From assembly GCA_041666145.1 (NCBI GenBank), contig JBAYHK010000001.1, positions 3,810 to 67,809 on the forward strand: a DNA stretch of 64,000 nucleotides, written 5' to 3'. A program made the translations under genes and the position numbers. Below the pieces are notes generated by a model that was given only the letters and a program-made list of their open reading frames with translations, made no database searches and was not told the DNA's origin. Of this stretch, positions 1 through 64,000 are shown piece after piece (position 1 is the stretch's first letter; every line of letters begins with the position of its first letter). The stretch is from Patescibacteria group bacterium. GTDB lineage: Bacteria > Patescibacteriota > Patescibacteriia > UBA9934.

Positions 1-104
1 TTCTACAGAAAAGATTTTTATGTTTGGCATAGTATTCAGCGTCTTTTGCTTCTTGCATCATAAGAGACCTTGAAGAAACAATCCACACTGACCAAACAGC
101 GTCA

Positions 105-518
105 ATGACGTACAATATACGCAATATGTTCGCAAAAAAACATTCAGTAATGAAAGAAGAAGAATCTTTTAATTTTGCGCGTCCAGAAGGGCAGCTTGCA
201 GTTGACGTCATAGAAACTCCAGACAAAGTAATCATTCGATCTGCGATTGCTGGAGTTTTTGAAGACGATCTTCATATCACCATAAACGAAGACATGGTAA
301 CAATCCGCGGAGAGCGCACAATCGCGACGCTCCCAATGAACGCGACCGTTCATTATGAGGAATGTTTTTGGGGCGCATTTTCACGGTCGATCATCCTCCC
401 CTGCCGAATTACGCCAGACGATGCAGACGCGAGCCTTCAGAACGGAATTCTCACGATCACTCTGAATAAAGCTCGTGGAGATATTCGCGTTCCAGTAAGA
501 AAAGATTTGTCATTATGA
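105..518 (+). CDS. Hsp20/alpha-crystallin family small heat-shock protein
   Basis: 137 aa; alpha-crystallin domain signature with C-terminal GILTITLNKA strand; 4-nt overlap (ATGA) with the next gene. Confidence 0.7.
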   Translation: MTYNIRNMFAKKHSVMKEEESFNFARPEGQLAVDVIETPDKVIIRSAIAGVFEDDLHITINEDMVTIRGERTIATLPMNATVHYEECFWGAFSRSIILPCRITPDDADASLQNGILTITLNKARGDIRVPVRKDLSL

Positions 519-2395
519 AAAAACTTCACGCCGGAGCCATCATTGCGCTCGCGGTTCTTCTTGTAAGCGTGCTTATTGCTCTTGTTCTCATGGTCCATGC
601 ATATTTTTCTTATGCAAATCGGGTAGTTCCAAACGTTTCTATTGCAGGGATCTCCCTCTCTGGAATGGACAACCTTGCTGCCGCAAGCACACTGCAACGT
701 GTATACGACAAAATGATCACTAAAGGAGTTACCATCACCGTTAACGAACAAGTACAAACAATCCCACTTTTCCAAACAAGCAGTCAGAGCGATGTTGCAT
801 ACAATCTTCTTGAATGGGACCCATCAGCAGCTGCGGAAGAAGCACTAAGCATCGGACATCATAAAAATATCGTCATCGACAGTCTTTTCATTTTGTACTA
901 CGAACTTTTTGGATCAAAGAAATTTTCAGCAAGCGTCATTGTGAATGAAGAACGACTCCAAGAAGCAATCCTTGCCGCATTCCCAAACGAACAAATCCCC
1001 GCATCTGCAACGGATTTCTCAGTATCAATCTCCCGAAATAAGGGGGTTATCGTCTCTATAGAACCTGGAATACAAGGACAGACACTAAATATCGATGCAG
1101 CTATAGACTCGATAAAAAAGGATGCGCGAGATCTTGTTATTGGCTCGCTTCCTATTTCAACTGTTGCAACAGAACCTAACATAACCACCTCAGATGCAGA
1201 AACGCTCATCACTGCCGCAAAAGAAGCCATTGTTGCTGCGCCGTATTCAATTTCTGGGACGAATACGAATGGAGAAACAGAAACGTGGTCGATGAGTCAG
1301 AAAACAATTGCCGACTGGATTATTCCAACCTACTCAACCACGAACGGCGCAACGCTTGGACTAGAAGCAGAAAAGATGGTCGACTTTTTCTCCAACCTCC
1401 ACAGCAGCATCGACGTCTCTGCACAAAATGCACGATTCACCATCGACGGCGAAAGAGTGACGGAATTTCAAGAAAGCACTTCTGGAAATGTTGTCGACGA
1501 TGAAGCACTTTTTCTTGCGCTCATCACAATGCTTGGCACAGATACGTCGACGACTCCGCTCGTCGTTCCAACACGAATCGAAGAACCGAGTGTAACCACG
1601 CAAAACGTCAATTCTCTTGGCATCACAGAAATCGTCGGCGAAGCAACAACGTCATATCCAACCGCTTCAGCAAATCGTAGAGAGAACATCAAACATGGAG
1701 CAGAAAAAATCAATGGACTGCTCATAGCGCCAGGAGAAACAGTTTCTCTTCTTGCTTCACTTCGACCATTTACTGCTGCAGATGGCTATGTTACCGAGCT
1801 CGTCATTAAAGGCGATGAAATTAAACCGGAAGTTGGTGGCGGACTTTGTCAGCTTGGTACCACAGCATTTCGTGCCGTTATGCATGCTGGGCTCGAAGTC
1901 ACCGATCGTCGCAATCATTCGCTCGCAATTTCTTATTACAACGACGCAATAAATGGTAATCCAGGAACTGACGCCACGCTTTATGATCCCGCACCAGACT
2001 TCAAATTCAAAAATGACATGCCAACGTATCTCCTTCTTGTTACAAATGCAGATAGTGAAAAAGGCGAAGTAACCTTTACATTCTGGGGAACAAAAGATGG
2101 TAGACAGGGCTCATACGAACCTCCAACAGTTCTTACTCGTACATCACCTGGTCCAAAAGAATACAAAGAAAGTACAACACTCGCTCCAGGAAAAGAAGAG
2201 TGCCAGCACGCATTTCCAGGCTATACCACCACATTCAACTACAACGTTTCCTACGCTGACGGCTCCCTAAAAACCACCGAATTCTTTTCAAGTTACCGCG
2301 CCCTCCCAGAAATCTGTCTGGTTGGAAAGGCCGCAGAAATCGTCACCACAACCACAGACTCCGATATCGGATCAGACCCAATCACAACCGAATAA
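515..2395 (+). CDS. VanW-family protein with N-terminal transmembrane helix
   Basis: 626 aa; N-terminal TM segment; C-terminal VanW motif GGGLCQLGTTAFRAVMHAGLEV. Confidence 0.65.
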   Translation: MKKLHAGAIIALAVLLVSVLIALVLMVHAYFSYANRVVPNVSIAGISLSGMDNLAAASTLQRVYDKMITKGVTITVNEQVQTIPLFQTSSQSDVAYNLLEWDPSAAAEEALSIGHHKNIVIDSLFILYYELFGSKKFSASVIVNEERLQEAILAAFPNEQIPASATDFSVSISRNKGVIVSIEPGIQGQTLNIDAAIDSIKKDARDLVIGSLPISTVATEPNITTSDAETLITAAKEAIVAAPYSISGTNTNGETETWSMSQKTIADWIIPTYSTTNGATLGLEAEKMVDFFSNLHSSIDVSAQNARFTIDGERVTEFQESTSGNVVDDEALFLALITMLGTDTSTTPLVVPTRIEEPSVTTQNVNSLGITEIVGEATTSYPTASANRRENIKHGAEKINGLLIAPGETVSLLASLRPFTAADGYVTELVIKGDEIKPEVGGGLCQLGTTAFRAVMHAGLEVTDRRNHSLAISYYNDAINGNPGTDATLYDPAPDFKFKNDMPTYLLLVTNADSEKGEVTFTFWGTKDGRQGSYEPPTVLTRTSPGPKEYKESTTLAPGKEECQHAFPGYTTTFNYNVSYADGSLKTTEFFSSYRALPEICLVGKAAEIVTTTTDSDIGSDPITTE

Positions 2396-2407
2396 GATAA
2401 GACAAGT

Positions 2408-2640
2408 AAAATCCGTAGTTTTAGACTAGTTTCGGCGAAGGTCGAGGAAAGCTTCCGAAACGTACCCAAATGTACGTTGAGGAAGTTTCCGATGACCTGA
2501 ACCGAAAATAGGCAAAACTACGGATTTTAAAAAGCTCCCAGACTCTAGGCTGCGGTCAAGAAGATACATACACGGTAACTGCCCAGCCGAAGCCAGGAAG
2601 CACAGAAAGTTATGTATCCCCATGCTTGTCGTGACCGCAG
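2408..2640. ncRNA. Candidate structured ncRNA of unknown class (two stem-closed domains)
   Basis: 278-bp non-coding gap between convergent vanW and clpP; 15-bp perfect inverted repeat aaaatccgtagtttt (2408-2422) / aaaactacggatttt (2514-2528); second domain closed by ctgcggtca (2550-2558) / tgaccgcag (2632-2640); motifs gaggaaagcttcc and ggaagcacagaaag loosely recall RNase P P4 and SRP helix 8 but neither fits; strand undetermined. Confidence 0.3.
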
Positions 2641-2673
2641 TCTAAAAGCGAGGAGCAGGGCCCTTTTTACCCT

Positions 2674-3267
2674 TTAATTAATGACTTTGTCAATGAGCCC
2701 GTACTTCTGCGCCTCCTTAGCGGTCATAAAATTGTCACGTTCTGTATCGACTCCCACGTTCTTTATTGGCTTACCAGTGTGTTTTGCTAGGATTTCATTC
2801 AAGTTTTCACGAACGGCAAGGATTCTTTCTGCATGAATCTTAATATCTGACGCCTGCCCCTTCACACCTCCAAGAACCTGATGAATCATAATCTCTGCAT
2901 TTGGCAGGGCAAAGCGCTTCCCAGCAGCTCCAGCGGCCAACAATACGGCCCCCATCGACGCCGCCATCCCAATACATACCGTCGACACCTTTGGCTGAAT
3001 GTATTGCATGGTGTCATAAATCGCCAAACCAGCTGTCACCGACCCTCCTGGAGAATTGATGTAAAGCGTAATGTCTTTTTCTTTATCTTGGCTTTCCAAA
3101 AAAAGAAGCTGAGCAATAACCGCATTTGCTACCCCGTCATCGATCTCGGTCCCAAGAAACACGATTCGATCCTTTAAAAGTCGGGAATAAATGTCATATG
3201 CCCGCTCACCATTCGCCGTTTTTTCAATCACTGATGGAATAAGGTAGTTGGATTGGATGTCAGACAT
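2674..3267 (-). CDS. clpP: ATP-dependent Clp protease proteolytic subunit ClpP
   Basis: 197 aa; full-length match to the ClpP pattern ([22 protein letters not shown], Ser-His-Asp context [14 protein letters not shown]). Confidence 0.9.
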
Positions 3268-3310
3268 AGTGGAAGAAGAGTAGCAATTTAGCAGTCTCTT
3301 GTGAAGAGTG

Positions 3311-3958
3311 CTAAAGCGTGATGATTTTTGTAGGTTTTAAGGCCTCAACAAATGTCTCTGAGTGCGTCACCACAACAAATCCCGTACCAGATAATCGAAG
3401 CTGTTCAATCGCTCGAAGAATAATCGACTGTGTTGGAACATCAACTCCAGAATCGATCTCATCAAGAAGCGCAATCTTCGGCCGTACCACCAACATTTGA
3501 AACGCCTCCGCTCGCTTCTTCTCTCCCCCGCTCATTTCCGAGTTCAATGCCTTTTGCACAAAACCCTCTGGCAAACATAGAGCCTCCGCTGCTTCTCGAA
3601 TTCGACGCTGCGCTTCTGGAACATCGGTAACTCCACACATTGCCTCAAGTGCTGCTCGAGCCATGAATGAAAGAGACAATCCATCAATCGCTGGAGGCTC
3701 TTGATGCGCAAGAAAAATTCCGGAGCGAGCAAGCTCATGGGTCTTATAGGACCTATAGGACTTATGATCAAATAAAATCTCACCGGAAAGAACGTCGACT
3801 CCTTCCAGGCCCATTATTGCAGCGAGCAAAGAACTCTTTCCCGCCCCATTCTTTCCTTGAATCACTACGCACGCTCCAGCATCAACAGAAAAAGAAAGAT
3901 CTGAAAGAATTCGATGTTCATTTCGAGCAATTGAAAGTTGTTGAATCTCAAGCTTCAT
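3311..3958 (-). CDS. sufC: Fe-S cluster assembly ATPase SufC
   Basis: 215 aa; Walker [13 protein letters not shown] signature LSGGEKKR, Walker B LLDEIDSG; carries the in-frame 9-bp tandem repeat insert (YRSYKTHE). Confidence 0.85.
3742..3767. repeat. 9-bp symmetric tandem repeat (ATAGGACCT-type), copy A1, in frame within sufC
   Basis: cttataggacctataggacttatga read directly from the sequence. Confidence 0.8.
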
Positions 3959-4307
3959 AAGACTTCAGTGCATTCTGCAGGGCAACAAGCGCAGTCGTCA
4001 AACAACGCTCACGAAGCGGAGAGATTGGAACGGAAAGAAGCTCTCGAATGTGATTGCCGCTCATAGGTCCTATAAGACCTATAGGACCTATGACTGAACC
4101 TGCCAGAACCGCAGCGGCTGCACGACTAATCACACAACCAGTTGCTTCGTACTGCATAACCTCAATCTTGCCACCAACAATCTTCAACCACACCTTACAA
4201 AAATCACCGCATGAAGCATTTGTTGCTTCACCGACTGCATTCGCACAGTCAAGCGCACCAACGTGAGTTGTGCTTTTTGCGAGTGCAATGAGATCTGTGT
4301 AATCCAT
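3948..4307 (-). CDS. sufU: SufU/IscU-type Fe-S scaffold protein
   Basis: 119 aa; NifU-N-like motifs NASCGD and TGCVISRAAA; contains in-frame repeat-encoded GPIGLIGPM. Confidence 0.75.
   Translation of the reverse strand: MDYTDLIALAKSTTHVGALDCANAVGEATNASCGDFCKVWLKIVGGKIEVMQYEATGCVISRAAAAVLAGSVIGPIGLIGPMSGNHIRELLSVPISPLRERCLTTALVALQNALKSYEA
4063..4092. repeat. 9-bp symmetric tandem repeat, copy A2, in frame within sufU
   Basis: cataggtcctataagacctataggacctatg. Confidence 0.8.
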
Positions 4308-4335
4308 AGGACGTATACGTCGAATAAGACCTATT
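4305..4335. repeat. Degenerate copy of the 9-bp repeat (A3) at the sufS-stop/sufU-start junction
   Basis: ccataggacgtatacgtcgaataagacctat. Confidence 0.55.
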
Positions 4336-5551
4336 TTAGAAGCTCAAGAACTTCTAAAAGCGCAGAGAGAAACTTCTGTATTTCTTCTTCGGTAGAATAC
4401 GCCGCCAAACTCACTCGAATTGTTCCACCTTCTAGCGCAATCCTTTCAATCAATGGTTGAGCACAGTGATTTCCGGCACGAACACAAATACCGCGCTGAC
4501 CAAGAAGATCAGCAACGTCATGAGGATGAACGCCTTCGACGATGAAAGAAACAATGGCAATGGCATCGGCGGGATCGAAGACGGTGACACCAGGAATCGT
4601 TCGGAGACTGGTGACGAGAGACTGACGCAAGGAAGCTACCCCCTCCGACTCCGTTCCGCCACACATCTTTACCGCTTCAGCAAAACCAATTGCGCCTTCT
4701 ACATTCGGCGATCCACCTTCAAATCGAGCAGGAATCTCTCGCCAAGTTTCACGATCGATAGAAATGGAATCAACCATACCGCCGCCAACAATCATCGGTT
4801 CCATGATTGATGCGAGTCGATTCGATAATGCCATCGCTGCAATCCCAGAAGGTCCATAACACTTATGCGAACCAAACACGATTGCATCGGCGCCAAGTTC
4901 CTTCATCGAGATCGGAATGTGCGGTGCGGCTTGTGCGGCATCGACGATCACGAACGGAAAGGAAAGCTTGTCTACCCCCTCCGACTCCCCCTTGTTAAGG
5001 GGGAGAGTTCGCTGCGCTGCGTCGACAAGTGCTTTTACGGGGACGACAGTTCCAAGAACATTCGAAACAAGAGTCGTTGCAATAATCTTGGTTCGATGAT
5101 TCATCATCGAAATCGTTCCTTCGATATCGAGCATGAAGTCACTGCTCATCGGCATGGTTCGAAGAATCGCACCACGTTCTCGTGCAATGCGTCGCCATGG
5201 CAACAAATTCGCATGATGCTCAAAAGGACTCACCAGAATTTCGTCACCGGGATTGAGGATCGACTGAACGCCAAAAGCAATCGCATTAAGACCCTCCGTG
5301 ACGCTCTTCGTAAAAATCGTGGTTCTCAAATCTGCTTCAATAAATTCGGCAACAGTCTTTCGCGAGTTTTCGTACGCCACCATCGACACTTCAGCTAACG
5401 GATACAGTCCACGACCAATATTCGAACGTCCAGACCGAAGATATGCCGCCATTGCTTCAATCGACGCAGAACAAATCTGCGTGGTTGAAGCGTTGTCGAG
5501 ATAGGCAACGTCAGCATTAAGCGCAGGAAATTGCGAGCGAATATCATTCAT
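4331..5551 (-). CDS. sufS: Cysteine desulfurase SufS (class V aminotransferase)
   Basis: 406 aa; class V aminotransferase fold and PLP-lysine region SHKCYGPSG; start ATG at 5551 (MNDIRSQFP); contains in-frame GC-hairpin insert encoding LPLNKGESEGV. Confidence 0.85.
   Translation of the reverse strand: MNDIRSQFPALNADVAYLDNASTTQICSASIEAMAAYLRSGRSNIGRGLYPLAEVSMVAYENSRKTVAEFIEADLRTTIFTKSVTEGLNAIAFGVQSILNPGDEILVSPFEHHANLLPWRRIARERGAILRTMPMSSDFMLDIEGTISMMNHRTKIIATTLVSNVLGTVVPVKALVDAAQRTLPLNKGESEGVDKLSFPFVIVDAAQAAPHIPISMKELGADAIVFGSHKCYGPSGIAAMALSNRLASIMEPMIVGGGMVDSISIDRETWREIPARFEGGSPNVEGAIGFAEAVKMCGGTESEGVASLRQSLVTSLRTIPGVTVFDPADAIAIVSFIVEGVHPHDVADLLGQRGICVRAGNHCAQPLIERIALEGGTIRVSLAAYSTEEEIQKFLSALLEVLELLK
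4973..5010. repeat. GC-rich palindromic element family B1 (CTCCCCCTTGTTAAGGGGGAG core), in frame in sufS
   Basis: taccccctccgactcccccttgttaagggggagagttc; 7-bp perfect hairpin stem. Confidence 0.85.
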
Positions 5552-6233
5552 AGGTCCTATAGGTCTTATAGGTCTTATAGGACCTATGCGCTACAAGCCC
5601 CCAAATTGGACACAAGAATTGGTCAGCAACCATGCGTCGAGCGATCATGCTGTCAATGCCACGACACGCAAAATACGCAATGATTGCCTTAGAGGGCCGA
5701 GCAACCGCGACTCGATGTTTTGCACGAATAGCATTTGACGCAATATGGAGTTCAGGAATAACACGAATTCGTGACTTGTCTCCAAGAAGCATTCCTCGCA
5801 CTGATGTTTCAACAACACCATCAGCTACCAATGAATCAACAACAACACGCTGACGAATAATCGCATTCGATCGATCTTGCGTAACACATCGGTCGTCAAT
5901 GATGCACGTTGCGCCATCGGCAGAAATATGAACATCGTCATCACATCGAAACGTGACGTTCGGTGCAACTGTACAAGCAGTGAAAAGTTCAACTCGAGCA
6001 CCTGAACCAACAATCTCAACATTTCGAACTATCGAAATATCCGAAATGACTTCGCCAACAAGAACCATCGAGAGTATTGCTCCGGCCTCGACGCGGGCAG
6101 AGATTGAAACGCTTTGCGATATATCGACTTCCACTTTTCGTGAAGACCGTGCTGGAACGCTAATCACAATATCTGCCCCTGAACGAAGCGCTACCTCAGA
6201 CAACGGCTTTTCACGTTCATCAATCATATTCAA
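5544..6233 (-). CDS. sufD: Fe-S cluster assembly protein SufD (short form)
   Basis: 229 aa; beta-helix-like repetitive sequence; positioned between sufB and sufS; C-terminal tail YKTYKTYRTYE is encoded by repeat copy A4. Confidence 0.55.
   Translation of the reverse strand: MNMIDEREKPLSEVALRSGADIVISVPARSSRKVEVDISQSVSISARVEAGAILSMVLVGEVISDISIVRNVEIVGSGARVELFTACTVAPNVTFRCDDDVHISADGATCIIDDRCVTQDRSNAIIRQRVVVDSLVADGVVETSVRGMLLGDKSRIRVIPELHIASNAIRAKHRVAVARPSKAIIAYFACRGIDSMIARRMVADQFLCPIWGLVAHRSYKTYKTYRTYE
5550..5589. repeat. 9-bp symmetric tandem repeat, copy A4 (four to five units) forming the sufD C-terminus, immediately upstream of the sufS start
   Basis: ataggtcctataggtcttataggtcttataggacctatg. 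Confidence 0.85.
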
Positions 6234-7624
6234 GCAACAGCGCCAGTCATCTCAAGCGACACAAGTTCGAGAAACTCGACCGCATACTCAAACGGAAGCT
6301 CGCGAACAATTGGATCAAGAAATCCATTAATCACAGCACGACGTGCAGCGTCAGCATCAAGCCCCCTAGTCGATAGATACGCCAACTGCGCGTCATCAAC
6401 ACGACCGATAGTTGCCTCATGCGTTACGGTCATATCTGGTGCAGCATCGTCAATGATAGGAATCGTCACCGCACAAGACTCGGTGTCCATCATGAGCGTG
6501 TCACACACAACAGAAACGCTCGAATCTTTCGCTGCTGCTGTCGCCTTCACCAATCCTCGGTACGTGCTCACTCCCCCACCAACCGCAATACTCTTCGCCC
6601 TTATATTCGCCGACGTATTCGGCGCAACAAGCGCGACCTTATGCCCTGTGTCTTGTTTCTGCCCTGGCCCAGCAAACGCAACACCAAGATAATCGCTCTT
6701 CGAATCCTCTCCTCGAAGCACGCTCATCGGATAAAGCATTGTTACCCCGCTCCCCATATTCCCATTCACCCATGAAATTGATGCTCCTTCATCGACCAAA
6801 GCTCGCTTCGTATTAAGATTAAACGTATTCTTACTCCAATTTTCAATGCTCATGTATTTCACAGTTGCACCTTTCTTCACGTAAATCTCGACACATCCAG
6901 CATGAAGCGCTGCACTGTCATACTTTGGTGCCGAACAACCTTCAATATATTCAACAACACTTCCTTCATCGGCGATAATGAGTGTGTGTTCGAATTGTCC
7001 TCCACGTTCTGCATTCATTCGAAAATACGCCTGAAGCGGAATCGTCACCTTCACATTCTTCGGAACATAAATGAACGTTCCTCCGCTCCAAACTGCCGCA
7101 TGAAGCGCAGAAAAATAATGATCACAAACCGGCACGCAGCTTGTCATGAAATGCGCTCGAACCAGTTCTGGATATTCGCGAACTGCAACATCCATATTAA
7201 GAAAAATCACTCCCTGGTCCGCAAGATCGCGCTGAAGATTGTGATAAACAATCTCCGAATCATACTGCGCGCCAACACCAGCGAGTCCTGCGCGTTCAGC
7301 TTCTGGAATACCAAGCTTCTCGAATGTCTCTCGAATATCCGTTGGCACGTCATCCCATGTTCGATGCTCTACCGAATTCGGCTGAACAAAAAACGAAATC
7401 GAAGAGAGCTCAAGCGTGTCGAGCGACGGACCGAAACTTGGTCGCAGATGCGATGAAACAAAATCAAATCCTTCAAGACGCTTTTCTGTTACCCATTCTG
7501 GCTCTCCTTTCTTTTTCGCAATCGCAAAAATAGCTTTACGAGTAAAACCACTCGGCAAAACAAATCTCGGCGTATGTTTTCCAGGTGCATCAAGATGCGC
7601 ACGAAGGGCGTCCATAGGCCCCAA
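6230..7624 (-). CDS. sufB: Fe-S cluster assembly protein SufB
   Basis: 464 aa; strong SufB similarity across the C-terminal beta-helix (e.g. GASISWVNGNMGSG, VTHEATIGRVDDAQLAYL). Confidence 0.85.
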   Translation of the reverse strand: MGPMDALRAHLDAPGKHTPRFVLPSGFTRKAIFAIAKKKGEPEWVTEKRLEGFDFVSSHLRPSFGPSLDTLELSSISFFVQPNSVEHRTWDDVPTDIRETFEKLGIPEAERAGLAGVGAQYDSEIVYHNLQRDLADQGVIFLNMDVAVREYPELVRAHFMTSCVPVCDHYFSALHAAVWSGGTFIYVPKNVKVTIPLQAYFRMNAERGGQFEHTLIIADEGSVVEYIEGCSAPKYDSAALHAGCVEIYVKKGATVKYMSIENWSKNTFNLNTKRALVDEGASISWVNGNMGSGVTMLYPMSVLRGEDSKSDYLGVAFAGPGQKQDTGHKVALVAPNTSANIRAKSIAVGGGVSTYRGLVKATAAAKDSSVSVVCDTLMMDTESCAVTIPIIDDAAPDMTVTHEATIGRVDDAQLAYLSTRGLDADAARRAVINGFLDPIVRELPFEYAVEFLELVSLEMTGAVA

Positions 7625-7807
7625 TCCTAGTCTGAAAATCGAACAAAAACAACGGAAACAAAAAATCGACTACGCTGCGAAAATGAGGATTATTGTTCCA
7701 AAAAATAAAAAAAGAATTGCCAAAATAAGCCCAACTTCAAGCACGGTAACAAATGGAACCTTTTTTGATCGTGCTGATCGACGAACGGTCATATTATGCA
7801 AAGTATA

Positions 7808-8452
7808 TCATCCGTGCCAAAACGTTCTTCGGTGAATCGGCGACAGCCCAATGCGACGAATCGCTTGAACGTGAGCTTTTGTGCCATACCCTTTGTGCGA
7901 CGAAAAATTGTAGCCAGGAATCGTATCATCGAACGCTTCCATGAGCAGATCTCGATATTCTTTTGCCACAATCGATGCGGCAGCAATAGAGAATATCTTC
8001 GCATCACCATCGACGACGGTTTCTTGAGGCGTATCGAGATTTGGAATTCGCTGATTTCCATCAACAAAAACTACCCCCTCCGACTCCCCCTTGTTAAGGG
8101 GGAGAGATCTCACTGCAGCACTCATCGCCCGTAAAGTCGCTTGAAGAATATTAATCTCGTCGATCACCACAGCATCGACCTCAGCAATTCCAACAGCCAA
8201 TGCAACGTCCCGAATCGCTTTCGATGTTTCTTGACGCTGTTTTCGACTAAGCGTTTTGCTGTCACGAATTGGAAATCGCAGTGCAAGATTATAAATCGGC
8301 TCTGGATTGCTCCAGTCAAAAAGCACGGCCCCAGCAACAACTGGCCCAGCCAAACATCCTCGACCAACCTCGTCAACGCCAATTGGATGGCACAAACCAA
8401 CGCCCCATCGACGCAATTCCTCTTTACAATCAAGTGATCCGCGCTTTGTCAT
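7808..8452 (-). CDS. rnhB: Ribonuclease HII
   Basis: 214 aa; catalytic motif GVDEVGRGCLAGPVV; carries in-frame GC-hairpin insert encoding SLPLNKGESEGV. Confidence 0.8.
   Translation of the reverse strand: MTKRGSLDCKEELRRWGVGLCHPIGVDEVGRGCLAGPVVAGAVLFDWSNPEPIYNLALRFPIRDSKTLSRKQRQETSKAIRDVALAVGIAEVDAVVIDEINILQATLRAMSAAVRSLPLNKGESEGVVFVDGNQRIPNLDTPQETVVDGDAKIFSIAAASIVAKEYRDLLMEAFDDTIPGYNFSSHKGYGTKAHVQAIRRIGLSPIHRRTFWHG
8072..8106. repeat. GC-rich palindromic element family B1, in frame in rnhB
   Basis: taccccctccgactcccccttgttaagggggagagatc; near-identical to the sufS copy. Confidence 0.85.
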
Positions 8453-8549
8453 AACAGAATCGATTCACGATCAGGAGCAGTATACGTTGGAGATTCCGCT
8501 TTACACCAACGCAAAAATTCGGTATCCTCTCAACGTTCTAAAAGACCGT

Positions 8550-8622
8550 CGGGCCGTAGCGCAGTTGGTAGCGCGCCTGGTTTGGGACCAGGAGGTCGCA
8601 GGTTCGAACCCTGTCGGCCCGA
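8550..8622 (+). tRNA. tRNA-Pro (anticodon TGG)
   Basis: Cloverleaf: acceptor cgggccg/cggcccg, anticodon loop ctTGGga, T-loop ggttcgaac; CCA encoded 8623-8625. Confidence 0.85.
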
Positions 8623-8627
8623 CCAAA

Positions 8628-8660
8628 AACGAATCGCAATGCGGTTCGTTTTTGCATCCC
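8628..8660 (+). terminator. Intrinsic terminator after tRNA-Pro
   Basis: aaacgaatcgcaatgcggttcgttttt hairpin plus T-run. Confidence 0.5.
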
Positions 8661-8723
8661 AAACAAGAAGAAAAATCACGAATTATAATTCGTTGATCTG
8701 GCATAATTCATTACAAGTATTGC

Positions 8724-8753
8724 TTGACGCACAACGACATGATGTCATACAAT
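8724..8753 (+). promoter_or_regulatory. Sigma70-like promoter for the tRNA-Ile/tRNA-Phe pair
   Basis: TTGACG, ~18-nt spacer, TACAAT; ~25 nt upstream of tRNA-Ile. Confidence 0.45.
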
Positions 8754-8777
8754 ACCCCCGCTTTCACAAACTATTTC

Positions 8778-8851
<74 letters not shown>

Positions 8852-8855
8852 CCAG

Positions 8856-8927
8856 GCCGAGGTAGCTCAGTGGTAGAGCAGAGGTCTGAAGAACCTCGTG
8901 TCGACAGTTCGATTCTGTCTCTCGGCA
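8856..8927 (+). tRNA. tRNA-Phe (anticodon GAA)
   Basis: D-arm gctcagtggtagagc, anticodon stem gaggt/acctc with loop ctGAAga, T-arm gacagttcgattctgtc; CCA at 8928-8930. Confidence 0.8.
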
Positions 8928-8931
8928 CCAC

Positions 8932-8959
8932 AAAAAATCCGTCACATGACGGATTTTTT
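8932..8959. terminator. Bidirectional intrinsic terminator shared by the tRNA cluster (+) and 16S rRNA (-)
   Basis: aaaaaatccgtcacatgacggatttttt; perfect hairpin flanked by A-run and T-run. Confidence 0.65.
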
Positions 8960-9101
8960 GTTTTATTTCTGACTCGTCAACAAAAAAAGCGCCATTGCGG
9001 CGTTCTTTTTTTTATTTCCAGCGCATCAGTAATACACAACTATGTGATTACAACGTCCTACAGTTCTTGCGAACTGCATCGACCGATCAAAGTGTTACCT
9101 T

Positions 9102-10600
<1,499 letters not shown>

Positions 10601-10780
10601 ATAGTTCCCTCGTTGCTCTTGCGAGCTATGAGGGACTCTGTTTAGTGATCGTTCTTGCGAACGATATCGGTGGACGTTGTAATCACGCAATTGTTCATTA
10701 CGTGATGGGCTGGTTGTTGTTCTTCAGTTGTGAAGATACGACGTCCGCCAGGGCGAAAACCCTCAACGAATGTGGCGGTA

Positions 10781-10808
10781 GAGTAATTGAATGGAAAAAA
10801 GCTGTCAA
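10781..10808 (-). promoter_or_regulatory. Candidate 16S rRNA promoter
   Basis: On the minus strand: TTGACA, 17-nt spacer, TACTCT; ~180 nt upstream of the 16S 5-prime end. Confidence 0.35.
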
Positions 10809-10842
10809 GCATTACTCGGCCTGAAAAATGTGGATGAATCGA

Positions 10843-11547
10843 TTATTCGGCCCGCCTCTTTGCCGCATCCTTTCGCCATGCATTAATCGCCTTATGATTC
10901 CCAGATAAAAGTACAGACGGAACTGCAACGTCAACCGCAACTCCTTTCTCCTTTATTCTCCTATAAACAACCGGCTTTGTGTACTGCGGGTACTCTAAAA
11001 AACCTTCAGTATCATGAGACTCTTCTGCGAGAGTTTCTTCATTTCCAAGAACGCCTGGAATGAGTCGCGCTATCGCGTCGACCATGACCAGTGCAGGTAG
11101 CTCACCACCTGTTAAAACAAAGTCTCCAATCGATAATGATTCATCCGAAACAAGCTCTTCAACGCGATGATCAATTCCTTCGTACCGTCCACAAATAAAA
11201 ATGATTTGATCGTACGAAACCAACCGCTTAGCATCAGCCTGTGTAAACCTTTTTCCAGAAGCAGACGTCATAATAACGCGTACATTCGGTTCCTGCCTTC
11301 GTAGCCAAGACTTTCGCGATCGAATCGCTGCAACTGCGTCGTCAATCGGCTGGACAGTCATTACCATCCCAGCACCACCGCCGTACGGAGTGTCATCGAC
11401 TTTTTTATGCTTATCTTTTGAGTACTTTCGCAAATCATGTCCAACGATCTTTAAAAGTTTTTCTCTCTGTGCGCGTCCCAAAATCGACGCTTCTGCATAA
11501 GGCGCAATGACTTCTGGAAAAATCGTTACAATATCAAAACGCTTCAT
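10843..11547 (-). CDS. trmD: tRNA (guanine37-N1)-methyltransferase TrmD
   Basis: Start set at MKRFDIV; SPOUT-fold motifs GRYEGIDHRV and LSIGDFVLTGGELPALVMVDA. Confidence 0.85.
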   Translation of the reverse strand: MKRFDIVTIFPEVIAPYAEASILGRAQREKLLKIVGHDLRKYSKDKHKKVDDTPYGGGAGMVMTVQPIDDAVAAIRSRKSWLRRQEPNVRVIMTSASGKRFTQADAKRLVSYDQIIFICGRYEGIDHRVEELVSDESLSIGDFVLTGGELPALVMVDAIARLIPGVLGNEETLAEESHDTEGFLEYPQYTKPVVYRRIKEKGVAVDVAVPSVLLSGNHKAINAWRKDAAKRRAE

Positions 11548-11837
11548 ACTTTTTCCCCTACCAAATATGTACAACCTTGTTCTCCCATTCGTACATGATG
11601 TTCGATGCCTGCTGGAATCTCAAAACGCTCACCTTCTCGATATTCTCGATCAACACCATGAAGATTCAATATAATTGACCCCTGCACAACAATGCGCGCA
11701 GTAGGATCCGAATCAATATGCGCCGGATACATTTCACCAGGTCCGTTGTGCCACAAATACACATCGGTAAACCCTTCTAAACGTAATTGAGCTTCAAGGG
11801 ATGCAATATTCATACAAAAAAGCGTGGCACCAATCAT
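11544..11837 (-). CDS. Hypothetical small protein, cupin-like
   Basis: 97 aa; His/Glu-rich beta pattern; sits where rimM normally lies but lacks RimM features. Confidence 0.35.
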   Translation of the reverse strand: MIGATLFCMNIASLEAQLRLEGFTDVYLWHNGPGEMYPAHIDSDPTARIVVQGSIILNLHGVDREYREGERFEIPAGIEHHVRMGEQGCTYLVGEKV

Positions 11838-11863
11838 GGTACCACGCTCTTTATTTTCTGCAT

Positions 11864-12202
11864 TTAGAACGTCAAACTGTCGACAGAAGCGTCATCAATC
11901 GGCGTCTCTGGCGCGATGACTGGAGCCGCTTCTTCCCCAGGACCCCGACGAGTACTGCTTGCCGGCGCATCAATTCGGAAAGAAACGCGCATGTTCGCCT
12001 TTGCGCCAATCGTCGCTAAAAGCGTACGAATTGCCACTGCAGTTTCTCCACTCTTTCCAATAACGTATCCGGTGTCTTCTGGACTGGTATGTACCGTGAT
12101 CAACACACCTTGCTCATCTACCTTACGATCTGACGTAACTAGCTCTGGATGATTCACCAAAGCCTTCACAATAAACTCCACAAACTGCTGATCAAACTCC
12201 AT
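11864..12202 (-). CDS. KH-domain RNA-binding protein (YlqC/UPF0109-like)
   Basis: Start set at MEFDQQF; motif VIGKSGETAVAIRTLL (GXXG loop); in the conserved rpsP-KH-trmD gene order. Confidence 0.65.
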   Translation of the reverse strand: MEFDQQFVEFIVKALVNHPELVTSDRKVDEQGVLITVHTSPEDTGYVIGKSGETAVAIRTLLATIGAKANMRVSFRIDAPASSTRRGPGEEAAPVIAPETPIDDASVDSLTF

Positions 12203-12322
12203 ACACAAATGTTTGCGGCAATGATTCAAATGCGCCGGGGCTGCCGCATGCACAACCGGAACGCAACACTGTAATAATACAAAAGACGCTGTCTCAGTGA
12301 AACAGCGTCCTGTGTATGAGGC

Positions 12323-12643
12323 TTACGCCTTCGCCTTTGCCTTAGTGTCTGCAATAGTTTTTGCTCGAGCTGCAGTAATCGTAATCTTATTTACCTTCTT
12401 TCCCTTCACCAAGCCATGATCGACGAAAAGATTGTTGACTGTTGCTGAAGGCTGCGCGCCAACACTCAACCAATACGCTGCACGTTCCATATTAATGACA
12501 GCATCCTTACGATCTGCACGTGGATCTAAGTTCCCAATGACTTCGATTGCTGGAGACCAAGGATCCTTCTGACTGTCCTGCACCACAATGCGGTAATACG
12601 GCTGCTTGCGCTTTCCAGTGCGTGATAAACGAATAGCGATCAT
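12323..12643 (-). CDS. rpsP: 30S ribosomal protein S16
   Basis: Start set at MIAIRLSRTGKRKQPYYRIVV, the canonical S16 N-terminus. Confidence 0.85.
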   Translation of the reverse strand: MIAIRLSRTGKRKQPYYRIVVQDSQKDPWSPAIEVIGNLDPRADRKDAVINMERAAYWLSVGAQPSATVNNLFVDHGLVKGKKVNKITITAARAKTIADTKAKAKA

Positions 12644-12730
12644 AAAGAAATTCGCGAGTAATGGCCGAAGATTGCCATTCCCAAAAAGTTTTGTCAAGAC
12701 CTGTAAGGGCATTGCTAATGCCGTCGAGGA

Positions 12731-13126
12731 TTGCAAAAAGTCGTAAATCTTGCTACTCTTCTGCGTTCGATCAACCGTCCCTCTCTCGCAACTCCGAGGT
12801 CACTCATGTCCCTCTCTTCCATCTTCATCTTCTTCTGGATCGTCATGGTGTTTCTAGGCCTGCTGGCATTCCATTCAAACAATGGAGAAGCCACTGCCAA
12901 GGCTTGGCGATTGACTGTGAACTGCTCGATACTTGCGCTAGTGCTCGACGGTTTATGGGTTTTTCTCATGTTCGTCCGAATCACGCCCATATCGAGTTGC
13001 ATTTCCCAAAAAGCATGGGATTGGATCTTCTGGAATATAAGCGCTCCGTGGATCGGCCCACAGATTCTCATCATCATCGGAATAGGAATCTATCTGTCCC
13101 GAACGACAAGGCCACGAAACCCCTAA
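12731..13126 (+). CDS. Hypothetical small membrane protein
   Basis: Several hydrophobic segments; frame choice in this region is uncertain. Confidence 0.25.
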   Translation: MQKVVNLATLLRSINRPSLATPRSLMSLSSIFIFFWIVMVFLGLLAFHSNNGEATAKAWRLTVNCSILALVLDGLWVFLMFVRITPISSCISQKAWDWIFWNISAPWIGPQILIIIGIGIYLSRTTRPRNP

Positions 13127-13200
13127 CCGCATCCGTTCGAAGAGCCCACTCGGCCTTCGCGGGTGCGGTTCTTCTTTTTCCTCTGTTATACTTTCTTCAT

Positions 13201-13374
13201 ATGATCCCTGGAATTCTCCTTCTTCTCCTTGGTCTTAGCGTATTTATCGCCGCAGGCATTAAACTGGACGACGCGCCAGGCGTTGAAAAAAAGACGGTGA
13301 TTATTATGATGGTCGGCATTGCATTCATCGTTCTTGGCGGCATTCTTCTCTACGGCAACGCATTCGGCGCCTAA
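13201..13374 (+). CDS. Hypothetical 58-aa two-helix membrane peptide
   Basis: MIPGILLLLLGLSVFIAAGIK...; ATG at 13201; may be the only real portion of the longer 12661..13374 ORF. Confidence 0.3.
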   Translation: MIPGILLLLLGLSVFIAAGIKLDDAPGVEKKTVIIMMVGIAFIVLGGILLYGNAFGA

Positions 13375-13432
13375 ACAAAACACCACTCAGCAGAAGTTGA
13401 GTGGTGTTTTGTATTTCTTGATCATCGTTTAG

Positions 13433-13458
13433 TGGATTCCCGCTTGCGCGGGAATGAC
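13433..13458. repeat. Palindromic element family C (GGATYCCCGC-N4-GCGGGRATGAC), intergenic copy
   Basis: tggattcccgcttgcgcgggaatgac; 8-bp stem, 4-nt loop. Confidence 0.8.
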
Positions 13459-13487
13459 GAGAGCTACAAATCGTGCAGTATCTTTCT

Positions 13488-14585
13488 CTACACTTTTCTT
13501 GCGCGAATAGCGAGGAACATTGGAATCTCTTTGCGAATGCGATTTTCGGCTCGCGCACGAGGACCAGAAGTGCTTTCTTTATGCGAAATCCATTCTTCCA
13601 TTTCGTCGACAAGGAAACCGGCTTTTGAAAGTGCGGAAACATAAGAAGAAAGCGGACGATGGAATGACATGGTTCGAACGTCTGGAGCGTCGCCAGGATG
13701 CATTTGCATTGGAATCGACTTTTCTTCTAAGTACGAGTCAATACGGCGATACATCATCTTTCTTGAATCTTCGAATCCCCAACTACTCTGACGCGGAACG
13801 CGAAATGCAGGATGGTTCAAAACGATAACGAATGGTGCGTTCTTTTTCAGTAGCTTCGATACTGTTGCGAACACTCCCTCCATGTTTTCAATATTCTGAA
13901 GTGCAAGAACAATCGCGGCACCGTCAAACGTCATGGACGCAATTTCTTTTGTGCCGCGCGATGCGTCTGAAACAAAGAATTCTGCGTTGCGAACATGTTT
14001 CATTTGCGCTTGGCGAACCAAGGTCGGCGAAGCATCGATACCGACCACTCCCCCGCCTTGCTTACTGATTAACTGCGCAAACGAACCTTCGCCACATGCC
14101 ACATCTAAAAACACTTTTCCCGCACCAACACCAAGGAGCTTCAACGCTCCAGGCCAAACCACTTCGCTCTGATACGTTCCTGGCGCGGAAAGATGGGTTC
14201 CATACCACTCCGCAACATTCTCCCAACTTGTTGAAGATGCCGAACCTCGTCGTGGCGAAGCGGCAGCTCGTGGACCGCTGGTGCGTTGATTGAACCTCCC
14301 CCTAGCCCCCTCCTTGGTAAGGAGGGGGGAATCACAACGCGAACCCTCCCCCTTAACAAGGGGGAGTCGGAGGGGGTCGAATCGCTCGTCTCTTCGACGA
14401 CCTTTCATAAATGGCGGCTTCACACTTGGACGCATCGGTCCGTCTGCATGCGAATCTGCTCGAGCATCTCTTGGAGCACGATCGATTCGTTCTGCGCCTT
14501 GCGATCGATTACCACGTTGCGTGCCATATGTTCCTTTGCCGCGGCGAGCGAATGCTGGACCGGGACGTGATTGTGAATGTTGCAT
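13488..14585 (-). CDS. Class I SAM-dependent methyltransferase with Arg-rich N-terminal region of uncertain reality
   Basis: Motif I VFLDVACGEGSFAQ; a composite B2+B1 palindromic element lies in frame near the N-terminus (PLRLPLVKGEGSRCDSPLLTKEGARG); true start uncertain. Confidence 0.6.
   Translation of the reverse strand: MQHSQSRPGPAFARRGKGTYGTQRGNRSQGAERIDRAPRDARADSHADGPMRPSVKPPFMKGRRRDERFDPLRLPLVKGEGSRCDSPLLTKEGARGRFNQRTSGPRAAASPRRGSASSTSWENVAEWYGTHLSAPGTYQSEVVWPGALKLLGVGAGKVFLDVACGEGSFAQLISKQGGGVVGIDASPTLVRQAQMKHVRNAEFFVSDASRGTKEIASMTFDGAAIVLALQNIENMEGVFATVSKLLKKNAPFVIVLNHPAFRVPRQSSWGFEDSRKMMYRRIDSYLEEKSIPMQMHPGDAPDVRTMSFHRPLSSYVSALSKAGFLVDEMEEWISHKESTSGPRARAENRIRKEIPMFLAIRARKV
14295..14380. 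repeat. Composite GC-rich palindromic element (family B2 plus inverted B1), in frame in the methyltransferase ORF
   Basis: cctccccctagccccctccttggtaaggagggggg-aatcacaacgcgaa-ccctcccccttaacaagggggagtcggagggggtcga. Confidence 0.85.
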
Positions 14586-14598
14586 ATGAGTTTTTTTG

Positions 14599-14738
14599 TA
14601 ATCGCGAGGCTGTAATCAGCCGTCCGGCAGAGCCGGATCCGGCTTCGCCGGAAAGCAATCTACACGGTATTATTTCAAAATTTATACTAAACGATCTGAA
14701 CCTAGATTGCTTCGTCAGGATTACCTTCCTCGCAACGA
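14599..14738. repeat. Nested palindromic element family D, downstream of smc
   Basis: tcgcgagg ... ggaaagcaatcta ... tagattgcttcg ... cctcgcaacgac; shares the gcaatcta / tagattgcttcg core with the element at 35048-35126. Confidence 0.5.
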
Positions 14739-14799
14739 CGGAAATAAGACATAGGGAGCGGATCCCTCCTAACGTCGGGATGGGAACTGATACAGCCAC

Positions 14800-17121
14800 T
14801 TATCTCCTCGCAGTTCCGTCGCCAACGTAATCTTCCAACTTCACGCTGAGCATTTTGCTTATACCGTCGTCACCCATAGTTACGCCGTACAGCATGTCTG
14901 CCTTTTCCATGGTGGCACGGTTGTGAGTAATGACAATGAACTGCGTTAATTTCCGAAGTTCATTCAAAATGTTTGCGAACCGTACAGTATTTGCTTCATC
15001 TAGGGCAGCGTCAACTTCGTCTAGCACCACAAATGGCGCAGGATTCGTGGCCATAATGGCAGAAACAAGAGCAATTGACGTTAAAGCGCGCTCGCCGCCA
15101 GACAAAAGATTCAGCGCCTTGAGTCGTTTTCCAGGAGGCGTTGCCTGAATGTCGATGCCGACAATGGCGTCTTTTCGCTCCAGCACCCGCCTTGTAATCG
15201 CCTCGAGCGTATCGACGTCGTCGTGATGAACAAGCTCGTCGAGTACCAATGGATCCCCGCCTACGCGGGGATGACTGGACGCATCCAAAGACCCATCTTC
15301 AAGCTCCTCTTTTGTGAGTTTCACCAACGAACACCGTCCGCCACCAAACAAAATTGCAAAATACTTTTGAAACTCAGTCGCGATCGCTTTAAAAGCAACG
15401 TCTGACTGTTCACGAATCTGAACATCGAGTTCGTCAATGACTTTCTCGGTCGAAGCAATGGCATCGCGAAGATCTGCAACCTGCGTCGACAAAAACGTAA
15501 ATCGCTCATCAGCTTCTTTATATTCGGCAACGACTGTTTCTTCAATCCCACCAATAAGCTCAAGCTGATGTCGCAAGCGAAGCATCTTGTCATGCAAAAC
15601 GACCTCCCCCAGCCCCTCCTTGGTAAGGAAGGGGGTCTCGCTTGGTCGATCCGCGACAATCGACGCAACAAGCTCCGGCACCGCATCTTCCATTTCTTTC
15701 TTCAATCCCTCAATCCGCGTTTCGCATCGCGCAATCTCGATGGCAACCGCATTCGACTGCGCCTCAAGTCCAGATAATTCTTGTTGCAATCTTCGTACCT
15801 CTCGCTGTACACCAAAAACTTCGTTCGTAGCAGTTACCGTCGCCTTTGACTTCTCATCGATAGCAACTTCTACAGCCTTCACACCAGCTTCACACGCATG
15901 AACGCCTTCGAGCGCCACAGAAATTGCATTCACCATTTCTGCACTCGGCGCAAAGTCATCCGGATTCGGCCGCGTCAATCGCTCACGCAACTTTTTCGAT
16001 CGCGTTGATATCGACTCAAGATCGGAAATGATCGGCACAAGATCGGCAAGATCAGAAACAGCTTTCAATCGAAGCAATAACGACTCGTGCGCCGCAGAAA
16101 CATCTCGAACCTCGGCGATAATGTCTGGAAGCGGCAATGGTGCCCACGTTGTTTGCGACGCGACTTTTGCAAGCTCTAAATCTCGCTCCGCCGCAAAATG
16201 AACACGCCGAGCGTCAGCCAAATCTTGTTGCGCCTTTTTATACGCCATCTGCAAACCGCTCATCGAACCATCGTCATTCACGTTCGGCATTTGCGCAGCC
16301 TCAATAGCCGCAAGCCTTGCATCTCCAGTCGCCAATTCCGCTTTCTTCGCCGCAACACGTTCCATCGCAATCTTCGATCTCCCATCAACCAGATTCTTCT
16401 CATCAATCAAGTTCCACCACTGCACACCGAAATACTGCGCCGACACTTCTTTCAATTCCGCAGCAACAACTTCTCTGTCATTCAACCGCTTCACTTGCCG
16501 CTTAAGCATGTTCAAACGCGGCTCAAGTTCACGCAGCACCATTTCCACGTCTGCCAAATTCTCCGCAGACTTCTGCAGCTTCAACAGCGCCTGATGTCGC
16601 TTAATCTGGAAGCCCCTTACTCCAGTCGCGTCGTCGAAAAAGACTTTCCTGTCTTCTGGCGACGCAGTAAGAACATGGTCAATCATGCCTTGGCCAATCA
16701 CCGAATACGATCGTTGCCCAACACCAGCTTCTGCCAACAACAACTGAATATCTGCCAATCGCACCACCGATCCATTTAACAAATATTCCGACTCGCCATC
16801 ACGATAAAGTCGACGAGTCACCACGACTTCAGAAAATGAAACGTTCAATGTATGGTCGGAGTTATCAAAAGTCAGGCTCACCTCAGCAAAACCTGCACGA
16901 CTCCTGCCCTCTGCACCCGAAAAAATCACGTCTTGCGCTGCCTTTCCTCGAAGCAGCTTCATGGACTGCTCCCCTAAACACCACCGAATTCCGTCTGCAA
17001 TGTTCGACTTTCCACTCCCATTTGGCCCAACAATCACCGTCACAGCATGGTCTCCCTTTTTTGGCGCCGCAAACAAAAGCGTTGTTTTTTGAGCAAACGT
17101 TTTAAACCCCTGAAGCTCCAT
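14800..17121 (-). CDS. smc: Chromosome segregation protein SMC (unusually short, ~774 aa)
   Basis: N-terminal Walker A VGPNGSGKSNIADGIRWCLGEQS; C-terminal signature LSGGERALTSIALVSAIM...VLDEVDAALD; start set at MELQGFK; two different in-frame palindromic inserts (family C: HPRVGGDP; family B2: ETPFLTKEGLGEV). Confidence 0.8.
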   Translation of the reverse strand: MELQGFKTFAQKTTLLFAAPKKGDHAVTVIVGPNGSGKSNIADGIRWCLGEQSMKLLRGKAAQDVIFSGAEGRSRAGFAEVSLTFDNSDHTLNVSFSEVVVTRRLYRDGESEYLLNGSVVRLADIQLLLAEAGVGQRSYSVIGQGMIDHVLTASPEDRKVFFDDATGVRGFQIKRHQALLKLQKSAENLADVEMVLRELEPRLNMLKRQVKRLNDREVVAAELKEVSAQYFGVQWWNLIDEKNLVDGRSKIAMERVAAKKAELATGDARLAAIEAAQMPNVNDDGSMSGLQMAYKKAQQDLADARRVHFAAERDLELAKVASQTTWAPLPLPDIIAEVRDVSAAHESLLLRLKAVSDLADLVPIISDLESISTRSKKLRERLTRPNPDDFAPSAEMVNAISVALEGVHACEAGVKAVEVAIDEKSKATVTATNEVFGVQREVRRLQQELSGLEAQSNAVAIEIARCETRIEGLKKEMEDAVPELVASIVADRPSETPFLTKEGLGEVVLHDKMLRLRHQLELIGGIEETVVAEYKEADERFTFLSTQVADLRDAIASTEKVIDELDVQIREQSDVAFKAIATEFQKYFAILFGGGRCSLVKLTKEELEDGSLDASSHPRVGGDPLVLDELVHHDDVDTLEAITRRVLERKDAIVGIDIQATPPGKRLKALNLLSGGERALTSIALVSAIMATNPAPFVVLDEVDAALDEANTVRFANILNELRKLTQFIVITHNRATMEKADMLYGVTMGDDGISKMLSVKLEDYVGDGTARR
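15250..15275. repeat. Palindromic element family C, in frame in smc
   Basis: tggatccccgcctacgcggggatgac. Confidence 0.8.
15603..15637. repeat. GC-rich palindromic element family B2 (CCCCTCCTTGGTAAGGAGGGG core), in frame in smc
   Basis: cctcccccagcccctccttggtaaggaagggggtc. Confidence 0.85.
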
Positions 17122-17204
17122 GCGGGAGAGATACATATGCCGGCAGTGTAAATGAAGTCTCCCCTCTTTACTAGACAATCTGGCTTATCTCTGCTATTTT
17201 TCCT

Positions 17205-17282
17205 CGTCCTTCTCTCCCTGCAATCCCTCGAAAATCTCGAGGCATTCCAGGGCAACGGCAGCAGGCAAGCTGGCGTTGAAAC
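17205..17282 (+). promoter_or_regulatory. Conserved cassette leader, copy 1 (hybrid of leader types II and I)
   Basis: tccctgcaatccctcgaaaatctcgaggcattccagggcaacggcagcaggcaagctggcgttgaaacatggagg; core cagggcaacggcagca present in all eight leaders; SD immediately upstream of the start. Confidence 0.6.
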
Positions 17283-18113
17283 ATGGAGGCTCAAATGAGC
17301 AACAATAAACCAAAAGGGTTCTATATCAACACAGAAGGACATCTTGTGCCACCACTTGGCTGCAAGAATATCAACGAAGGGCTCAATGCTCTGGAAACTG
17401 TCTTGGCCGAAGCTCCTGAAGATGCGGATTCCGAGGTTATTGCGGTTCCAGAACCAGGGGTATCCCCATGGATATTCCGGACTCCAAAACCGAACGAAGC
17501 TACAAAAGTAGACAGCGAAGACAGCGTCCTCTACTTCTTCTGGGCAACGAACGAAAAGTCTGGAGACCAGTGCATCGTCATGTTCAACGGTCACCATGAC
17601 GGCAAGGAAGACAACCTCTGGCGCATCGTCACATCTGAAGAATGGAGACGAGCCAAACTGGGCGACGAAGTTTTTCGGCTATTCGCAAATGCCAATGCTG
17701 CAAAGACGGCATGTCCTAACGGGTTACTCGTCACGACGTTCTTCGACGGTCCTTGGAAAGGAGTCGTTGTCCATTCCACAAGAAGCAATGACCGCGACAT
17801 CTCCTACTGCACAAACCCCAATCTTCTCGAAACGCTCGGCATACCAGACGGCATACCTCTCGAGCTAGAAGCATGGAGGCAGGCAACATCAGAAGGAACA
17901 TTGTTCGGTCAACTCCTTCTCAAATACGCCGTCCCAAGCTGGACAACCAATCTGGAATACAACGAGATCGGACCAGTGATTATACGGATGATCGCCACCA
18001 GTGATGGAGGAATCTGCATCCTTGTCCGCGATGACAATGAATACGGAGTCCGGTTTCTCTGGAGAAGCATGGATCACGAACAAGGAAAGCTGCTTCTCGA
18101 ATTTGCTCGATAA
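17283..18113 (+). CDS. Cassette-array protein, long form L1 (uncharacterised family)
   Basis: 276 aa; shares FFWA-x-N ... W(R/Q)xxxLG ... VHS motifs with L2-L5 and the core with S1-S3; followed by hairpin terminator cacgcccgctgcgccaaaggtgcagtgggcgtg. Confidence 0.6.
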   Translation: MEAQMSNNKPKGFYINTEGHLVPPLGCKNINEGLNALETVLAEAPEDADSEVIAVPEPGVSPWIFRTPKPNEATKVDSEDSVLYFFWATNEKSGDQCIVMFNGHHDGKEDNLWRIVTSEEWRRAKLGDEVFRLFANANAAKTACPNGLLVTTFFDGPWKGVVVHSTRSNDRDISYCTNPNLLETLGIPDGIPLELEAWRQATSEGTLFGQLLLKYAVPSWTTNLEYNEIGPVIIRMIATSDGGICILVRDDNEYGVRFLWRSMDHEQGKLLLEFAR

Positions 18114-18166
18114 AAAACGATGCTCACGCCCGCTGCGCCAAAGGTGCAGTGGGCGTGCCTCTCAAT

Positions 18167-18252
18167 ATTCCCTCCCTGCAATCCCTCGAAAATCTCGAGG
18201 CATTCCAGGGCAACGGCAGCAATGAAGCTGACGTTGGTTTGTTAGGAAAGAA
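18167..18252 (+). promoter_or_regulatory. Conserved cassette leader, type II, copy 2
   Basis: ctccctgcaatccctcgaaaatctcgaggcattccagggcaacggcagcaatgaagctgacgttggtttgttaggaaagaagtg. Confidence 0.6.
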
Positions 18253-19134
18253 GTGATGGGAGAAAAAAGAGAAAAAGATCCGACATGGTTCAGCGTCCGT
18301 GCTGGTGTACTCATTCCGCCCAGTGAATATGAAAGCGTACAACTCGCACTACAGAACTCGCATCCGACATACGTCGAATACAGCGAGCGACTGATATCGA
18401 ACAGGCCGTGTGTGGCCATTGGCGAATATCACAGACTCATCGCCCGCCTCCCCAAGGCCAAGGAGATGCTCTGTGTGATGAACACCAAATCAGGACTGGG
18501 CTACGAAGCAATCAACATCAGCCTTCTCTTCTTCTGGGCTTTCAATGAAGAAAAGGGAGGGAAAGAGCTCATCGTCTGGTGCTACTCGAGCCACTCGGAT
18601 GAAGGGAGACGCTGGATTGCCCTCTCAAGTACCGAATGGCGTACCACGCCCCTCGGACTCCACGCCGTGCGGAGATTCAAGAACGTGGAAGCGGCCAAGC
18701 TCGGATGCCCGGTCGAGAACCTCGTCATCCTTCCGTCCAAGGCCGAGAACGGATGGACCCGGTTCATGGTCCACAGCCCGTTCGACGACGCAAGCCACAT
18801 CGCAACGCTCATGAGAAGTCTGCCTGCCAATGTGCTCGGAATTCCAGAACACACAAGACTCCCAATCTCACTCTGGGACTGCGAAGGTCTCGCTGAAGAC
18901 TTCACACTCGAACGCGTCTGCCCATGCCTCATGGATGAATGGTCTGATCCTGAAGAAGGAAAGACCGACATCCCCATGCGTCAAGCAATCCTTTGGATCG
19001 GTGTAACGAGCCTCGGTGAGTACATCATCGTGACCTGCCAGTGGATGAGTGACACGAACGTGGCCGCCATCTCCTGGAAAATGTTCGCGCACGAAGACGG
19101 CGACCGGATCTTCAAGCAGAAAGCGAAAAGCTAA
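18253..19134 (+). CDS. Cassette-array protein, long form L2
   Basis: 293 aa; LFFWAFNEEKGG...LIVW...EWRTTPLGLHAVRRFKNVEAAKLGCP...GWTRFMVHSPF. Confidence 0.6.
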   Translation: MMGEKREKDPTWFSVRAGVLIPPSEYESVQLALQNSHPTYVEYSERLISNRPCVAIGEYHRLIARLPKAKEMLCVMNTKSGLGYEAINISLLFFWAFNEEKGGKELIVWCYSSHSDEGRRWIALSSTEWRTTPLGLHAVRRFKNVEAAKLGCPVENLVILPSKAENGWTRFMVHSPFDDASHIATLMRSLPANVLGIPEHTRLPISLWDCEGLAEDFTLERVCPCLMDEWSDPEEGKTDIPMRQAILWIGVTSLGEYIIVTCQWMSDTNVAAISWKMFAHEDGDRIFKQKAKS

Positions 19135-19175
19135 CCTCGACCGCTACGACGACGGCGCCCCACACGCAGGCGCCG

Positions 19176-19241
19176 TCACTCCCCTGCGAGGCTTCGAACC
19201 TCTCGAAGTTTCACAGGGCAACGGCAGCAGGCAAGCTGGCG
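19176..19241 (+). promoter_or_regulatory. Conserved cassette leader, type I, copy 3
   Basis: ctgcgaggcttcgaacctctcgaagtttcacagggcaacggcagcaggcaagctggcgttgaaacacggaggttcc. Confidence 0.6.
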
Positions 19242-20123
19242 TTGAAACACGGAGGTTCCTTAATGGAACAACATAACTTCATCGTAAGAAACGGAAGGCT
19301 CTCCCCAAGAGAAGAAGAGGAGAACATGGTCAATGCCTTGCTCAAGGCAGGCGCAACCGACATCCCAAACAACAGCCGCCGATTGGGCCAAGATGAACCA
19401 TGCGTGTTCATCGCTGAGTTCAAGGACCGGCTTATTCCCTTGCCAGAAAAACAAGAGATTCTACGCGTCCGAAACCCCAACGACCGTGATCCGAACCGCA
19501 AATATACCCGCTTAGATCTCATGGTCTTCTGGGCCTTCGACAAGGACATCAACAATGAAGTACTCGTCGTCTGGAACAACTTGAACCACAATGCGAGTGA
19601 CGAATTCGAGTCCTGGATCACCGTATCAAACGAAGAATGGCGTACCACAGTCATTGGCTCATGCGCAGTACGTCAATTCAAAAACGCAAAAATGGCCATG
19701 GATGAATGTCTAGGAGAACCAAACGAAAAGTTTGTTGTTCTGCATGAGGACAAAAAACGTGGATGGAGACGCTGTGCAGTTCACAGCTCACTCGCAGACA
19801 TGTATAGCGTCGTTGAATTCATCATGAGTAACGACTTCCTCGCCAGGAAACTCGGAGCACAAGAACACGTTCGACTCCCATTGCCAGACTGGAAAGACAG
19901 CATCCGTCTCGACAGTAACTGGCTCAGTGACTTCTGCCCCGGCCTCGCCAAAGAAGAATGGCCGAATCCAGAAGAAGGAGAAGAAGGTATTCCGCGAGTT
20001 CTTGCAATCGGGTTCATTAGCCGCGAACACGGAATGGTCATCATTACCTACCAACAAATCGGGAACGTAGCATACGTCTCCCAGCGGGCGTTCAACTGCG
20101 CCATGCTCGAAAAGATCTTTTGA
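19242..20123 (+). CDS. Cassette-array protein, long form L3
   Basis: 293 aa; MVFWAFDKDINNEVLVVW...EWRTTVIGSCAVRQFKNAKMAM...GWRRCAVHSSL. Confidence 0.6.
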   Translation: MKHGGSLMEQHNFIVRNGRLSPREEEENMVNALLKAGATDIPNNSRRLGQDEPCVFIAEFKDRLIPLPEKQEILRVRNPNDRDPNRKYTRLDLMVFWAFDKDINNEVLVVWNNLNHNASDEFESWITVSNEEWRTTVIGSCAVRQFKNAKMAMDECLGEPNEKFVVLHEDKKRGWRRCAVHSSLADMYSVVEFIMSNDFLARKLGAQEHVRLPLPDWKDSIRLDSNWLSDFCPGLAKEEWPNPEEGEEGIPRVLAIGFISREHGMVIITYQQIGNVAYVSQRAFNCAMLEKIF

Positions 20124-20149
20124 ACAGAAGGTGAAGCGAAGAACTGACC

Positions 20150-20215
20150 TCGACCACTACGACGACGGCGCCCCACACGCGGGTGCCGTCGTTTTGCTTT
20201 TGTTTGCAGGGTGAA
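20150..20215 (+). terminator. Conserved cassette terminator (representative copy)
   Basis: gacggcgccccacacgcgggtgccgtc hairpin followed by gttttgcttttg; near-identical copies follow all eight cassette ORFs. Confidence 0.6.
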
Positions 20216-20242
20216 AAACACACGGAACTTCAAAACACGCGG

Positions 20243-20268
20243 AACCTAGTTAGTGACTAACTTAGTTT
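20243..20268. repeat. 27-bp palindrome family E (AAACTTMGTTAG-N3-CTAACKAAGTTT), copy E1
   Basis: aacctagttagtgactaacttagttt. Confidence 0.75.
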
Positions 20269-20345
20269 GTAAGAGCGCATGAGACAGCTCTGGAATAGAC
20301 AGATTCGTAAATCTCTGCTACTTTTCTTCGTCATCAAGTCACAAA

Positions 20346-20441
20346 AACTCTCTGCGAGGCTTCGAGCCTATCGAAGTTTCACAGGGCAACGGCAGCAGGC
20401 AAGCTGGCGTTGAAACATACATCTTTTCAAGGAGAACATCG
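20346..20441 (+). promoter_or_regulatory. Conserved cassette leader, type I, copy 4
   Basis: ctctgcgaggcttcgagcctatcgaagtttcacagggcaacggcagcaggcaagctggcgttgaaacatacatcttttcaaggagaacatc. Confidence 0.6.
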
Positions 20442-20876
20442 GTGACGAATAACCTTCTTCGACGCTTTCATCTCAGAAACGGAGTCGTCCTCCACGAGAC
20501 TGATAGCGAATCCATCGACGAAATATTAACAAGCGTCCTTACAGCCTTCCATCTTCGATCTGCAGATGATGCTAAGCCGTGTATCTTCGTAGAAGGAATA
20601 GATCCATACATCTTTCTTCTGCCTGACGATGAAGTCGCCTCCATCGCCGGAGAAAATTGTCAGATCTTCGCCTTCTTCGCCTCCGACGATTTGAGTGAGG
20701 ATCGGCTCGTGCTCTGGGAAGGAGAAGAAGGTGATCAGCAAAAATTCCTGGTGGTAGACGAGAACGGCCAGAACTGGCAGACCTTGCCGATCAGCGGCAA
20801 AAGAGTTCGGATGTTCAAAAGTCCAGAAGAGGCGCGAACGGCGCTTCAAGACGTCAATCAGAACATCGGGCTCTAG
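20442..20876 (+). CDS. Cassette-array protein, short form S1 (homologous to the central domain of L1-L5)
   Basis: 144 aa; IFAFFASDD...RLVLWEGEEGDQQKFLVVDENGQNWQTLPISGKRVRMFKSPEEARTALQDVNQNIG. Confidence 0.6.
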   Translation: MTNNLLRRFHLRNGVVLHETDSESIDEILTSVLTAFHLRSADDAKPCIFVEGIDPYIFLLPDDEVASIAGENCQIFAFFASDDLSEDRLVLWEGEEGDQQKFLVVDENGQNWQTLPISGKRVRMFKSPEEARTALQDVNQNIGL

Positions 20877-20967
20877 ACCGCCCCTTCACGGCGACGGCTC
20901 CCCACGCGGTGCCGTCGTTTTGCTTTTCAATAGACAAAACCTCTTATTCCTGCTATTCTTCTCTGTT

Positions 20968-21052
20968 CCATCTCCCTGCAATCCCTTGAAAATCTCGAGG
21001 CATTCCAGGGCAACGGCAGCAATGAAGCTGACGTTGGTTTGTTAGGAAAGAA
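20968..21052 (+). promoter_or_regulatory. Conserved cassette leader, type II, copy 5
   Basis: Near-identical to 18167-18252. Confidence 0.6.
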
Positions 21053-21913
21053 GTGATGAGAAGAAAAAGAATCATCATTCGAGATGGAAAACTTATCCCG
21101 CCAAAGAGATGGGGCAGTATGTCACAACTTTGTAGGGATACGAACGAAGTCATCTTCGTCGCGCACGACGACTTCGTAGACCCTTCCAGCCGATGCATAG
21201 TCATAAGCGGATATTGGAAACGATTCGTTCAGGTGCCGGAAAAGAATGAAATCCTTTATGTGCAAAATTGCACACCAGAAGGAACGAACAACCGCGAGTT
21301 CGTCAGCCTCGAAGTCGTTCTGTTCTGGGCCTTCGACGAAGCGAACAACAAAGACGTACTCGTGGCATGGAACGAACGAATCAGCACCTCGACCGTTTTG
21401 CGCTGGACCATTGTCTCCACCGAAAACTGGTCAATCATTCCTCTCGACGAACATGCGGTGCGTATGTTCAACAACGTGGAAGCGGCGGAAACAGCCTGCC
21501 CAAACAAAGAGCTCATTGTTCTGACGGACGAAAACATAAACGGATGGAAATCATTCCATGTTCATAGCCCGCTCGAAGGCCTTGATCGTCGGTGCGATGC
21601 AATCATGCGGTGTAGTTTTGTCGAAACATTCAGCATGCCTGGGCATACAGTGATTCCTGTAGTTTGGTGGGCGTCTGACCCGAGCCTCTCACCAGGCATC
21701 GACGTCGTATGCCCGAGCGTCAAGAACGAACTCCCGAGTCCGACGGAACAAACAAACGGCTGCTATCCCACGGTCTTGATGATCGGAGCCAGAAAGAAAT
21801 CACTCATCATCACGGTCGTGACATGGTCTAGAACAGGAAATTCAACGAGGATTTCCCTCTTCTGGAAAAAGTTCACGGGCGAAAGAGCCAAGGCGGTCAT
21901 GACGCGCAGCTAA
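21053..21913 (+). CDS. Cassette-array protein, long form L4
   Basis: 286 aa; VVLFWAFDEANNKDVLVAW...NWSIIPLDEHAVRMFNNVEAAETACP...GWKSFHVHSPL. Confidence 0.6.
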   Translation: MMRRKRIIIRDGKLIPPKRWGSMSQLCRDTNEVIFVAHDDFVDPSSRCIVISGYWKRFVQVPEKNEILYVQNCTPEGTNNREFVSLEVVLFWAFDEANNKDVLVAWNERISTSTVLRWTIVSTENWSIIPLDEHAVRMFNNVEAAETACPNKELIVLTDENINGWKSFHVHSPLEGLDRRCDAIMRCSFVETFSMPGHTVIPVVWWASDPSLSPGIDVVCPSVKNELPSPTEQTNGCYPTVLMIGARKKSLIITVVTWSRTGNSTRISLFWKKFTGERAKAVMTRS

Positions 21914-21985
21914 ACCTTCCCTCACGACGGCTCCCCACGCGGGTGCCGTCGTTTTGCTTTTGTTTGCAGGGTAAAAAACACGCGA

Positions 21986-22012
21986 AACTTCGTTAGTGAC
22001 TAACGTAGTTTG
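21986..22012. repeat. 27-bp palindrome family E, copy E2
   Basis: aaacttcgttagtgactaacgtagttt. Confidence 0.75.
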
Positions 22013-22077
22013 CGAGACGACTCGAAATGGACAGATTCGTAAATCTCTGCTACTTTTCTTCGTCATCAAGTCACAAA

Positions 22078-22141
22078 AACTCTCTGCGAGGCTTCGAGCC
22101 TATCGAAGTTTCACAGGGCAACGGCAGCAGGCAAGCTGGCG
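22078..22141 (+). promoter_or_regulatory. Conserved cassette leader, type I, copy 6
   Basis: Identical core to copy 4; SD aaggagaacatcATG. Confidence 0.6.
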
Positions 22142-22621
22142 TTGAAACGTACTTTTCACAAGGAGAACATCATGGCCGCCCATCACAGCTTTTTTCTCAA
22201 AGACAAAAGGCTCTGCTACGAAAGAGAAAGTGAGCCAGTTAGCGAGGTGCTCAGAAGGCTTTTAAGCTTCGGAGCCAAAAAAACATTCAGAGATGGAGCA
22301 TGCTTCTGCATTGACGTTAGCAGCTCATCTTCCTCATGCATCTTTTGTACGCCCGAAGATGAGATCGCCACGATCTCCACAGAGGATTCATGGATCTATA
22401 TCTTCTGGGCCTCTGATCCGGAAGGCAGGAATCGGCTCGTGCTCTGGGAAGAAATGGACAATGGGACAGGCTGTCCCGACGAGCAAAAACTACTGGTTGT
22501 GGATGAGGAAAGTGAAGATTGGCAGGCCCTGCCGATCAGCAAGAGGAAGGTCCGAATGTTCAAAAGTCCAGCCGAGGCACAAACGGCGTTTCAAGACGTC
22601 AATCGGAACATCGGGTCTTAG
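22142..22621 (+). CDS. Cassette-array protein, short form S2
   Basis: 159 aa; WIYIFWASDPEGRNRLVLWEEMDNG...LLVVDEESEDWQALPISKRKVRMFKSPAEAQTAFQDVNRNIG. Confidence 0.6.
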   Translation: MKRTFHKENIMAAHHSFFLKDKRLCYERESEPVSEVLRRLLSFGAKKTFRDGACFCIDVSSSSSSCIFCTPEDEIATISTEDSWIYIFWASDPEGRNRLVLWEEMDNGTGCPDEQKLLVVDEESEDWQALPISKRKVRMFKSPAEAQTAFQDVNRNIGS

Positions 22622-22729
22622 ACCGCCCCTTCACGACGACGGCTCCCCCACGCGGGTGCCGTCGTTTTGCTTTTCGAATGGACAAATCCTCTCATATCTG
22701 CTACTTTTCTTCGTCATCAAGTCACAAAA

Positions 22730-22823
22730 ACTCTCTGCGAGGCTTCGAGCCTATCGAAGTTTCACAGGGCAACGGCAGCAGGCAAGCTGGCGTTGAAACA
22801 TCCATTTTTTTCAAGGAGACATC
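22730..22823 (+). promoter_or_regulatory. Conserved cassette leader, type I, copy 7
   Basis: Identical core to copies 4 and 6. Confidence 0.6.
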
Positions 22824-23273
22824 ATGGGCGCTCATCGACGCTTTTATCTCAAAAACGGAGAGCTCTGCTATGGAAAAGAGGGGGAATCTGTCAGCGAGGC
22901 GCTCGAAAACCTTCCAAAATTCAGAGCCAAAGAAACACTCAGAGATGAAGCATGCGTCTGCATTGACGTCAGCAGATCACCTTCCTCATGCATCTTTCGT
23001 GTACCCGGAGACGAGATCGCCAAGATCTCCACAAAGGATTCGCTAATCTATGTCTTCTGGGCCTCAAATCCGGAAGGAAGGGATCGGCTCGTACTCTGGG
23101 AAGAGATGGACGACGGTATGAGCCTTCCCGACGAGCAGAAACTCCTGGTTGTAGATGAGGAAAGTGAAGCTTGGCAGGTTATGCCAATCAGCAACAGGAA
23201 GGTTCGGATGTTCGAAAGTTCGGTCAAGGCGCGAACGGCGCTTCAAAACATCAGCCAGGACATCAGATCCTAG
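22824..23273 (+). CDS. Cassette-array protein, short form S3
   Basis: 149 aa; ~70% identical to S2. Confidence 0.6.
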   Translation: MGAHRRFYLKNGELCYGKEGESVSEALENLPKFRAKETLRDEACVCIDVSRSPSSCIFRVPGDEIAKISTKDSLIYVFWASNPEGRDRLVLWEEMDDGMSLPDEQKLLVVDEESEAWQVMPISNRKVRMFESSVKARTALQNISQDIRS

Positions 23274-23367
23274 ACCGCCCCTTCACGACGACGGCTCCCC
23301 ACGCGGTGCCGTCGTTTTGCTTTTCAATAGACAAAACCTCATATTTCTGCTATTCTTCTCTGTTCCA

Positions 23368-23449
23368 TCTCCCTGCAATCCCTTGAAAATCTCGAGGCAT
23401 TCCAGGGCAACGGCAGCAATGAAGCTGGCGTTGGTTTGTTAGGAAAGAA
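23368..23449 (+). promoter_or_regulatory. Conserved cassette leader, type II, copy 8
   Basis: Near-identical to copies 2 and 5. Confidence 0.6.
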
Positions 23450-24346
23450 GTGATGAGAAGAAAAGTGACGAAAGAAGAAGAAAGAGCAGAAGTTACAATT
23501 CTAAACAGAGATCTCGTCCCGCCAAACGAATACGAGAGCATGACTGAAATGTTTTCCGACCAAAAGAGAATCACCTGGCTGTCGGATGAAACATCTACCG
23601 TGGATCCAGAGGAACCATGCGTGGTCATAGCTGAATACCACAGAAGGATCGTTCGACTGCCCGAAATCAACGAGAGAATTTGTGTACGGAACTGCACGCC
23701 CGGACCATCGGACTACAACGCAGTCGAAATCATGATCATCCTCTTCTGGGCTTTCGACGAGGTACGGAACGAAAACGTGCTCATCGCTTGGGACCACCAC
23801 TTGGATCAAGGCCTGAAAAAGAGGTCAGAAATTTTGCTCTGGACCATGGTCTCCGAAACCGAATGGAACACCACGCCACTCCATCAACACGCCGTGCACC
23901 GGTTCGAGAACATGAAAGCGGCTGAGAGGGAGTGCCCCGTTAAGAATAACGTCGTCCTGACTTCGGCAAAGAAAAAGGGATGGAAACTCCACATGGTTCA
24001 CAGCCCGTTCAAGAAAAAACTTGAGTGCCTCAGGATCGTGATGGATCACAGGTTCCTCTGTTCTGAATTCGGTATTCAAGAACATGTACCACTTCCAGGG
24101 ATAGAATGGGAAAGAAGCTTCGCTCAACAAGATTCTCTACTCAATCATGTCTCCCCTCACTTCATGGAAACGTGGGGAGACCAGTTCGATCCTCCTGATG
24201 TTCTCATGATCGGTATAACCATAGACGCTCCCGGCTTCGTCATTTTGGTCCTTCAGAGGTTGGATGGAAATATGCTCGCCATCTACTCGAGGTCACTGAG
24301 TTACGAAGAGGGAATCGAAGCTTTCCGCCGCAGCATCAAATCCTAA
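23450..24346 (+). CDS. Cassette-array protein, long form L5
   Basis: 298 aa; IILFWAFDEVRNENVLIAW...EWNTTPLHQHAVHRFENMKAAERECP...GWKLHMVHSPF. Confidence 0.6.
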   Translation: MMRRKVTKEEERAEVTILNRDLVPPNEYESMTEMFSDQKRITWLSDETSTVDPEEPCVVIAEYHRRIVRLPEINERICVRNCTPGPSDYNAVEIMIILFWAFDEVRNENVLIAWDHHLDQGLKKRSEILLWTMVSETEWNTTPLHQHAVHRFENMKAAERECPVKNNVVLTSAKKKGWKLHMVHSPFKKKLECLRIVMDHRFLCSEFGIQEHVPLPGIEWERSFAQQDSLLNHVSPHFMETWGDQFDPPDVLMIGITIDAPGFVILVLQRLDGNMLAIYSRSLSYEEGIEAFRRSIKS

Positions 24347-24441
24347 CCCCTTCCCTCACGACGGCTCCCCATGCGGGTGCCGTCGTTTTCGTTAGACGTT
24401 GAACTTTCCGCTTCGCCTAGGTACACTCACCCCTCCCCGGT

Positions 24442-25416
24442 ATGAACCCTATTCTTGCTCAAACCATTCTCGATTCCATGCTCCGTGCAGAGCACATTCT
24501 TCTCATGACCGATGAGCGAATTGATGGTGATACGTTAGGATCGACGCTCGGTCTTTTTCATGTTCTTTCAGACATCGGGAAACGTGTTGACGTCTTTTCT
24601 CCAAAACCAATTCCGAACAAATTTTCCTATCTCCCCGGCATCAAAGCTATCCGCGAAGACGACGCCATTCTTCAGCAATCATCTATCGACCTTGCCATTG
24701 TGTGCGACTGTTCTGACGGCGCATATCTTCCAGCATGCGTGAAAAAAATGTCGAACAAAGTATCCATGATTGTATTTGACCATCACCTGAAGAATCCGCG
24801 ATACGGCACGATCAACATTATTGAACCAACTGCAGCATCGACAGCGGACATTGTGTGGCGATTTCTTCAATCAGCAAATCTTCATATCTCTCCAAATGCG
24901 GCGCAATGTCTACTTACCGGCATCGTCACCGACACTCAAGTCTTCTTTTCGTCCAACACCACAAATGCAGCCATAGAAGCTGCTGCAGAACTCAGCATGT
25001 TGGGCGCAAATCTCCCCGCAATCGTTCAACATAATTTCATGAATAAAAGCACAGCCTCACTCAAGCTTTGGGGACTTGCCATGGAGCGACTGCGAAAAGA
25101 CGAAATATTCGGCGGCATTGCCACAGCACTTACGCAAAAAGATATTCAAAGTCATGGCGTTACCGCAGAAGACATTCAAGGAATCTCAAACTTTCTCAAC
25201 GCCGTTCTGAACGAAACGCACGACGTCATTGTGGTCTATCGCGAACAAGAAGATGGAACCATTAAAGGTAGCGCCAGAAGTCGCACAAAAAACGTTGCCG
25301 AAATTGCCGAACGTCTTTATAGCGGCGGCGGTCACAAACTTGCCGCAGGATTTACGTTAAAAGAGAAGACGATCGAAGTAACGGGAAGCAATTGGAGAAT
25401 TGTACAAAAAAGGTAG
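24442..25416 (+). CDS. nrnA: DHH-family phosphoesterase, NrnA-like oligoribonuclease/pAp phosphatase
   Basis: 324 aa; DHH motif (IVFDHHLKN), DHHA1 GGGH motif (YSGGGHKLAAG). Confidence 0.75.
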   Translation: MNPILAQTILDSMLRAEHILLMTDERIDGDTLGSTLGLFHVLSDIGKRVDVFSPKPIPNKFSYLPGIKAIREDDAILQQSSIDLAIVCDCSDGAYLPACVKKMSNKVSMIVFDHHLKNPRYGTINIIEPTAASTADIVWRFLQSANLHISPNAAQCLLTGIVTDTQVFFSSNTTNAAIEAAAELSMLGANLPAIVQHNFMNKSTASLKLWGLAMERLRKDEIFGGIATALTQKDIQSHGVTAEDIQGISNFLNAVLNETHDVIVVYREQEDGTIKGSARSRTKNVAEIAERLYSGGGHKLAAGFTLKEKTIEVTGSNWRIVQKR

Positions 25417-25495
25417 GAAAGAGAATCGTGGACCTTAAGCATTTTGCAACTTTTCAAAACTTTGCTACACTTTTCCGGCAATTCACAAGAAATCC

Positions 25496-25567
25496 GCGGG
25501 TATCGTATAGCGGTTATTATCTCAGTTTTCCAAACTGATGATAGGGGTTCGACTCCCCTTACCCGCT
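25496..25567 (+). tRNA. tRNA-Gly (anticodon TCC)
   Basis: Acceptor gcgggta/tacccgc, anticodon stem tcagt/actga with loop ttTCCaa, T-arm aggggttcgactcccct; CCA at 25568-25570. Confidence 0.75.
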
Positions 25568-25572
25568 CCAGA

Positions 25573-25694
25573 AAACACCGTAATTTTGTCTATTTTCGAC
25601 TCCGGTCTGCGAAAACTTCCTCACCGTACCGTGATGTACGCCTCGGAAGATTTTCTTGACCGTCATCGAAACTAGCCTAAAATTACGGTGTTTT
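25573..25694. repeat. ~120-bp nested palindromic element immediately 3-prime of tRNA-Gly
   Basis: 16-bp perfect inverted repeat aaaacaccgtaatttt (25573-25588) / aaaattacggtgtttt (25679-25694), with inner imperfect IR gaaaacttcc / ggaagattttc. Confidence 0.7.
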
Positions 25695-25748
25695 GTACTT
25701 GTTAAAAATCGTCTTCCAAATGAAGGCGATTTTTGTATTCCTTATTTC

Positions 25749-25818
25749 ACAAACAACAAACCCCGCGCCGAGAACGACAGCGTCCCCGGTGGGGCTTGTC
25801 GTCTCGCCACGGGGCAAG
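25749..25818. repeat. ~70-bp direct repeat DR-1 (hairpin-containing), 3-prime of the lipoprotein gene
   Basis: acaaacaacaaaccccgcgccgagaacgacagcgtccccggtggggcttgtcgtct...cacggggc; near-identical to 28264-28333. Confidence 0.85.
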
Positions 25819-25821
25819 GAG

Positions 25822-26418
25822 CTAGAATATCGGCGTGAAGCCCGGCCAGCGATTGAGCTCTGCGTGAGACTCATCGTTTTGTGCCATCGTGTCATCGTAG
25901 AGAACGATATCCTCACCGACAACACACAGACGAGCACCGCGCTTCACGAATGCCCCTTCGTAGCTCGCATCGGCATCGAGTGGAATGATGACCAGCGGCT
26001 TGCTGCTATCTGGGCACCCGTCGATCAACCCATCTGCGAGCGAGATGTGTTGATTGTCGTAGGCGCGGCCGAACCAGACGAACTCGGTAACGCTGCCCGT
26101 TCCGGGATAGAGCCGCTCCACGACTTCGGCGCCGTTCTTCGTGGCACTGATCTCGTGGACGCCTTCCATGTTGACGCAGAGAAGCTTGTCCACCCACGGA
26201 GTCTGCTCGCGGTAGCCGATTGCGTAGGAACTGAAACCGGCACTCAGGCAGTATCGGTCTGGATTCACGAAATCATGGAAATCCGGCAGCGATGCAGAAC
26301 TCGAAGCCGCGGTTACGCCTGTTGGTCCTGCCCACCAGTCATGTGAGCAGCCTACGAAGAAAAGAAGAAGGCCGATGAGGGCCGCGCATGTATGCTCCTT
26401 TTGTCTCTGTGAATGCAA
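25822..26418 (-). CDS. Hypothetical lipoprotein
   Basis: Signal peptide with lipobox LLFFVGC; no recognisable domain. Confidence 0.5.
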   Translation of the reverse strand: MHSQRQKEHTCAALIGLLLFFVGCSHDWWAGPTGVTAASSSASLPDFHDFVNPDRYCLSAGFSSYAIGYREQTPWVDKLLCVNMEGVHEISATKNGAEVVERLYPGTGSVTEFVWFGRAYDNQHISLADGLIDGCPDSSKPLVIIPLDADASYEGAFVKRGARLCVVGEDIVLYDDTMAQNDESHAELNRWPGFTPIF

Positions 26419-26550
26419 CGATCCTCGTTGCGGGCTTTGCTTTGGATGTCCTCAGCAACGCACCAGATTAACAAAAAAATCAGCCAAAGTCAATCAGTGG
26501 CCGACAAAATTTACCATCCATCACTTCCCGGAAGTGTTATCGCTTTCGTT

Positions 26551-27240
26551 TTATCTTAAAACGTACACTTGATAAATTGGCTTATCTTGGTGTTGAGATT
26601 TCAGATCTTTTCTCTCAACAATTTCTAGACCAACCTCTTTGCACATTTCCTCCATTTCTTCTGGAACAATCACATAATCATCAAACTCAATACATTCTCC
26701 ATTCACAAGCTTTACCTTGAGTCGATATGTGTCTCGTTCTCCCTTACGAATAGTCAGCGTTTCGGAATCGAGTTCGTTGCCAAATAAATCTGCATTTGTA
26801 TTGACCACATAAGCAACCCCGCTTTCACTCTTTATCTCTTTAATCTTTTTCAGGATTTTGAGTCTATCAGCAGGAGGAGCTGTTGTGAGAACGTTCACTA
26901 AAAGAATGGTGTTGAATTTCTGATCTGTTTCAAAAGTAATAAAATCTCTTTTTTGAAAATCAAAATTTTCGCTACTTTGTAAATCGCTATTCAAATCAAT
27001 ACCGAACACCCTATATCCTCTTTTCAACAAAAGATTCGAAAAATAACCTCTGCCACAACCAACGTCAAGAATTGGTTCTACAAAATCTCCCTGTTCGAAA
27101 TACGGTCGAAGAAGTTCGTCTTTAAAAACTGTAGGGACTTCATATTGGTCTAAAATCCCAGACCAATCTATTTGTCTTTCATGAGATTGATCTTTATTTT
27201 CATCATCGAGATTCATAAATTTTTTACCAAAAAAATACAT
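26551..27240 (-). CDS. Class I SAM-dependent methyltransferase (AT-rich gene)
   Basis: Motif I ILDVGCGRGYFS; markedly lower GC than neighbouring genes. Confidence 0.65.
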   Translation of the reverse strand: MYFFGKKFMNLDDENKDQSHERQIDWSGILDQYEVPTVFKDELLRPYFEQGDFVEPILDVGCGRGYFSNLLLKRGYRVFGIDLNSDLQSSENFDFQKRDFITFETDQKFNTILLVNVLTTAPPADRLKILKKIKEIKSESGVAYVVNTNADLFGNELDSETLTIRKGERDTYRLKVKLVNGECIEFDDYVIVPEEMEEMCKEVGLEIVERKDLKSQHQDKPIYQVYVLR

Positions 27241-27377
27241 TCATTCTAATTGATCTTTTTAAAAAAACGAAGTAATGCACCAAGAATGGCTTATCGAATC
27301 TCAAAAAAAGAAATGCCCGCCCGAGCCACAGGCACTCAAAGAGTGTTCCTTGGCTCGCGCGGGCGCGATCAGTTCCT

Positions 27378-28184
27378 CTACTTTTTGTCGAAGACGTAGA
27401 GACGGTGATGAACCGGGCTGAGAACCTGATCGCACTCCAACCGTTGCGACACGACTGGAGAAAGACCGAGCAGTCGCCACACCGTCTGTTCCCAGACAAC
27501 TGTAGACAGGAACCTACACGGCACCGGCGTTTTGTCTGCAGGGTTTTCCGAGTAGTGCATCACCCGGTTGTGAAACCAGTCCCACCAGCACATGTACAGG
27601 AACTCGGTCATATCGTCCGTGACAGACTCGATGATGATCACTCGCCGCGAAGCAACGCGGAATGAATCCGCAAGCAAAGCTTCAGGATCATTACTGTGAT
27701 GGTAGACGTGGAGAACAACGACGGTCTCCCAAGACATGTCGGGAAGATCAATCACGTTGTCTCTTACCTGAACAAACCTGAGGCCATCATCACGTCGCCA
27801 ATCGCGAACATCAGCGATACAAACCACGTAGCCGTCCCTGGCAATACACGCACCAATCTCTCCGCTCCCCCCGCCCAAGTCGAGCACCGACGATCCACGA
27901 ATATGCGAACGAATTTTTGAGTATGCGAGGTTTGCCCGCGCTTCCATGCCTGACGCAAGGTTCTCCATCCCCGGCAACGGCATCGTATGGCGCAAAGACT
28001 GCTCATACTTTCGAAGATCCTCAATGTCTCCGTCGAGCAAGAAGCTCTCGATGAAAAACTTCGCTTCTCCCTCGTTCCACCCCAGGCTCAGAAAAGCCTG
28101 CAAAACAGATTCGCGAATCATCCCCGCTACAACAGGATCATGCCTAGCAGCGTCCACCATTCTCTGAAGATTCGATTCTCTCAT
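27378..28184 (-). CDS. Class I SAM-dependent methyltransferase (GC-rich gene)
   Basis: Motif I VLDLGGGSGEIG; start set at MRESNLQ, which has a perfect SD aggagg 8 nt upstream. Confidence 0.65.
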   Translation of the reverse strand: MRESNLQRMVDAARHDPVVAGMIRESVLQAFLSLGWNEGEAKFFIESFLLDGDIEDLRKYEQSLRHTMPLPGMENLASGMEARANLAYSKIRSHIRGSSVLDLGGGSGEIGACIARDGYVVCIADVRDWRRDDGLRFVQVRDNVIDLPDMSWETVVVLHVYHHSNDPEALLADSFRVASRRVIIIESVTDDMTEFLYMCWWDWFHNRVMHYSENPADKTPVPCRFLSTVVWEQTVWRLLGLSPVVSQRLECDQVLSPVHHRLYVFDKK

Positions 28185-28263
28185 TTCACTATCCTCCTCT
28201 TGGAAATCCCAAAGCTCACAACGAACTCGCGGAACAAAGAAAAATAGCATTGAATGTTCCTGC

Positions 28264-28333
28264 TGTCCATAAACAAACAACAAACCCCGCGCCGAGAACG
28301 ACAGCGTCCCCGGTGGGGTTTGTCGTCTTGCAC
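28264..28333. repeat. ~70-bp direct repeat DR-2
   Basis: Near-identical to 25749-25818 (one or two mismatches). Confidence 0.85.
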
Positions 28334-28362
28334 GGGGCGAGTAACGTCATGACTGCCAGTCA

Positions 28363-28746
28363 TCACGACGCCGATGTTCGTGTCTGCCTGTGCAGACTGG
28401 TGAAAATTCTGTAAAAGACTGCGCCTGACAGCATGATCGGCACAGCAATGAGCGCCGTCATAACGCCCTCAATGACGCTGTCACTCGTTAGCACCGAGAA
28501 AGCGCCGGAGACCATAACGCCAATCATCGAAATCCGATTGACTGTCATGAGCCTCTTTGCCTTTGGCGACTGATGAGGATAATTGAGCCGAATACAGTGA
28601 CACACAGCACTCCAGAAAATGAGGTTGTAGATTGCTGCGAAGGCTATGCAAGCGAGCGCGGCGTAGAGCGGAGCCGGGAGAAGAAAGGGGACCACGCAAG
28701 ACCTCGGTGTCGAACAGTACGTCGAAGGCGGCTGCCAACAACACAA
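28363..28746 (-). CDS. Hypothetical membrane protein
   Basis: 127 aa with 3-4 hydrophobic helices. Confidence 0.4.
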   Translation of the reverse strand: MCCWQPPSTYCSTPRSCVVPFLLPAPLYAALACIAFAAIYNLIFWSAVCHCIRLNYPHQSPKAKRLMTVNRISMIGVMVSGAFSVLTSDSVIEGVMTALIAVPIMLSGAVFYRIFTSLHRQTRTSAS

Positions 28747-28856
28747 TAACCTAACAAAAAAAATCGACTCCTGTCAAAGAAATCGGCTTTACAAAACAAG
28801 CATTTTCGCATATCCTTTTCAGTCGCCTTCCACTAACCACTACACCTGGAGACACC

Positions 28857-29390
28857 ATGCGACGTTTGCTCCTTTCACTCATTTTCAGCATCACACTTTC
28901 CGCGTGCAGCAAAAACTGCAGCGATGGAATCGCAGAAACACCGATCGCATCGTCGAATCCTGGCGACTACGAAGTGGCGCTCTGCGTCCAGGGAAAAGCC
29001 CTTCCTGAAGAAGCGACCGCATATATCGTGACAACCGGAGAATCGCCTGCGGCGGATCGTCGAGATCTCCTTCGTCTGAAGGAAGTCTCCAGGCTCGAGA
29101 ACACCATCTGCGCGCTCATTCCTTCGCACGCTCTCGAAGAATCGTTGAGCGAATCCGTGAGAATCGGAATCGCGTTCCCAGACCCTTCGGCATCCGTGCT
29201 CAAGGGAGAGTCAATCTCCTTGCTGCTCCGAGACGAAAAAGGCAATGTTAGAGGTAAAGAGATCGGAACAGTGAATCAGCTCGCCATGTCCATCTCGTCG
29301 AGTGTGTCACTCGTGCCAATGAGAGAAGAGATGGTTCCTATCTACCGTCGTCCAGAAGGCTCATCGGCAATCATCGAGTCCAGCAAGTGA
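28857..29390 (+). CDS. Hypothetical lipoprotein
   Basis: Signal peptide with lipobox ITLSAC. Confidence 0.5.
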   Translation: MRRLLLSLIFSITLSACSKNCSDGIAETPIASSNPGDYEVALCVQGKALPEEATAYIVTTGESPAADRRDLLRLKEVSRLENTICALIPSHALEESLSESVRIGIAFPDPSASVLKGESISLLLRDEKGNVRGKEIGTVNQLAMSISSSVSLVPMREEMVPIYRRPEGSSAIIESSK

Positions 29391-29566
29391 AATCACGCTC
29401 TGTGCGCATCCTGAATCTACGGGGTGCGCACGCTTTCTTTTTACAAGACTTGGACAACGAAACTCACCAAGATTGTAATTTCTTAAGAAATTTGCTATAC
29501 TATTTTGTTACTTTTCCCGAGAAACTACACAATCACCAGCGCAGCGCATGCGCAAATGGAGGTACC

Positions 29567-30196
29567 GTGCGAATTCCCGAAGACGCCGTCCCAGACGGCA
29601 ACACGCTCATCGCAGTTTTCGCCATGATGCGACATGGAGACAGAGAAAAAGAAGAACCGGGCAAAACGACAGAAAAAGGGCGACGACAGGTAGAGGCAAG
29701 TGCGAGACAACATTTGATCGACCAACGGTTCAATGGTGTGTTCTCCAGCACGCTGCTAAGAGCCAAAGAGACCGCAGAGATCACTCTTGCCGCAATCAAC
29801 CACCCAGACATCGCCGTCGAAACCCCTCCGGCGTTCGATCTCTCCCAGCTCTCCCAAAACCCGGCGTTCGGAGACTCTGTCAAAAGACTCTTCGGAACGA
29901 TAAAGAAAGGAGCAACGATGGCCGACTGGGTCAACGGACTGGACGAGAATCTGAGTCCGCTCCGCGCCTGTCTCCGCAACGGAATGTTCGAGATCGCGAT
30001 GGAATACGAAGACATCGGAACACCACCAACGTTCCTCGTGGGCTACCACGGCCCATTCGCCGGCTGGGCGGCGGACAACTCAGAAAACATACGCTACATC
30101 GGCCATGCTGATGTAGTGCTCTATGTTCTCAGCCAGGATCGAGCCGGCAACGTTTATTTCCACGGTTCGCTGTGGAAATGCCCGCCGGTTGAATGA
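29567..30196 (+). CDS. Histidine phosphatase family protein (PGM/SixA-like)
   Basis: RHG motif (AMMRHGDRE) and downstream SSTLLRAKETAEI; GTG start set at 29567 with SD ggagg upstream; the longer 29387 start is less likely. Confidence 0.55.
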   Translation: MRIPEDAVPDGNTLIAVFAMMRHGDREKEEPGKTTEKGRRQVEASARQHLIDQRFNGVFSSTLLRAKETAEITLAAINHPDIAVETPPAFDLSQLSQNPAFGDSVKRLFGTIKKGATMADWVNGLDENLSPLRACLRNGMFEIAMEYEDIGTPPTFLVGYHGPFAGWAADNSENIRYIGHADVVLYVLSQDRAGNVYFHGSLWKCPPVE

Positions 30197-30251
30197 CGAC
30201 ATCCTCCAAAACTCACGAACGCCCCGTACTTCTGTGTGGGGCGTTTAACGT

Positions 30252-31364
30252 TCACATTATTCGCAAAACCCCTTCTTCCCCATCAACCTCAACAACTATC
30301 CCGTCCGTAATCTTTTCAAAAATATCTTTCACATTTGTTAAACACGGCTTACCCAATTCTCGGCACACAATCGCTGCATGACTCAGAATACCACCGTATC
30401 GGGTGACTACTCCCCCGGCCTTTTGCATGAGCGGAAGAAAATCAGGAGTTGTTATGTCCGTAATGAGAATATCGCCGACATCGATTTCTGCACTCGCAAG
30501 TTCGGCAGCACGGATAACGCGAGCCTTTCCTGATGCGATTCCAGAAGAGCCGATTTGGCCGTGAAGAGTTTTGCGATCGACCTCCCCCGACCCCTCCTTG
30601 GTAAGGAGGGGGGATCGCAGCTGACTATACGCATCGCCGAGCAAACGATTCCAGTCAACGATCCAAAATCCAAACTCTTTCGATGAAATAGATTCAAAAT
30701 ACCCACATAAATATTCACCAAAGAATTTTGCATCAAATCTTTTAACAATCTCATCACGAATTGATTTCTCCTTCACGTGCAAAAGTTCGAACACATCAAA
30801 AAGATGCTCTGCGGCAACATGATTCTTTGGGTGAACTTCAACCGATTTTCCATCCCAAGAAAACGTCATTGGCTCTATTCCTTCATTGTAAAATCCTTGC
30901 GTAAGCTGAGTGTGCGTTCCTGCAACAATCTGCCCAAGCGCGCCGTGCTCATTCACAACAAAAATCGTTGACCATTCTTGATTCGCCGCATGCGGCACAA
31001 AGTCAGCTTTGTAATTCGATGGATCGATATTTTGCAGCGCAAACCAGTCCAACGAATCTCGGATCGAAGCACCGCGGGTTCGCAATTTCGGCAACGATGC
31101 GTCAAAAGGAATCAAACGCAATGCACAAAGTTCATCGCCACGCTCGTCCACGAAAGCAACGAATCGATCACTTCGATCTGTAACTTCGCTTGCGGGAAAT
31201 TGCGTAGGTCGATCAAAAGGCAAACCAAAAAGATCGTTCAGCACGGCAAGGCGCTCGCGCTTTTCATTATCTTCTTTGCGATGCGCTTCTGAATCTTTGT
31301 GCCCCATGCGCTGAAACCATTCTGTGAGCGAAATCTGCGTTTGATAAAGCTTCGAGAGATCCAT
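30252..31364 (-). CDS. PEP-utilising enzyme family protein (unknown N-domain plus phosphohistidine mobile domain)
   Basis: C-terminal mobile-domain motif GGVVTRYGGILSHAAIVCRELGKPC; in-frame B2 insert SPLLTKEGSGEV. Confidence 0.6.
   Translation of the reverse strand: MDLSKLYQTQISLTEWFQRMGHKDSEAHRKEDNEKRERLAVLNDLFGLPFDRPTQFPASEVTDRSDRFVAFVDERGDELCALRLIPFDASLPKLRTRGASIRDSLDWFALQNIDPSNYKADFVPHAANQEWSTIFVVNEHGALGQIVAGTHTQLTQGFYNEGIEPMTFSWDGKSVEVHPKNHVAAEHLFDVFELLHVKEKSIRDEIVKRFDAKFFGEYLCGYFESISSKEFGFWIVDWNRLLGDAYSQLRSPLLTKEGSGEVDRKTLHGQIGSSGIASGKARVIRAAELASAEIDVGDILITDITTPDFLPLMQKAGGVVTRYGGILSHAAIVCRELGKPCLTNVKDIFEKITDGIVVEVDGEEGVLRIM
30581..30614. repeat. GC-rich palindromic element family B2, in frame in the PEP-utilising enzyme gene
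   Basis: cctcccccgacccctccttggtaaggagggggga. Confidence 0.85.
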
Positions 31365-31366
31365 AA

Positions 31367-32593
31367 TTATCTGTGTTTCAAAATCGAAATCTCACCGGTA
31401 TCACAATTCATTTCTATTTCATCACCGTCATGAAGCATTTTTGTAGCGACTTTTGTGCCAATAATGCAAGGCTTTTTCATCTCTCGCGCAATAATTGCAG
31501 CATGACACGTAATCCCGCCTTCATTCGTGATAATCGCAAGAACATCTTTCATACACGGAATGAAATTTGCGGTTGTCTGGATTGCGACAAGAATTTTTTG
31601 ATCAAACAGATTCCTCTTTTCCTCAAACTCATTCTTATCTCGAGCAACAATCACCCGACCACGCAACGTTCCTACTCCAAACGCAGTTCGACCAATCAAT
31701 TTTTCATCTGGGTGCACGATTCCTTGCTCTTTTTCGTAAAGCCTTAAAAGGAAATTGCTCAAATCCTCCGTTTCTTCCAACTCATCGATGAGCACAAGAT
31801 CGCGCCCCTGAACATCAATAAAAATGTATCCGTATTTTTCCCGATGTGTAATACGCGCAACGGCGTCAATTGCCTCAAGATCGCGGATCCAAGAAAGAAT
31901 TTCGGTTACCGAAAGATGATTTATCGCTCGAATCGCGTCACAATCAATACATCTCTTTACAAAAAGAGACTGAAGAAAAATTCGAATAGCATTCTCCATG
32001 TCTTCTTCAAGTGAAGCTTTATTGCGCCATGCGTCATGTTCGCGAATAATCTCTTCACTGTCATGCAATTCGTGTTGGTATTTTGTGAGCTGAAGACCAA
32101 GAGACAGCGTGATAATAAAAGAAGCGCTTGATTGTTGGTGAAGTTTCATGAGCGTCTCAAAATCCTGAATACTTGCAGAGTTATTTTCTTCATGGACATG
32201 CTTTTCTAGCTCATGGATACAGTCATTAATCTCTTTCCATGTTCGAAGATCTTTTTTTATCCAATCTAAAAGAATTTCAGGACGATCAAAAATGTATTTC
32301 TTTGATTGTGCGTGGAATGCATCGATGTGCTCTGCATGAAAAACTCTTGTTGGCTTATTCTGCAAAGGAAGAAAAATCGTGTCTGCAAAATCCATCCCAA
32401 ACCAAGTGCGAAGATGTGTGCGAAAACCAATCTGCCGGCTCGACATGAAAAGAAGCGGCGAGTCTCCTCGCGTACGAAAAAACCACGATTGATCCTTAAT
32501 GTATGAAACAAGCTCTTTTTTCAACATACCATTTAGAGGGTTGTAATCGGTCGACTCTGAAGAATGAAGAGCTTGCCATTTTCGATTGCCCAT
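31367..32593 (-). CDS. PEP-utilising enzyme family protein, central region plus mobile domain (probably the C-terminal part of a gene split from 32533..33396)
   Basis: Mobile-domain motif EGGITCHAAIIAREMKKPCIIG; overlaps the upstream ORF by 61 nt in a different frame. Confidence 0.55.
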   Translation of the reverse strand: MGNRKWQALHSSESTDYNPLNGMLKKELVSYIKDQSWFFRTRGDSPLLFMSSRQIGFRTHLRTWFGMDFADTIFLPLQNKPTRVFHAEHIDAFHAQSKKYIFDRPEILLDWIKKDLRTWKEINDCIHELEKHVHEENNSASIQDFETLMKLHQQSSASFIITLSLGLQLTKYQHELHDSEEIIREHDAWRNKASLEEDMENAIRIFLQSLFVKRCIDCDAIRAINHLSVTEILSWIRDLEAIDAVARITHREKYGYIFIDVQGRDLVLIDELEETEDLSNFLLRLYEKEQGIVHPDEKLIGRTAFGVGTLRGRVIVARDKNEFEEKRNLFDQKILVAIQTTANFIPCMKDVLAIITNEGGITCHAAIIAREMKKPCIIGTKVATKMLHDGDEIEMNCDTGEISILKHR

Positions 32594-33396
32594 TCAATGT
32601 CACACGGAAAACCGTAATGATTCTCGATTGTCACACAAGTCGATGCTAATGCACGGACCTGATCGTCTGAAAGCTTTCGCTGCGAACGATCGGCACTGGG
32701 GACTGGAACGAGAACACACTGGATCCCCGCCTGCGCGGGGATGACGGAATTGCGAATTAACATCTCTTCTTGATCATTCTGATAGACATCAAGAATCGCC
32801 AAATCTGATTTTCGAACCGTATACGAATCTGGAGTCACTTCGCCGCCAACAATGAGTTCGCCAAGTCCCCAGCACGCCTCAATAATCATCGAGTCTGGAT
32901 CTTTAGTGACAGGATGAACGGTGAACGTAATTCCGGAAACATCAGATTGAATCATTTTTTGTACAACGACTGCGACAGAAATCTTTGTACTGCGAAGATG
33001 ATGTTCGTTTCTATATGCAATTGCACGCTCTGACCACAATGACCGCCAACACTTTTCAATATTCTCGAGAAGGTTCTCCCTTGTTGTATTCAAATACGTT
33101 TCGAGTTCACCTGCCCAGCTTGCCGACACTCCATCTTCCACCGTTGCACTCGAACGAACAGCAACAAAATCGCAATCAAGATTATCGAATGCGGAGAGAA
33201 TTTCAGCCTGAAGTAATGAGTCAAATTGGTCGGATTGGACGTATAAGTCGAATGCGGCGGCGGTGACAACGAATCCTGGCGGGACTGGAATTCCCGCGTT
33301 CGTCATCTCGCCAAGTGATGCGCCCTTGCCTCCGGCAGTTGCGGCGTCGCTCTTTGAGAGAGTAAAAATGGGTTTCGTGTAAGACATAGAAGACAT
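32533..33396 (-). CDS. PEP/pyruvate-binding (PPDK_N-type ATP-grasp) domain protein
   Basis: GGKGASLGEM...GIPVPPGF and terminal LQSRPIT motifs; in-frame family C insert VIPAQAGIQ. Confidence 0.6.
   Translation of the reverse strand: MSSMSYTKPIFTLSKSDAATAGGKGASLGEMTNAGIPVPPGFVVTAAAFDLYVQSDQFDSLLQAEILSAFDNLDCDFVAVRSSATVEDGVSASWAGELETYLNTTRENLLENIEKCWRSLWSERAIAYRNEHHLRSTKISVAVVVQKMIQSDVSGITFTVHPVTKDPDSMIIEACWGLGELIVGGEVTPDSYTVRKSDLAILDVYQNDQEEMLIRNSVIPAQAGIQCVLVPVPSADRSQRKLSDDQVRALASTCVTIENHYGFPCDIEWAIENGKLFILQSRPITTL
32720..32745. repeat. Palindromic element family C, in frame in the PPDK_N-domain gene
   Basis: tggatccccgcctgcgcggggatgac. Confidence 0.8.
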
Positions 33397-33463
33397 GTGT
33401 CGGATCCCTCACATGCGTTCGGGATGGTGAATCAACTGTGAATACCAGGGACGATATGACGCG

Positions 33464-33490
33464 AAACTTAGTTAGTAGCTAACTTAGTTT
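33464..33490. repeat. 27-bp palindrome family E, copy E3
   Basis: aaacttagttagtagctaacttagttt. Confidence 0.75.
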
Positions 33491-33495
33491 CTTTT

Positions 33496-35037
33496 TCACA
33501 TCCATCGCTTCTCCTGATTAATCCATTCAAGAATCTCTTCATTCGACTTCCCTTCATCATCGCGTAACCTATCTGCTTCGCGAATAAGCTCCCCCATCTT
33601 TACGCCAGGTTCAATGCCAAGTGCAACAAGCTCCTCTCCAGTAATCGCATGTTGCGCAGGACCAGTGAGCACGTCAAGCTTCGATGCTCGGTCGAGTAAC
33701 CATGATCGCTCCGGAAACTCACGTGCTTCTCCATGACGCCATCCAACTTTACGATTTGAAACATCGGAGCTTGACTGAACAAACTGACCGCGACCGAAGT
33801 AATCCGCTTCTGCTAAAAGAAGGAGTTCTGAAATTGTCGCTGGAGATATCGACGCAGCAAGTCGACGAATCGCACCGTCGGTAATAATCAGACCGGGTTT
33901 TTGGCTATCAAGGTAGAGCACGGTTGGCGCCATGTGATGCTTCACCATGCCAACAATCTTTTCAACCATGGGATGCGCAACACCAATGCGCGCCAAGAAC
34001 GAACGTGCTGGCGCCTCACCGGCCGGCTCGTGACCAATCGCACGAATTTTTCCATCAATCTCTTCAGTAACAATCGACTTTCCAAAGTCATGGCACAACG
34101 CCACAAGCATCATCATGAACGCAGTTTCTTCGTCACAATTCTCCCGACGAATAATCGCCGCCTCTTCGTCAACAACCATAAGCGTATGAATCCATACGTC
34201 ACCCTCTGGATGCCACTCTGGATTCTGCGGTGTTAACTTTAGCGGCGGCAATTCTGGAAACATCGCATCAAAAACTCCCAAATCGAATCCCAATTGCAGT
34301 CCTATCGACGGCTTTTCCGCAAGAACCAAAAGCTTTCGCCACTCATCTCGTAATCTCTCTTGCGACAGCTCACGCAAACTCGAAACCGACCTTCGCATCA
34401 CATCCATGGATTCCACATCTGGCGTCAAATCAAATCTCGCAACAAATTGCATGGCCCGAAGCACACGAAGCGGATCGTCCCCGAAAAGTTTTGCATCCAC
34501 TACCCGCAAAATCTTCTGTTCAAGATCGACAGCGCCATGAAATGGATCGATAACTTCTTCAGTCAACGGATCCATCATGATGGCGTTCACTGTGAAATCC
34601 CTTCGGCGCGCAGCGTTTTCTGGCGTCATGGTCGGGTCGACATGCACCGCAAAACCTTTGTGCCCTGCATCGACTTTCGAATCTGAACGCGGAATGCCAA
34701 GATCGATCACAAGACCTCCCCCTAACCCCCTCCTTGATAAGGAGGGGGAATTCTCATCCGAACGCGAACCCTCCCCCTTAACAAGGGGGAGTTGGAGGGG
34801 GTCGACTCGCAACTTCAAAATCCCAAATGCCTTACCCGCATCAATAACCTCGCCGAATGTCGATGCGATCTCATGGAGCTTCTCCGGCTCAACTCCATAC
34901 ACTTCAATGTCAAAATCCTTCGGAACACTATCGCTCAACACATCACGAACGCATCCCCCGACCAATAAAGCTCGACCGCCAGCAGACTGGATCGACCGCG
35001 CAAGTTCGAGAATGATGTTTGGAAGAGAATATTTCAT
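33496..35037 (-). CDS. cca: CCA tRNA nucleotidyltransferase / polyA polymerase family protein with HD domain
   Basis: Pol-beta NTase motif LLVGGCVRDVLSDSVPKDFDIEV; HD-region LCHDFGK; a composite B2+B1 element inserted in frame (PLQLPLVKGEGSRSDENSPSLSRRGLGGG). Confidence 0.75.
   Translation of the reverse strand: MKYSLPNIILELARSIQSAGGRALLVGGCVRDVLSDSVPKDFDIEVYGVEPEKLHEIASTFGEVIDAGKAFGILKLRVDPLQLPLVKGEGSRSDENSPSLSRRGLGGGLVIDLGIPRSDSKVDAGHKGFAVHVDPTMTPENAARRRDFTVNAIMMDPLTEEVIDPFHGAVDLEQKILRVVDAKLFGDDPLRVLRAMQFVARFDLTPDVESMDVMRRSVSSLRELSQERLRDEWRKLLVLAEKPSIGLQLGFDLGVFDAMFPELPPLKLTPQNPEWHPEGDVWIHTLMVVDEEAAIIRRENCDEETAFMMMLVALCHDFGKSIVTEEIDGKIRAIGHEPAGEAPARSFLARIGVAHPMVEKIVGMVKHHMAPTVLYLDSQKPGLIITDGAIRRLAASISPATISELLLLAEADYFGRGQFVQSSSDVSNRKVGWRHGEAREFPERSWLLDRASKLDVLTGPAQHAITGEELVALGIEPGVKMGELIREADRLRDDEGKSNEEILEWINQEKRWM
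34715..34806. repeat. Composite GC-rich palindromic element (B2 plus inverted B1), in frame in cca
   Basis: cctccccctaaccccctccttgataaggaggggg-aattctcatccgaacgcgaa-ccctcccccttaacaagggggagttggagggggtcga; same architecture as 14295-14380. Confidence 0.85.
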
Positions 35038-35047
35038 ATTTTATTTC

Positions 35048-35126
35048 GTCATTGCGAGGAGAATGTAATCATTCGACGAAGCAATCTAGGTTCGAGCCAA
35101 GATTGCTTCGCTGTGCTCGCAATGAC
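35048..35126. repeat. Nested palindromic element family D, between cca and ruvC
   Basis: gtcattgcgagg...cgaagcaatctaggttcgagccaagattgcttcg...ctcgcaatgac. Confidence 0.7.
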
Positions 35127-35163
35127 TGAAGTATAGAAAAACTTGAATATACAATCATCACTA

Positions 35164-35631
35164 TCACATCGACGCGCCGGTCCAAGCAATCGCGAGTGCG
35201 TCTGCAGCGTCGTCAATCTTGGGTACTTTCTTTAAATCAAACACGATCTTCACCATGTTCTGCATCTGCAGCTTGTCTGCTTTGCCGTATCCAGTCAACG
35301 CAAGCTTTACTGCATTCGGCTTTACTTCAACAACAGGAATTCCAGCTTCGGCTGCTAACAAAAACATCACTCCACGAACTTCCGCAACTTTCAATGCCGT
35401 TGTTGTACTCTTCGCAAAAAACAACTCTTCGATCACCATTTTTTCTGGTTCGCACTTCTTCAAAATAGTACGAACATCCGCCGCAATTTCAAAAAGTCGA
35501 TCTGCTGTCTTTCCATTCACTGGAGTCGTAATCACTCCATACGTCACCGCACTCGGTTTTCCGCGCACAACATCAATAACCGCATACCCAAGTCTGCCGT
35601 AACCAGGATCGATACCGAGAATTCTTGGCAT
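35164..35631 (-). CDS. ruvC: Crossover junction endodeoxyribonuclease RuvC
   Basis: 155 aa; N-terminal ILGIDPGYGRLGYAV catalytic Asp motif. Confidence 0.8.
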   Translation of the reverse strand: MPRILGIDPGYGRLGYAVIDVVRGKPSAVTYGVITTPVNGKTADRLFEIAADVRTILKKCEPEKMVIEELFFAKSTTTALKVAEVRGVMFLLAAEAGIPVVEVKPNAVKLALTGYGKADKLQMQNMVKIVFDLKKVPKIDDAADALAIAWTGASM

Positions 35632-35927
35632 ATGAAGAGAAATCTGCTACAGTTCTGGCATCACGACGAAAAGGGATCCAAACGGCTAAATACCTAAGGA
35701 GCCCTTTTCATTTTGCCAATTTTCGAATTACGTCACCACAACCCAAGACTCTAAAACATCCGCAAGTTCATTTCGACATTTTTCCAACGTTTTTGCATTT
35801 GCCCAAACGCCTCGTAAATTTTTTATTTCTCCAAAATACGATCCGTCTTCAAGTAATTTGTACCTTGTTTTTGCTAACTGGAATGCAATATAAGTGCTCA
35901 GCATATAACCACAATATAGTCGATTAA

Positions 35928-35975
35928 ACGCAAACAGAAAACCCGAGGCAGTCCACCTCGAGTTTTCTGTTTTGG
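35928..35975 (-). terminator. Intrinsic terminator downstream of rpoC
   Basis: cagaaaactcgaggtggactgcctcgggttttctg hairpin plus U-rich tract on the minus strand; second GC hairpin ggcggggc...gccccgcc adjacent. Confidence 0.5.
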
Positions 35976-36090
35976 CGGGGCGTGGGAGCCCCGCCTATGG
36001 GAGAAAATGAGTTGTGAGTAGAAACACACCACGTTAATGAATGGCGAAGTGAGAGATGCCATTAAGGAATGTCCCCATCGCAGCAATGTG

Positions 36091-39000
36091 CTACTCAACA
36101 GCCGTCTCTTTCGACTCTGATGCGCTCAAATCTTTTCCCATTCCTGGCCCTTCAACCTTGAGCTCGGCATCGATAACAGACAATGGCTTTTCTGGAGCTG
36201 CCATCGCAATCTCTTCAAAGCTTTCCATTGCTGGTTCGTCGATAGTATCAAGACCGAATCCTGTTCCTGCTGGAATCAAGCGGCCGATGATGACGTTCTC
36301 CTTCAAGCCCTGGAGTTCATCGATCTTTCCGGTGACTGATGCGCCAATGAGCACACGAGCCGTTTCCTGGAAGGATGCACTAGAAAGCCAGCTTTCTGTT
36401 GAGAGCGAAACTTTCGTAACACCAAGCAACAAATCTTCATACTCTGCAAGCTTGCCTCCCTTGGCAATTGCCACATCCTGCTGATCAAGCAGTGTTGCGC
36501 GCTCAATAACCTCTCCAGGAAGAAGCTCAGTATCATTTGGATTTGTTACACGAACACGGCTCAACATCTGTCGCACAATAACTTCGATGTGCTTGTTGTT
36601 AAGCTTCTGTCCTTGTGACGCATAAATGAACTGGATTTCCTTTGACAGATATCGCTGCACAGCGTCTCTACCCTTTGCAGCAAAGAGTGCTTGCAAGTCT
36701 AAGTGACCGTCTGTTAATGCATCTCCAGCACACACTTCATCTCCATCCTTTATGTAGAGAGTGAAGCCTTGCGGAATGATGTACTCACGAATCTTGTCTG
36801 CTTCATAAACAACAATCACCGATGTTTTTCCAACAGACTTCACTACACCAGCAACATCGGTTGGAACTTTTTCGCCATCCATTTTTGCACCAATCACATC
36901 ACCTTCAAGAACTTTGTCACCCTCAACTACCTTGATCTTGGCACCACGACCGAGCATGAACGTCTTTTCGTCGACTGCACGATGGCTAACCTTCACAATC
37001 TTTTGGCCTGGCATTGTGTCGATAATATGTTTTCCTGTTCCTGCCTGTACAACAGTACGTGCAGCTTTTTCTATTTCTACTTTTCCAGAAACCTCAGCCA
37101 TGATCGCCTTTCTCTTTGGCAACCGTGCTTCGAAAAGCTCTTCAACACGCGGCAAACCTTGCGTAATGTCTTTTCCGGCCACACCTCCAGTGTGGAATGT
37201 ACGCATGGTCAACTGTGTTCCAGGTTCACCAATAGACTGCGCAGCCATAATGCCGATCGCAACACCCATCTTCACCATTTTGTTATGCGCTAAATCGTAG
37301 CCATAACACTTCTGACAAACACCACGACGAACATGACAGGTCATAACCGATCGAACATGGGCCTCTAAAAGCTCCTTTCCAGACTTCTTTAATGCACGAA
37401 TATGATCTTCGGTGATCAAATCACCAGCGGTAATGAACGCTTTCTTTTCGCCAGGAATCTTGATATCTGAAAGTGCAATGCGACCAAGAATACGAACCAA
37501 GAGCGGTTCTCCAATTTCGTCAGATTCTTCCTTGGTGAGCAATACGCCCTTAACATCGCCACAATCTTCTTCTCGCACCACAACATCTTGTGCAACATCA
37601 ACCAAGCGACGAGTAAGGTATCCCGCGTTTGCAGTACGAAGCGCAGTATCGGTAAGACCCTTTCGTGTTCCGTGACTTGAAATGAAGAACTCAAGCACCG
37701 AAACTCCTTCTTTAAAGGAGGACTTCACCGGAAGTTCGATGATGTCACCAGATGGTGACGACTTCAAACCGATCATACCGATCATCTGCGTCAACTGGCC
37801 CCATGCACCACGCGCACCAGATTCAATCATGGTGTAAGCGGCGCTGTCATGAGGAAGCGAGTCCTTACTAATGTCTGCAATTCTGTCTTTAATTTCCGTC
37901 CAAATCTTAATGATCTGTGTGTGACGCTCGCTTTGCGTAAGCAATCCTTGCGCGTAATACTCTTCAACCTCGCGAACACGACGATCACCCTCTCCGATCA
38001 AGATCGGCTTTTCCTTCAAGGTTGGCAATCCTGCCATGGCCCATGAATATCCAGAAAGTGTTGCGTACTTGAATCCAAGATCTTTCAAGTTATCAAGAAT
38101 TGTTGCAGTAAACTCTTGACCATAAAACTCCAAAACGTCACGAATAATATTCGCAAGCTGCTTCTTTCCGAGAATTTCGTTTTGGAAACCAATACGCTCT
38201 GGGAATTGCTGGTTCACAATGATGCGTCCAGGAGTTGTAACGAGCATGACGCCGTTACGACGAATACGAATCCAGTCTTGAGCACGAATCTTTCCTGCAT
38301 TCATTGCATAAAGAACCTCATCATCGTCAGCGAATGACTTCATGGTCTTCTCATCTGGTTCGGTGTCTGTACTCGTAAGGTAGAAACATGCCCATGCAAT
38401 GTCTTTTCCTGGCGTTGCTACCGGTCCACCGAATGAAGGCTTCAACAAGTTTCGAATAGAGAGCAAAAGTTCTTCTGCTTCCTTCTTCGCCTCAGTCGTC
38501 AGCGGAACGTGCACAGCCATTTGGTCACCATCAAAGTCTGCGTTGTATGCGTCACAAACCAATGGGTGAATCTGGATTGCCTTTCCTTCAATAAGTGTTG
38601 GACGGAAAGCCTGAATACCCAAACGGTGAAGCGTTGGAGCACGGTTCAAAAGCACATACGAATCCGCAACAACCTCTTCAAGAATGTCCCAAACTTCTGG
38701 ACGATCACTTTCTAAGAAACGGTTCGCGCTTCGAATATTGTGAACATATTCACGAGCAATCAACTTGCTAATCACGAATGGACGGAAAAGTTCGAGCGCC
38801 ATCTTTTTTGGAATACCGCATTGATGCAACTTGAGATGCGGACCAACAACAATAACAGAACGGCCGGAGTAGTCGATGCGCTTTCCGAGTAAGTTCTGAC
38901 GGAAACGTCCTTGCTTACCCTTCAAAATGTCTGCAAGCGACTTTAACTGACGCTTCTTTCCTGTTGCCGCAATAACGGTCTTACTCTGACGTGAACTGTT

Positions 39001-40134
39001 GTCGATGAGCGCGTCAACCGCCTCTTGCAACATGCGCTTCTCATTGCGAGTAATGACTTCCGGTGCATTCAACGCATACAACCGTCGAAGACGATTATTG
39101 CGGTTAATGACACGGCGATAAAGATCATTCAAGTCACTTGTTGCAAAACGTCCACCATCAAGCGGCACCATTGGACGAAGATCTGGAGGGATAACTGGAA
39201 GTACACGCAACACCATCCACTGTGGAGCAATACCATTCTTCTCCAACGCCTTAAACAGCTTTAAACGGCGCATGATGCGCTCATATTTTGCTGTAGATGA
39301 CGTTGCGGCAAGCTCATCGGTTAATTTCACAACGGTCTCCGAAATATTGATTCGCTCAAGCAACTTCATGATTGCCTCAGCACCAATTCCTGCGTCAAAA
39401 ATGTGACCATAACGCATGGACCAATCGTGATACGTCGCTTCTGAAATAACGCGGAGCGGTGTGAGCTCCTTCAAATCCTTATCAACCTGAATGAAGTCTT
39501 CTTCAAGCTCATTCAAACGCTCAGTCGATGCCGCTTCAATACGATCAATCTCCGACTTCAATGCCTTTTTGTCACCTTCGAACTTTTCTTCAGCTCGAGT
39601 AATGTCACGCTTCACCTCCCCCTCAATCATCTTCTTCTTTGCGCGATACTCCTCCTTCACCTGCTCAACAGTCATTTGGCGAGCATCTTCATTCACGTCG
39701 GTAATGATGAAGTTTGCAAAGTACACCACCTTTTCTAACGACTGCACGCCCATGTCAAGCATTGTGCCGATTTTTGACGGCACGCCTCGCAAGAACCAGA
39801 TATGTGTGACTGGAGACGCGAGGTCGATGTGGCCCATGCGTTCTCGACGAACCGAAGCTTGGGTGACTTCAACGTTACATTTGTCACAAATAATTCCCTT
39901 GTATCGAATCTTCTTGTACTTTCCGCAATAACACTCCCAGTCTTTTGACGGTCCAAAAATTTCTTCCGCAAACAAACCCTGCTTTTCTGGCTTTTGGGTG
40001 CGGTAGTTAATAGTTTCCGGCTTGCTCACTTCACCGTAAGACCACGCGCGGATTGCTTCTGGTGATGCAACTCTCAAACGAATGGAATCGAAGTCTGTTG
40101 ACCTCAAGGATTGGAATTTCATGGCCATATGCAA
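36091..40134 (-). CDS. rpoC: DNA-directed RNA polymerase subunit beta-prime
   Basis: 1347 aa; NADFDGD catalytic motif; zinc-binding CYCGKYK...CDKC; full-length similarity. Confidence 0.95.
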   Translation of the reverse strand: MHMAMKFQSLRSTDFDSIRLRVASPEAIRAWSYGEVSKPETINYRTQKPEKQGLFAEEIFGPSKDWECYCGKYKKIRYKGIICDKCNVEVTQASVRRERMGHIDLASPVTHIWFLRGVPSKIGTMLDMGVQSLEKVVYFANFIITDVNEDARQMTVEQVKEEYRAKKKMIEGEVKRDITRAEEKFEGDKKALKSEIDRIEAASTERLNELEEDFIQVDKDLKELTPLRVISEATYHDWSMRYGHIFDAGIGAEAIMKLLERINISETVVKLTDELAATSSTAKYERIMRRLKLFKALEKNGIAPQWMVLRVLPVIPPDLRPMVPLDGGRFATSDLNDLYRRVINRNNRLRRLYALNAPEVITRNEKRMLQEAVDALIDNSSRQSKTVIAATGKKRQLKSLADILKGKQGRFRQNLLGKRIDYSGRSVIVVGPHLKLHQCGIPKKMALELFRPFVISKLIAREYVHNIRSANRFLESDRPEVWDILEEVVADSYVLLNRAPTLHRLGIQAFRPTLIEGKAIQIHPLVCDAYNADFDGDQMAVHVPLTTEAKKEAEELLLSIRNLLKPSFGGPVATPGKDIAWACFYLTSTDTEPDEKTMKSFADDDEVLYAMNAGKIRAQDWIRIRRNGVMLVTTPGRIIVNQQFPERIGFQNEILGKKQLANIIRDVLEFYGQEFTATILDNLKDLGFKYATLSGYSWAMAGLPTLKEKPILIGEGDRRVREVEEYYAQGLLTQSERHTQIIKIWTEIKDRIADISKDSLPHDSAAYTMIESGARGAWGQLTQMIGMIGLKSSPSGDIIELPVKSSFKEGVSVLEFFISSHGTRKGLTDTALRTANAGYLTRRLVDVAQDVVVREEDCGDVKGVLLTKEESDEIGEPLLVRILGRIALSDIKIPGEKKAFITAGDLITEDHIRALKKSGKELLEAHVRSVMTCHVRRGVCQKCYGYDLAHNKMVKMGVAIGIMAAQSIGEPGTQLTMRTFHTGGVAGKDITQGLPRVEELFEARLPKRKAIMAEVSGKVEIEKAARTVVQAGTGKHIIDTMPGQKIVKVSHRAVDEKTFMLGRGAKIKVVEGDKVLEGDVIGAKMDGEKVPTDVAGVVKSVGKTSVIVVYEADKIREYIIPQGFTLYIKDGDEVCAGDALTDGHLDLQALFAAKGRDAVQRYLSKEIQFIYASQGQKLNNKHIEVIVRQMLSRVRVTNPNDTELLPGEVIERATLLDQQDVAIAKGGKLAEYEDLLLGVTKVSLSTESWLSSASFQETARVLIGASVTGKIDELQGLKENVIIGRLIPAGTGFGLDTIDEPAMESFEEIAMAAPEKPLSVIDAELKVEGPGMGKDLSASESKETAVE

Positions 40135-40136
40135 GG

Positions 40137-43100
40137 TTAGGCGCGACGCGCGTTACGATCGTCGCCGATCTCAATCTTTTTGCCGTTCTTCAAAAGTTCA
40201 ACATCCATTGCCAAACCCTTTAACTCACGCATTAAGACGTTGAATGATTCTGGAATGTTCACCTTTGTAATAGTCTCGCCCTTAATGATCGCCTCGTATG
40301 CCTTTGCGCGACCGTCAATGTCATCAGATTTAATGGTGAGAATTTCTTGCAACGTATGAGCCGCGCCATATGCTTCAAGAGCCCAAACTTCCATTTCTCC
40401 AAAACGCTGACCACCGAACTGAGCCTTTCCTCCAAGTGGCTGCTGCGTAATAAGCGAGTACGGGCCAATAGAACGCTGGTGCATTTTGTCTTCCACCATG
40501 TGGTTCAACTTGATCATGTACATGATTCCGACCGTAACCTTGTGATCAAAAGCATCTCCTGTACGGCCATCAAATAACGGCACCTGACCATCTTCTGGAT
40601 ATCCTGCCTTCTTCAGTTCATCCTTAATCGCCTGATCTGGAACTCCAGCCAACACAGGTGTCGCCACCTTATAACCAAGTTTCGAAGCGGCAAGTCCAAG
40701 GTGAACCTCAAGAATCTGACCAAGGTTCATACGAGAAACCACACCAAGTGGAGTGAGAAGAACGTCGACCGGACTTCCTTCTGCAGTAAATGGCATGTCT
40801 GCAATCGCAACCACTTTAGAAATAACACCTTTGTTTCCGTGGCGACCTGCAACCTTGTCACCAACCTGAAGCTTTCGAAGATCCGCGATGGTTACTTGAA
40901 TTGACGTAATAACTCCTGGCGACAAATTGTCACCGGCTTCACGACTGAAAACCGTAATATCAACAATCTTTCCTTTGCGACCATGCTCCAAGTACAACGA
41001 TGAATCACGAACATCTCGAGCCTTGTCTCCGAAAATGGCACGCAACAATTTTTCTTCTGCAGAAAGCTCAGTCTCGCCCTTTGGTGTGATCTTTCCAACA
41101 AGAATGTCGCCAGACTTCACCTCTGCACCAATACGAATGATTCCCTCTGCATCTAAGTTCTTCAATTTTTCTTCTGAAACATTCGGAATATCGCTCGTGA
41201 CCAGTTCTGGTCCAAGCTTAGTGTCGCGAACATCGAGAGTTAAGTGCTCCAAGTGGATGGTTGTAAAACGGTCGTCTTGAACAACACGCTCAGAAATAAT
41301 GACCGCGTCTTCATAGTTGTATCCGTCCCAGCTCATAAATGCGACGCGCATGTTCTGGCCAAGCGCAAGCTCTCCATTCTCTACCGAAGGACCGTCTGCA
41401 AGAACGTCTCCCTTCTTCACTTTCAATCCAGGCAAAACTACAGGACGCTGCGTGATTGCTGTGGAGTTATTTGAGCGAACGTACTTATTCAAAACATACG
41501 TTTTATCCCCCATCTTCTTGTACTTCATGGTGATCTTTGCACCATCTGACGCAGCCACCTCGCCCTCTTCCTCTGCAACAAGAACGTGACCGGAATCAAG
41601 CGCTGCACGGCGCTCCATTCCCGTTCCAATAATTGGTGATTGCGGACGGATCGGTGGAACAGCCTGACGCATCATGTTCGTTCCCATGAGTGCACGAGTC
41701 GCGTCGTCATGCTCAAGGAATGGAACCAACGCCGTTCCAACAGACACAATCTGCGTTGAAGAAACGTCCATGAAGGTGATGTCTGTTGCTGGAACTAATT
41801 GCGGCTCACCGAACTTACGCGCCTCAACATACTCGGCAATGATGAATCCCTTCTCATCAATCGGCACAGTCGCTGGACACGTTGTTGCCTTCTCTTCGGT
41901 AAACGCATTCACATAAATAATCTCATCAGTTACTCGAGATCGTCCCTTTTCTTGAACCACTTTTCTGTATGGAGTCTCAATAAAACCGTACGCGTTCACT
42001 CGGGCATAGCTTGCCAAGTGGCCAACCAGACCAATGTTTGGTCCTTCTGGAGTGGCGATTGGACAAATACGACCATAGTGAGTTGGGTGAACGTCGCGAA
42101 CTTCAAAACCTGCGCGCTCACGAGTCAAACCTCCAGGACCCATGGCAGAAAGTCGACGCTTATGTTCAAGCTCGGCCAACGGGTTTGTCTGATCCATGAA
42201 CTGCGAAAGCTGTGACGACATGAAAAACTCGCGCACCGCCCCGATGACTGGACGAGCGTTAATGAGTTTTCCTGGCGTAAGCGAATCAATTTCGCTTGTC
42301 GACATTCTGTCTCGCACAATACGTTCCATTCGCGCCATACCAACACGGAATCGTGACTGCAACAGCTCACCGACAGCACGAACGCGACGGTTGCCCAAGT
42401 GATCAACGTCGTCTGCTTCTTCTTGGCTAATGTTCAAACGAATGATCTCGCGAATAATCGCAATCAAGTCTTCTTTAGTTAAAATGCGATTTTCTTCCTT
42501 TGCGACTTCTTCCTCTTCATGCGGCAACGAAAAACGAAGGTTGAACTTATACCTACCAACAGCTCCAAGGTCGTAACGATCGTAATTAAAGAACATTGCG
42601 TGAATCAAGCTTCGTGCGTTATCTGCCGTTGCTAAATCCCCTGGACGAATGCGCTTATAAACCTCCTTTAATCCTTCATCTTCATTCGACGCCGCATCCT
42701 TCGCAAGCGTATTTTCAATGAATCGAATACTTGGGTGAACATCAATGTCTGCAAAAATCTTCAAAATCTCTTCACTCGACGAAATGCCGAAGGCTCGCAA
42801 GAGCGACGTTACTGCCACTTTGCGCTTACGATCGATCTTTACCCAGATAACATTCTTTGGGTCTGTTTCAAATTCAAGCCAAGCTCCACGGTTTGGAATG
42901 ATCTTTGCACCGTAATGACGACGAGCACGAATGACTTCTGCAGTGAAAAAAGCACCTGCAGAACGCACAAGCTGTGAAACCACCACACGCTCGACGCCGT
43001 TCACCACGAATGTTCCGCGTGGAGTAACAACTGGAAGGTCACCAAGATAAATTTCCTGTTCCTTCACTGCACCAGTTCGAAGGTTCTTCAAACGCGTCTT

Positions 43101-43355
43101 CACACGAAGCGGAGCCTCATACGTGACATTCTTTGCGCGACTGGTTACTTCGTCGAACTTTGGTTCGTCCAAGTAGTAGTCGCCAAGCGTCAACTCCAAA
43201 TCACGACCCATGGAGTCCTTAATTGGCGTGACTTCGTCGAACAATTCTCGGATCCCCTGATCCAGAAACCACTGGTACGCAGACTTCTGCACCTCAATGA
43301 GGTCTGGAAGGTCCATCGCATCTCGCAGTGGAGTGAAATATTTTCGCGTCATCAT
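40137..43355 (-). CDS. rpoB: DNA-directed RNA polymerase subunit beta
   Basis: 1072 aa; conserved blocks incl. GDKVAGRHGNKGVISK and LGGKAQFGGQRFGEMEVWALEAYGAA. Confidence 0.95.
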   Translation of the reverse strand: MMTRKYFTPLRDAMDLPDLIEVQKSAYQWFLDQGIRELFDEVTPIKDSMGRDLELTLGDYYLDEPKFDEVTSRAKNVTYEAPLRVKTRLKNLRTGAVKEQEIYLGDLPVVTPRGTFVVNGVERVVVSQLVRSAGAFFTAEVIRARRHYGAKIIPNRGAWLEFETDPKNVIWVKIDRKRKVAVTSLLRAFGISSSEEILKIFADIDVHPSIRFIENTLAKDAASNEDEGLKEVYKRIRPGDLATADNARSLIHAMFFNYDRYDLGAVGRYKFNLRFSLPHEEEEVAKEENRILTKEDLIAIIREIIRLNISQEEADDVDHLGNRRVRAVGELLQSRFRVGMARMERIVRDRMSTSEIDSLTPGKLINARPVIGAVREFFMSSQLSQFMDQTNPLAELEHKRRLSAMGPGGLTRERAGFEVRDVHPTHYGRICPIATPEGPNIGLVGHLASYARVNAYGFIETPYRKVVQEKGRSRVTDEIIYVNAFTEEKATTCPATVPIDEKGFIIAEYVEARKFGEPQLVPATDITFMDVSSTQIVSVGTALVPFLEHDDATRALMGTNMMRQAVPPIRPQSPIIGTGMERRAALDSGHVLVAEEEGEVAASDGAKITMKYKKMGDKTYVLNKYVRSNNSTAITQRPVVLPGLKVKKGDVLADGPSVENGELALGQNMRVAFMSWDGYNYEDAVIISERVVQDDRFTTIHLEHLTLDVRDTKLGPELVTSDIPNVSEEKLKNLDAEGIIRIGAEVKSGDILVGKITPKGETELSAEEKLLRAIFGDKARDVRDSSLYLEHGRKGKIVDITVFSREAGDNLSPGVITSIQVTIADLRKLQVGDKVAGRHGNKGVISKVVAIADMPFTAEGSPVDVLLTPLGVVSRMNLGQILEVHLGLAASKLGYKVATPVLAGVPDQAIKDELKKAGYPEDGQVPLFDGRTGDAFDHKVTVGIMYMIKLNHMVEDKMHQRSIGPYSLITQQPLGGKAQFGGQRFGEMEVWALEAYGAAHTLQEILTIKSDDIDGRAKAYEAIIKGETITKVNIPESFNVLMRELKGLAMDVELLKNGKKIEIGDDRNARRA

Positions 43356-43705
43356 AACGAAAAAAGCACTGTGTAAAACACAGTGAGTTTATAAGTTCTT
43401 CATGTCTGTAACCGTGCGGAAGCCGAAGGATGGCATGCACTGACGAAGAAGAATTTGAGAGTTTCCAGTAGCAGTCAGGGGTCAGCGCACCAAGGCAAAG
43501 CCCTGGCAAACGCCCGGAGACGACACAAAGGAAAAGTCCCAAGTGGCGCGAGAATACCACCTCTCACCAAAAGCGTCAACACGTTTCCCTATGAACAACT
43601 TTCGTGTTTCTTCGCTAGGGTTGGCAGAGAAAAGCCCAACCGAACTTGCCTTTCCGCTGCATTTCTTGTACGTTTTCCGCGCAACCCAAGCCCTAGAGGT
43701 GACAA

Positions 43706-44143
43706 ATGCACGAGCGAAAACTGTTGTGTTCATTCTGCAGAAAGAGCAAAGATAATGTGCTTGTAATGGTTATAACCGCACACGATGGCGTCTGCAACGA
43801 GTGCGTGACGTTCTACACGCGATACATGCTTCAAGAGCCTGGCGATCTTGATGCAGCCGCATTCCGAAAGGAGCTCATCGATCCTGATGGTCACAAACGG
43901 CCGCCGGCGCCATTAAGAGCTCCTCGGTCAAGATTTAAGAGAATCTCGGACGACGAACCTCGATGTTCTTTTTGTGGTAAACCCGAGCGCGAGGTTCGAA
44001 AAATAGCTCACGGCAAAAATGCAACCATCTGCGACGAATGTCTAGTTTCCACAACACAGGTCATCAGGAGCCATAACGATCTCATCGATGGGGACGCATT
44101 TCTTTCCCAGATTGTTGGCTCGCAAGAGGATTCTGGGCCGTAA
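43706..44143 (+). CDS. Tandem ClpX-type C4 zinc-finger protein (stand-alone)
   Basis: Two repeats of CSFC(G/R)K...C(D/N)EC resembling the ClpX N-terminal zinc-binding domain; no AAA+ domain. Confidence 0.5.
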   Translation: MHERKLLCSFCRKSKDNVLVMVITAHDGVCNECVTFYTRYMLQEPGDLDAAAFRKELIDPDGHKRPPAPLRAPRSRFKRISDDEPRCSFCGKPEREVRKIAHGKNATICDECLVSTTQVIRSHNDLIDGDAFLSQIVGSQEDSGP

Positions 44144-44189
44144 TCCACGCACACCCCGTTCGATCATGAAGCCCCTGCGGCGCTGATCG

Positions 44190-44225
44190 GCGGGGTGTTT
44201 CATTTCAAAACACCGCCAAGATGGC
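44190..44225 (+). terminator. Intrinsic terminator after the zinc-finger gene
   Basis: aaaacaccgccaagatggcggtgtttctttgtcg. Confidence 0.5.
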
Positions 44226-44437
44226 GGTGTTTCTTTGTCGCTTCGAAAAGATGCAGGATGAGAACACGGTCTCATTTTTATCCAAACTCATGTACAGAAC
44301 AAAAGGAGAAAACAACTGCACCGTTTGTGCAGGTTCGTTCAGCACAAGTCATGGAAATGCCGGTCTCATCCCGCAACTTTCCGAAGCGACCTCAACATCG
44401 ATAATACCTAGGCTGGAGAAACAAGGCAACTACAATC

Positions 44438-45502
44438 TTATTCTGACTCTACTGCGGGATCTTTTTCTTCATCACTTGCGCCAACTTTTGCCACAAAACC
44501 TTCACTCTTCAGTGCCGCCGCGGTCGTTGCTTTACGCATTGCCTTCAATGTTTCTGGATGCTCACGAAGATATGTCTTTGCCACTTCACGACCAACGCCA
44601 AGCTTCTCTTCTCCAAATAAGTAACTGTTCCCGCGCTTGTCAACTGATCCAACTTCGACGCCAAGGTCTAGCATGTCTCCCGCAATCGAAATGCCTTCGT
44701 TATACATAATGTCGAACTCGCATGTTCGGAATGGTGGAGCAACCTTATTTTTCACAATCTTTACCTTTACGCGGTTCCCGACAATTTTTTCTCCTTGCTT
44801 AATCTGCGCAGCTCGTCGAATCTCAATGCGAACAGATGCATAAAACTTCAAAGCATTTCCGCCAGGAGTCGTTTCTGGATTGCCAAACATCACACCAATC
44901 TTCATGCGAATCTGGTTGATGAAAATAACAACGGTTCCAGACTTCGAAACAATGCCTGTTAATTTTCGGAGCGCCTGGCTCATGAGTCGAGCTTGAAGTC
45001 CCATGTGCGACTCCCCCATCTCGCCTTCGATTTCCGCCTTTGGAGTTAATGCGGCAACAGAATCAACAACAACAACGTCTATCGCATTCGATCGAACCAA
45101 TGTCTCAACGATCTCGAGCGCTTGTTCACCAGTATCTGGCTGCGAAATAAAAAGCTCGTCAATGTTGACACCAACCTTCCTCGCGTACTCCGGATCCATT
45201 GCATGCTCCGCATCAACGAAAGCCGCAATTCCTCCCTGACGCTGACACTCGGCAATGATGTGCTGTGCCAAAGTGGTCTTTCCAGAAGATTCTGGACCAT
45301 AAATTTCAATCACTCGACCACGCGGAACGCCAAGAGCACCAAGAGCAAGGTCCAAAGAAAGACATCCGGTAGGAATAGCGTCGATATTCGTCGCCTTCTG
45401 ATCTCCAAGTCGCATAATCGACCCCTCTCCAAACCGCTGTTTAATCTGCCCTATCGCTGCCTGCGCCGCAACTAAGCGCGCCTTAGCCTGTTCTTTTGCC
45501 AT
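44438..45502 (-). CDS. recA: Recombinase RecA
   Basis: Start set at MAKEQAKA; Walker [10 protein letters not shown]; L1/L2 loop regions; full-length similarity. Confidence 0.95.
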
Positions 45503-45570
45503 ACAAAAAAAGTAGACGTGATGATTCAGATACTGTTCGTAAAATACGAACATCTACCGAACATCTTACA

Positions 45571-46302
45571 CTACTCTTTTTTCAAGCTCACGATAGATAT
45601 CCCCTGATCTTCCCCAATATGATTTCCATCAAAAACAACACGTCGATATTCAATTGCCTTTTGCGAATATCGACGCGTCCCCTCTACAGTAATCACATTC
45701 AAACCTCTTGAGAGGTCTACTGTTGTTAAAAAAGTGTTGTCCTCATTTACCACAACGGCCCGATGATTAATCTCCAAAGTTACGTCGTCATTCTCAACAT
45801 GCCCTCGAACCTCAACCAATGCAGAATCTGCACGAATTCCGTCTATTGGATACTCAATAACAATTTCTGGAGGTCGCAACATTCCGTAAATTTGCCATAC
45901 GAAATATCCGAGCAACACACTGGCCAGACTTCCTAATGCAAAAACTTTTAAAAATTGTGTTGATGCGAACAGCCACGATCGATCTACACGCTGACGAGGC
46001 AATCTATGTGGAGTCAAAAGATCTGTTTGGCCATTCTCCTCTGCATAAAGTTCTAAAAAATATGTTTCGTCTGCAGCAAGAACACGCGCATAAGCCTTAA
46101 TAAAATTACGCGTATACAACGGCTGCGGCAATACATCGTATCTTCCTCGCTCAAGCGCTTCCAAATATCGCCGCTGTATATGCGTCTGCGCTTCCATCAT
46201 CTCCATACTTACCGCCTGTCCGCGACGAAGCGCTCGGAGCTTTTCTCCGAGAGTCTGTGGAAGGCGATCAAGTTGTCGCATGACAAAAACCATATTCGTC
46301 AA
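45571..46302 (-). CDS. HTH (Xre-type) domain membrane protein, RodZ-like
   Basis: N-terminal HTH LGEKLRALRRGQAVSMEMMEAQTHIQRRYLEALE; TM segment; C-terminal beta-rich domain. Confidence 0.5.
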   Translation of the reverse strand: MTNMVFVMRQLDRLPQTLGEKLRALRRGQAVSMEMMEAQTHIQRRYLEALERGRYDVLPQPLYTRNFIKAYARVLAADETYFLELYAEENGQTDLLTPHRLPRQRVDRSWLFASTQFLKVFALGSLASVLLGYFVWQIYGMLRPPEIVIEYPIDGIRADSALVEVRGHVENDDVTLEINHRAVVVNEDNTFLTTVDLSRGLNVITVEGTRRYSQKAIEYRRVVFDGNHIGEDQGISIVSLKKE

Positions 46303-48563
46303 AATCGATCATGAACTGAACGCTGACGATCGTCGCCTTCCTCGTCGACAAGCTCTTCTGAACTTAATGGTTCATTCGATTCCGTATCGATAGATACTGT
46401 CTCTTCATCAACCTCCGCATCGACGTCTTCTTCGTTAAAGTCTGACTGCCCCGTAGGCGGCCATTCGCTTACAAGAACCTCACGAGGCTTTGCGCCATCT
46501 GGTGGGCCAACAATTCCAAGCTTTTCCATTAAGTCGACTATCCGCGCCGCTCGCGAATAACCAATCTTCATTCGACGTTGCAAATATGAAGTCGAAACCT
46601 TTCCGGCATCAATGGCGATTTCAATAGCGTCATCAAGCAACGTATCTGAATCAGCAGGGTCGAGTGAAACTCCCCCGGCACCAGTACCAGACTCTGTAAT
46701 CTGATAATTATAATCAGGCTCACTCTCCTCCTTCAAAAAGGCAACAACGCGTTCAATTTCTGTTTCTGCAACATACGCGCCCTGTGCTCGCTTTGGTTTC
46801 GACAACTCTGGCGTTGAAATAAGCATGTCGCCCCTCCCAAGCAGTTTATCTGCACCACCAACATCAAGAATCGTTTTCGAATCGACTTGCGAGGCAACGG
46901 CAAAAGCAAGACGCGTAGGAATATTCGCTTTAATAATTCCCGTAATCACATCTACCGACGGTCGCTGTGTGGCAAGAATCAAATGAATGCCTGCAGCACG
47001 AGCCATCTGTGCGATTCGAACAATCACGGCCTCAACATCGCGCTTATTTTGACTCATTAAGTCCGCAAGCTCATCAATGACGATAATAATGCGCGGCATG
47101 CGCTCCTTGCTCTTTGCATTGTACGAGTCGATATCTTTCGCGCCAAACTTCGACAAATAATCCAAACGCCGTTCCATTTCTCGAACCGCCCACTTCAGCG
47201 CATTGATCGCTTCATCTGCTTTTACGATCGGAGGAACAAGAAGATGAGGAATTCCGGTATATGCAGAAAGTTCAACGCGCTTTGGATCCACCATGATGAA
47301 TTTCAAATCATCTGGTCCATTCTGGTAAAGCAATGAGATGATAATGTCGTTTAAACATACCGACTTTCCAGATCCGGTTGCGCCGGCAACAAGCATATGT
47401 GGCGTTCGCTCCACCATAAGAAGCTGCGTTGCACCGGTAATATCTTTTCCAACAGGAACCGTAAAACTCGATTTTCTGTGCTTAAATTCCTTTGACTCCA
47501 AAAGCTCTCTCAACGAAACCCGACCGATAGTCTGATTCGGTACCTCAATGCCAACGAGCGACTTTCCAGGAATTGGTGCTTCTATGCGAATGGGATGCGC
47601 AGCAAGGGCAAGGGCAAGGTCATTCTGCAGGGCAATGATGCGAGAGAGCTTAATGCCCGCAGGTGGTTTCAGCGCGTATTGAGTAACAGTCGGACCAACG
47701 CGAACTTCTTCAACTTCAACGTCGATGCCGAATTGATGAAGCGTTCTTACAATCAATTCTGTTCCGCGATCTATATCTCCAGGCTTCGCGTCCGAACTTT
47801 TCCCTTCCAAAAGTTCCAATGGAATTTCTATGGTTCGGCGTTCGCGCGTTGTCATGACATGTTCAGCATTCCCGTTATAAACAATTGGTCGCTTTTTTTC
47901 ATGCTCGACTTCTTCCTCTGCACCATCTTCTTCATCAATCTCACTATCAATATCAGCATCAGCTTCCTCTTCCATCTTTCTTCGCTCATCAAATGGAACC
48001 TCGTCCTCATCGTCTCCATCATTCTTCGATGAAAAACCACCGAAAATCGAAAGCGGAAAGGCGAGCAAGGACTTAATCGATACGTTAAAGAGTAATACGC
48101 AAGAAACCAACAAAACTGCCAGAGCAACAATCACTGATGCAAATGTTCCTAAAGATGCTACGAGATACTTCGAAACGAAAAGACCCGCAAGACCGCCCGC
48201 ACTCTTCAGCGCATCGCCTTGCGTTGCACCACCAGCAAAAAAGATGTTCAAAATTCCGTTCAATGCAATCAATAGCAACACAAATGATCCTGCGCCACGC
48301 AAAGTAATGAGCTGCTTGTCTCGAAAAACAACATCAATCGCAATAAAGAAAAGGAGCACCGGAACAACAATTCGAGCAAAACCCAAGAAAAGTGCCATCG
48401 AACCGTCTAGCCAAACACCAAAATTTCCAGCAAAACCAAAAAATGACAGAGCGATCACTGACCCAACTGCCACCAGAGCAATCGCTGCAACACTTTGCCG
48501 CACATCATCTCCAAGAATCGGACTATAGACTTCTACCGCAGGCTTTTTGAGCTTTTTAGCCAT
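46299..48563 (-). CDS. ftsK: DNA translocase FtsK/SpoIIIE
   Basis: 754 aa; N-terminal TM helices; motor-domain Walker A AGATGSGKS; C-terminal winged-helix gamma domain. Confidence 0.9.
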   Translation of the reverse strand: MAKKLKKPAVEVYSPILGDDVRQSVAAIALVAVGSVIALSFFGFAGNFGVWLDGSMALFLGFARIVVPVLLFFIAIDVVFRDKQLITLRGAGSFVLLLIALNGILNIFFAGGATQGDALKSAGGLAGLFVSKYLVASLGTFASVIVALAVLLVSCVLLFNVSIKSLLAFPLSIFGGFSSKNDGDDEDEVPFDERRKMEEEADADIDSEIDEEDGAEEEVEHEKKRPIVYNGNAEHVMTTRERRTIEIPLELLEGKSSDAKPGDIDRGTELIVRTLHQFGIDVEVEEVRVGPTVTQYALKPPAGIKLSRIIALQNDLALALAAHPIRIEAPIPGKSLVGIEVPNQTIGRVSLRELLESKEFKHRKSSFTVPVGKDITGATQLLMVERTPHMLVAGATGSGKSVCLNDIIISLLYQNGPDDLKFIMVDPKRVELSAYTGIPHLLVPPIVKADEAINALKWAVREMERRLDYLSKFGAKDIDSYNAKSKERMPRIIIVIDELADLMSQNKRDVEAVIVRIAQMARAAGIHLILATQRPSVDVITGIIKANIPTRLAFAVASQVDSKTILDVGGADKLLGRGDMLISTPELSKPKRAQGAYVAETEIERVVAFLKEESEPDYNYQITESGTGAGGVSLDPADSDTLLDDAIEIAIDAGKVSTSYLQRRMKIGYSRAARIVDLMEKLGIVGPPDGAKPREVLVSEWPPTGQSDFNEEDVDAEVDEETVSIDTESNEPLSSEELVDEEGDDRQRSVHDRF

Positions 48564-48705
48564 AGCAAACAGTGCGTAAATGCAATGACCCTATTGTACA
48601 ACGTTGAAGCCTTAACGCAGAGAGGAAAAGGTGCGCAAAAGAAAAGGCGGCCCGTCGTTTAGGCCGCCCGAGTACGCTCACAGATGCCAGGATTGAATCC
48701 AAAAA

Positions 48706-48978
48706 TTATGGAGCGCAGTGAACAGAGGCCCGAACAGAGATCTCCACGCCGATAACTTTCCAAAAATCTAAGACGTTACAGACAATGGCGGTATATACGT
48801 CCTGGACATCTGATTCCTTATCAACGTAAACCGCGAGAGCGTCTCCTTCCCGAAGTCTGATTTCCGTATCAACTCCAGAGTGCCTGAGAATTATCTGATG
48901 AACCAAGACCAGCGAGCTACGCTCACGATTCGTGCAGTCCTCAAAAGAACAAACGAAAAAACCTTTTTTTCTACCCAT
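48706..48978 (-). CDS. Hypothetical protein
   Basis: 90-aa ORF with no recognisable motif. Confidence 0.25.
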   Translation of the reverse strand: MGRKKGFFVCSFEDCTNRERSSLVLVHQIILRHSGVDTEIRLREGDALAVYVDKESDVQDVYTAIVCNVLDFWKVIGVEISVRASVHCAP

Positions 48979-49061
48979 CTCAACACCTCCCTTTCAACGA
49001 GTTGGCTAAAGAAATTCCGCGATATAAATATCATAATATCTGCTTCTTTTCAAGAAAAACC

Positions 49062-49724
49062 ATGTTAGAGTATTTCTGTATGCAAAAAATTCTTCTCATT
49101 CATGGCTATGCCACGAAATTAAAAGCCTCAATTTTCAAATCTCCATACTCAGATGACGAAGGGTTCACTGCGTTTCACAATTCCATCGATTCTGGAGAAA
49201 TTGATGTTTTCCACTGGGGGATTCCGCGATCACTTTCGTTCATACAAGCGTTGAATCCGTTTTCATATCTTTCGCTCTATCAAGAAGAAGAACTGCGCAC
49301 GAAATCGAGCGAGATTCAGCAAAAGCTTTTTAACACAATCGAATCTTCAAAAATCGAAAAAGTCATCTGTCACTCCATGGGATGCAGACTGCTACTTCAA
49401 ACAATCAACGCAATTGGATTACCCGGATCGGTTCAATCGATAATTTTCCTCCAGGCCGATATCGATGGCAATGCAACAATATCGAACTCCAATATTGCAA
49501 ATCGACTCAGTCAAAAAACGCTTACACTAAAAAACTTTCACTGTTTCTGGGACCCAACACTTCTCATCTCATCGCTCCTACACAAAAACATCCGTATTGG
49601 ACTCCGATCATGGAACCAGCCCAATATTAAAAACCAGCTCTTCCCGCTTCTACGCCTACCGAATCTTCATATGAATCCGCTGAGAAATAAACAAACCGTA
49701 GAAAAAATCCTTCGCTCTAGTTAA
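49062..49724 (+). CDS. Alpha/beta-hydrolase-like protein (AT-rich gene)
   Basis: KILLIHGY... and nucleophile elbow ICHSMGC; start position uncertain. Confidence 0.4.
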   Translation: MLEYFCMQKILLIHGYATKLKASIFKSPYSDDEGFTAFHNSIDSGEIDVFHWGIPRSLSFIQALNPFSYLSLYQEEELRTKSSEIQQKLFNTIESSKIEKVICHSMGCRLLLQTINAIGLPGSVQSIIFLQADIDGNATISNSNIANRLSQKTLTLKNFHCFWDPTLLISSLLHKNIRIGLRSWNQPNIKNQLFPLLRLPNLHMNPLRNKQTVEKILRSS

Positions 49725-50277
49725 GTTCCTCGTTCAAAATATTCAAAAGAATGCGCTCACCATCTTCTGCGCGCTCAAAATGTTCTGGATGAAACTGCAA
49801 TCCATACATCGGCCGACTCTTATGACGAAACATTTCAATACCATGATCAGATTCAGCAAGAACTTCAAAACATTCTGGCAACTCCTTCACCAGCCATCGG
49901 TGATGCTCATAAACTGAAAATTGCTCTTGGCTATTAAAAATACTCTCATGGTGAAGAACACGAATCTGCGTTATGCCAGCATGATCTTCTGCGTCCCTTT
50001 CAAGTCTTCCACCAAAAGTATCTGCGAGAAGTTCACATCCAAAACAAATGCCAATAAGGAGTTTCTTTGCGTCATGGATCAATCGAATTTCATCTTTTAA
50101 CCAAGACTCATGACCAACAATCTCAAACAAACTTCCACCAGAAAGAATGATTCCATCAAAATTCGATAATTTCACTCCTCGAATTTCATTCCATGAATAA
50201 AGATCGCATTTGCCTGGGATCGCGCGCTCTAACTGGCGCAGAAGCGTTGTCCCGTTGTCGATCAGAAGAAAATTCAT
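49717..50277 (-). CDS. Class I glutamine amidotransferase-like protein
   Basis: Start set at MNFLLIDNG; catalytic Cys context LLIGICFGCELL; His region GLQFHPE. Confidence 0.65.
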   Translation of the reverse strand: MNFLLIDNGTTLLRQLERAIPGKCDLYSWNEIRGVKLSNFDGIILSGGSLFEIVGHESWLKDEIRLIHDAKKLLIGICFGCELLADTFGGRLERDAEDHAGITQIRVLHHESIFNSQEQFSVYEHHRWLVKELPECFEVLAESDHGIEMFRHKSRPMYGLQFHPEHFERAEDGERILLNILNEELN

Positions 50278-50329
50278 AAGAAAAGCATACAATAAAAAAT
50301 CTCCGACCATCATGATCGGAGATTCTTTT

Positions 50330-50563
50330 TTACTTCTTCCATCGTGGAGCAAAACGCATGCTCCAAACAAAGAACATTACGGCCAGCGGATTCATGCCTT
50401 GTTTCAACATGGCATCGCGGCAAATCTTTTGAAAGCCTTTAAAATCTCCTTCGTAACAAAGCTTTCCGTCTCTGAAACAATACGTACAGTAATCTGGATT
50501 CTCACGCTTGCCAGGATCCTTTGAAAAAGGCATCAAACAACTCGCGCAGTTCTGTCGTGTCAT
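50330..50563 (-). CDS. Zinc-ribbon domain protein
   Basis: 77 aa; CxxC...CxxC (NCASCLMPF...YCTYCFRDG). Confidence 0.4.
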   Translation of the reverse strand: MTRQNCASCLMPFSKDPGKRENPDYCTYCFRDGKLCYEGDFKGFQKICRDAMLKQGMNPLAVMFFVWSMRFAPRWKK

Positions 50564-50707
50564 AAATTGAGGGGCTCAAAAAATGAGTTTTATTCTTTAT
50601 TACTGTCTTTATGTTTCTTTACAATCCCATAAATACCCCAAGAAATCAGAGCGAGCGATAAAACAAACCATACAATATTTTCATTTGGCATAATCCGAGA
50701 TCATTAT

Positions 50708-51277
50708 CTATTTCGCAACGCGCTCGACGTAATCACCGCTTTCGGTGTTTACAAGAACGTCGTCGCCTTCTTTAATAAAAATCGGAACGCGAATAACCAA
50801 TCCGTTATCGACTTTCGCGTCTTTAAGCACATTGCCAGACGCAGTGTCACCTTTTACTGCAGGCTCAGTTTCCATGATCTTATATTGAATCTTCAGCGGC
50901 AATTCCATAGAAATCGCCTTCTCGCCGTGCATGATGATCACAACATCAAGCCCTTCTTTCAGATACTTCGCATCTTCACCAACCATGTCTCGGCCCAACG
51001 TAATTTGTTCGTATGACTGGCCGTCCATGAACGTAAGCGTGTCTGCGTCGCTAAAGATAAACTGCATCTTTCTGTAATTCACCGTTTCAAACGTCAACGA
51101 CTCCGCAGACTTAAAGTTGTTCTCAACAACCTTTCCAGAAGAAAGCGACTTAATACGCGTTCGGACAAATGAGCTTCCCTTTCCTGGAGAAACGCGCTGG
51201 AATCCTGTAACAACCCAAAGTTCACCACCTCCCATATTAATAACGGTCCCTTTTTTAATGTCGTTTGGCGATGCCAT
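50708..51277 (-). CDS. efp: Elongation factor P
   Basis: 189 aa; KPGKG-type loop SPGKGSSFVRTRIK; three OB domains. Confidence 0.9.
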   Translation of the reverse strand: MASPNDIKKGTVINMGGGELWVVTGFQRVSPGKGSSFVRTRIKSLSSGKVVENNFKSAESLTFETVNYRKMQFIFSDADTLTFMDGQSYEQITLGRDMVGEDAKYLKEGLDVVIIMHGEKAISMELPLKIQYKIMETEPAVKGDTASGNVLKDAKVDNGLVIRVPIFIKEGDDVLVNTESGDYVERVAK

Positions 51278-51306
51278 AAGCTGCAGTATGAATCGAATGA
51301 AAGTGA

Positions 51307-52332
51307 TTAGTAGCGAAGTGATGGCGGAAACAAATGAATGCTATCAATGTCCTTTGCTCCAGCCGCAAGCATGACCAAACGGTCAACACCAAGTGCGTTC
51401 CCGTAGGTATGTGACGCCACGGATTCTAGCTGAGTAAGAAGCTCTTCGTCAATCGGGAACACTTCTTTTTTGGCCAATCTTCGCTCTTCTCCTTCAAGTA
51501 AAAATCGACGACGCTGTTCTGCACTATCTGTAAGCTCGGTAAACCCGTTGCACATTTCAAGTTCTCCAACAAACGCTTCGAAGCGTTCGGCGTATCTTCC
51601 GTCTGGTCCGACTTTCGATAATGACGCACATGGAATTGGGAACTCGCACAACATGTATCGCTCTGGCACATCGACCGTCAGCCAAACAACGGCGTAAAAA
51701 AGTCGATCGATAATTTCGTGCGTTGGTTCCTCATCAACTGGAGCATCGAGATTGAAACGGCGGCATGCATCAATAAGCTCTTTTCGACTTTCTTCAAACG
51801 GAACAAAGCCGATCACTCGTTCAAACTCGTTCACGTAACTAATTCGCTTCCATTCGTCAGATCGATGGAGCACGAAATTAATAAGCTCCCCCGTTTCTGT
51901 CATGAGCGCCCGATAATCATCGCCCTGGCAATACCATTCAAGCATCGTAAACTCAATGCTCCATCGTTGCCCCGGCATTTCACGATCTCGAAATACGGGA
52001 GCGAGCGTAAAAATTCGCTCCATGCCACCACCAAGAAGTTTCTTCATGCTGTATTCCGGGCTTGTTATCAATCCCATTCGCGTTGAATGCGCCTGCGGAC
52101 CGTCGGTATGAACGTCAACGGCAAGTGGCGACAGATTCGGTTCCATCCCAGGCGACTTCACTACAATCGGCGTTGCTACTTCAATGAAATTTCGCGATCG
52201 AAAAAACTCGCGAATACTGTCTGTAACATCATTCCAGAGTTTTGCACGAAATTCGAGGTCTTGTTTTGTAAGAGACATAGAAAATTCATTATTACAAACA
52301 AAAGAATGGCTCTCGCCACTCTTTTGAGTCAA
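51307..52332 (-). CDS. epmA: EF-P lysine aminoacylase EpmA (PoxA/GenX; truncated LysRS-like)
   Basis: Class II aaRS motif 2 FRDREMPGQRWSIEFTMLEWY; ~330 aa without an anticodon-binding domain; adjacent to efp; start may be internal (MSLTKQ). Confidence 0.7.
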   Translation of the reverse strand: MTQKSGESHSFVCNNEFSMSLTKQDLEFRAKLWNDVTDSIREFFRSRNFIEVATPIVVKSPGMEPNLSPLAVDVHTDGPQAHSTRMGLITSPEYSMKKLLGGGMERIFTLAPVFRDREMPGQRWSIEFTMLEWYCQGDDYRALMTETGELINFVLHRSDEWKRISYVNEFERVIGFVPFEESRKELIDACRRFNLDAPVDEEPTHEIIDRLFYAVVWLTVDVPERYMLCEFPIPCASLSKVGPDGRYAERFEAFVGELEMCNGFTELTDSAEQRRRFLLEGEERRLAKKEVFPIDEELLTQLESVASHTYGNALGVDRLVMLAAGAKDIDSIHLFPPSLRY

Positions 52333-52335
52333 ACA

Positions 52336-52566
52336 TTATGTCAAAACGAAAGGAAGAAGCGCGATGATGCGAGCGCGCTTGATCTCTGTAGAAATCTGAC
52401 GCTGGTGCTTTGCGCACAAACCGCTTCGCTTGCTTGCAACAATCTTACCGAATGAAGAAACAAAGCGCTTCAAAACTTCCGTATTCTTGTAGTCAATCGC
52501 AACGTCACGATTCACGCAGAAGTAACAGTATCGTTCATCTTTCTTATTGTGTGCAGAAGTTGTCAT
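52336..52566 (-). CDS. rpsR: 30S ribosomal protein S18
   Basis: 76 aa; CYFC...IDYKN...GKIVASKRSGLCAKHQRQISTEIKRARIIALLPF. Confidence 0.9.
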   Translation of the reverse strand: MTTSAHNKKDERYCYFCVNRDVAIDYKNTEVLKRFVSSFGKIVASKRSGLCAKHQRQISTEIKRARIIALLPFVLT

Positions 52567-52574
52567 AAATGATT

Positions 52575-53024
52575 TTAAAATGGAATATCTTCTAATTTGA
52601 TCTCGTCATCCGGATTCGCTGCTGGTTCATCCGCCATTGCTGCCGCGCCTGTGCTGAGCGCTGGACCAGGAGTTCCTGCAGTCGGGCTTCCGCCGCGATC
52701 AAGCATGATCATGTTTTCGGCAACGATCTCTGTTCGGTAACGCTTCTGGCCGTCTTGCCCTTCCCAATCTCTGGTTTGAATTCGACCATCAACGTAAACT
52801 TTCTTTCCCTTTACCAAGTACTGCGCACAAATCTCCCCGAGCTTTCCCCACGCAATAATGTTGTGATACTCAGGCTGATCTTTCTTTACTCCGCTTGCGT
52901 CAGTATACGAACGATTTGTCGCAAGAGAGAAGGAACAGACTGACTGACCACCTGTTGTTTTTCGAAGCTCTGGTTCGCGCGTTAAATTGCCAATAAGCAT
53001 GACCTTATTCAGAGAGCCTGCCAT
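52575..53024 (-). CDS. ssb: Single-stranded DNA-binding protein
   Basis: 149 aa; OB fold (NKVMLIGNLTREPELR); acidic tail ending DIPF. Confidence 0.9.
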   Translation of the reverse strand: MAGSLNKVMLIGNLTREPELRKTTGGQSVCSFSLATNRSYTDASGVKKDQPEYHNIIAWGKLGEICAQYLVKGKKVYVDGRIQTRDWEGQDGQKRYRTEIVAENMIMLDRGGSPTAGTPGPALSTGAAAMADEPAANPDDEIKLEDIPF

Positions 53025-53039
53025 AGGACAAAAGGATTC

Positions 53040-53519
53040 TTAGATATTTTTCATGATATCGGAATCGAGGATCTGATCGAGCTTGTCGTTAAGCTCTGCA
53101 GTAGACATTCGCGTCTTCTCTACCGCTTCTGCTGGACGATCAGTTCGTGGACGCTCTTCACGTTCTCCAGCACGACGACCTTCTGCATTCAACGGTGGAA
53201 CGTATGACGTCATACGGAATGTTGCCGCTGGAATTCCTTCTGGACGCGCAACAATCATGTGACGAAGCACAAACTCTGACAACTTCATATCCGTATCAAT
53301 TTTCTGCACTTTTTCACCGTCAACGGAAACGTACGAAAGAATGTAGGTTCCAAAACGAATGTGATCAACTGGATATGCCAATTTGATCTTTCCTAAGTTC
53401 GTAGTCTTTTCTACTTTTCCTCCTGCGTTTGTAAACACGGTCTCAATATTTGCGACTGCGCCGTCAATCTCAGAATCTGAGTACTTTGACGGGATGATTG
53501 CGATGATCTCGTAGATCAT
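53040..53519 (-). CDS. rpsF: 30S ribosomal protein S6 (with C-terminal extension)
   Basis: MIYEIIAIIP...GKIKLAYPV; in rpsF-ssb-rpsR gene order. Confidence 0.85.
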   Translation of the reverse strand: MIYEIIAIIPSKYSDSEIDGAVANIETVFTNAGGKVEKTTNLGKIKLAYPVDHIRFGTYILSYVSVDGEKVQKIDTDMKLSEFVLRHMIVARPEGIPAATFRMTSYVPPLNAEGRRAGEREERPRTDRPAEAVEKTRMSTAELNDKLDQILDSDIMKNI

Positions 53520-53734
53520 AAATGGTTGCTCGGCCCACTTTTATGGGCAGCCCCGTGGGCTTTGGACAAGAATAAGTGGCCAGACTGTACCCGAGCACCC
53601 CCTTGCCGTCAAGACAAAAATTTGCTAATCTCAGCCGTCCGCCGCGTTCGTATTAATGTCGATACGCAGCGAAGACCCTTCCAAAACCAACTTCACGCAC
53701 TTACTTTCACCGGCCACGCCGGAATGGAGACCTC

Positions 53735-55459
53735 ATGACCGCACCTGCGACAAGCACCCTTCCGCGCCGATATAAACTAAGCGTAATGCTCGGACAAGGC
53801 TCTTTCGGGGAAGTTTGGAAAGCCTGGGATGAAAATCTTCACGCACATGTCGTGATCAAAATCATGAAAGAAGACCTGGCAGAAAATGAAAGCCTCAGAC
53901 TTCGATTTTTCGAAGAGGCGCGAACCATGTTCTCTCTTACAAAGAGAGGCGGTAAATGGTGCCATCGCATAACAGAGGTTCTCGACGTAAGCAATCAAGA
54001 AGCCAAAATCCCCTACATGGTTCTCGAATTCGTTCCAAAAGGGAATTTGAAAGAAAGGCTCCAAAGAGAAAAACCGAGTATCAACGCAGCGCTACAAATG
54101 TTTCTAATGATTCTTCAGGGAATACACGTCGCGCATCATCGCATACTCGACGAAAAACCGGCTGGAGTAATTCATAGAGACATCAAGCCAGAGAACATCC
54201 TCCTCACACATTCTGGCGAACCAAAAATCACCGACTTCGGCGTTGCAAAAGCAGGACAGGTCATGACAGAAACGGGAGTTCAAGACGTTGAGTCTGGCAC
54301 CATCGTCGGCCTTCCTACAGGAACTATGGGTTATGCATCACTAGAACAGCTCGCAGACTCATCCAGCATCGGGGTTACTTCCGACATCTACAGCCTTGGA
54401 GTTGTCCTTGCCGAACTCGTTGCCGGCTTCGATCCTCGCAACTCATGTCTCTTTCTCGAAGAAACTCAGAGAACATCCCTCAGAGAAGTCCCTGATGACA
54501 TTAAAACGGTGATTGTTCGAGCATGCAACGCACAGCCGGAAAAACGCTTCCAAACCATCGACGAGCTCATGACCGCTACGGAAGCGCTGATTGCCGCTCA
54601 TCCGAAAAAAGATGGGGAATCGGCATGGACCGCAAGGGAGAAAAAGGCCGAACCAAAAAAGGAAACTCAGCGGGAAATCTATCCGACCATAGCGCCAGAA
54701 AAAGAAAGCGTGGCCCCCGTCGAGATCGAGACGAAAAAAGAACCGACCGTCGAAATTATGAAAGACGACCGGAAAAGAAGTGGGCTCCGTATATGGATCA
54801 TGTCAGGAATTGATACAAGGCTCCTTGCCCCGATCCTTGTTGTAGCGATACTCGTCATAGTCTTCGGAGTCTTGGCATTCGGACCGAAAGAATCGGTGAT
54901 CGAAACCGTTAGTGCACCAACGGAAGTTGCAGCATCAACGGAACAGGCACCGATCGCAGCCATCGAGCCGACATCGAACGAGCCAGAAATCGCTCCAGGT
55001 CCTACGGCAGTACCGATCGAAACCGAAGAGCCAGCGATTGCCAGAACCGAAGCGGAATCGATCTCTGCGCCGATCGTTACCACCGCTCCGAAATCGGAAC
55101 CAACGAAAGCGAAGACTGAGGCTCCGAAAGTAGAAGCGCCAAAGGTCGAAGCAGTAGCCGTCACGAAGGTCACCATCCGCAACCCCGTGTCGAGCATCGG
55201 CGCGGAAGGAACCATCAAAGTAGAAGCTTCCATTGTTCTGCCAGAAGGCAAGGAGATCGGAAGTGTCACGCTTCGATGGAAAGGATCGGTCGATGGATCG
55301 TGGAAATCAACGCCGTTCGACAAAGGGAAAGCTTCGGCAAGCTTCAAAGCGACTGCTGCGATGGGAACTTCAGTCCAGTACTTCGTCGACGTTCGCCTAG
55401 CCGACAAGCCAGGCGAACCGAACAGAAGCGCGACCGTGATAGCATCGATAACGCAGTGA
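53735..55459 (+). CDS. Serine/threonine protein kinase with TM segment and repeat-containing C-terminal region
   Basis: Gly loop LGQGSFGEV, VIK, catalytic HRDIKPENILL, DFG; TM helix; repeats TEAPKVEAPKVEA. Confidence 0.85.
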   Translation: MTAPATSTLPRRYKLSVMLGQGSFGEVWKAWDENLHAHVVIKIMKEDLAENESLRLRFFEEARTMFSLTKRGGKWCHRITEVLDVSNQEAKIPYMVLEFVPKGNLKERLQREKPSINAALQMFLMILQGIHVAHHRILDEKPAGVIHRDIKPENILLTHSGEPKITDFGVAKAGQVMTETGVQDVESGTIVGLPTGTMGYASLEQLADSSSIGVTSDIYSLGVVLAELVAGFDPRNSCLFLEETQRTSLREVPDDIKTVIVRACNAQPEKRFQTIDELMTATEALIAAHPKKDGESAWTAREKKAEPKKETQREIYPTIAPEKESVAPVEIETKKEPTVEIMKDDRKRSGLRIWIMSGIDTRLLAPILVVAILVIVFGVLAFGPKESVIETVSAPTEVAASTEQAPIAAIEPTSNEPEIAPGPTAVPIETEEPAIARTEAESISAPIVTTAPKSEPTKAKTEAPKVEAPKVEAVAVTKVTIRNPVSSIGAEGTIKVEASIVLPEGKEIGSVTLRWKGSVDGSWKSTPFDKGKASASFKATAAMGTSVQYFVDVRLADKPGEPNRSATVIASITQ

Positions 55460-55612
55460 CCCCTACGCCTCGGAAGCAACTCCGGGGCGTTTTTTTCGGT
55501 CACAAGGTTGACGAAAGCATTTCTTATGATATTGTTTCTTGTCCGTGTTTGTTGAAAATAAAACTCTTCTGCCTGCCGTAGGCTTGAGAAAAATTTACGG
55601 TTCGGAGCAAAA

Positions 55613-56050
55613 GTGACAGGAGCGATAAGCTACATTCTTCTTTCATTCCAAAGGACAGCAGAACAAATGATGCGGATCGACCTCCCCGTCGAAGCGCTCG
55701 ACAAAGCTATCTTCTTTTTCGGATGCTCCCACGGCTACATCATCGATCCCCACCCAGGCACACAGACAGAATGGAAAGTTGAAACCCCCCAAGACAAACA
55801 ACGTGCCTTCGGACTCAACGCTGAACTTCTTAGCGCCCTCAAGGAAGCCGAGGACGAAGGACGCGTCGGCTGGTTCACCAGAGACGACGAGACTCGACTG
55901 GAACACCACGAAAGGTGGCGACTTCTCAACGGGTTGCTCAAGCAGAACGGCCTCAATACCTTCGAAACAGAGGAGGACAAATCGTATAACACGCTAGCGG
56001 CGAGAAGACTGATTCTAGAGGCCAATCCAGGCCTCTGCGTCGTCTACTAG
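55613..56050 (+). CDS. Hypothetical protein
   Basis: 145-aa ORF, no recognisable domain. Confidence 0.3.
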   Translation: MTGAISYILLSFQRTAEQMMRIDLPVEALDKAIFFFGCSHGYIIDPHPGTQTEWKVETPQDKQRAFGLNAELLSALKEAEDEGRVGWFTRDDETRLEHHERWRLLNGLLKQNGLNTFETEEDKSYNTLAARRLILEANPGLCVVY

Positions 56051-56149
56051 TCGACCCTCCTATCCGAACGCATCACGAAAATCGTCTCAAGAAGAGGCGG
56101 TTTTTTGTTAATTCATAAAAACAAAACCGCCCACCGAAGTGAAAAACGC

Positions 56150-56176
56150 CAAACTTAGTTAGCGGCTAACGAAGTT
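56150..56176. repeat. 27-bp palindrome family E, copy E4 (acts as hairpin of the terminator for the minus-strand LRR gene)
   Basis: aaacttagttagcggctaacgaagttt; on the minus strand followed by ggcgttttt. Confidence 0.75.
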
Positions 56177-56198
56177 TGAAAAATCACACGCGCAACAA

Positions 56199-56702
56199 CT
56201 AATCAACCAAAATATTCGTTCGCAAAAGAGTATTACGAATTTGATCAAGGTCGTACGTTGAATAGTCATTCCCTCGTAAATCCAACGTTTCGAGATTTGT
56301 TAGCTGGCCAAGCTCAAGCGGCAAACCGGTAAGTTGGTTGTTTGAAAGATCAAGTGTCTTAAGATGACTCAACTGACCAACCTCTGCAGGCAAGCCAGTC
56401 ATAGCGTTGTCACTCAAATCAAGAACCTCTAATTTGCTCAGCAAACGGATCTCCGCTGGAATCGCACCAGTCAGATGATTGCCGGAAAGATCGAGTTCGA
56501 TAAGGTTCGTTTGTTTAAAAACATCCTGCGATACCTGAGTAAGACCACCATTGCTTAAATCAAGTTTCGTCCCTGAAGTCGAACGAACAGCCTCCTCCTG
56601 TTGCGTACCCGTAAAAACGTCAGCCGTCGAAACGCACCCTGCCCCTATCAAAACGAACGAAAAAGCAACAGCTAGAAACAAATTCTTCAAAGACATATGC
56701 AT
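56199..56702 (-). CDS. Secreted leucine-rich-repeat protein
   Basis: Signal peptide; ~5 LRRs (LxxLxLSxNxLTGLP). Confidence 0.75.
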   Translation of the reverse strand: MHMSLKNLFLAVAFSFVLIGAGCVSTADVFTGTQQEEAVRSTSGTKLDLSNGGLTQVSQDVFKQTNLIELDLSGNHLTGAIPAEIRLLSKLEVLDLSDNAMTGLPAEVGQLSHLKTLDLSNNQLTGLPLELGQLTNLETLDLRGNDYSTYDLDQIRNTLLRTNILVD

Positions 56703-56733
56703 TGTTATTTTTATACAACAGGCCGTATAAAAC

Positions 56734-57219
56734 TTATCGGCTTAAGACTTGTTCAATAAAAGCACTCTTCCCGGCCAGATACACACTTCCTCCGGTTGGA
56801 TCTTCTTCGAGAAGTCGGAATTTGAGCGCTTCATATTCATGGGCTGCCTCTGGGTGAGCGCGAAGATAATCTCGAAAAAGAATCTGGCGATTCCAATAAC
56901 CAAACTTATCTTTTTGCGCGAGAGAAAGATGAAAGCTTACCGGATCACCTTTTCTAAAAAATAAACGTTCTTGCGAAGAAGATTCAGGAAAGTACTGATA
57001 TCCAATTCTCGATAAGGGTTCGATGAATTGATGCGCGTTTTCAATGGAGGGAATTGCGACCGCAATATCGATAATTGGTTTCGCGGCAATACCCGGTATA
57101 GCAGTGCTACCAATGTGCTCAATCTCTAAAAGAGGATCTTCCAGAGTTTGACGGATTAAGGCACTTTCATCCAGAAATTGCCGACCCCATGAAAGGGATG
57201 ATGACTGTAAAACTTTCAT
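56734..57219 (-). CDS. GrpB-family (UPF0157) nucleotidyltransferase-like protein
   Basis: IEHIGSTAIPGIAAKPIIDIAV motif. Confidence 0.65.
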   Translation of the reverse strand: MKVLQSSSLSWGRQFLDESALIRQTLEDPLLEIEHIGSTAIPGIAAKPIIDIAVAIPSIENAHQFIEPLSRIGYQYFPESSSQERLFFRKGDPVSFHLSLAQKDKFGYWNRQILFRDYLRAHPEAAHEYEALKFRLLEEDPTGGSVYLAGKSAFIEQVLSR

Positions 57220-57252
57220 AAGGTTTTGATTCTACATCCAGCTGTCTGATTC

Positions 57253-58191
57253 TTATTTTGCGCTTGTACGTTCAAGGATTGAAAACCCATCTTGAACCGC
57301 GTCGCAGAGATAATCTTCCAGCTGACTATGGTCACCATTCGTTTGCGCTTTGTTTAAATACGTATAATATAGTCGTTTTTGTTCCTGACGAATAACGGCT
57401 GGCGCATAGTTAGCCGCAAGCATCATCGCATTCATAAGAAGCCGTCCTACGCGTCCATTACCATCAGAAAACGGATGTATCTGCTCAAAACGAGCATGAA
57501 TCTTTGTAGATATACTCACAATGTCGCCGCCGTGCTTCTTATTCGCAACCTCTCTCATAACTTCCTGCATCAAATCCGGCACACGAAGGTAATTTGCAGT
57601 AGGAACGTTCACGCCAACAATCCTCACTGCATGATTACGATACAAACCGGCATCAGGCCGAACGCCGTTCATAAGAATACTGTGAAGTTTAAGAACAAAT
57701 TCCTCATCCAGCCTCTCACCATTTTTAACATGGTCAAATAAGTAGTTTAAAGCAGTTTGATGATTCTTCGCCTCCAATTGTTCAGACATGGTCTTGCCAG
57801 ACAGAGCGACGTTATCAAAAAGAATCGCCGCCGTATCTGGCTCCGTGAGCGTGCTCCCCTCTATGCAATTACTGTGATAGGTAAGCTTTAGAATGAATTG
57901 GTCGCGAACATCTGGATGATTCAAAATTTCATCAATTACGCCTTTATATTCTGCCGACTTCTCATGCAAGAATTTCTTCTTAGCCCTAATCTGTTCGTCT
58001 GAGATAACTTTTCCTCCAGTCACCTCCAAAAAAAGGTCTTCAATTGCAGTAATCATTTTTGGACGTGGAACAGATTTGCCAGTCCACCAACCATTAAATG
58101 CCACAAAAGAAACCCCAATTCTTTCAGCCAGCTTTGTCTGAGTCACTCCCAACGAAGTTTTGATGATTTCAAGCTTTTGGCGCGTAGTCAT
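57253..58191 (-). CDS. Fic/DOC family protein with N-terminal HTH
   Basis: Fic motif HPFSDGNGRVGR; N-terminal HTH TQTKLAERIGVS. Confidence 0.85.
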   Translation of the reverse strand: MTTRQKLEIIKTSLGVTQTKLAERIGVSFVAFNGWWTGKSVPRPKMITAIEDLFLEVTGGKVISDEQIRAKKKFLHEKSAEYKGVIDEILNHPDVRDQFILKLTYHSNCIEGSTLTEPDTAAILFDNVALSGKTMSEQLEAKNHQTALNYLFDHVKNGERLDEEFVLKLHSILMNGVRPDAGLYRNHAVRIVGVNVPTANYLRVPDLMQEVMREVANKKHGGDIVSISTKIHARFEQIHPFSDGNGRVGRLLMNAMMLAANYAPAVIRQEQKRLYYTYLNKAQTNGDHSQLEDYLCDAVQDGFSILERTSAK

Positions 58192-58204
58192 AGATTAATC
58201 TCAA

Positions 58205-58256
58205 AATAGCAAACTTTATAAAGTTAGTCAAAGTACAGCAAACTTTATAAAGTTTG
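58205..58256. promoter_or_regulatory. Twin 16-bp perfect palindromes (AAACTTTATAAAGTTT x2) upstream of the HTH-Fic gene; candidate autoregulatory operator
   Basis: agcaaactttataaagtt at 58205-58222 and again at 58236-58253, 31 bp centre to centre, within 70 bp of the Fic start. Confidence 0.55.
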
Positions 58257-58309
58257 CCCAAGACCGCTCCTTTGCATCTCTTCCCCCTTTCCTCTACACT
58301 TTTTCTCCT

Positions 58310-59491
58310 ATGCAAACATTCGCCATTCTGGGCAGTCATCCAACGCTTTCTTTGGCCGAATTGGCCGTGATGACTGGGCAGAAACCAACCACAACCCATC
58401 GCGATGTCGCAATTTTCGACAGCATTGAGATGGATATTTCTCAGCTAAACGAGCGTCTTGGTGGCGTGCAGAAACTTGGCGTTATTGTTGGAAGCGTTTC
58501 GAAATGGAACCACGAAGAGTTGGCGACGTTTATTGCATCAGACCTTATCGCGAATATAGAAACTGGAAAGATTTCCTTTGGCTTAAGCGTCTACGACATG
58601 GGGAATGACTCCGCCTCTACCGAAGCGCGTCGGAATACACAAGCGCTCGGCATACAAACAAAAAAACATCTCAAAGAAGCAGAACGATCAGCGCGCTACG
58701 TTATTTCCAAGTCGCCAACGCTTTCTTCTATTGTTCTCAAAACAAATCACCTCATCGATCGTGGTGCTGAATATTGCTTTTTCATGACGCCAACAGAAAT
58801 CATTATTGGACGAACAATTGCGGTACAAGACGCAGAAGCGTGGAGCACACGAGACTTTGGCCGACCACGACGCAATGCAAAACAAGGAATGCTCCCCCCA
58901 AAACTTTCTCGCATGATGCTCAATCTTGCCGGCATTAACCTCTCACAAGCAACCGTTTTTGATCCATTCTGCGGATCTGGAACCATTCTTATGGAAGCGG
59001 CACTCCTTGGCGCAAAGTCCCTCATCGGCAGCGACATCAACGAAGAAGCGATCACGGACACAGAAGAAAATCTTGTCTGGCTAAAAGCTCAAGGCGCAAC
59101 AGTCCCGCCAACACAACTCGTCGCCGCATCTGCACAAACCGTTGCACCACAAATCGAGTTGGAATCTGTCGACCTCATCGCCACCGAAACATACCTTGGC
59201 AGGCCACGTCGTGGATCTGAAACGCGCAAAGAAGTCGAAGATGCCATTTCTTACGTTGCAAATCTTTATCACGAAGCGTTCGGCGCACTTCTTCCAACGC
59301 TAAAATCTGGCGCAACGCTCATCATCGCTGCCCCAGTCCACACATTCGAAGGCGCAGACATTGGCTTCGATGCCCGCACAATCCTTGAACCTCTTGGCTA
59401 CACCCATTCCCCTCTTCCATTCGAACCAATCATCTACCGCCACAATGACCAACTCGTCGGCCGGCGAATCTGGCGATTCATCAAAAAGTAA
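58310..59491 (+). CDS. THUMP-associated class I SAM-dependent RNA methyltransferase (RlmL/Trm11-like, UPF0020)
   Basis: Motif I FDPFCGSGTILMEAALLG; N6/N2-MTase-like motif IV region; N-terminal beta-rich domain. Confidence 0.6.
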   Translation: MQTFAILGSHPTLSLAELAVMTGQKPTTTHRDVAIFDSIEMDISQLNERLGGVQKLGVIVGSVSKWNHEELATFIASDLIANIETGKISFGLSVYDMGNDSASTEARRNTQALGIQTKKHLKEAERSARYVISKSPTLSSIVLKTNHLIDRGAEYCFFMTPTEIIIGRTIAVQDAEAWSTRDFGRPRRNAKQGMLPPKLSRMMLNLAGINLSQATVFDPFCGSGTILMEAALLGAKSLIGSDINEEAITDTEENLVWLKAQGATVPPTQLVAASAQTVAPQIELESVDLIATETYLGRPRRGSETRKEVEDAISYVANLYHEAFGALLPTLKSGATLIIAAPVHTFEGADIGFDARTILEPLGYTHSPLPFEPIIYRHNDQLVGRRIWRFIKK

Positions 59492-59589
59492 TCCTTCAAA
59501 AACAGCGTAACCCGCTGTTTTTGCTTTATGTATTGACCGAATAGTCACTTATGTTATGGTGAAATCGGCATCAACCATAGGAGGTCACA

Positions 59590-59783
59590 TGCCAAACGGG
59601 TACGAAATCATCAGCTACGATCCCGGAGGGATCAGCGGCGTCGGTCGAGCCACGATCGAAAACGAAGAGGGCGAAAGGTTTCATACGTTCGTCTCAGAAG
59701 GTGGGTTCTTAGATAATCGCACTCGCGACGAACGAATCGGCGACAATATCGCCGATGGCAAAATACTCTCCGACGACGACTAG
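59590..59783 (+). CDS. Hypothetical small protein
   Basis: SD aggagg then ATG (MPNGYEIISYD...); followed by terminator accggcagccccgcgcttccggtttttt. Confidence 0.35.
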
Positions 59784-59933
59784 TCGTCAGTGCCAACGCC
59801 ATCCTACGGATCGCGTCACTACCGGCAGCCCCGCGCTTCCGGTTTTTTAATTCAAAAACGAGATTTTCCTTTACTTTTTCACGAAAAAGTGCTATTCTTT
59901 ACGCCGTAACTCGCTCCTTCACCTGAGGCAAAA

Positions 59934-60638
59934 ATGCTGAAGATCCCCGCTCATCGCCTCCTTGTCATCGTTTCAGGGCTCATCGCCCTTGTGACGATCA
60001 CCATTACCATCGTCATGAACAATGACGACTCCACCAATAACCAGATCGCACAATCGTGCGCCCTGGTCCGCTCCGTCAACGCTGCTGAATGGTCCCCGAC
60101 CACAGACATTCCGGTGAGACCAAAAATCCCATTGGAAATTCTACTGGCAGAGCCGGAAAAGACGGAGAAAGCCTCTTCGCCCAAAAAGGCTGCAGCTTCG
60201 AAACAGCCAGCAAAATCCGCTCCCAAGAAAACAGCCCAGAAAAAACGGAGCGGCAAAATCCAAGAAGTCTCTTTTTACCGGGCCCGCAAAGAAGAGACAG
60301 ACGATAAGCCCTGCAGTCCAAAAAACGACAAGATCAACATCTGCAATGAGAAGGCCAAGGGAAGAAACGTCTGCGGAACACTCCTGTATCCGCAAGGCAC
60401 AGTTCTCTACGTCGAAGGCTTGGGATTCTGCACCGTGCATGACGTAACGGACAGAAACGATCCTGTTGCGAGCAGACGCGTCGATTGGGTTCTTCCAAAA
60501 AATCTGGAAGATCAAAGCCCCGAAGAGACAGAGGGGCTAAGGATTGGCCACCCAGATCTGATGGTATACGTGATCTCGAAACCTGCGCCAAAGTCGAAAG
60601 CTAAAAAAGCGAAGGCAACAAAGAAACACAAAAAATAA
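59934..60638 (+). CDS. Membrane-anchored RlpA-like double-psi beta-barrel domain protein with Lys-rich tail
   Basis: N-terminal TM; CGTLLYPQGTVLYVEGLGFCTVHDVTDRND...RRVDW resembles the RlpA/3D DPBB pattern; C-terminal KSKAKKAKATKKHKK. Confidence 0.4.
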   Translation: MLKIPAHRLLVIVSGLIALVTITITIVMNNDDSTNNQIAQSCALVRSVNAAEWSPTTDIPVRPKIPLEILLAEPEKTEKASSPKKAAASKQPAKSAPKKTAQKKRSGKIQEVSFYRARKEETDDKPCSPKNDKINICNEKAKGRNVCGTLLYPQGTVLYVEGLGFCTVHDVTDRNDPVASRRVDWVLPKNLEDQSPEETEGLRIGHPDLMVYVISKPAPKSKAKKAKATKKHKK

Positions 60639-60693
60639 CCTTCGCTATACGAAACGCCCGGAACTCTGCAGAGAGTCCCGGGCGTTTATACGT

Positions 60694-61077
60694 TTATGCC
60701 TTGCGAACTTTGAAAGCAACGAGTCCAGATGTCACCACTTCCTCCGGTCGATAGTGCGTCATGAAGTCCTGAATCCAAGCGACTTCAGACATTCCTTCTT
60801 CTGGCGCAACTTCAGACAACGGAACTTTATCGAGTAAACGTTGAATGTCGGAGAATCGTTGTTTCTCTTCCACGACCATTGGCAAACGATCTTCGAGGTC
60901 TGGTCTGCGCATGAAGACGATCTCATCACCAACATTGATCCCCTTTCGCTTTTCGTCGTTAAGTCTTACTTCCCAACACTTTAGTCCCGCTTTTAAGCGA
61001 TCGAAATCTTTTCTATCTAATCGCATTACTATCGAATTGCTCATAAATAGGTTTAAACGTTTACTCGAAAGTGACAA
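60694..61077 (-). CDS. ASCH-domain protein
   Basis: 127 aa; PUA-like ASCH pattern (RLKAGLKCWEVRL...GDEIVFMR). Confidence 0.5.
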   Translation of the reverse strand: MSLSSKRLNLFMSNSIVMRLDRKDFDRLKAGLKCWEVRLNDEKRKGINVGDEIVFMRRPDLEDRLPMVVEEKQRFSDIQRLLDKVPLSEVAPEEGMSEVAWIQDFMTHYRPEEVVTSGLVAFKVRKA

Positions 61078-62129
61078 ATGTCACCGTCTTGCATGACATA
61101 CTCCTTTCCTTCAATCCGCAGCTTACCATTATCTCGAGCGCCAGATTCACCGTTGAACAGAACAAAGTCGTTGTATGAAATAACTTCTGCGCGAATGAAA
61201 TTCTTTTCAAAATCTGTATGAATCACGGCGGCAGCTTGCGGCGCCTTTGTGCCAACATCAATTGTCCAAGCGCGAGTTTCCATTTCTCCGGTGGTAAAGA
61301 ACGTGATCAGATTAAGCAACGAATAACATTCGCGAATGACACGATCGAGTCCAGATTCTTTTAATCCTAAATCTGTCAAAAAAGTTTTGGCATCTTCTGC
61401 TGGTAGCCCCGCAATCTCTGCTTCGATCTTTACCGAGATGGGAATCGCAAGACGCGACGGTCCAAGCGGCGACGTCCAATCCGATTTTGTTGCCTCCGAT
61501 TCATCGACGTTCACAATGTAGAAAATTGGTTTCGTGGTCATCAATGATAATGTTTTTACAAACTCCGCTTCTTCTTCCGTGAATGCAATTCCTCGCGCAA
61601 GTTCACCTCGAACTAATGCAGCCTGTAACTTTTCAAGCGCAGATGCTTGATATGCCAAGTCTGCATTCTTTCCTGCTTTCATTTTATTCTGCACGCCAGC
61701 AACCATTTTTTCAATCGTTGCCAAGTCTGCCATGGCAAGTTCGAGCTCAATCACTTCAACGTCACGAACCGGGTCAACCGTGCCGTCAACATGCACCACA
61801 TTCGGATCTGGAAACGCGCGAACAACATGAACGATCATGTTTGTTTCACGAATGTTCGCTAAAAACTTATTTCCAAGCCCTTCACCCTTGTGCGCCCCCT
61901 TTACCAAGCCCGCAATATCAACAAATTCGATGGCGGTCGGGATACGCTTTCCAGAATTCGACATCTTCATAAGCACATCGATGCGTTCATCTGGAACTTC
62001 TACAACCCCAACATTTGGTTCAATGGTACAAAAAGGAAAGTTCGCACAATCAACCTGTTTCTTTGTCAGCGCAGTAAACAGCGTAGACTTTCCAACATTT
62101 GGCAACCCAACAATTCCAACATTCAGCAT
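61053..62129 (-). CDS. ychF: Ribosome-binding ATPase YchF (Obg-family GTPase)
   Basis: 358 aa; G1 [24 protein letters not shown]-terminal TGS domain. Confidence 0.9.
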
Positions 62130-62245
62130 AAAAGACGTTTACAGCCCATTCTACATTTCGATTGACTTTTCGGCAATTTTTCGCTATATTTCTGCCTCCC
62201 CAACGGGAGGAAACGCACAAAAACATTTCACTGAAACTTGAGGCT

Positions 62246-63484
62246 CCAATGCCCACACTCCTCACTCTCGCCCTTTCTCTCGTCATCTCTTTCGCCTTAG
62301 CCACCGAAGCTGCTCCCAAGCTCGAAACGCCAGAAAGCCACATTGTCCAAGTCCGAGAAACTACGGATCCGATCAAGACGAGCACCATCGGCTTGGTGCT
62401 CTCGTGCCAACCAGGCGGACCCAGTGAGCTTGCGAAAAGGATCAGCTATACCGAACCGAGCTTTCAAGCCGAAGGCGAGGCAATGGCCGCGGCCCTTACC
62501 GAACGATCGGACGTAAAAACGCTCGTCGTTATGAAGAATCCGACCGCAGCCGAAGCGAACGAATGGTTCAAGTCCACGGAAAAAGATCTGGACGGGAACA
62601 GACACGAACTCATGTTCTTGGCGATTTCGTGTCCCGGAATCGACGGCGACATTGACGCGGAGCGATTGCTAACTCGAGAAGTCGAAACCATCGATTCAGG
62701 CGGACTCGCATTCGCCGATCTCGTCGCTGGCGTCAACGCCATAGCCGACAGCTCTGTCTGGATTATCGATGCAAGTCGGAACCTCGGCCTCGACACGGCA
62801 ACGCTCGGCCCAACCGCCGACGACCTTGGAAAGCTCGGTGCTAAAGATGCGCTCGGAATCAGCTCCAGTGAGTCTGGAATAAACGGAAATGGTGGGCTCC
62901 TCGGCGCCACAGCCGCAGTCATCAAAGAAAGCGCTGGAAAAAGGCTCACTCTCGACGGCTTCTACTACCGTGGAATCAAACCAAGAGTTGAGCTAGAACT
63001 TTCCACATCAATGGGACGACAGGCCAACGACGCATGGAACGGGAACAAAGAGCGCCTCATCCTTCTCGGCAGCCCGCTCATGGTCACTCCGCCCATCACC
63101 ACTCCGATCGTCGTCAATGTTCCGAACGTCACCGATGCTCCAATCTCCTCCATAGGCGGGGCTCCCACGCCTGGCTCAAAAACGATCAAGCCAAGAGCGT
63201 TCAAGTTCCGACCGAGTCACGGCCTCATCGCCGGCGGCACGATTGCATTGATCGGCAGCGGCGTCTTCGCTGTCGAAGCAACCGGGCATCACGGCACACT
63301 GTCGGACTTCAACGAGTTCGGAGGCGAATCGAACTTCGAGCTCCAACAAGAAGTGAGTGCCTACCGCTCCGACCTCGGTATCGCGATCGGCCTCGGAACG
63401 ATCGGGATCATCGGAATCGGCAGCGGAGTCGCATGGACGATCATGCCGACCAGAAACGGAATCGCAGTCGGAACAACCTGGTAA
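62246..63484 (+). CDS. Hypothetical secreted/surface protein
   Basis: Signal peptide MPTLLTLALSLVISFALA; Gly/Ile-rich hydrophobic C-terminus; start set at the internal Met. Confidence 0.4.
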   Translation, partial: PMPTLLTLALSLVISFALATEAAPKLETPESHIVQVRETTDPIKTSTIGLVLSCQPGGPSELAKRISYTEPSFQAEGEAMAAALTERSDVKTLVVMKNPTAAEANEWFKSTEKDLDGNRHELMFLAISCPGIDGDIDAERLLTREVETIDSGGLAFADLVAGVNAIADSSVWIIDASRNLGLDTATLGPTADDLGKLGAKDALGISSSESGINGNGGLLGATAAVIKESAGKRLTLDGFYYRGIKPRVELELSTSMGRQANDAWNGNKERLILLGSPLMVTPPITTPIVVNVPNVTDAPISSIGGAPTPGSKTIKPRAFKFRPSHGLIAGGTIALIGSGVFAVEATGHHGTLSDFNEFGGESNFELQQEVSAYRSDLGIAIGLGTIGIIGIGSGVAWTIMPTRNGIAVGTTW

Positions 63485-63559
63485 AACACACGACGAAAAA
63501 CGGCCCTAATCTCTGCAAGGAGATCGGGGCCGTTATGCTTTTCTTTTCATCGATGAAGT

Positions 63560-63997
63560 CTATGGCGTTGTTGCGTCTGGAAGTGTAGGGACTTCTGAAC
63601 TTGGCAATGGGTCCGGAAGCACAATCGCTGCAGCTTGACCGGCACGAAGCGCGTCGATCTTTTTCTGAACCGTTTCATTCCCTGGATCAATGCTCATGAT
63701 TGTTTCAAGTTCAAGAAGCGCACCGGTAACATCATTTTCCTCCTCAAGAACTGCGGCAAGATACCAGTGCGCATTTGAAAAGTTTGGAGCAAGTGCAATA
63801 ACGCGATTCAACTCCTGTTTCGCAACATCATTTTTTCCTTGTCGAAGATAGAGAAGCGCGAGCTGAAGCCCTACTCCAACATCGCCTGGTGCACTCGAAC
63901 GAACAAGCTCCATACTTGCAACGGCCTCTGCGAGTTTGCCCTGTCGTTCTTGAACTGACGCAAGATAATAACGAGCCTCTGCGTAATCTGACTTCAA
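63560..63997 (-). CDS. Tetratricopeptide-repeat protein (partial; continues beyond the window)
   Basis: TPR-like 34-aa periodicity (AEARYYLASVQERQGKLAEA...). Confidence 0.55.
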   Translation of the reverse strand: MKSDYAEARYYLASVQERQGKLAEAVASMELVRSSAPGDVGVGLQLALLYLRQGKNDVAKQELNRVIALAPNFSNAHWYLAAVLEEENDVTGALLELETIMSIDPGNETVQKKIDALRAGQAAAIVLPDPLPSSEVPTLPDATTP

Positions 63998-64000
63998 GAT

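Follow-up and report, generated by a model that had tools for sequence, protein, structure and literature searches.

A tandem array of eight paralogs with a predicted two-hairpin leader RNA between smc and nrnA in a Patescibacteria genome

Background

The vsp, vlp and vsa loci of Mycoplasma consist of tandem paralogs with near-identical promoters, 5'-UTRs and first codons, divergent gene bodies and concerted evolution of the flanks. Their products are surface lipoproteins with signal peptides, site-specific inversion or slippage in the promoter serves to switch them, and a dedicated recombinase is present. In structured mRNA leaders under autogenous or trans regulation (ribosomal-protein leaders, the ThrRS operator, the operator hairpins of phage coat proteins) a short 5'-UTR structure lies just 5' of the Shine-Dalgarno sequence. 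The recombinase-associated acquired interbacterial defense (rAID-1) clusters of Bacteroidales comprise small, divergent genes that all point the same way, with repetitive conserved intergenic sequences between them; they have a 5' XerD-like recombinase, a skewed low GC content and mixed immunity families on mobile elements (10.1101/471110).

Here an array is described in which one fast-evolving gene appears to have grown to eight tandem copies in a Patescibacteria (CPR) genome. The window analyzed was a stretch of 64 kb. Homogenized 5' regions with divergent bodies are common to this array and the Mycoplasma loci, but signal peptides, switching by inversion or slippage and a dedicated recombinase are all absent here. 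With rAID-1 the array shares the co-directional layout, the divergent small genes and the repetitive conserved intergenic sequences. In contrast to rAID-1, it is without a recombinase, has a GC content of 0.51 (0.475 in the rest of the window), contains a single family and occupies a fixed chromosomal slot between housekeeping genes. As in structured mRNA leaders, a short element just 5' of the Shine-Dalgarno sequence is conserved with covariation and accompanies a single gene family from genome to genome; its conserved bases fall within stems and at a mismatch, the pattern expected of a hairpin bound by a protein. It differs from the described leaders in that no Rfam family matches it in sequence or structure, even at E≤1.

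Organization of the array

Eight paralogs are located on the + strand between smc and nrnA, as a first-pass annotation of this DNA had reported and as the ORF calls, with corrected start codons, confirm. The conserved left neighbor, smc, encodes a short SMC of ~780 aa (14800..17139, - strand) and is oriented divergently from L1; the conserved right neighbor is nrnA (DHH/DHHA1; 24442..25416, + strand). Five paralogs are long forms: L1 (17295..18113, 272 aa), L2 (18253..19134, 293 aa, AlphaFold model with pLDDT 86), L3 (19263..20123, 286 aa), L4 (21053..21913, 286 aa) and L5 (23450..24346, 298 aa). The three short forms are S1 (20442..20876, 144 aa), which is the N-terminal module alone, S2 (22172..22621, 149 aa, model pLDDT 75) and S3 (22824..23273, 149 aa).

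A sigma70-like promoter, T(A/G)GACA-N17-TAYTYT with TG, is predicted on the + strand before six units and not before L2 and L3. The site of unit 1 (17172..17200; TAGACA-N17-TATTTT with TG) is within the smc/L1 intergenic region; the others precede S1 (20296..20324), L4 (20931..20959), S2 (22028..22056), S3 (22679..22707) and L5 (23328..23356). The terminator previously assigned to every unit, a GACGGC...GCCGTC hairpin with a T-run, was found on the same strand after six of them. As an intrinsic terminator it follows L3 (20161..20203, a 13-bp stem then TTTTGCTTTTGT), and is predicted likewise after S1 (20882..20927), L4 (21915..21966), S2 (22628..22675), S3 (23279..23324) and L5 (24349..24392). 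After L2 the terminator-type hairpin lacks the T-run (+ strand, 19151..19177). L1 is followed by a different hairpin (+ strand, 18125..18157), which is probably not a terminator because it, too, has no T-run. Since no promoter precedes L2 and L3, L1-L2-L3 are probably a single transcript; leaders are kept before both genes although the promoter is absent there.

A palindrome, TAGTTAGTGACTAACTT, is present in the long spacer 3' of L3 (20247..20263), with a second copy between the L4 terminator and the promoter-like site of S2 (21990..22006). The shortness of its loop would not allow an RNA hairpin.

Protein family and relatives

The family is tiny, with 31 representatives among 1.84 billion proteins. 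It was not recognized in the first-pass annotation, and searches of Pfam, NCBIfam, PADLOC, PDB, phage and plasmid data gave no match. Amino acid identity among the paralogs is 21-65%, not 30-70% as first estimated, and the short forms match the long ones over their first ~150 residues and not over a central module as previously proposed. The proteins are acidic (pI 4.4-6, except L4 with pI 8.1) and appear cytoplasmic, and the long forms appear two-module. Fold resemblances are weak, to FHA-like and PsbP/Eag-like (Eag/DUF1795) structures; those compared by name are PsbP/Mog1/DUF1795 proteins (Eag chaperone, DcrB, LpqN) and the FHA-like beta-sandwiches of EssC and of the PrgH/MxiG cytoplasmic domains.

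Related Patescibacteria (L129/L130, L132, L133 and one JGI contig) carry one family gene in the smc-nrnA slot; ancestrally, the gene is single-copy and sits at a fixed place in the chromosome. A related array holds four genes. Between related genomes and the window, identity is 78% for SMC and 59-69% for NrnA but just 24-38% for the family protein; judged by these identities, the family evolves very fast. No paralog pair across arrays exceeds 54% identity, and repertoires differ between related arrays. For the S2/S3 pair dN/dS is ~0.46, so positive selection is not demonstrated.

The explanation that we consider reasonably likely is that one ancestral gene, together with its 5'-UTR RNA, was expanded in tandem within this lineage and that the flanks are homogenized by conversion. 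The overall interpretation offered in the first-pass annotation is supported in part. The ancestral gene would have been specific to a Patescibacteria lineage, fast-evolving and normally single-copy between smc and nrnA, and its expansion would have given five full-length copies and three cut down to the N-terminal module. As for function, the proteins may act in biological conflict as binding or inhibitor proteins. Their extreme divergence compared with the neighboring genes suggests a molecular arms race, possibly with host, phage or competitor factors.

A more specific role, as orphan or polymorphic immunity proteins of which each neutralizes another toxin variant while the repertoire grows by duplication and exchange, is unlikely but deserves consideration; immunity arrays were one analogy drawn in the first-pass annotation, phase or antigenic variation the other. 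Small to medium, acidic, cytoplasmic proteins in a same-strand array, extremely fast evolution relative to the neighboring genes, repertoires that differ among related arrays and a weak resemblance to toxin-system-linked folds such as Eag/DUF1795 are all consistent with it. Neither a toxin gene nor a secretion-system neighbor is present.

Leader element

The leader consists of two directly adjacent predicted hairpins. P1 (CCCTG...CAGGG) is ~16 positions long, contains 1x1 internal loops and ends in an apical stem of UCGA/UCGA; P2 (CAACG-G-CAGC / GCTG-R-CGTTG) comprises ~9-10 bp, its upper stem is CAGC/GCUG, and a purine-purine mismatch lies at its center. A strong Shine-Dalgarno sequence lies 7-20 nt downstream of the P2 end. 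These two are the conserved helices, in place of the gtttcaca...gttgaaac stem proposed earlier. The 16-nt core CAGGGCAACGGCAGCA, described as invariant in the first pass, occurs exactly eight times; in the 64 kb no further site was found at ≤3 mismatches, with 0.47 expected by chance.

Alignment of the leaders, all on the + strand, upheld the described division into two types with a hybrid first copy. Type I leaders are 94-100% identical over 68 nt and precede L3 (19178..19255, covariance model 82.4 bits), S1 (20346..20425, 79.6 bits), S2 (22078..22155, 78.3 bits) and S3 (22729..22808, 80.2 bits). Type II leaders are 97-99% identical and precede L2 (18170..18249, 85 bits), L4 (20970..21049, 86.1 bits) and L5 (23367..23446, 86.4 bits). 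The L1 leader (17212..17289, 87.5 bits) is the hybrid: its P1 is of type II, its P2 loop and tail are of type I.

P1 and P2 also precede distant single-copy homologs in related genomes, and the same fold was predicted independently for those leaders (z-scores -2.5 to -4.4). In 15 leaders 90% of cells are paired, versus 25-39% with the partners slid. Changes on both sides compensate in 14 of 25 base pairs and G-U pairs are frequent, in a set of ~15 leaders from roughly 7 lineages in which the eight array copies are not mutually independent. Matches to the covariance model are confined to sites upstream of family genes; the sense strand scores 48-87 bits, the antisense strand no more than 34. 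Exceptions are one leader of the related array L002, which is without half of P2, and the distant homologs L128, L134 and L135, in which P1 or the entire motif is absent.

Because the same two hairpins stand before distant single-copy homologs, the leader is, on this sequence evidence, more than a by-product of duplication. We read it as a new, previously undescribed cis-regulatory 5'-UTR RNA, predicted from its conservation. The co-regulation through a common 5'-UTR element put forward earlier gains support from the two-hairpin conservation and from the compensatory changes in distant homologs. Each copy would have retained the ancestral element, also within a transcript such as L1-L2-L3 where one promoter would serve three cistrons, and the leader could act as a shared operator within the mRNA that controls all copies together. 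Most probably it would be bound by a protein, which would thereby set translation and/or mRNA stability. Direct binding by the array proteins themselves is less likely than for the basic ribosomal proteins, as the array proteins are acidic.

It is quite unlikely that P1 and P2 act instead as DNA, as palindromic operators downstream of the promoter for a dimeric transcription factor (a roadblock repressor), with no RNA structure. The invariant bases do form inverted repeats of typical operator geometry (TCGA-N5-TCGA; CAGC-N4-6-GCTG), and the spacer palindrome shows that the locus may hold DNA-binding sites. The complementarity, however, runs through 16 and 10 positions and is kept by compensatory changes, well beyond a usual operator, and the frequent G-U pairs would become mismatches if read on the opposite strand or as a symmetric operator. 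The sense scores of the covariance model are 2-4 times the antisense scores, and the element is kept at L2 and L3, which lack a promoter that could be repressed.

Protein termini

No hydrophobic N-terminus was seen when the sequences were inspected by eye, in agreement with the earlier statement that signal peptides are lacking. Some distant homologs have a conserved L-x-L tail at the extreme C-terminus. Such a tail could be a recognition tag, and an epibiotic life on other bacteria has been proposed for the lineage (PMC12102498). Together with the fast evolution of the family and its expansion in one lineage, this would suit a repertoire of effectors exported into a host bacterium by a signal-peptide-independent route and diversifying to track host targets. 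That role is nevertheless very unlikely: the tail is not conserved among the array paralogs, secretion-system genes are absent near the locus, and neither an experimental nor a contextual link was found.

Flanking sequences and recombination

The non-coding flanks are better conserved than the coding sequences, as had been observed. Array flanks are 97-100% identical; the S1>L4 and S3>L5 intergenic regions differ at 4/176 nt, and in the adjoining coding sequence 60-nt windows share 35-65% identity. Pairs of L paralogs have dS >1; within conserved codons, 47-58% of the four-fold sites are different. Flank identity runs a few codons into both ORF ends (for example, MMRRK and IFKQKAKS are common to L2 and Y1, which are otherwise ~37% identical).

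Such flanks beside such four-fold site differences point to gene conversion by ordinary homologous recombination, and recA and ruvC are present. Conversion over shared flanks was one of the first-pass proposals; the near-saturated synonymous sites and the recombinant L1 leader favor it. Under the tandem-expansion reading, near-identity of the whole flanks, which spans promoter spacers and terminators and goes far beyond the needs of the RNA structure, would be upheld by RecA-dependent gene conversion or unequal crossing-over. Conversion tracts would end where the coding regions are too diverged for recombination.

The first-pass annotation noted no integrase, reverse transcriptase (RT) or transposase nearby, and none was found in the window (~60 ORFs scanned, whole 64 kb), nor was a tyrosine or serine site-specific recombinase. 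An integron or DGR is excluded, as also held before, since recombinase and RT are absent throughout the window. It is highly improbable that the flanks are recombination sites for capture, shuffling or switching, as in integrons, rAID-1 or Mycoplasma vsp/vlp, even though near-identical flanks that reach into both ORF ends enclose divergent cassettes and related arrays hold different cassette sets behind the same flanks. All units are co-oriented, so inversion switching is impossible; homopolymer runs and short tandem tracts are missing from the promoters, and neither invertible nor slippage elements are present. There is no silent cassette, the units having their own expression signals. Two independent MAGs of the strain have identical proteins, in the same order as judged by locus-tag spacing.

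Assembly check

The eight-copy array is not an assembly artefact, because identical copies of the L2, L5 and S3 proteins are encoded both by another NCBI MAG (WCT28_00130..00160) and by an ENA contig 171 kb long, and a related array exists in other data. Short-read assemblers are known to be prone to error at flank repeats of 100-180 nt, but it is hardly credible that strain variants of one hypervariable gene were joined via common flanks, given these copies, terminator-to-promoter junctions that come in several distinct sequence forms, and the related tandem array of four genes (L002/L123) found in both ENA and JGI data.

Organization and authenticity of the array
Eight open reading frames (ORFs) are located on the plus strand within 17172-24392, between smc (14800-17139, minus strand) and nrnA (24442-25416, plus strand). 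They encode five long-form paralogs (L1, 272 aa; L2, 293 aa; L3, 286 aa; L4, 286 aa; L5, 298 aa) and three short-form paralogs (S1, 144 aa; S2, 149 aa; S3, 149 aa); the start codons of three ORFs were reset to ATG or GTG after a Shine-Dalgarno (SD) sequence. The 16-mer CAGGGCAACGGCAGCA occurs in eight exact copies, one upstream of each ORF, and nowhere else in the 64 kb, even at three mismatches (0.47 occurrences expected by chance).

A promoter-like site, T(A/G)GACA-N17-TAYTYT with a preceding TG, was identified before L1, S1, L4, S2, S3 and L5, and none before L2 or L3. The terminator, a GACGGC...GCCGTC hairpin followed by a T-run, is present 3' of L3, S1, L4, S2, S3 and L5; the same hairpin 3' of L2 lacks the T-run, and L1 is followed by an unrelated hairpin, also without a T-run. 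Because of where promoters and terminators occur, the array is likely transcribed as the units L1-L2-L3, S1, L4, S2, S3 and L5. A full leader is kept before L2 and L3 despite their position inside the predicted L1-L2-L3 unit. The first-pass annotation had distinguished two leader types, type I before L3, S1, S2 and S3 and type II before L2, L4 and L5, and had described the first copy as a type II/I hybrid; both statements are borne out by the leader sequences.

The eight-gene array is genuine. Its genes correspond to locus tags WC776_03650-03685 in the NCBI metagenome-assembled genome (MAG) of an uncultured Patescibacteria bacterium, and the L2, L5 and S3 proteins were found 100% identical in a second NCBI MAG (WCT28_00130-00160) and on a 171-kb ENA contig. 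The locus-tag spacing of the array is equal in both MAGs.

Predicted leader RNA structure
Minimum free energy (MFE) folding of all leaders in the window gave two adjacent hairpins, P1 and P2, every time. In type II leaders P1 is formed by CCCUG-c-AAU-c-CCUCGA and UCGAGG-c-AUU-c-CAGGG, and in type I leaders by an equivalent helix from GAGGCUUCGA and UCGAAGUUUC. P2 consists of CAACG-G-CAGC, a 6-nt loop and GCUG-R-CGUUG, with a G·G or G·A mismatch in its centre, and the invariant 16-mer comprises the 3' end of P1 and the 5' arm of P2. At five loci on other contigs (L124, L127, L129, L132 and L133), distant single-copy homologs are preceded by this architecture too, in differing sequences. There P2 reads CAGGA-G-CAGC/GCUG-A-UCCUG in L127 and L132, CACA-G-CAGC/GCUG-G-UGUG in L124, and CAGCGUGAACG/CGUUCAUGCUG in L133.

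When 15 leaders are aligned, canonical pairs fill 90% of the pair cells; shifting the partners by 1-3 columns lowers this to 25-39%. G-U pairs are common, and 14 of the 25 base pairs change on both sides. The gtttcaca/gttgaaac stem named in the first-pass annotation was given up in favour of P1 and P2. A covariance model built from the alignment gave sense-strand scores of 48-87 bits and antisense scores of no more than 34 bits; the model's matches are confined to sites preceding family genes, with no other credible match in the window. Six leaders folded independently share one MFE structure; relative to dinucleotide shuffles, their z-scores lie between -2.5 and -4.4. Searches with Rfam 15 returned only rRNA and tRNA across the whole window at gathering thresholds, and nothing in 17100-24500 at E<=1. 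From the end of P2 to a strong SD sequence (GGAGG or AAGGAG) the distance is 7-20 nt, and a conserved GAAAC or GAAAGAC usually lies 3' of P2. The position of the leader between the predicted -10 box and the SD sequence and the strand asymmetry of the model scores would fit a sense-strand element within the transcript.

Showing conserved secondary structure with compensatory changes, the leader would fall into the general class of structured cis-regulatory leaders, outside any described family, and is a candidate new RNA motif. Two other readings of the leader were considered and rejected. A stem between upstream pyrimidines and the SD sequence, seen in some MFE folds, has its 5' partner in or before the -10 box; P2 as an attenuator terminator would call for a U-rich tail, which only type II leaders carry.

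Departures from the two-hairpin form were also observed. In a leader of the related array L002 (359-428) the apical half of P2 is gone (CAACGG----AGCTGACGCTG) while P1 and the SD sequence are kept; this copy may be a natural loss-of-regulation variant. Loci L128 and L134 have a P2-like hairpin only, and the upstream regions of L131 and L135 differ altogether from the P1-P2 element.

Homogenization of the flanks
The S1-L4 and S3-L5 intergenic regions (176 nt, containing terminator, promoter and spacer, leader and SD sequence) differ at four positions, and a few codons past the start the identity of the adjoining coding sequences drops to 35-65% in 60-nt windows. Pairs of long-form paralogs have dS values above 1 (NG86), and 47-58% of the four-fold sites in codons for identical amino acids differ between them. 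The closest pair, S2 and S3, has a dS of 0.44 and a dN of 0.20, and its P1-P2 cores are 100% identical. In genomes with 78% identical SMC proteins, orthologous leaders keep the structure and not the sequence; therefore function alone does not demand an identity of 97-100%. RNA structure accounts for the conservation of pairing, not for the near-identity of the remaining flank.

In the L1 leader (17212-17289) a type II P1 is joined to a type I P2 loop and 3' tail, and the switch between the types falls within the invariant 16-mer; judged by its sequence, this hybrid is direct evidence of recombination between leaders. Flank identity reaches a few codons into both ends of the ORFs (for example MMRRK and IFKQKAKS), and recA and ruvC are both present in the window. 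The simplest reading is that homologous recombination keeps the flanks evolving in concert. The earlier suggestion of gene conversion over shared flanks is supported by near-identical flanks set against diverged synonymous sites and by the recombinant L1 leader.

The locus in related genomes
On other Patescibacteria contigs the equivalent chromosomal slot is taken by distant homologs in single copy, with about 20-38% identity. The gene orders are smc (minus strand), then the family gene (P0016, on L132); smc (minus strand), an ASCH gene, the family gene and nrnA (P0024, on L133); the family gene, then nrnA (P0019, on a JGI contig); and a cut, unannotated minus-strand gene, the family gene and a DHH/DHHA1 gene (P0012, on L129 and L130). 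Contig L127 starts with the start of smc, on the strand opposite to the family gene. In P0013, from a more distant branch, the family gene lies elsewhere in the genome. Between the window and the relatives' genomes, identity amounts to 78% for SMC, 59-69% for NrnA and 75% for a neighbouring methyltransferase, versus 24-38% for the family protein, which aligns over part of its length only. Since 24-38% stands against 59-78%, the comparison marks the family gene as an old resident of the slot whose evolution outpaces that of its syntenic neighbours several-fold.

A related array on an ENA contig (L002) has at least four tandem long-form genes with terminator, promoter and leader modules as in the window array. 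By comparison with the single-copy loci, both tandem arrays are derived expansions. A scan of metagenome contigs found only a JGI contig (L123) 100% identical to L002. In 596 Gb of genome contigs, the 15-nt core matched 120 loci in unrelated taxa (L003-L122), once in each; these were set aside as chance occurrences of so short a sequence. A fifth relative, on a Logan contig (L001), has an identical type II leader and an L2-like 3' end.

Two further features of the slot were noted. The small gene between smc and the family gene in L133 (3427-3753) has a weak ASCH-domain match, so that insertions into the slot are tolerated in other lineages as well. Bacterial SMC proteins usually have around 1,180 aa. 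The SMC of this lineage has about 770-790 aa (window 14800-17139, minus strand; L132 1518-3824; L133 1020-3332), is 78% identical across genomes and is always transcribed divergently from the family gene.

The protein family
The eight ORFs are mutually homologous (21-65% amino acid identity) and form one family, in which the short forms equal the first approximately 150 residues of the long forms. Scans of up to 29 family members against Pfam, NCBIfam and PADLOC gave no match, and a sequence-profile search of the PDB with family members gave nothing meaningful. When 1.84 billion cluster representatives were searched exhaustively with an HMM, only 31 family proteins were recovered, and short forms were found in this genome only; a second word-indexed search, for which the distant group served as query, gave only two proteins. 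No relatives were detected in a protein-pattern scan of GTDB species representatives, or in IMG/VR, the INPHARED phages and the PLSDB plasmids, and Foldseek gave no match to viral structures at E<=0.001. The family is lineage-restricted.

The array proteins are hydrophilic and Trp-rich, with negative GRAVY values and a pI of 4.4-6, except for L4 (8.1). Resemblances to FHA-like and to DUF1795/Eag - PsbP-like proteins are fold-level hints only; an FHA domain, which calls for canonical phosphothreonine-binding residues together with a profile match, was not supported. Because of their speed of divergence, copy-number expansion and acidity, the proteins point to a putative binding or inhibitor role in conflict with host, phage or competitor factors. 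Eight distant homologs (P0011, P0013, P0015, P0017, P0018, P0025, P0026 and P0028) end in a conserved extreme C-terminal motif, F(T/S)HEEA...L-x-L-COOH, which could be a degradation or recognition tag; the array paralogs lack this end.

Comparison with known systems
The likeness of the array to integrons, rAID-1 arrays, diversity-generating retroelements (DGRs) and vsp/vlp loci is limited to divergent gene bodies between homogenized flanks. A phase-variation locus of the vsp/vlp type, with invertible segments or slippage tracts and surface lipoprotein signal peptides, was rejected: all units are on the same strand, the N-termini are hydrophilic with no hydrophobic stretch seen on reading the array protein sequences, and inspection of the intergenic sequences by eye showed no homopolymer or short tandem tracts in the promoter regions. 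DGRs have a reverse transcriptase and template and variable repeats with adenine-specific differences, whereas here the repeats are noncoding flanks and not coding repeats.

For integrons and rAID-1 arrays the criteria were recombinase, cassettes of unrelated families and skewed GC (10.1101/471110). Such systems have an adjacent gene for a tyrosine recombinase (IntI or XerD-like) and promoterless cassettes of unrelated families with attC-like sites; the array holds a single family, with promoter-like sites at six ORFs, and its GC is not skewed (0.51, the remainder of the window having 0.475). No integrase, recombinase, transposase or reverse transcriptase was detected when about 60 ORFs in the 64-kb window were scanned with Pfam, in agreement with the first-pass annotation, which had excluded an integron or DGR. 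The analogies it had drawn with immunity-protein arrays and phase-variation loci are unsupported. No known immunity family (SUKH, Imm and others) was matched by the 29 family members in Pfam, NCBIfam and PADLOC, and among the scanned neighbours (trmD, khpA, methyltransferases, smc, nrnA, the CCA-adding enzyme gene, ruvC, rpoBC, recA and ftsK) there is no toxin, effector or delivery-system gene.

Proposed mechanism and significance
Co-regulation by a common 5'-UTR element, as previously suggested, holds up in that a conserved two-hairpin structure is tied to the family. The leader would act in the mRNA as a common operator of all copies. Most likely, a protein would recognize the hairpin through its conserved CAGC/GCUG stem and purine-purine mismatch, and the bound hairpin would sit so close to the SD sequence that ribosome loading could be affected. 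P1 is near the 5' end and may stabilize the message as well. All copies would then answer one signal. As the family proteins are acidic, control by another factor is more likely than binding of the leader by the family's own products; a riboswitch is also less likely, because conserved junction or loop nucleotides are absent.

Control by a hairpin-binding protein can be joined with the homogenized flanks in a broader reading, rather doubtful in its entirety, in which the leader is a new cis-regulatory RNA class for a conflict-driven hypervariable family and the array a recombinase-independent repertoire of RecA-exchanged cassettes. The homogenized promoter, leader and terminator flanks would have two functions, subjecting the copies to a single control signal and acting as RecA substrates; by way of these flanks, divergent cassettes would be duplicated, truncated and swapped between related genomes.

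Patescibacteria have very small genomes. To our knowledge, few regulatory RNAs are known in this group, and most of its lineage-specific genes are without known function. The candidate structured RNA motif described here is new, is backed by covariation and has a clear genetic link to a protein family that is itself new and hypervariable. Its eightfold amplification in a reduced genome, together with fast evolution, suggests that the gene is probably important in interactions with host, phage or competitors. The locus would also be a clear-cut natural case in which only regulatory flanks evolve in concert. Finding the partner of the family protein could bring to light a conflict system peculiar to these episymbionts.

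Other features of the window
Downstream in the window are genes for a Ser/Thr protein kinase (53735-55459, plus strand) and, clustered on the minus strand, an LRR protein (56199-56702), a GrpB-family protein (56734-57219) and a Fic/DOC protein (57253-58191). These are possible interaction or effector genes, with no link to the array established. The long spacers after L3 and L4 (20205-20275 and 21955-22017) contain tandem AAAACACRCGRAAC repeats followed by a near-perfect palindrome, TAGTTAGTGACTAAC(T)TAG, which is conserved in the related array L002 (approximately 250-310 and 1385-1445). With up to two mismatches the palindrome pattern has six matches in the window versus 0.06 expected by chance, four of the six being both-strand matches at the two spacer sites just named. 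With a loop too short to allow an RNA hairpin, the palindrome may instead be a putative site for a dimeric DNA-binding protein.
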